Below are positions 1 through 33,381 of a DNA stretch of 33,381 nt, one piece after another. Every line of letters begins with the position of its first letter. Position 1 is the first letter of the stretch. The stretch is from Chiloscyllium plagiosum (Eukaryota), in contig NC_057758.1 in NCBI RefSeq assembly GCF_004010195.1, positions 3,018,616 through 3,051,996 of the forward strand. The letters run 5' to 3'. The notes beneath the pieces were generated by a model. That model was not told where the DNA came from, did no database searches, and saw nothing but the letters and a program-made list of their open reading frames with translations. The translations under genes and the position numbers were made by a program.

Positions 1-915
1 TAACTCTCAATCGCCCCCATTGAACCTTCACGTCTCATCTTGGGATAGGCCGCCCTCTTCCATTTAACAAGGGATTCCAATTCCTTATTAAACCACGGCT
101 CCCTCGCACGACCCTTTCCTCCCTGCCTGACAGGTACATAATTATCAAGGACACTCAATAGTTGCTCCTTGAACAAGCTCCACATATCATTTACATTCTT
201 GCCTTGGAGTCTACTTTTCCAAGCCACACATCCTAAGTCATGCCTCACCGCATCATAATTTCCCTTACCCCAGCTATAATTCTTGCCCTGTAGTACACAC
301 TTATCCCTCTCCATCACGAGAGTAAAAATCACCGAATTATGGTCACTATCCCCAAAGTGCTCACCTACCTCTAATTCTAACACCTGGCCTGGTTCGTTAC
401 CCAGAACCAAATCCAGTATGGCCTCACCTCTTGTTGGCCTGTCTACATATTGTGTCAGGAAACTCTCCTGCACACATTGAACAAACACTGACCCATCTAA
501 CGAACTTTAGCTGTAGCTTTCCCAATCAATATCAGGAAAGTTAAAGTCCCCCATAACAACCACCCTATTACTGTCACTCATCTCCTGAATCACCTTCCCA
601 ATCCTTTCTTCAATGATTCTAGGACTATTAGGAGGCCTGTAAAAGACTCCTAACAGGGTGACCTCACCTTTCCTATTCCTAACCTCAGCCCAAACTACCT
701 CAGATGGCAAGTCCTCATCCATCGTCCTTTCCACCGCTGTAATACTATCTTTGACAAGCAATGCCACACCTCCCCCTCTTTTACCCCCACCTCTGACCCT
801 ACTAAAACATTTAAATCCTGGAACCTGCAACAGCCAATCCTGTCCCTGTTCTAGCCATGTCTCCGTAATAGCCACAACATCGAAGTCCCAGGTACCAACC
901 CACGCTGCAAGTTCA
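1..915 (-). mobile_element. CR1-clade LINE, young, 5'-truncated; ORF2 APE endonuclease and linker, runs off the window start
   Basis: The minus frame reads ELAAWVGTWDFDVVAITETW..GGGVALLVK..GVFYRPPN..VVMGDFNFPDIDW..LTQYVDRPTRGEAILDLVLGN..GDSDHN..EPWFNKE. These are canonical APE motifs, interrupted by a single in-frame TAA at 507-509. Confidence 0.93.
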
Positions 916-1290
916 TATTCTCCGAAGCTCCTTTTTCTTTCCTGTACTATATATACTACAACTACAAGTGGTGTTTTAAATGTGGGCTAACCAACGTTAT
1001 ATACAGTTCCGATGCCTCAACTAAATTAGAAGTATGGCATGTGACTTCTCAATCACTTTAACCACGTGTCCTGACATCTCAATTTCCCACTGCACACGTG
1101 CACGAAAATGTCCTTCTTATCTTCGTTACTTCCCGGGAAGCTCACTTTCATCATGAATTCCGTTACTTGGTTTACCCTGCCCAGTTGCATCACCTCACAT
1201 TCATCCAGATTGAATTCTGTTTACCAAAGATCTGCCTATCTAGCCAACCAGCCTATCTAGCCTCTCCAGTCTGAGCCAGTCCTCTTCACT
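916..1290 (-). mobile_element. Old degenerate CR1 RT-region fragment, probably the host of the young CR1
   Basis: CR1 antisense phrases such as 'tgtgggctaaccaacgttatatacag' and 'gcatcacctcacattcatccagattgaattc'. No ORF survives and boundaries are approximate. Confidence 0.55.
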
Positions 1291-1802
1291 CTTTCATTGT
1301 GCATTTTATGTGCTCGAGTGTTTCAATGGCATCTTTGTTGTGTCTTTTTTGAACTCAAATGCCACTTTCCAAAATAATTTTTAAAAAAATGAGTGCTCTA
1401 AACATTTATATAATGGGCACATTCGATGATTGCTGTTCTTCATCAGAGGTATTTAGGGATCTAATTGACTCATTGTCCACAAAAAGACAATACCTTCGAT
1501 TCCACATCGTCTGCCCCATGCGCCCACTATTGGTCATTTATTACCTGAAAGCATTGTGGTCACCGCTGCTTCCATGCAAACATCAAAATACAGAGCGTGA
1601 GCTTTTATCATGAAGTGTTATAATTGGATTAATTATGTAGGTCACACCATGCGGCCAAGGCATATCTCATGGAAAACCTGAGACGCGATCTAAACATGAA
1701 TGCCAGTGGAGCAGCAGCTGCATTATTCTGTTTTCTTGTGCGATAATTGCGATGACTTGAAACAGGTGACATACCAACTATCTCCCCAGAGCACGGGTGT
1801 AA

Positions 1803-1810
1803 TGTATAAG
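1803..1810 (+). promoter_or_regulatory. TATA-like element upstream of the GPCR start
   Basis: TGTATAAG lies about 55 nt upstream of the ATG at 1860. Positional inference only. Confidence 0.3.
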
Positions 1811-1859
1811 TAACATATCTTTTGTGTAGTGCCCTACATATTCAGGACCTCGAATAGAA

Positions 1860-1929
1860 ATGCATGTATCACCGAAAAACCGATTGTTTTCCATTTATTA
1901 TCCAGTCCTTGCAGCTATCGGGATTCTAG
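1860..1929 (+). CDS. Exon 1 of a GPR139/GPR142-like class A GPCR (N-terminus and first half of TM1)
   Basis: ATG at 1860 gives MHVSPKNRLFSIYYPVLAAIGIL plus one G, then a GT donor (gtatag) at 1930. The YYP.LA.IG motif is typical of this family. The phase-1 join to the acceptor at 4136 restores G|CG = Ala in frame. Confidence 0.85.
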
Positions 1930-2929
1930 GTATAGTATGTCTATTGTAATTCATTCATAGTTGTGTGAATCATTGATGAGCTGAAGTACCGGTCCCATTT
2001 GCAAGAAGCATGTCTCCAAGCTGCAAATTTTCTTTCTTCTGCATCATGGGACATGTACTCCACTTCACTTAACCACGTTAATTCTCCTCTTCAACTCGAT
2101 ATTTTTGTGCATTTTTGTAGTACGTTCTCCATGCAGTTTGCATAATTTAACCCCGTCAATCCGAGAAATGCCGCACTTTTACCAGGATTTTCTTTTCCAT
2201 GACATAATGCCCAACTTTATGAGCATTTCATTGATTTAATCAGTCATTTTCTAATGTATTCCGTCCGCAAAGCAGTATGAGCTTGTATTTTAATGCGAGC
2301 ATTGCTCCTTTCTGTGAATTAGCATTCTTGCATTAAAATGCAAATACAATATTGTTCATAAAATGTTGCCATTCCATTACTGTCCTGTTGTAGCTTTTAA
2401 TATGTAATCTTCTCCTGGCATTGATAACAAGTGCTTGATTTCACAGGCTGTTATGGTAGTGTAAACATTATTCAGCAATATGCTAGTATAGTTAAACATT
2501 GGCAATTTTGATGTTGTTTGCAAAGATGTAAAGGATGCTATATTCAAGCCACTTTCATTGAAGATATATTATCACATTGTTTCGACACGCATAGAATTAT
2601 GTTTTGCATTATTTATAATGGCAAATTGAGTAATTCGATGAAATAACAACTTGTTTTGAAATGATTTATTCCATTGCTAATGACGTAAGATATTTTGTCG
2701 AGGAGGTTTAGTAAACACCAAATGTTTGTCTGATATGTACGCATTGCAAAAACGCTCAGCATACGCGTCAAGCTCGAGGAGTGCAATGTTTACAAACCCA
2801 CTGCCGCAGTTAATCTATTTTCGTAGTTTTGAGGTGTTTGTCGTGTTTTTGCATTAATGGCTGCAGGTCCAGGATTCATTGAGCTTCTGACACTCAGCAA
2901 ACTTTCGAATGTTCTGGTCCTCACTGTTA

Positions 2930-3043
2930 TATCTGTTCTGAAGAACGGTCAGTGAACTTGAAACTTGAAACGAGAGACTGTGTTATCTCCACAGATGCTT
3001 TGAGATCTCATGAGTTTTTGCAGCAATGTCTGCTTTCGTTACA
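2930..3043 (+). mobile_element. Decayed Penelope pLTR-derived short repeat with a relic hammerhead core
   Basis: CTGAAGA at 2938, a broken stem and GAAAC, followed by 'ctccacagatgct...tgagtttttgcagcaatgtctgctttcgttacag'. Same layout as the other pLTR arms in this window. Confidence 0.45.
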
Positions 3044-3546
3044 GCGACCTCAGAATTTGTTGAAGATCAACAAGAGATGATTAGTGTCTAACGCATAAAA
3101 CCTTAATACACATATCTAGCAAAGGTAGAAAGGCTCAAAACTCGAGTCAGTGTACAGCAAAGTAGCGAATTGTTGCATGATAGAATTTTTTTTTGATGAG
3201 TGAGATTTTATTGGCTTCCCGTTTTAATTCCTCAAGCTGATAGCAATAATCAAACATGAAGCCATTGCGTTTGCAAATATGACCTTGCTAACTTGCACTC
3301 TGACTGTACTTTTGCTTGTCTCGGCTTAATTTTCCTTTTGACCAGGTAGCACGCTAACATTTCCAATAATTAACATTATTCAAGTAATTGATTAGACATG
3401 TCAATTACTGATTCTCATCGTTATGCAATCTGTCTCTTGATCGATTCCATATGTGTTTCTTTCTAGCAAATTCAACATTCTTGTAAGGTTCCAATGTGTT
3501 TTTGTCTAGGACAACCCATTGTCTGTTTGAACTGTTTACAGACTGT

Positions 3547-3734
3547 ACGGGAAAGTGAGGACTGAGGATGCTGGATATCAGAGCTGAAAATGTGTTGCTG
3601 GAAAAAGCGCAGCAGGTCAGGCAGCATCAAAGGAACAGCAGAATCAGAAAGAAGGGCTCATGCCCGAAACGTCGATTCTCCTGCTCCTTGGATGCTACCT
3701 GACCTGCTGCGCTTTTCCAGCAACACATTTTCAG
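3547..3734. mobile_element. Penelope pLTR-derived inverted-repeat element in the GPCR intron
   Basis: Inverted arms of about 63 bp (3582-3645 and 3674-3736). 15-bp TSD ctgtttacagac(t/a)gt at 3532-3546 and 3735-3749. The centre carries GGGC-tcat-GCCC-GAAACGTC but the CUGANGA box is damaged. Confidence 0.85.
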
Positions 3735-4136
3735 CTGTTTACAGACAGTGTCAAGAAACCCTCCTGAATGGTAGGTTTAAATTCTGCCCCATCCAAGCCT
3801 CTTATTAATCCATTTGTTGTTGTTCCATCGTCATTCACTTTTATGCAGTTGACCAGAATTTTTATTAATTTTATTGATCGTTAAAGCACAAACGTTATTG
3901 CACTTACTACTGTGAGGGCAATTCAGGAGGGTTTCTTTTCACAGTATGTAAGCAATCTTATCAGGGAAGGCGTTATATAAGACAAAAAAAAACATACTGC
4001 CTTCCAATTTAGGATCATGCTGCAAACATATAAGTTTCATACACTGTCGTGGAACAAGTTTTGCTGGGATTTCAACAAGTGACATTTATAAAGTTTCCTT
4101 CTGTCCTTCACTTCCCTCACTTTTTATCTATTTTAG

Positions 4137-5056
4137 CGAATTCATCAGTAATTGCCATCCTGCCTCGAAGAAGATGTGGTCTCTCTGGATGTATCACCTA
4201 TTACCTTGTGTCCACGGCAGTGACAGATTTCCTTGTCATGGTCATTGCTGTAGTATTGAACCGAATTGCTGGAATGTTTTTCCCATCCAGTTTTCTTTTC
4301 ATCACGCCGATATGCAGTCTCCGTATTGTCCTGATCTACATCGCCATAGACAGCTCTGTTTGGTTAACAGTTGCCTTTACATTTGAACGATTTGTGGCCA
4401 TATGTTGTCAAAAATTGAAAACCAATTACTGTACTGAAAAGATGGCAGTGCGTGTTATAATCGTTGTTATGGTACTTGTCTGTGGAAAAGACATCTTTTT
4501 ATATTTTGTCTATGAACCTGTTTATATCAGTCGCAATGTGCCCTGGTTCTGCGTTTTAAAATTGGTGTTTTATACATCACCTGCATGGATCGCATATGAT
4601 GTAATTCGCTCGATTTTAAGCCCTTGTCTCCCATTCATTCTGGTTTTATTGCTCAATGCTCTGACAGTAAGGCACATTCTAACATCCAATAGAATTCGCA
4701 GGCAATTCCGCGCCAGGAACAATGGAGAAAATCAGAGGGACCCAGAGATGGAGAAACGGAAGAAATCCATGGTTTTACTCTTCGCCATCTCCGGCAGTTT
4801 CATTCTGTTATGTTCACTATTTTTCGTAACCATTCTCTACATCCGGATAGGGAAAGTTATATATTTCTCAGGGTCCAATTTCGATGGATCATCATTTAAT
4901 TTGGAGGAATACGGATATATGCTTCAGTTTTTGAGTTCCTGCATTAATCCGTTTATTTATGCTGGGACACAGAATAAGTTTAGAACAGAATTGATTAATG
5001 GAGTGAAGTATCCAACTAGTCTAATTATGAAAATAGTAAACTTGCGAAAAAAATAA
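4137..5056 (+). CDS. Exon 2 of a GPR139/GPR142-like orphan class A GPCR; spliced product 329 aa, ORF intact
   Basis: A polypyrimidine tract and 'ttttag' acceptor end at 4136. Hydrophobic helices carry AVTDFLV (TM2), VWLTVAFTFERFVAIC (TM3, DRY as ERF), PWFC (ECL2), LPFILVLLLNALTVRHI (TM5) and SSCINPFIY (NPxxY). The ORF-track GTG start at 4049 is intronic. Not claimed as the true GPR139 orthologue. Confidence 0.92.
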
Positions 5057-5117
5057 ATTCAAACATGAATTATACTTTGATTCCATCGAATTCCAGTAAA
5101 TTAGTTAATCATGAAAG

Positions 5118-5220
5118 GCTCTGACAGTAAGGCACATTCTAACATCCAATAGAACTCGCAGGCATCTCCACACTAGGAACAGTGGAGAAAATCAGAGGGA
5201 CCCTGAGATGGACAAACGGA
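5118..5220 (+). repeat. 103-bp direct copy of GPCR coding sequence 4658-4760
   Basis: Ungapped manual alignment shows about 9 mismatches in 103 nt. It abuts the 5' end of the CR1 at 5221. Confidence 0.95.
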
Positions 5221-6360
5221 TGTTTAACTTTATTTGCTCTAATTCTATGAAGGTATTACAAGTGCGGTGGACAACTGGGACTGATGTGATGTACCTCGAT
5301 TTACAAATGGTATTTGACAAGGTGCCAACACAAAAGTCTGCTACATGAGGTACAGGTGCAAGTTTGTGGTTTGACTCAGGGATCAGTGTTGCAACCACAA
5401 TTGTACATGATTCACGGAGATGTCTTGGATTTGGGATCACACATACTTTGTCAATGTTTACAGATGACACCGTCGCAAGCAAAGTGTGCAGAGGACTCTG
5501 AACGTTTGTAGAGGACTCTGAACGTTTGTAGAGGAAAATATTTAGATACATGAGTGGGCAAAGATCTGGGAGATGGAGTACTATGTTGATAAATGTTAAG
5601 CTATCCATTCTGGGAGAAATCATGGTTGAAGGACTATTATTTAAACGGTGAAACAATTGCAAAGTGATGCTGTGTGCTGGAACCTGGGTGTCCTTGTGCA
5701 TGAATCGCAGAATGTTGGTTTGCAGATACAAGAGATAAATGAAAGGAAAATGCAATTTTGTCCTTCATTGTTATAGAAATTGAGTTTACATGCACTAAAA
5801 TTATATTGCAGTGGTACCAGGTGCTGGCGAGGCCACACACGGAGTAATGCGTCCAGTTCTGGACTCCATAATTGGGAAGAATTTACTGGCACTGGAGGGG
5901 TACAAATGAGATTCACTAGGTTGATGCTGGATTTGAAAGGGTTGGGTAATGCGGACATACTGAGTAAACTCGAATTATATTCATTGGAATTTAGATGATT
6001 CGCGGGATCCTACAAAAGCATATAAAATTATGATGTGCATAGATAAGATAGAAGATGGGCTTTCGGTTCCACTATTATGCGAAATTAGAACAAAAGGGTA
6101 TAGCCTGAAAGTAAGGGGGTGCATATTGAGGACTGGATTCAGGGAGAATTCCTTCACCCGAAAAGTTGAGAATCTGTGAAATTCCCTGCCCAGTGGAGAC
6201 TTCATCGTTGATGGTAGATTAGTTTTGATCAGTAAAGCGCTTAAGGGTATGGTGACATGGTGTGTAAGTGAAGCTGAGGTCTCGTGAAGACCAGTCCCAT
6301 GTTCTTATCAAATGGCAGAGCTGGTGCGGAGTGCCAGATGGCCTAATCCTGCTCCTATTG
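5221..6360 (+). mobile_element. Degenerate 5'-truncated CR1 (RT to 3' UTR)
   Basis: Relics of DV.YLDFQKAFDKVP ('gatgtgatgtacctcgatttacaaatggtatttgacaaggtgcc') and QGSVL. The 3' end reads 'cagatggcctaatcctgctcctat'. An internal 20-bp tandem duplication lies at 5491-5530. Confidence 0.85.
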
Positions 6361-6899
6361 ACACACATAATCCCTTCTAAGGTACAGACAATTTGTAACA
6401 TTTTTCATGCGAGTAAAACTAAGAAGGTGCAAGCAATGTTAAGTCCGTTTGGGAATCCACATTGTAAATGTTTCAATTACAGTTGTTATTTGAATTTTTC
6501 GTGTAGATTTTTGTCTGGCACGTTAAACTTCTTTTTAGCACTGGAGTACAAATAGGGTCGGAATCGGGACATCGCAATTTGGCCAGGTGTGAGTTGTAAG
6601 TTTAAAATGACAGAGTACAGAAATCTTATGTCAATATAGTTTAACATTCCGAATTGACCTACAAGATCACATAACAATGTATGTTTAAGCGTGTAAAACT
6701 CTTCAATATCGACATTGAAAAATATTTGGCCGTTTAGATTTAATAATGGCTCAGCTATTTCTTCGCAAATGTCTTCTTCATTGATCATGGATCAAGAGAC
6801 ATATTACCAGTCTAAAGATTTCACCTTCTGGTCTACTGCTGTTATGATCGCAGTTATATCCTTTTTGTTCTCTGATGTGCAGAATGTGCAAGAGATGGA

Positions 6900-8464
6900 A
6901 AGCAGAGATTATTACAGTAACCATCACCAAGGAGATTGTGTTAGAAAAAAACTGAAACATCTGGCAGTGGATAAATCACTTGGACCAGATGGGCTATGCC
7001 CTAGATTTCTGAAGGAGTCAGCTGACAAGCAGGTGGAAGCTTTTGTAGTGACCTTTCAGGTATCACTGGAGTCAGAGAACGTCTCAGAGGATTGCAAATC
7101 GCTAACGTTACACCCCAAACCCCCATTTAGAACGGAGCAAGGCAAAATACAAGAAATTAAAAGCTGATTATTCTTTCTTCAGTCATTGGTAAGATTACTG
7201 AGTCCATTGTAAAGGAAAAGATTTCTGAATAATTGGAAATGCATGCTATAATAGGGCAAAGTTAGTATGATTTCATCAACAGGATATTATGCCTGAGAAG
7301 TCAATTAGAATTTCTTTGAGGAGGTAACGAGTTGGTTAGAGCAAGGAGAACCAATGGATGTTATCGATCTGGACTTCGAGATGGCTTTTAATAAAGTGCA
7401 CATAGGAGGCTGCAGAGTAAGGTAAGTGTCCATGGTGTTAGAGGAAAGGAACTAGCGTGGATAGAAAGTTGGCAACCTGGCAGAATGCAGAGAGTGGGGA
7501 TAAAAGCATCCTTTTCAGGATGGAAGCCGTCGATTAGTGGTCAATATTGAGACCAAAACGTTTCACTTTATGCATTAATCATCTTGCCACAGAAACTGGG
7601 AGAATGCACATGAGAAAAAGAGAAATCGAGGGGCAAATAGTATTGACGTGGTGGGGAGGCTGCAGCGATATTTATACTGGTTAGGAGAGTGGGCAAATAT
7701 GGGGCGGCTGAAATATAACGTGGGCAAGTTTAAGTTAATACACTTTGAAAGGAAGAGTAGAGGCATAAAGTGTTTGCGAAATAGGGAGAAACTCTGAATT
7801 GCAAAGGGACTTGGGAGTCTCAGGCCAGGTATCTCTTAAGGAAAGCTTGCAGGTGAGGTCAGTTGTCAGGAAGGCAAATACAATGTTGTCATCCATGTCC
7901 AAAGGAATGGAATATAAAAGCAAGGATATACTTCTGAGACTTTACAACCCTGTGGCCAGACTACAATCAGAGCATTCTGAGCAATTTTGGGGCCCATACT
8001 CAGAAAAGATGTATAGGTCCTGAGGAGATTCATGAGAATGATCGCATGAATCAAAGTCTCGGCATATAGGAATGTTTGATGACTCGATTGTACCTGATGG
8101 AGTTTAGAAGGATGGGGTAGAAGATTGAAACTTACAGAATACTAAATGAGCTGGACAGAATGGACGTTGGGAAGTTATTTACATTGGCAGTAGAGATGAG
8201 GACCTGAGGGCATAGTCTTAGAGCAAAGGGAAGACCTTTTAGATCAGAGATGAGGGGAAACGTCATTAGCCAGAGAATGGAAGGCTGCGGACGCCAGGTT
8301 GCTGAGCATATTTAAAACAGAGTTCGTGGTTGCCAAGGGAATCAAAGTTTTCTTGGAGTAAGTGGAAAATGGGATTGAAATATCAATCAGCATAATTGAA
8401 TTGGGGTTTAGATTCGATGGGTCAAATGTCCTAAAAGGTATTCCTGTGAATTATGGTCAATGGT
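6900..8464 (+). mobile_element. Degenerate CR1 (RT domain to 3' UTR)
   Basis: DKSLGPDGLCPRFLKE, RLQRY..WLGEWA and VVRKANTML..GMEYKSKDILLRLY relics, with many frameshifts and a CR1-type 3' end. Confidence 0.88.
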
Positions 8465-8669
8465 TGAATGTGACTTTGTTGCCTATGCCATGTTAGGCGA
8501 TGGTCCAGCAAATGAAAGTACCTTCACTGAGGGAGTTTGAAAAAAGACAATGACGCAATGTACACGATTTGAGATGGTGATGCTTCTGTCTCGTAGATTC
8601 AAAAAGATACAACCCCCCCCCCCCCCCCGTTATGCGGGGATATTCTAGCTCTACCCCCGCATAACGGAA

Positions 8670-9330
8670 TTGGAGACCATTCAGCACTTTGATGCTCGTT
8701 GGACATTTAATAAAGTCATGCTGATCTGTGGCTCACATGTATATGCATGTTGTGGGCCTTGATTTGTGAATAGAAAAAACAAACATGTCGATCATTTACA
8801 CTTTGACGAAGAGAGTTCCTAACTTTCACTATCCTTTGCTTGGAGAACGTTTTCTGACATCTGTCGAGTATGGCCTGACCCTAAATCATAAAATATTTCC
8901 CTCTTTACAGATTCAGAGGAAATAGTGTATCTTTATCTATCATGCAGTTCCCTAATTATACGCTGAGAACCTCAATTGGATCGCGTCCCAACATTCTTGA
9001 TTATAGTGAATACAGTCACGGTTTTATCTAAAATCTCCTCATAATTGAATCCCTGAAGTCCTGTCATTATTTCAATCTACATACGGTGAACTGACGTCCG
9101 CAGTAGTACATCCATCTGAAGATAGGTTGTTCAGATTTGACCACAGTAATGTCAGTGGAGTCGAAGTAGACTTTCATGTAACTGCAGTGCTCTGCTTCTC
9201 CTTACATTAGCTCGTCAGATATTATAACTAACATTACATTGACTTCTTGACTTCTTTGTGCCTGTTCGTGGCATTTATTATGCAGCTGATCAAGAAAATC
9301 TCGTTGGACATTTAACTTTGTGTTTACTAA
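8670..9330 (-). mobile_element. Very old CR1 3'-end fragment
   Basis: Antisense 3' UTR phrase 'gagaccattcagc...atttaataaagtcatgctgatctg'. The remainder is only weakly recognisable. Confidence 0.4.
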
Positions 9331-9368
9331 AGAATGTCATTGTTTTTAAAATTTTCTTTGTGAATGTT

Positions 9369-10060
9369 TAGAACATAGAACATAGAACATTAGAGAATAG
9401 TAGAGGCCCTTTGGCCCTCAATGTTGCGCCGGCCTGTGAAACCAATCTGAAGCCCATCCAACCTACACTATTCCATTCTCGTCCACATGTTTAATCAATG
9501 ACCAGTTAAATGCTCTTAAAGTGGGCGAGTCTACTACTGTTGGTGGCAGTGCGTTCCACGCTCCTACTACTCTCTGAGTAAAGAAACTACCTCTGATAAT
9601 TGTCCTATATCTATCACTACTCAAGTTAAAGCAATGTCCCCATCGCTATTCGAGGGAAAAGGCTCTCACTGCTCAACCTATCGAACCCTCTGATGATCGT
9701 GTATGTCTCAATTAAGTCACCTCTCAGCCATCTTCTCTCCACTGAAAACCATCTCAAGTCCCTTAACCTTTCCTCGTAAAGCCTTCCCTCCAAACCAGGC
9801 AACATCCCAGTAAATCTCCTCAGAACACTTCACAAAGCTTCCACATCCTTCCTATAATACAGTGACCAGAACTACATTCAATATTCCAAATGTGGTCACA
9901 CCAGATATTGCACAGCTGCAGCATGGTCTCAAGGTTCCAAAACTAAGTCCCGCTACCAATAAACACCGTATGCCTTCTTAAGAACCCTATCACCCTGGGT
10001 GGCAATTTTCAATGATCTATGTACCTGGACAATGAGATCTCTCTGCTCATCTGTACTGTC
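9369..10060 (-). mobile_element. Host CR1, segment 1 (3' end) of an element split by three insertions
   Basis: Terminal (tagaaca)n microsatellite at about 9369-9389. The antisense RT C-terminus reads EQRDLIVQVHRSLKIATQGDRVLKKAYG. The sequence resumes colinearly at 17317. Confidence 0.9.
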
Positions 10061-11371
10061 CTGTTGGAAGGACAGATCAGGAATTATCGTAGTAAAGACA
10101 AGGGATTCCCCCTCTGACCCACTCAATACCTCGGATCCTCTTGGCTGCTTGACCACCCTCCCGTAACATAAAATCAGACTGGGTGGAAGTGGAGGAGGAG
10201 GAGAGACAGACAGGGACAGGGAACGGAAGACCCACACGAGGAGGAAGAAGGGGCGGTTGACGGGAATGTTGTTGTTCCCGACCCTCAATCCGCAACGAGA
10301 GAAAGGGAAGATAAAGTAGACATAGAGGATGCCTCCGGAGTACCTAAACCAAGGCCTAGCGGAGGAAAACAAAAAAAAAGGGCAAGAGCATAAAGACTTA
10401 TCCCCTTAGGGAGGTACCAATTGGGAACAAAGAGATTGAGTTTGTAAGTGCCCCCCTCAACAATGGGGAGGTCAGAACATTTAAAAAGGAGATGAAAGTC
10501 CTGGTTAAGGATCGGGTAGGGTTGTCTGAACAAATTGATCAGTCTTTGGCGCCCAATCTGTATATATGGACTGAGTTATTGTCTATTTTGAATATACTAT
10601 TTACTGGAGAAGAAAGGGGACTTATACGAGGAGCAGCCATTAAAATATCGGACTGGAAACATTCCACTGGGGATGGGGATGCGAGGCAGGGTGAGACAAA
10701 GTTTCCCCTCAGAGACCCCGAGTGGGACAATCAAAACCCGGATCATAGAGAGGAAATGAGGAAATTGAAAGACCTGATTCGAAAAGGAATAAGAGGCAGT
10801 TCCAAAGTCGCAGAATTTGACTAAAGCCTTTGACGTTAGACAGGAAAAAAATGAGACACCTTCAGCTTTCTTGCAAAGATTAAGAGACTCAATGCGGAAA
10901 TACTCTGGAATGAACTCCGAGAACCCAGTGGGTCTTTTGAAAGTATATTTTGTGATAAAGGTATGGCCAGACATCCAGAGAAAGATACAGAAGATGGAAG
11001 GGTGGAGCGATAAAACATTAGATGAATTGTTAAGAGGGGCACAGGAAGTGTTTGTAAAGACAGAGGATGAGAGACAAAAACAGAAGGCAAAAATGATGGT
11101 AGCGACGGTTGACGAGGTAGTTTAGAAAAGAATGGAACCAATAGTAAGCAACCAGAGCGGCGGGTGGCAACATGAAGGACAGAGAGGAAGAGGGAGAGAG
11201 AGAGGACAAGGGGGAGCATTTGATAGAGGGCTCGGGCGACAGGGGCAGACATGGAAGTCTCCACAGGCAGGATGCTATTATTGCAGAAAGATAGTGCATT
11301 TTAAGCCGGAGTGTCCTGATCTACAAAGGGAAGAAAGGGCAATTCCGCTTATGAATTTTGATGAAGAATAT
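10061..11371 (+). pseudogene. gag: ERV gag (end of MA, CA, NC), disrupted
   Basis: YPLREVP, EVRTFKKEMK and LNILFTGEERGLIR motifs. MHR-like VRQEKNETPSAFLQRL. A single zinc knuckle CYYCRKIVHFKPEC (CX2CX4HX4C) at 11273-11314. Confidence 0.93.
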
Positions 11372-13341
11372 GGTTGTCAGGGGTTCTGCCCCTGGAGACC
11401 CACCAGGAACCCTTGATAAACTTGAAGGTGGAACACTGTAAGGAAGAGGTAGTCTTCCTCGTAGATACGGGCGCAGCACGGTGATCGCTGAATTTTAAAC
11501 CAAAGAAAGTAGGTATGTCAAGAAGATCAATTAGTGTTTCCGGGGTAAAAGGTGAAGGATTTACTGTTCCAGTATTTGAATCTATTATGATAGAAGGTCC
11601 AAAGGATAGAGTCACAGGGGAACTGTTTTATATCCCTAATATAGGAAGTAACTTACGAGGGAGAGATTTAATTATCCTCTTAGGACTGGAGATTGGCATT
11701 CAGGAAAAAGAAATAGTTGTACAAATGGCAATGTTGACAGACGATGTGGAGAAAGAGATAGACCCTATTGTACCGGCCAGAGAAGGGAATCGTGGAAGAC
11801 TACAGATCCCTCCTCGAGAAATAAATTTAAAAAGGTAAGGGGACGTTGTCTGTGAACGCCAAAATCCCATTTCCATAGAAATGAGGACTGCAACCAGTAA
11901 TTGAGGGACTGATTAGAGATGGACTGTTGGAGCCATGTTTGTATTCTTATAATACACAAATTCTATCAGCGAGGAAATCCGATGGAACTTATCGATTGGT
12001 GCAGGATTTGAGAACACTGAATCGAACAGTACAGATCAGGCACCCAGTGGTGCCAAATCCCTATACGTTATTAAGTAAGATCCATCATGACCAGAAATGG
12101 TTTAGTGTGATAGATTTAAAGGATGCCTTGGAGCGTGTCCCTTGGCGAAGGAAAGTAGGATTTTTTTGCCTTTGAATGTGAAGATCCCAAAACAGGACGG
12201 AAACAGCAATACCGGTGGACCTTGCTCCCTGGGGGTTTACAGAATCCCCAAGTCTATTTGGACAAATGTTAGAACAAATATTGGAGAAATCTAGCAGCCC
12301 CAAGGGAACTACCCTCTTGCAGCATGTAGATGACCACTTCGGAACAGGAAAAAGAAGAGCAAAAGCAGTAGAAGCCACTAACAAATTATTCAATTTCTTG
12401 GGTCAGCAGGACTGCGAGTATCTAAGAACAAACTACAATATGTGGAGCGAGAAGTGAAATACTTGGGGCATTTAGTTCGTGAGGGAAAGCGAAAGAAAAG
12501 CCAGGAATGGATGGGGGGAATAGTGGAGAAGCCAGTGCCCAGGACTAAACGAGAGTTATTTAAATTTTGGGGTCTAACGGGATATTGCAGGTTGTGGATT
12601 GACTCTTATGCTCAAAAGACTAAGAAATTATATCTCCAAGTACTAGAGAAGGAACCAATGTGTCTAAGTTGGTAAGGTGAGTAAAAAGAAATAGTTGAGG
12701 AACTCAAAAGTAATCTGATCCATACTGCCATGTTCGCCTTACCATCTCTAGATAAACCTTTCTAAATCTTTGCTACCATAGATAAGGGAGCGGCTTTGGG
12801 AATATTAACCCAAAGGTGGGGAGGAATGAAATAGCCACCTTTGAAATAGCTATCTTTTGAAGCTATTGGGATCCAGTATCCTGTGGTGGCCTGAGTGTGT
12901 GCAGGCCATGGCCGCCACTGCAGTGTTGGTGGAGGAAAGCAGAAAGCTCACATTTGGGAGAGTCCTAATGGTAAGCACTCCACAGCAAGTGAGAACGATC
13001 CTAAACCAAAAAAGCTGGGCGACGGTTCATGGATTCACAGATTCTGAAGTATGAGGCAATTTTAATAGAATAGGATGATCTAGTGTTGGTCACGGACAAT
13101 TGTTTAAATCCAGCTGCCTTTCTCTGGAAATGGGAAGTAGAATCTCCTCAGAATCCAGAGCACGACTGCCTTGACATTATAGAATACCAAACTAAGGACC
13201 ACATGGACCTGAGAGGCGTTCCACTTCATGCAGGATCATCCCGGGTAAAAACACGTTACTGCATATGCTGCAAACCAGATTATAGTTTAGAGTAGTGCTG
13301 GAAAAGCACTACAGTTCAGGCAGCATCCGAGGAGCAGGAAA

Positions 13342-13375
13342 ATCGACGTTTCGGGCAAAAGCCCTTCATCAGAAT
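13342..13375 (-). ncRNA. Minimal type I hammerhead ribozyme motif
   Basis: Minus strand reads att-CTGATGA-a-GGGC-tttt-GCCC-GAAA-CGTC-gat. Intact core, 4-bp stem II, palindromic ACGT stem III and a GUC cleavage triplet. Stem I is weak (3 bp). Confidence 0.75.
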
Positions 13376-13485
13376 GATTTACTATGGCCAGCATATATAT
13401 TTAGTCTTCCGATTCTGGGTAGTTCAGTATAATCTACTTGTATACTCTGGAAGGGTCTCAATCCCCAGTCTCTTCCTCCCGGGGT

Positions 13486-13520
13486 ATTCCTGATGAAGGG
13501 CTTGTGCCAGAAACGTCAAT
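13486..13520 (+). ncRNA. Minimal hammerhead motif with mutated stem II closing pair
   Basis: CTGATGA(13490)-a-GGGC-ttgt-GCCA-GAAA-CGTC. Confidence 0.55.
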
Positions 13521-14968
13521 TTTCCTGCTCCTCGGATGCTGCCTGAACTGCTGTGCTTTTCCAGCACCACTCAAATCTAGGATCATCCCGGGTGATTGAA
13601 GGGAAAAGACATAATGGGTATGCTGTCGTTGACGGGATGGAAGGTAGTTTGGTAGAGACAGGAAGGTTGCCAAATGGGAGGTCACCTCAGACCTGTGAAC
13701 TCTGGAAAGATCCCTTAGAGCGTTAGAAAATAAAGAGGGACAGCATATGCTGACTCCAAATATGCATTTGGTGTTGCGCACACTTTTGGAAAGATATGGC
13801 AGGAAAGAGGACTGATCGATAGCCAGGGGAAGGAACTAGCGCATGAGGAGTTGATTAAACGAAGTCCCTATTACTCCCCCGAAAATAGTGGCAGTCCATA
13901 TAAATGGTCATCAGAAAGAAAATTAACGAGAAGTGAGGGGAAATAGACTAGCCGATGAAGTGACTAAGGTAGCAGCCCTGAACCCACAAGAAGCGGTGAT
14001 TTATTCCCTAATACCTATTGTTCCAGGTCCTTGGGAAGCTCCTATATTTACTGAAAGAGAGGAAGAAGAATCGAAAGATTTAGGGGCTGCAAAAACAGCA
14101 GACGGGTATTGGATGTTACCTGATGGAAGGGAAATGGTAATCAAAATGATGATGTGCAAAACTATGGCTGTTCTAATCAAGGCAGCCATTGGGGAGTACA
14201 AACAATGTGTGATTTGGGTCTTAGGAGATATGTATGTAAAGGAATATATACAAATGCCAAACAAATACGTGAGGCGTTTATAATATGCAGAACGGTAAAT
14301 AAGAAAGTCTCGAGAAAACAGACCCCGGGAGGAAGAGACCCGAGATTGAGACCCTTCCAGAGTATACAGGTAGATTATACTGAAGTACCCAGATTAGGAA
14401 GACTAAAATATATGCTGATCATAGTAGATCACCTACCTGGTTGGGTTGACGCATACCCACTAGCTACCACCATTGCGAGCAGGGTATCTAAAACAATATT
14501 AGAGCACATAAAATCCAAATCTTATTTGGATTTCCTTATCTGGGAACGAATGGGGAATTGCCAATTACCAAACCTGTTCTTAAAGATGTATATACTGGGC
14601 TTGTCCTCCTCTTTGTCTTTCCTCAAGAAACAGTGTTCATCCGATTCGATCGGGAGATTGGGTCTTAGTAAAATCATGGACAGTGACTAAATTGCAACCG
14701 GACTGGGAAAGGCCGTATCAGGTTATTTTGACTACCAAAATGGTGATAAGGACGGCGGAGAAAAGCTGGACTCACTACACTCAGATCAAAGGTCCAGGGG
14801 AATCTCCAGTTGAGGAAGAAGTCTGGACAGTCGAATCAACGCAAGAACCACTGAAACTTAGGCTAAAGAGACTTTGAGTAACTGATTATACAGTGGCGAC
14901 GCGAGCGCGGGAGTATTTCTGTAGGATTGTATATTAAGTCTTTTGGGTGCTTCAGCACGATTTTTAGA

Positions 14969-16770
14969 ATGCTGGGGAAGCCGAGAGTTATGCAGAGTGC
15001 TGGGCTAATGTTACTGGGCTTAGTGTTATGTGTTATTAACGATCCCTGAGTCTTAAGTCTGATGGGAATGGCCTCGGGGATGGTACTTGGTATAATGTTC
15101 TCGTCACAGTACACCGGGCCCCCTTCCGACCAGCTTTCGATTTTCCCGACATAGAGTGTAACCTAATATACCTAACAATAAAGAAAACCACATGGCCTGA
15201 AGCAATTCTGGGGGTGTGGGGTCCAGGGGTGTGTGGTGAGACACCGATCAGGTATACTTCAATGAAACATTTGGGATAGAAATAAAAACAAACCGGAATG
15301 ATTTCTTGGGCTGTTGTTTTTGAATTAGCGTCGGGAAAACGGATAGACCTCCTGGATAATAAGATGCAACCTTTCTCCCCTCTCCATGACCCTAAAGTAG
15401 TAAACATTATCGGAGTAAAGGTCTTGAAACAGACTATCGAAATAGAAACTGGATACGGGGATGCAAATGTCTGGGTTGAATGGGTAAAGTATACTGTAAA
15501 AAGTCTGAATAAGAGCAATTGTTATGCATGTGCCTCCAGTAGGCCAGTGGCCCAGATGGTCCCCTTTCCACTCGGGTGGAAGTGAGACAAGAAGAGCATG
15601 AAATGTATGATAGCCCTGTGACAGGATAAGACTGCATGGAATGATTGGAACTGTACCTCCCCATCTCTGATGTTTCCTCCCTTGGAGAAGAAAGACTTAA
15701 AAGCCCCCGCCCCCATGTTTTCAGCCACAGTCGGAAATCACACGTCGTGTGTGCGTAGACGAGGTACAAATCGGTCTAGAGATTTGGGGGAGCTGAAATT
15801 ATGTGCAGAGATGAAGAATGTCACCGAAACTGACAAGGGAGCGAACTACTCAGCACTAAAGGTTCCCCGAGCGGATCTGTGGTGGTACAGTGGAGGCAAA
15901 ATATTGAGACCCACCCTGCCTCCGGATTGGAGAGGGATATGTGTAATTGGCAATTCCATTTACCCTGGCATTTGAGAAGGAAAAGATAGTAGGGAAAGAG
16001 GGAAGGAGTGAGAGATAAACTCGATGACAGAGTTTATCTCGATTCTATAGGAGACCGGGGTGTGGGGGGCGGATACCTGATGAGTTTAAGGCTCGCAACC
16101 AGATTGCAGCAGGCTTTGAGTCAGCTCTCCTTTGGTGGATAACAATTAATAAAAATGTACATTGGATAAAGTACATTTTCTATAATCAACAGCTATTTAT
16201 AAACTATATAAGAGATATGGTTAAAGGAATATCAGAACAGCTTGTTGCGACAAGTAGGATGGCATGGGAAAACAGAGTAGCCCTTGATATGATTCTGGCG
16301 GAAAAAGGGTGTATGTGTGTGATGTTAGGAAGAAGCTGTTGTACGTTTATTTCTAATAACATTGCGCCAGATGGTTCAATTACTAGGGTATTATGGGGAT
16401 TGCCTACCTTAACAGAGGAATTGGCTGAGAATTCAGGAGTAGACACATCTCTTACAGGATGGCTTGAATCATGGTTTGGAAAATGGAAGGGGGGAGGGTG
16501 GTTTCCATCCTTACTTCCCTGATAGTAGTAGCCGGGGTATTGGTAACCATTGGCTGTTGCATCATACCCTGTATACGAGGGCTCGCCCAAAGACTGATTG
16601 AGACAGCCTTAAATGAAACAGATGCCCCTAAAAGGGAATCAGGCAGAGGAATTTTATCTATTAAATAATGAGGGATGAATGAGTCCAAGATGGATGAAGT
16701 CTCAGATATGATGCTTGCGAATGTTGGGGGCGATGCTGAAAGGAAAAATTGCAGAAACAACAATTGAGTG
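14969..16770 (+). pseudogene. env: ERV env (SU-TM, gamma-type covalent linkage), disrupted
   Basis: Signal-like GLMLLGLVLCVI and SU CXXC (NCYAC). The furin site appears decayed (RSER). TM has PDEFKARNQIAAGFES, the immunosuppressive domain WENRVALDMILAEKG, CX6CC (CVMLGRSCC) and the membrane anchor ILTSLIVVAGVLVTIGCCIIPC. Ends are approximate. Confidence 0.92.
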
Positions 16771-16777
16771 TAAACAT

Positions 16778-16789
16778 AAAAAGGGGGAA
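16778..16789 (+). promoter_or_regulatory. Polypurine tract
   Basis: aaaaagggggaa just before the TG that opens the LTR. Confidence 0.9.
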
Positions 16790-16790
16790 T

Positions 16791-17316
16791 TGTGAGCAAT
16801 AATTATAAATGTTGTTACCTGCAAAAATCATAAGGCTGAATTATGTAAGAGGAAGGGGGTGTAGGTTAGCCTAGATATGCTTGTACAAACAGTTATAAGC
16901 ATCTGTTTCCTGCTTCTGAAAATAACAAAAAAAAACAAAATCAAGAGGTCATAAGGCTCAGTGTGGATAAAGAATGGGAGGAAATGTTGCTTTAGCAAGC
17001 AAGGAAGCAGATGGCAGTGAAAGAGGATACGTTAACAATGGACCAGAGCAGGATGTGGTGAAATGGCCAAGCAAGACTTGTACTTTGTTATGCACATGAC
17101 CGGTTAAGGCAAGAGATAAACAATAGTAATGGAAGCCGGGTTTAGAGTAGTGGGAGGAGGGAAAGAGAAATTAATTGTATATGAGTTGTGTACTCGTTCA
17201 GCTCGGGGTGCCTATCTTATAGGCATCATGCTTGCAAGCGTATAATAAACGATACTGCTGCTTCAGATCTTGTCTCGGACTGAAACTATTGAAGTGACTG
17301 GGTTCTATTTCCCACA
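16791..17316 (+). repeat. ERV 3' LTR (526 bp)
   Basis: Begins TGTGAG after the PPT and ends CCCACA exactly where the host CR1 resumes. AATAAA at 17244-17249. Confidence 0.88.
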
Positions 17317-18562
17317 TTACCATTAGCCCAGTACTCTGCATTCATGTTACTCCTTCCAAAGTGAATCACCTCACCCTTTTCGCATTAAACTCTATTTGCC
17401 ACCTTTCAGTTCGGCTCTGCAGCTTATCCATGTCTCTCTGCATCCTACAACATTTTTTATCACTATCCACAACTCTACCTACTTTAGTGTCATCCACAAA
17501 TTTATTAACTGATCCTTCAATGCCCTTATCCAGGCCAATTCCATAAATGCCAATCACCAGGGACCCCAAGGCAGATCCTTGTAGTACCCTAATAGTAACT
17601 GAACTCCAGGGCAAATTTTCCCATCAACCACCATCCTCTGTCTTCTTTCAGCTAGCCAATTTCTGATCCAAACCTCCAAATCACCCTCAATCGCGTGCCT
17701 CTGCACTTTGTGCAATAGCCGAACGTGGGGAACCTTATCAAACGCCTTACTGAAATCCATAGACACCACACCAACCCGTTTACACTCATCCATCTGTTTA
17801 GTCACCTTTTCAAATAACTCAATCAGGTTTGTGAGTCACGACTTACCTTTCACAAAACCGTGTTGACCATCCCTAATCAACTTATTCTTATCGATAGGAT
17901 TATAGATAATCTATAGGATTATAAATCCTATCTCTTACAAGCCTTTACAACTCTCCGCCCACAACAGAAATAAGGTTCACAAGTCTTTTATTTCCAGGGT
18001 TGTCTCTACTCCCCTTCGTGAACAAGGGAACAACATTTGCTCTGTTCAAGTCTTCTGGCACTATTCCAGTCGACAATGACAATATCAAGATCAAAGCCAA
18101 AGGCTTTTCCATCTCTTTCCTGGTTTTCCGCCGAATCCTAGGATAATTCCCATCTGGCCCAGGGAACGTACCTATTTTTACACTTTACAGAAGTGCGAAC
18201 ACTTCCTCCTTATGCACTTCAAAGCCATCTAATCCACTAGCCTTCATCTCAGTAGACTCCTCGACCACATTGTCTTTCTTTAGTGTGAATACTGACGAAA
18301 ATTGTTCGTTTAGTGCTTCGTCTATCTCCTCTGACTCCACGCACAACTTCCTACTACTATGCATGATTGGGCCTCATCTTACTCTCGTCATTCTTTTATT
18401 CCTGATCTAGCTTTCAAAAGCCTGAGGGTTTTCATTGATACTATCCGCCAATGATTTGTCATGTCCCCTCCTGGCCCTTCCTAGCGCTCTGTTTAAGTCT
18501 TTCCTGGCTACCTGTAACTCTCAAGCGCCCTCACTGAGACATCACATCTCATCCAAACATAA
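17317..18562 (-). mobile_element. Host CR1, segment 2 (RT core)
   Basis: MDFSKAFDKVPHVRLL, WIRNWLAERRQR, LQGSALG and KFVDDTKVG (FADD motif) on the minus strand. Confidence 0.93.
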
Positions 18563-18642
18563 TACAGAGTTGCCGGTGTTGGACTGGGGTGTACAAAGTT
18601 AAAAATCACCCAACAATAGTCCAACAGGTTTAATTGGAAGCA

Positions 18643-18677
18643 CACTAGCTTTCGGAGCGACGCTCCTTCATCAGGTG
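18643..18677 (-). ncRNA. Minimal type I hammerhead ribozyme motif, best preserved copy
   Basis: Minus strand reads CAC-CTGATGA-a-GGAGC-gtc-GCTCC-GAAA-GCTA-GTG. Stem I is CAC/GTG, stem II is 5 bp, stem III is palindromic AGCT and the cleavage triplet is CUA. Confidence 0.85.
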
Positions 18678-18823
18678 ATTGTGGAGGGCTCGATCGTAAC
18701 ACAGAATTTATAGCAAAAATTTGCAGTGTGATGTAACTGAAATTATACATTGAAGAATTGATTGTCTGTTCAGCCTTTCATCTCTTAGAATACAGTGATA
18801 GTTTCACTTCTTTCATATGTAAA

Positions 18824-18893
18824 NNNNNNNNNNNNNNNNNNNNNNNNNNNNNNNNNNNNNNNNNNNNNNNNNNNNNNNNNNNNNNNNNNNNNN
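18824..18893. other. Assembly gap (70 N)
   Basis: Run of N. Confidence 0.99.
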
Positions 18894-19378
18894 TTCTACA
18901 TGAATGTATGCAGTTTTTGAGCAAAGTGGAATGTAACTCTGCAAGTACAAAAAAATTTACCACACAAAATATATGCGTGCACGTGGGCCTTTGTCTGTCT
19001 GTGTGTGTGTGTCTGTCTAGGGTGGGGGTTGTGAGTGTGAGAAAGTGTGTGTGTGTGTGCGTGTGTGTAGTGATGCAGAGTGTCTTAAGTCTGTGAGGGG
19101 GTACATGTGTGGGAGTGTGAATGTCTATAAGGGTGTATGTGGGTGTCTGTGTGCGCGTCTGTGTGTACCTGTGTACGTGAGTGTGTATAGTGTAATGGTG
19201 ATCACCTGTAATGTGACATGAACCCAAGGTCCCGCTTGAGGCCCTCCCTATGGGTACCGAACTTACCTATCAGCCTCTGCTCGGCCACTTTCCTCTGCTG
19301 CCTGTCCCGAAGTCCACCTTGGAGGATGGTCACCCGAAGGTCCGAGGCTGAATGTCCTAGACCACTGAAGTGTTCACC

Positions 19379-19535
19379 AACATAAGCCTTTTTCTTCCTC
19401 TTGAAGAAACAGTCAACTTTCTTAATAAACCATGGCTCCCACGCTCGACAACTTCGTCCCTGCCTGACCGATACAAACTTATCAAGGACCTCCAGTAGTT
19501 TGTTTTCGAATAAGCTACACATTTCAATTGTGCCC
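19379..19535 (-). mobile_element. Host CR1, segment 3
   Basis: LFENKLLEVLDKFVSVRQGRSCRAWEPWF is homologous to the linker of the CR1 at 1-915. Confidence 0.88.
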
Positions 19536-19930
19536 TTATGGGGCTGTTTTCATTGCAGAAAAGAAGGTTTAGGGGTGACTTGATAGAGGTGTACAAGATG
19601 ATTAGGGGTTTAGATAGGGTCGACAGCGAGAATCTTTCTCCACGTATGGAGTCAGCTATTACAAGGGGGCATAGCTTTAAATTAAAGGGGGGTAGGTATA
19701 GGACAGATGTTAGGGGTAGATTCTTTACTCAGCGAGTCGTGAGTTCATGGAATGCCCTGCCAGTAGCAGTGGTGGACTCTCCTTCATTATGGGCATTTAA
19801 ACGTGCATTGGATAGGCATATGGAGGATAGTGGGCTAGTGTAGGTTAGGTGGGCTTGGATCGGCGCAACATCGAGGGCAAAAGGGCCTGTACTGCGCTGT
19901 ATTCTTCTATGTTCTATGTTCTATGTTCTA
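19536..19930 (+). mobile_element. Young 5'-truncated CR1 (ORF2 C-terminus, 3' UTR, terminal repeats)
   Basis: Open frame GLFSLQKRRFRGDLIEVYK..TRGHSFKL..FFTQRVVSSWNALP..FKRALDRHM. Ends in (ttctatg)n. Confidence 0.95.
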
Positions 19931-20057
19931 TTCCCTGCAGTTTCCTTCCACATCCTAAGCATCTTTAATTTTGCCTAATCGCATTGTAATTGCCTTTCCG
20001 CCAGCTATAAATCATCCCCTGCGATATATGCCTATCCGTTTCCATTTTAAAGTGACA
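19931..20057 (-). mobile_element. Host CR1, segment 4 (5'-truncated end)
   Basis: Colinear with 200-330 of the CR1 at the window start ('catcctaag..taattgcctttccgccagctataa..ccctgcgatatatgcctatcc'). Confidence 0.8.
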
Positions 20058-20454
20058 GCAATATTTCTCAACAGGACTTTTGGTGGTAAGCAAAGGTGCA
20101 CCATTCTGCATGTCAATATACCTGGTTCCTTCATTCGTGTTGCGAACTTTGAAAGCAAACCTGGCGCAATTACGCAGTTACTTGTTTTAACTGAGGACTA
20201 CTAATTGTTCAGCTTATGTCTACCCAATAAGCACAATTCAACGGCCTTTTGCTATCTGCTCCTGCTGCTAGATTCTCTCAGCCCAACCCCACTACCGACT
20301 CCACACGAGATCCCAATGTTAATATTTTGACGTTAATCAAAAATCTCAGCGTGCTGTTGTGAAATACATGCTGCTTACAATGAGATGCAATCCACAATTG
20401 TGCCTTTGCATTGCATTTTCCTTTCTGGTTTTGATGTCTCTCGGGCAGGTTTAG

Positions 20455-20640
20455 AATTAGAATCCCTTCAGTGTGGAAACAGGCCCTTTGGCTTAACAAG
20501 TCCACACAAACTCTTCGAAAAGAAACCCACCCTCCCTTTTTATCTTATATTTACCCATGACTAAAACATGTATCCTTCAAATCCCTGAACACTATGAGAA
20601 ATTTCGCACGGCCAACTCAACTAACCGGCACATTCTTGAA
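20455..20640 (-). mobile_element. HE1-type SINE, 3' part
   Basis: Reverse complement resembles the tail of the SINE at 32700-33062 ('agaatcccttcagtgtggaaacaggccctttggc..aagtccacac'). Confidence 0.7.
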
Positions 20641-20659
20641 AATAATAAATCAATTGTCC

Positions 20660-22090
20660 ACATCCCTCCACACCAAGCCTATTCATGTATCTGTTGATAT
20701 TTCTCTTGCAACTTTATTGGTTACTAGTACCTCTCTTGGCACATTCCAAGTACTTCCACACTCTGTGTAAAGAACCTGCCTCTGATTTGTCGTTTAAATG
20801 TTCTTTCTTTTACCTTAAGCCTACATCCCCAGTAATTGACACTTTTGCACTGCGGGGATTGGGGGGTGCTGAGAAAATAAAACTCCGTTTACTCGTTCCA
20901 TATATTCTCTCAAAATACTGTAAACTTCTATCAGGTCATCCCCCAGCCTCCGATGTCCAAGTGAAAACGAACAGAGATTTTCAAATCTCTCATCAGATGT
21001 AATACCCTGCAAATGACGCAACAGTCAGTAAACGTTTTCTTTACCTGGTCCAAAGCCACCACATTCTTCTGGTAGTATGTCAAAAAGAGCTGTAGACAAT
21101 ATCTCAGCTTTAATTCAGAGGTTGAATTAAAGTTCTACCCAGCTGCAATATTGCTTGTCACTTTTCTATACTCTGAGACCTGATCATTGAGGGCAGGTAT
21201 GCCATATGCTTTCGAGATCAATTTATCCATTGGCGTTGCAGTTGGCTGATTATAGCTAACCTGCACGCCTCGATCCTGCTGTGTGTTTATATTTCTAATG
21301 CCATTGCTGAATGTTGCCTTCTCGCATTAAACCATCTGTCCAGATTACATTCCACCTGTCACTCCCTTGCTCAAGTCTCCAGTTCATTATATGCTGCAAC
21401 AAGCTCTGGCAATCCTCCTCACTATCCGTCGCTCCCTCAATATTTGCGTTGCCCAGAATCCTACTCTTCAGGTCAAATCTCCGTCAAAAATGAACTGCCT
21501 TCCACCAGTCCGCTCTCGCTTCTCTGAACAAGTCATTTCTGTGTACATTTTTTACCTGCTGTATTGGCCTGCCAACAGGAGTATGTCAAAAGCTTTGTGA
21601 AGCCCATAAACAACACAAGCAAGTTCATCCATAGTCTTGATCACTTCCTCAAAAAAACACTTAATTACATTTGAGAGACAGGAACTCTGGCACAAATAAA
21701 GCCCCTTCCTCCCGCTATTAAATCCATATTTCTCGAAATATGAGGCAATCCTATCTCTAAGAATATTCTGCAATGATTTCCCTACCACTGACGTAAGGCT
21801 CACAAATTTGCAATTTCGCGAATTATTCCTGTCGCCATTGTTTAATAAATAAACAGCATTGGCTATTCTTCAATCCTTTAGGATCTGGTCTGCGCGTGAA
21901 ACAGATACAGATATTTCGTACAAGGCCTCAGTAATTTCTTCTTTCGTCTCCCTCTGTATTTTTGCGTGAATCCCATCAGGTCCTGAGGAATATTGTACCT
22001 AAATGCAACACGTCTAACATCTCCCTTTATCTAAAAAATAGAAATATATACCACTCACTGGACTAACCATTCGAAATGCCATTCTTCTTT
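20660..22090 (-). mobile_element. Degenerate CR1 (RT region)
   Basis: Minus strand SLTSVVGKSLQNILRD, HKAFD and FSLGHRRLGDDLIEVY relics. Confidence 0.82.
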
Positions 22091-23510
22091 GAACGATGCA
22101 AGCATTCATTAAGTCCACATCCTGTGATGGCAAACATAAATATCACCCTTTGCAATTGAGTCATTTTCCTTTTAACCTTCCCGCTCCGCATATATGTACA
22201 CAGAACCTAAGGATTTAGCTTATTCCCGTTTGCAAGAGTTCACCTCATGAAATCTTTGTTCCTCCGAACTCCTCATTTAAGATCGCTGCTTCTTTTTGTA
22301 ATCATCAAATAACTTTGAATTGCAAGTGTTAATTATTCCTCGGGATCGAATTCCAGTTATTCCATACTTACTATTCAACAAACAATATAAATGCTTCAGG
22401 TGTTAGGTTCCTGCATCGATCACTTTATTTATCCTGGGTCCCATGAAAATACTAAACAAGTGTAAATAATGGGGTGACAAATCCAAATTAGTTCATTATT
22501 TCAAATAATTAAGACTTGAGTATAGAAAAATCCATAATTGCGCATTTTATAGTAAAATGTCATCTTCCTCACCTTATTACTCGTAACCCGACTACTAGCG
22601 CCCAAATTCCCCTTCTCTTTACGTATTCCGATAAGAATACAGAAGAATTCGAACAAGGATGCTAGAATTTTGTTTTCTGTTCGCTTTCTAATTTGTTTGT
22701 GGATGCAACATTATGGTGTTTGCCGTTTCCTTAACATTGTAGATTAATTTAGAATTTAATGGAGGGGTTTATGGTTTATGAGGAAGGTGGGACTGATTTG
22801 TTTGCACGAGCAGTATTATTCAGTAGGATTCTAATTTAGGAGAAAATCAGCCCACCTTTTCTCTGCATTACACCACTCCTGGAGGCAGAGTCCTGTCAGC
22901 ATCACTGGCCTGCATTGAATTCAATTTCCTGTCATGAGATATGTCCTGCCTTAAACTTCCAGATGTTCAGATACATTCCGACATAATAGATGCACTTGCG
23001 GCTTAGCTTATTACACTTTACACATATCATTGGTGCGAAGGTGAGCCTTGTCTTGCAATCCCTGTATTGGAATGCAAATTATTCCCTCCAATCCTATGAC
23101 AAGTTCAATTGCTGTTTAGAATACCCTCTTTGGCTGTTTGGGGATGCTGTATGTAGTCTTCATTTAGCTTCTTCTGTTCATGATCTGCGGTAGAGAGAAG
23201 AGCTCAAACTTAAAACCACATCCATCTTGCATGCAACGCCTGTATGAAAATCGGCGTCTGCATGAGTATTTTGCTTTTTGACACACAGAATATTTCCTGG
23301 CCAGATTCATTGAGCCATTCAATTTATTGGAGATAGGGTATCATTCTTCACCTGCCGTCATTCTTTTGCTCTTGACTGAAATCCTACGTTTTTTTTGTCG
23401 GGATGATAGATAAACCAAGGTGGGAAAAAAAATTTCTGTGTCATAAATACTTCGTCAAATAACCTACCCTAACTGCTGTGGTTCTGTTCGCCGAGCTGGA
23501 ATTTTTTGTT

Positions 23511-23550
23511 GAAAACGTTTCGTCCCCTGTCTAGGTGACATCCTCAGTGC
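23511..23550 (-). ncRNA. Minimal hammerhead motif (core intact, stem I mismatch)
   Basis: Minus strand reads GCA-CTGAGGA-t-GTCaCCT-agac-AGGgGAC-GAAA-CGTT-ttc. Confidence 0.65.
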
Positions 23551-23759
23551 TTGGGAGCCTCCTGTGAAGCGCTTCTGTGGTGTTTCCTTCGGCATTTATA
23601 GTGGCCTGTCCCTGCCGCTTCCGGTTGTCAGTTTCAGCTGTCCGCTGTAGTGGCCGGTATATTGGGTCCAGGTCGATGTGTTTGTTGATGGAGATTGTGG
23701 ATGGCACTCTATAAATGCCGGAGGAAACACCACAGAAGCCCTTCACAGGAGGCTCCCAA

Positions 23760-23799
23760 GCACTGAGAATGTCACCTAGACAGGGGACGAAACGTTTGC
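23760..23799 (+). ncRNA. Minimal hammerhead motif with core mutation (CUGAGAA)
   Basis: GCA-CTGAGAA-t-GTCaCCT-agac-AGGgGAC-GAAA-CGTT-TGC. The G8-to-A change is expected to inactivate it. Confidence 0.5.
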
Positions 23800-23835
23800 A
23801 ACAAAAACATCCAGCTCGGCGAACAGAACCACAGC

Positions 23836-24291
23836 AACAGGGGAATATATTATGGGGAACAAAGAAATGGCAGAAGAATTAAATGGCTACTTCAGATCTG
23901 TGTTCACTGGGGAAGACACAAGCAATCTCCCTGAGGTAACAGTGGCTGAAGGACCTGAACTTAAGGGAATTTATATTTGCCAGGATTTGGTGTTGGAGAA
24001 ACTGTTAGGTCTGAAGGTTGATAAGTCTCCCGGGCCTGATCGTCTACATCCCAGGGTACTGAAGGAGGTGGCTCGGGAAATCGTGGATGCGTTGGTGATT
24101 ATTTTCCAGAGTTCAATAGATTCGGGGTCGGTTCCTGAGGATTGGAGGGTGGCAAATGTTATACCACTTTTTAAGAAAGGTAGGCGAGAGAAAGCAGGAA
24201 ATTATAGACCAGTTAGTCTGACCTCAGTGGTGCGAAAGATGCTGGAGTCTATTATAAAGGATGAAATTACGACACATCTGGATAGTAGTAA
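23836..24291 (+). mobile_element. Young CR1 ORF2 fragment inside the Penelope composite
   Basis: Uninterrupted frame MAEELNGYFRSVFT..DKSPGPDRLHPRVLKE..VPEDWRVANVIPLFKKG..NYRPVSLTSV up to the N gap. Confidence 0.95.
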
Positions 24292-24451
24292 NNNNNNNNN
24301 NNNNNNNNNNNNNNNNNNNNNNNNNNNNNNNNNNNNNNNNNNNNNNNNNNNNNNNNNNNNNNNNNNNNNNNNNNNNNNNNNNNNNNNNNNNNNNNNNNNN
24401 NNNNNNNNNNNNNNNNNNNNNNNNNNNNNNNNNNNNNNNNNNNNNNNNNNN
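24292..24451. other. Assembly gap (160 N)
   Basis: Run of N. Confidence 0.99.
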
Positions 24452-24542
24452 ACAGCTGAAACTGACAACCGGAAGCGGCAGGGACAGGTCACTATTAATG
24501 CCGGAGGAAACACCACAGAAGCGCTTCACAGGAGGCTCCTAA

Positions 24543-24582
24543 GCACTGAGGATGTCACCTGGACAGGGGACGAAACGTTTGC
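24543..24582 (+). ncRNA. Minimal type I hammerhead motif, intact
   Basis: GCA-CTGAGGA-t-GTCaCCT-ggac-AGGgGAC-GAAA-CGTT-TGC. Stem I is GCA/TGC, stem III is palindromic ACGT and the triplet is GUU. Confidence 0.78.
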
Positions 24583-25211
24583 AACAAAAACTTCCAGTTC
24601 GGCGAACAGAACCACAGCTACGAGCACCCGAGCTACAAATCTTCTCACAAACTTTGAACCTACCCTAAGCTAAAGATGTCAATGTACGGAGAACGCAATT
24701 CAGGACCAAACGTTGACTTAAAAAAAGGATGCAAAATTAGGATCCACGATTAGTTTACGTAATTGGCCAATACGTAAAGCTGTTTAACAGCACGTGTCTG
24801 AATGGAATCAATGGTATTTACTGAAATTATAATTATATTAAAAGTAACTTCACTTCCATCACTGCCTTTCGTGCTCTCCAAAATACAGTACAATCTGTTC
24901 AGAAATTGAACGCTCATGCCTTTACTTGTACGAAAAACATTTAATTTTGGAATATTTGAATATGTTTGAAAAAGTTTTGCTTATTTGAAAATAATTTTGA
25001 TTATCTTGAGACCAGTGAGAGTGTTACAATCACTAAGGCAGGAATTTTCTGATTCCATTTACTTGTAATACTTTACACTTGCTGAAATTATGGGATTATT
25101 CTTCTTTTGCACTTTAAAAATACAGTTTGCCCAGTTCTATCAATTTCTGATGGACCGAAAATGGCAAGTCTCAGAATCATGAATAAGCAATGGGACAGAT
25201 GGAAACTATCC

Positions 25212-25545
25212 GACCACAGGAACATTAGAATTAGGGGCAGGAGTAGGCAATGCAGCTCATCAGTCCAGTTGTTCTATCTAATATGACCGTGGTCGATCTT
25301 ATCTTGGTCCCAACTCCGTGCTCCTGCCCGCTCTCCATAGCTCTTGTTCCTGCTTTTCGACTGAAATATGTCTCGTTCTTATTTGAATCATTTGATTGAT
25401 TCTACCACAACTGCAGTCGGTGGCAGTGGGTTCCACAATTCATAACTGCTGAGAGAAGTCGTTTCTCCTCATCTCAGTTTTCAAACAACCTCATCTCACG
25501 CTATGTTTATGACCTAATTTTCGAGAATGTCCCACAAGGGATATA
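25212..25545 (-). mobile_element. Old CR1 3' end
   Basis: Antisense 3' UTR 'ttagaattaggggcaggagtaggc' and 'ggcagtgggttccacaattcataac..gagagaagtcgtttctcctcatctcagtttt'. Confidence 0.7.
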
Positions 25546-25547
25546 TG

Positions 25548-27397
25548 TGGGAAAGCGGAAGCGAGGACCAGACGGCTGCTCGGTAAGTGAAGTGATTGTT
25601 TTAAGGCTTACCTCGAGCGTCACGCCCTCCAATTTTACAGAGAGTGCTGCTGGGTAAGTAAAGCAATTGTTTACAAGCTTATATCGGGCTTCAGAGCCTC
25701 CAATTTACACAGGATGGCAGAGGACCAGAAGGCTGCTGGGTAAGTAAACTAATTGTTTCAAAGCTTACCTCGAGCGTCGGGGCCTCCATTTTAACAGCGG
25801 GAGCGAGGAACAGAGGGCTGTTGGGTAATTGAATTAATATAGTTATGTGCTTGCTTTACCTGAAACACCACGAAGGTGTTATTTCCCACCCATCCTTCTC
25901 CTCTCACCTAATAAAAGAAGATTCTCTGCTTCGGATTTGTAAAATAACTAGCTTTAATTTTATTTTTCAGTAGTCTCTTTGGGAATTTAGAAGAGTGGGA
26001 ATAGCCATTAGGGCTGTTGCATGTTCCTCCTGCACAATGTGGGCAGTAAGGCTCACCACTAGTGTCGCTGCTGACTTTCTCTCCAGGAAGTGCACCCGAA
26101 GCCAGCTTCGCAAAAATCGTGTTATGGGTCTAGAGCTGGATGAATTTCGGATCATTCACTTGATGGAGGGATTTACTGAGAGTCGTTACAGGGAGGTCGT
26201 CTCAACTCATTTACCAGAAAAAGGCAGGTGGGCAACAGTAAGTTTTATTGAGTTTTATGAGAAGGTGACCAAATAGGTGGATGAGGGTAAAGCGGTTGAT
26301 GTGGTGTATTTGGATTTCAGAAAGGCATTTGATACGTTTGCCCATGGTAGACTATTGCACAAAATACGGAGGAATGGGATTGACGTTGATTTCGTGGTTT
26401 GGATCAGAAATTAATTAGCTGAAAGAAAACAGAGTGTGGTGATTGATGGGAGATCTTCATGCTCGAGTTCAGTTACTATTTGTATGCCGCAAAGACCTGT
26501 TTTGACCTGGATGAGGGCGTAGAAGAATGGATTTGTGGATGACACTAAGGTCAATGGAGTTGTGGATAGTGCTGAAGGATGCTGCTCGTTAGAGCGGGAT
26601 ATAGATAAGCTGCAGTGCTGGCAAATAGAGTTTAATGCGGAAAAGTACGAGTTGATTCCCTTGGAAGGAGCAATAGGAATGCAGAGTACTGGGCTTTTGG
26701 TAAGATTCTAGGGCGTGTGGATGAGCACAGAGATCTTGGTGTTCATGTACATAGAACCTTAAAAGTTGTCACCCAGTTTGATAGGGTTGTTAAGAAGGTC
26801 TATGACCTTTATTTGTAGAGGAATTGAGTTTAGGAGCCATGAAGTCCTGTTGCAGCTGTACAAAACTGTACTTGGAGGACTCCGTGCTGTTCTGGTCACG
26901 AAATTAAAGGAAGGATGTGGAAGCATTGGAACGGGTTCAGAGGAGATTTACTAGGATTTCACCTGGTACGGAGGGGAGGTATTCTGAGGAAAGGATGAGG
27001 GAATTCAAGCTGTTTTTGTCAGAGAGAAGAAGGTTAAGACGTGGCATAATTGAGACATATATGATAACCCGAGCGTTGGATAATTTGGACAATGAGAGCC
27101 TTTTACCTCGTCTGGCGATGACCAGCAGGAGGCGACATAGCTTTAAATTGATGGGTGATAGATATCAGACAGATGTCTGATGTAGTTTCTTTATTTAGAG
27201 AGTAGTAGAGGGTTGGAATGCCCTGCCTGCAACAGTAGTACAGTCGCCAACTTGCAGGGCATTTAAATCGTCATTGGATCAACATATGAATGAAAATGGA
27301 ATAGTTTAGGTTGGATGGGCTTCAGATTGGTTTCACAGGTCGGCGCAACATCGTGGACGGAAAGGTCTAAATGCACTGTAATGCTCTATGTTATATA
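25548..27397 (+). mobile_element. Internally deleted CR1 retaining 5' UTR, ORF1 N-terminus, RT C-terminal half and 3' UTR
   Basis: ORF1 zinc finger/zipper relic AVACSSCTMW..RKCT..LELDEFRII..YREVV runs at about 26240 directly into RT (FIEFYEKVTK*VDEGKAVDVVYLDFRKAFD). Later LERVQRRFTR. The 3' UTR resembles 19850-19930. Confidence 0.88.
25560..25830 (+). repeat. Tandem repeat of about 85 bp (about 3.4 units) in the CR1 5' UTR
   Basis: Unit core gaggaccaga.ggctgctgGGTAAGT..ttgttt..aGCTTACCtcgagcgtc..cctccaatttt.ACAG. GGTAA(G/T)T occurs at 25582, 25653, 25739 and 25824. Confidence 0.85.
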
Positions 27398-27399
27398 TC

Positions 27400-30300
27400 C
27401 CAAGTCCACCTTATCAATGTTGCTTAGCATTTCATAATCCTCCACCATTACCCGCTTAATCTTCTGAACTCCACTAAATCAAAACCCAAGTTGTTCAACC
27501 ATGTCCAGTTTGACAGACCTTTTATCCCTGAAGTCAAACTTGTGAACTCTTTATGTACTGCTATTCGTGCCACATCTTTTTTCAAGTAAGGAGACCAGAC
27601 TGGACACAATGCTCCAGATCTGGTGTCACCAATGCCTTATAAATTTGTAACTTTTTAAAAACTTTTATTATCCAGCCCGGTTGTAATAAACGCCAGGATT
27701 CCGAATGCCTTTCCTATTATACGCTGCAGTTGCATTGACACTTTCTGTGTTTGATGCATAAAGAAGTCCGGATCCCTTTGCACTCTCACCACTTTGAAGT
27801 TGCCTTCCATTTAAATGACGATTTGCCTTTTTGTTTTTCAGGAAAAAAAATTACAATCTCTTGTTCATCAGATGTTATGCACCATCTGACAGATTCTGGC
27901 CTTTTCTACCAGCATATCAAAATATCCATGTCTAAACTCTTTTTCACTGCATTACTCTCTGCTTTCCAAACTAACTTAGTATCATCCACAAACATTACTG
28001 CATTTTTCTCTATCCTTCTTTGCAGACAATTGATGTAGATAATAAATAGATGGAGCCCCAAAACATTGTCCTGCAACACTCCACTAGTTAGAGTTCACCA
28101 TCGAGAGAATGATCAGTATATCCTGACACTCTAGTCTCTATGAGTTAGCCAGTCATCGATCAAACTATTACTCTACCCTTAAACTCGTGGCATCCAACGT
28201 TCTCTATCAATCATTTATGTGGCACCTTGTAAAATGCTTTCTGGAATTCTATATGCCACATCGGCCGGATCCCGATTTTCTACTTTGTTAGTCACATCCT
28301 CATAGAACTCCAGCAAGTTTGTCGAGCACGATATGCCTTCTATGAAACCATGCATACAATGGTGAATTAAGCTTTGCTTTTCCAAAGTGTCCAGTTACCT
28401 CCTACCTTATGGTGATTGCAGCAACGTCCTCACCGCAGAGGTCAAACAAACTGCTCCATAACTTACCACTTTTTGCCTATCTCCTGTTTTGAACAAAGGT
28501 ATCGCGTGCAAATGTTTCCAATCCATTAGTACCTGTGCAGAATCCAGGGAGTTTTGGATAATCGTAAATTATGTGTTCAATATTTCTACTGCCACCTCCT
28601 TTAATAGTGTGATGTGCGGACCATCAGGCCCCTTGGACCTTATCAGCCTTTAATTCCATCAGATTACTTAGTACGTTTTCCGTAGTTGTAATAATTTCAC
28701 TAAGGTTATCTGTAGTAACTGAGCAAACAGGGAGAAAATATTGATTTCAGTGTTTGTGCCATTTCTGATTTCCTATTGTTACTTCACATTTTCTGTACTC
28801 TAAATGGCCAACATGTTATTGCATTGTTGTTTTTTTTTCCTTTTTATATATTTATCGACGATTTTGGTATCAGTGCTTTGTTTTCTTCCGGTTGCTTTCG
28901 TAGTCCCACTTAACTGTTTTCATTTCATACATAGTAATCCTTTGGTGACGTTTTATTGTATGATATTCCCCTGTTTTTGCTGTTTTGCTGCTTGGCCACG
29001 GGTGATTTTTCACTTCTTTACAATGTTATCAGACTTCTGAATGCATGCCTCTCAAAAGTTCACTTTGGTCTCTCTAAACCTTCTCTGACCGTATTCTGCG
29101 GTCTGTTCTGCTATCCTGGGGCAGTTTGTATAACACGACCGCCTGTATAGAATGCAAAACGGTAGTTTTTACTTTAATTCGGTACACCTGGCAATAATAA
29201 TGCAAGCATTATTTATTAATATAAATCTTATTCTCCTAAAGATAGTTGACAGGTGTTTATCATCTCCCTAAACACTTGTCGATAGTCATTAATTGTCCTG
29301 CTGTTTAATATCTCGTCCCAGTCCACTTGGTCTAAGTCGTTCCTTGGACCTATTTAATTTCATTTCCAAAACGCTCAAAATCTCGTATACGATTCCCCCT
29401 TCATTCTTTTTTCCAATCTGAATTTGAATCTATGGCATATTGTGCTCATTCATTCGAAGCAAATCTTTACCTGCTAGAGAATGTATCAATCCTTGCTCGT
29501 AAGATTACACCAAATTTTGAATAGCCAATTTTACGGTTGGTTGCATGGCACGCTGCTCTAAAATATCAGTTCTTCATAAACACCTCGAATATTTGTTTGA
29601 GGCTGCCCTTACCTAGTTGATTAATCGAATTAAAACATGCATACTTGGCTTTCTAACCTTTTCATGATCTTTTCATCGTTATTTTTGGTTTATGCTATTC
29701 TGAGTTTGGAAGTACCCATTGACCATGCGTTAAATTTCCCTCCGAAGGGATTTCTTACTTCGATTTTTAATTTCCACCTAGACTGATTTAGCATTTTGGT
29801 CCTTAGTGCTAATTTCATTAGTGCAGACTTGATATCATCCTTAACCAGATAAGCAAATCCAATTACGTATCGGCAATCATTTTAGAATATTGCATATCCT
29901 TGGACATTGCACTTCAAAACCTGATCATCCTGTAAGCAGATTTATGGACCAGGCCAGACCCCTTCAAAGTGTTGACGGAACGTAGCCTAGACACTGATAT
30001 TTTCTTGTTTAAAAGGCAGATATGTAGTGGATATACCAGGTGAGATGCAGCAGGTCAAACCACACGGCTTTTAGCAAAACAAAATTTATTTAAACACTAC
30101 AGTTGAAACACGAACAAAAGAAAATGGAGTTTACAATAACTTAACTGCTTGAAAACTCAATCAGCGTGGTACTGCAACTTAACCAAGGAGCTGTTCCAAT
30201 TCCTGGAACATTCCATAATCACATCCCTTTGCAAAAGGTCAATTCAATCATAAATTCTTAGAGGCAGGAGAGATTTGAGAAAGAAAAGTCAGCCACACAT

Positions 30301-31700
30301 CAACTGCTGAAGTATGGAAACTTTTTTTTTTACACTTTAGGAACTGCAGACTGCCTCCTACTGTCTGCACAATAAATCAATCAGGAAGAAAAAACGAACT
30401 GGGATAACTGTCCAACCCCACTTTCCCCTCTTCCCCACCATGCCACCGTAAAACTCGGCTCTTCCCAAGGCATTTCGGCACGTCTACCTTTATCACACTC
30501 CCAAAAGTGACCCAAGGACAAAACAATGGCGCCAAAGTGACAGAATAGTCACACTAAGTTCCAGGAATCCTCCACCAGGTGTTCCCAATTTGTTTCTATT
30601 TGTGCTGTCAGTTCATGAATTTTATTCCAAGTACTGCTAACAATCACGTCCAAGATATTCTTTATGATAAGTTCGATTGTTTCCTCCTTCTCTTTGAATA
30701 TGTTCTTTTGCATCAGATTTTCCACACTGTCTATTCTTATTCATTGATTTCCAATTAAACTGAGATTTGCTTCGATCATTCACTCCAACTTTCAAATCAC
30801 ATTTTGATATTTTATGAGGCCTTCCCTTACCAGGGTCGTTAGACTGCCCCTGCCTGTTTATCCTACTCACACCTGCCTTCTGCCTATATTTTGACCCGTT
30901 GCGTTAGTTCCCAAACACCTACCTTATTAGTTTAACATCACCCAAATGCATTAGTAAACCTCCTTGCCCAGGGTGCCGCTTCCTCTCCAATTCAGATGAA
31001 ACATATCACTTTTGCACATCTCCCGCCTGCCTTGGAAAATATCCCAATGATACTAAAATCTGAACTCCTCCTCGCTGCACCTGCTCTTCAGCCTTGTGTT
31101 AAATTATAGTGTTATCCTGTTCATTGCTACACCACGATGTGGCACGGTGGGTAGGGGGAAATCCCGAGATGACAATCCTGGAGGTCTTGTTTTTCTCTTT
31201 ACAACCTCGCTCACTGAAATCTTCTTGGAGGACCTCGTCACTAGTCATGCTTATGTAGTTGATATCAATGTATGTCATGACCTTCCTCACAATAAGCCTT
31301 GACCATGCTCAAATACATCATTGACCCTATTACCAGACAGGCAATACACCATACCACCATCTCGCTTGCATCACAGAAACGCCAGATTATGCCTCCAGGT
31401 ATGTACCCCCGACTGCCACTGCTTGCCTGCACTAGTCACGCCCTGATGTACAGCAGTGCAAGTTATGGTGTCACGGTTGTTGCTGCTGAAAGGCTTTTCA
31501 AAACAGCACCTGAAACGGAACGTCTATTCAAGTGGGGTGGCAGCCACACGGAGGCATAAACTGACGCTTTATCCGTTGTGACCATCCCCCTTCTACTCAA
31601 AAAGATCTGTCAGGGCCACCACGTACTCTACTGGTGACATGTGGCAATTCTGGAAGTGTTCAGCTATCCCACAACATTTCAGTTGCTGGAAGGGTAAAAA
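27400..31700 (-). mobile_element. Old, near full-length CR1 (RT, endonuclease relic, ORF1 esterase region), interrupted
   Basis: Antisense RT phrases at about 27400-28760 and endonuclease-region relics to about 30640. ORF1 relic KNKTSRIVISGFPPTHRA at about 31140-31195. Boundaries are approximate and this may be more than one element. Confidence 0.65.
29941..30553 (-). mobile_element. Probable solo LTR of an LTR retrotransposon
   Basis: A non-CR1 block of about 610 bp inside the CR1. The minus strand opens TGTGAC, has AATAAA near 30085 and ends ..CCATAA. Neither a terminal CA nor a TSD is clearly seen. Confidence 0.45.
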
Positions 31701-32011
31701 GCTGCCGCTCTTAACAGTTCCCTTAGATCGAGTGGAGGAGCGGATTTCTGAGAAAGTGGCATGCAGAGACGACGGAAATGTTCTCGACAGAAGGTTCAGG
31801 GAAGTGGCCACAACAAACGTTGTGGTGGATGTGTGTTGATGTTCACAAGGAGTAGACCTAAAATTCGATTAGGTAAGTCTTTATGGAATGTCAATAGGTC
31901 TTTCAGCCCCTTGGGACTGTTCTGCTATTCAACCAGATCATGATAGAACCAACATATCCTGCATTGATTTCCTTGTCTGTTCGCTCTCACCACTGATTGC
32001 CAAACGTTAAT

Positions 32012-32355
32012 AATATTCACTCGTGGGACGTGAGCATCGCTGGCTGGCTAGCATTTATTGCGTATTGCTAGCTGCCTTTGAACAGAATGGCATGCCAGGC
32101 AATTTCAGAGGGCACGTGAGAGTCGTAGGAGTGGACTTTGTCGGAGGAGTGGAATCGCATGTTGGCCTGACTAAGTGATGATTGCAGATTTTCTTCCCTG
32201 CAGGACGTTAGTGAACCAGATGGGTTTTTCCGATAACTTATGATGATTTCACGGTCAGCTGTAGATTTCCAATTCCAAATTATTATTGAACTGAAATTCT
32301 GCCATCTGCAGTGACAGTATTTGAGCTTAGGTCCCCAGAACATTTCCTGAGTTTC
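32012..32355 (-). mobile_element. SacSINE1-like (Deu-domain) tRNA-derived SINE
   Basis: Recognised blocks 'gcatttattg', 'atttcagagggca', 'gcagattttcttccct..aggacgttagtgaaccagatgggttttt' and a decayed tRNA head at the right end. Confidence 0.75.
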
Positions 32356-32699
32356 CAGATTAATAGTCGACTCCCCCGAGCAAGAGTCAATCCATCTCAG
32401 AACTAAATATACAAAAGACCCCTGGAACTTTCTGTGGCAAGGAGACGCAAAGACTTACATGTCGTTGAGACACAAGAAGAAAATCTCTTTAGCTCAGTCA
32501 CAATTTGCGAGATGCATTCAGAGACGATGCCCTTTAGTCAACGTAACTCACATGAGGGAAATTGCATCTGTTATTCAAAGGAACATCGTTCATACAGCCA
32601 CTCTCCTTTCTTCACATGGCCTTACACATTACGCTTTATCCAAAAATAACGTCCAATAACCCCTTGAATGCAATGCATCAAACGAAACTGCACACAGCG

Positions 32700-33062
32700 C
32701 ATTTCTGGGCAGTGCATTCCGTATCATTGACGCTGCTGTCTCACAACACCAGGGACCCGTTTCGATTCAAGCTTTGGCTGATTGTGTGTGTGGAGTTTGC
32801 ACATTCTCCCTATGCCTGCATGGATTTCCTCCAGGTGCTCCAGTGTCCTCCCACAATGCAAAGAAGAGCAGGTTAGGTGAAATAACAATGCTAAATTTAC
32901 TATAGTGTTTATGGATGTGTAGGTTACGTGCATTAGTCCAGGGCAAATGTAGAGTCACAGGGTAGGGGAATGGGTTTAAGTGGGATACACTTCAGGCGAT
33001 CAGTGTGGACTTGGTGGGCCGAACAATCTGTTACCATACTGTAGGGATTCTATGCTTCTATT
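32700..33062 (+). mobile_element. HE1-type (V-SINE) tRNA-derived SINE
   Basis: tRNA-like head 'ctgctgtctcacaacaccagggacccgtttcgattc', central 'tgtgtggagtttgcacattctccc..tttcctccaggtgctccag..cctcccacaa' and LINE-like tail 'ctgtagggattctatg'. Confidence 0.85.
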
Positions 33063-33068
33063 ATCATG

Positions 33069-33203
33069 TGATTCCGGCCTCGGGCTGCTATTTGTAAGGA
33101 GTTTCCACATTCTCTCCGTGTCTGTGTGGGTTTCTTTCGGTTGCCCAGATTTCCTGCCACAATCCAATCGTTGAGTGAATTGGCCATGCTAAATTGCCCA
33201 TAG
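33069..33203 (+). mobile_element. Second, partial HE1-type SINE
   Basis: 'ggagtttccacattctctccgtgtctgtgtgggtttc..cacaatccaa..gtgaattggccatgctaaattgcccatag' repeats the core of the preceding SINE. Confidence 0.8.
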
Positions 33204-33381
33204 CGAGAAGAAAATGGGAGTGAGAGAGAGGGAGAGAGAAAGGATGGACCCAGCGGGAAACTGTGGGGGGAAGGGAGAGAGAGACTGGCGGAGAGAGATT
33301 GTGGGGAAAAGACAGAGTGGCGGTGGAGAGAGTGACTGGTAGAGGAGAGGGAGTGTGCAGAGAAGGGAGAGAGTTGTGAAG
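33204..33381 (+). repeat. GA-rich low-complexity tract
   Basis: Purine-rich, degenerate (GA)n sequence to the window end. Confidence 0.8.

Follow-up and report, generated by a model that had tools for sequence, protein, structure and literature searches.

Probable local templating of the sequence enclosed by paired Penelope-like ends in Chiloscyllium plagiosum: a provirus-borne cassette and its genome-wide counterparts

Inside a decayed endogenous retrovirus of Chiloscyllium plagiosum, two short Penelope-like ends stand head to head and enclose an inverted piece of retroviral integrase sequence. The window (the whole stretch of 33,381 nucleotides analysed here, from contig NC_057758.1) also holds, within the same provirus, a segment that could have supplied that piece. 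An earlier note on this DNA proposed that the piece was captured from close by during a single target-primed integration. The locus therefore raises two questions: was the enclosed sequence copied from the neighbourhood when the element inserted, and does the same happen at other insertions of this family?

Anatomy of the cassette

Alignments of the repeats, arms and spacer confirm a foldback insertion that carries an inverted fragment of provirus sequence. Its order along the window is target duplication, tailed arm, 111-nt inverted integrase piece, tail-less arm, target duplication (Table 1). When reversed and complemented, the spacer (13375-13485) agrees with 14322-14431 at 100 of 110 positions, and its 10 mismatches and one gap are in line with the 11 or so differences counted earlier by hand. 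At its left edge 1-3 bases are compatible with both the arm and the donor, and its right junction is blunt. The arms (13278-13372 versus 13490-13584) are 89% complementary; they differ at 8 of 88 aligned bases, or at 10 of 95 from end to end, close to the earlier figure of about 9 in 93. The final 3 bases of the left arm are the same as the end of the target repeat. The description of the arms as a pair of pLTRs laid down in one event holds, but they are unequal, only the left one being tailed.

Table 1. Positions of the cassette, its motifs and its host provirus within the window
Feature	Position	Strand	Remarks
Host endogenous retrovirus, decayed	10052..17316	+	gag p30, pol, env; without 5′ LTR; inside an older repeat
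3′ LTR of host	about 16791-17316	+	limits by inspection (polypurine tract, TG...CA)
Left target-site duplication	13232..13246	+	14 or 15 nt; in provirus RNase H region (named by inspection)
Left arm	13247..13377	-	Penelope-like 3′ end (pLTR) with tail of about 37 nt
Minimal type I hammerhead motif, left	13340..13376	-	about 3 bp of helix I; core and helix II (4 bp) preserved; read by eye
Spacer	13375..13485	-	inverted copy of provirus integrase region
Right arm	13486..13578	+	same pLTR, without tail
Minimal hammerhead motif, right, damaged	13486..13523	+	mispaired at the closing position of helix II and the first of helix I; by eye
Right target-site duplication	13579..13593	+	15/15 identical to 13232-13246
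Likely donor, integrase-region segment	14322..14431	+	100/110 match; 728 bases beyond right repeat

The flanking repeats do agree over the full 15 bp that had been claimed for the duplication, but its true length is 14 or 15 nt, because a 21-nt shortening of the host provirus sits at the left repeat and the first base may be arm-derived. This offset of 21 is seen in 19 of the 21 copies that have both flanks (28 examined). In other provirus copies the target sequence is present once and not duplicated (six copies aligned). A resemblance between the spacer's end and the target end, to which the note had drawn attention, amounts to a 7-nt match and is at chance level, since 6% of 240 permuted pairs reach 7.

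If the same cassette recurred at unrelated loci, it would be a mobile family of its own. Each of two genome searches found the arm-spacer-arm arrangement at only one of 40 scored places. Hence it is not a fixed non-autonomous family, and we conclude that it is a single insertion of two short head-to-head Penelope-like 3′ ends around a spacer.

The element family itself is abundant. The genome-wide motif and spacer searches covered a 3.56-Gb genome, in which an exact 18-nt arm motif has 55,762 copies, so that the family numbers at least as many. At one locus (L184), a related arm, about 85% like the window arms, forms the end of a frame that matches RVT_1 at E 1.9e-5, which is under the curated cut-off. 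Judged by sequence, the arms are the 3′ pLTR of a Penelope-like element that encodes a reverse transcriptase (RT). Just upstream of a related arm at another locus (L105), the frame P0001 shows GIY-YIG-like and Cys/His motifs by eye; it has no Pfam hit, and its Atlas score of 0.97 is to clusters in which only 13% of members carry GIY-YIG. A Pfam search of seven element frames returned no match. The features of the insertion unit (inverted shortened copy, one-sided tail, target duplication) are all present in the window cassette. Head-to-head pairs with 60-200 nt between exact motifs number 607, and most of those listed contain element body. About 9 of 30 unselected arms, examined by eye, have no family body directly upstream of the motif (two of them adjoin an inverted arm), and from this it follows that copies of the family preferentially begin immediately ahead of the hammerhead core and not at the cut site. 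When single arms were folded, three of the four pieces were not unusually stable.

Related insertions occur elsewhere in the window. A sister arm family has left a short palindromic insertion at 3582-3736; in contrast to most arms, its left one ends where the hammerhead is predicted to cut. Another Penelope-like family, which has a hammerhead-like motif of its own, occupies 23474-24660, in the order inverted arm, direct arm, fragment of a CR1-like LINE RT (by inspection, from a stretch partly read) and tailed arm. What appears to be a duplication of 12-13 nt bounds the whole; the LINE fragment may have been captured or may be a later insertion.

The note had also placed a hammerhead on each strand. 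Judged against the minimal-type descriptor in excerpts of PMC4209133, both cores can be read by eye. However, an Rfam scan of the window matched neither, and both motifs are weakened: the helix I pair lost from the right one is that at the predicted cut site, its helix II is damaged as well, and the left one keeps only some 3 helix I pairs. A role of the ribozymes in the capture is thus unsupported, and the motifs look decayed and incidental. Furthermore, they can form no dimer within one transcript, because they lie on opposite strands.

Public read contigs cover parts of the cassette. A contig of run X2 matches 13234-13340 with zero differences, and a contig of run X3, which bears another organism label, bridges the junction between spacer and right arm with 4 differences in 71; X2 may come from the source sample, whereas the X3 contig may stem from an orthologous locus or from a separate event. 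Among the matches listed, no contig of the four runs spans the whole cassette, and none from organism A covers the inner junctions.

The predicted fold of a transcript of 13232-14440 pairs the spacer with the donor (101 expected pairs, with exact runs of up to 25 nt) and not arm with arm; a spacer-donor duplex is a possibility only. The antisense function envisaged for such a transcript is unsupported, the provirus being broken in many places and without a 5′ LTR, and a search of sequencing runs listed no RNA run that contains the sequence. Taken together, the cassette is a scar and gives no indication of being functional today; it is likely a recurring by-product of how the element seals its insertions, not a working ribozyme device.

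The host provirus as a possible source of the spacer

Profile searches of the host provirus match gag p30, a weak integrase and env. The likely donor stretch lies within a reading frame that has the weak integrase match (rve, E 0.003, below the Pfam cut-off). The older repeat split by the provirus remains as two halves, 9375-10051 and 17317-17823, which match the minus strand of 26247-27396; at the left border a few bases of this repeat are missing along with the 5′ LTR. Dating of the provirus by comparing its LTRs is impossible for want of the 5′ copy.

Were the spacer a plain copy of the local segment, 14322-14431 might be expected to be its best match, and the note had suggested this check. 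A genome search gave the opposite result: other provirus copies match at 93-94%, against 90% for the local one. The spacer is 7-12 differences away from the 31 copies compared and 11 from the local donor, a comparison that favours the copies, which were chosen as the closest matches. Among these 31 no rare allele is common to spacer and local donor; the donor has 5 private changes, none of which is found in the spacer, and the spacer has 7. This private-change rate of the spacer (7 in 110) matches that of the host (103 in 1498 positions). As the divergences of spacer, host and arms are similar, provirus and capture are of about the same age, and the capture would have followed soon after the provirus integrated. 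The variants at this locus do not separate an early local copy from a copy of RNA of another provirus copy. The value of the case is the pattern across loci and not this provirus, whose presence around the window copy is incidental.

Local donors across the genome

Cassettes were drawn by eye from the matches listed in five pattern searches; 80 were picked for a visible spacer start unlike the element, and 10 kb around each was examined. One without the central motif and three with fewer than 40 non-element bases were removed, leaving 76. With the element masked, a donor was called local if it matched the spacer over at least 45 nt at 84% or more in the cassette's own locus and beat all other loci. 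As controls, 712 length-matched segments from the same loci were used.

A qualifying local donor was found for 23 of the 76 cassettes. The best donor lies within 1.5 kb for 22 of the 76 hand-picked cassettes, compared with 19 of the 712 control segments (Fisher p 1.3e-13). In a stricter set, without L074 and L091 (arm beside the donor) and without L096, L109 and L161 (donor abutting the cassette), 17 of 76 remain (p 1.9e-9). The donor gaps of these 17 are 31-1106 nt, that of the window is 728, and one further case lies at 2.6 kb. Donors are found on the left and on the right. Counting the window, 13 are inverted; 9 are direct, and the inverted ones lie nearer than the direct ones (p 0.003; p 0.013 without the three abutting cases). 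Clear examples are L082 (99%, direct), L090 (99%, inverted), L075 (466 nt, inverted) and L149 (15-nt perfect duplication). For L082, L083, L090, L110, L149 and L150, among others, the donor is absent from all other sampled loci.

The divergence between spacer and donor correlates with that between the two arms (rho 0.52, p 0.014, n 22), as expected if the copy is made at insertion. Hence the collection of paired arms that the note had called for supports both of its central proposals, a local source and capture at insertion time, which the window locus alone does not. A nearby copy, a donor still in place and flanking duplications, the marks of locally templated insertion, are found in the window cassette and in 22 of the 76 others.

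The pattern has clear bounds. For 53 of the 76 spacers there is no qualifying donor within 5 kb, and for 10 donor-less cassettes a search of 15 kb on each side gave nothing better than unrelated loci; many of the 53 are independent arm pairs, residual element sequence or common repeats. Of the 16 single-tailed cassettes whose duplication scored well, 7 are local, although automatic calling of duplications is unreliable and missed the window's own. The strictest pattern gave 15 local captures among 100 places listed. Set against at least 55,762 arm motifs, this suggests that local capture accounts for well under 1% of insertions and is probably a minor source of mutation.

Several loci in the set deserve separate mention. 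L091, in which the whole cassette is duplicated, was set aside as a different event, as was L074, where an arm stands beside the donor and read-through or arm-guided copying is probable. L074 is a young cassette (4840-5110 and 5340-5531 of that locus) whose spacer equals 60 nt adjoining another arm 440 bases off; it may reflect local hopping with 5′ transduction, or homology between the arms may have guided the copying. At L083 (5140-5160), a 10-nt match between arm end and donor flank is the longest microhomology in the set. In the centres of L145, L154, L160 and L095 both arms run into the same non-element sequence to give longer fold-backs, which suggests two primings of an RNA whose start lay in host DNA upstream of the arm. 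It should also be noted that the window contains, at 4034-5056, a single-exon frame of a rhodopsin-family GPCR (7tm_1, E 1e-21), and at 5115-5220 a 106-nt direct copy (91%) of that frame's 4655-4760.

Bridging of the two ends, and comparison with known systems

The reading that we favour, and consider probable if only just, is that both cut ends were extended on element RNA and then bridged by a copy of DNA some 0.7-0.8 kb from the break. A staggered cut would have given rise to the 14-15-nt duplication. Priming at two points, the tail end and a site about 37 nt inside it, would then account for one tailed and one tail-less arm, by analogy with what the anole element does in vitro (PMC11167929). 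Both cDNAs end 4-7 nt upstream of the hammerhead core, where arm ends pile up, and which is probably the 5′ end of the RNA. Next, a free 3′ end would copy nearby sequence; the copies, of 50-470 nt, are present at many loci, and fold-back on the same side of the break would yield an inverted copy, reach across the break a direct one. Both a DNA template and the polymerase are presumed at this step. Finally, the ends would be joined with little microhomology. The earlier picture, a single cDNA that jumped out and back, fares worse, since an arm with a tail facing one without it points to a separate priming at each cut end.

The bridging template is more likely DNA than RNA: exposed DNA near a break would account for donors on both sides and in both orientations, for the limit of about 1 kb and for the shorter distance of fold-backs. 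Most junctions are blunt or have a few bases added. Of the 32 that were scored, 2 show microhomology of at least 3 nt, and there is no significant excess at the far junction (2/15 near versus 5/17 far, p 0.4). The usual repair polymerase fits poorly, as there is so little microhomology and the tracts are longer and come from farther out than the inserts of polymerase theta. Tentatively, bridging might even be built into the element, with the RT leaving the fixed RNA start by the hammerhead and jumping end to end onto nucleic acid within about 1 kb of the break. We rate this as somewhat unlikely; if it holds, shark genomes keep hundreds of dated records of it.

The enzyme at the site is itself a reverse transcriptase, and a reading in which it acts alone, after double priming, would have it run off the RNA 5′ end onto a local transcript before the ends are joined. 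No second enzyme is then needed, and both arms stop at one fixed point. R2 elements carry out template jumping, and the blunt or short-insert junctions suit end-to-end jumps of that kind. The capture dates to a young provirus, whose own transcript would be the template here, and the locality data fit equally well. However, this reading offers no reason for inverted donors to lie nearer than direct ones and requires transcription at every such site, and no spliced spacer came to notice; we regard it as possible but unlikely.

Another template would be RNA or cDNA of a different active copy of the provirus family, the match some 730 bases away then reflecting a landing within the same family. 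The closer matches of other copies (7 versus 11 differences), and the fact that spacer and local copy have no private change in common among the 31 copies compared, speak for it, but an early capture followed by star-like ageing, in which donor and spacer each accumulate changes of their own, predicts the same, and the comparison copies were chosen for closeness. Distant capture is unlikely here because not one of the other 76 spacers finds a match in this provirus family, and the window piece lies within 1 kb of its site, like other local cases. We therefore find this origin improbable. Later entry of the spacer by repair or conversion between the arms, a fixed non-autonomous element or an assembly artefact is very improbable: although no listed contig spans the cassette, it is unique among the 40 scored places, all its parts carry private divergence of 9-11%, beyond what assembly would invent, the X2 contig agrees with it over 13234-13340 and the X3 contig, with few differences, across one inner junction, and divergences correlate across loci.

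Returning to the bridging of two extended ends by nearby DNA, its first steps have precedents. The endonuclease-bearing Penelope-like unit described in excerpts of PMC8557442 consists of a pLTR, an inverted 5′-truncated copy and a one-sided tail of 30-40 nt. The anole enzyme cuts and extends both strands, and two adjacent start sites define its tail (PMC11167929); this in vitro work of 2024 goes as far as cutting and priming both strands. The window cassette is like that unit in its head-to-head arms, its tail on one arm, its short duplication and the hammerhead motif in the arm, and differs in that both arms are bare pLTRs joined by non-element DNA. Excerpts of PMC4209133 describe Schistosoma hammerhead pairs on opposite strands, 100-700 bp apart. 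The window motifs share with such metazoan minimal hammerheads the core, helix II, a short helix I and almost no helix III, and differ in that both are weakened and stand on opposite strands.

To judge from excerpts of the works concerned, it is already published that sequence can be captured between Penelope ends and that L1 sites can receive templated inserts. In Adineta vaga, host DNA was captured between Penelope pLTRs in a few cases, with mobilisation in trans (excerpts of PMC3846280); there, too, unrelated sequence lies between solo pLTRs within a target duplication. In the same excerpts the donors are not traced to the neighbourhood of the insertion, and no frequency or range of distances is given. 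In the literature searched, which left subscription papers and supplements largely outside, we did not find kilobase-range local capture as a recurrent Penelope outcome, and a term search of the accessible part of bioRxiv 10.64898/2026.07.22.740005 returned nothing relevant.

Polymerase theta inserts, according to excerpts of PMC7165422, are 3-30 bp long, come from DNA flanking the break and fall into a direct (cross-break) and an inverted (fold-back) class. The shark cassettes show the same two classes. By tract length they lie outside this group: with tracts of 48-466 nt and gaps of mostly 30-1100 bp, they are 10-fold longer and reach farther.

For Penelope-like elements, the cassettes offer a countable record of the joining step by which insertion is completed, with tract length, distance, side and orientation as its readout. 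If bridging is indeed built into the element, it would be a steady maker of short local duplications and of inverted, double-strand-forming copies of introns, promoters and proviruses. The closest parallel is L1. Templated insertions at L1 sites are reported in excerpts of bioRxiv 10.1101/2024.08.27.596794 (22 cases, typically under 250 bp and from within 15 bp) and of PMC11702581 (3 cases). As those sources describe it, genomic DNA near the target is likewise copied in at integration, alongside twin priming; here, in contrast, the gaps are mostly 30-1100 bp, the tracts reach 466 nt, and the events are germline fossils of another retroelement class. Locally templated insertion is thereby extended from L1 in tumours to a telomerase-related class, to the vertebrate germline and to a longer range.
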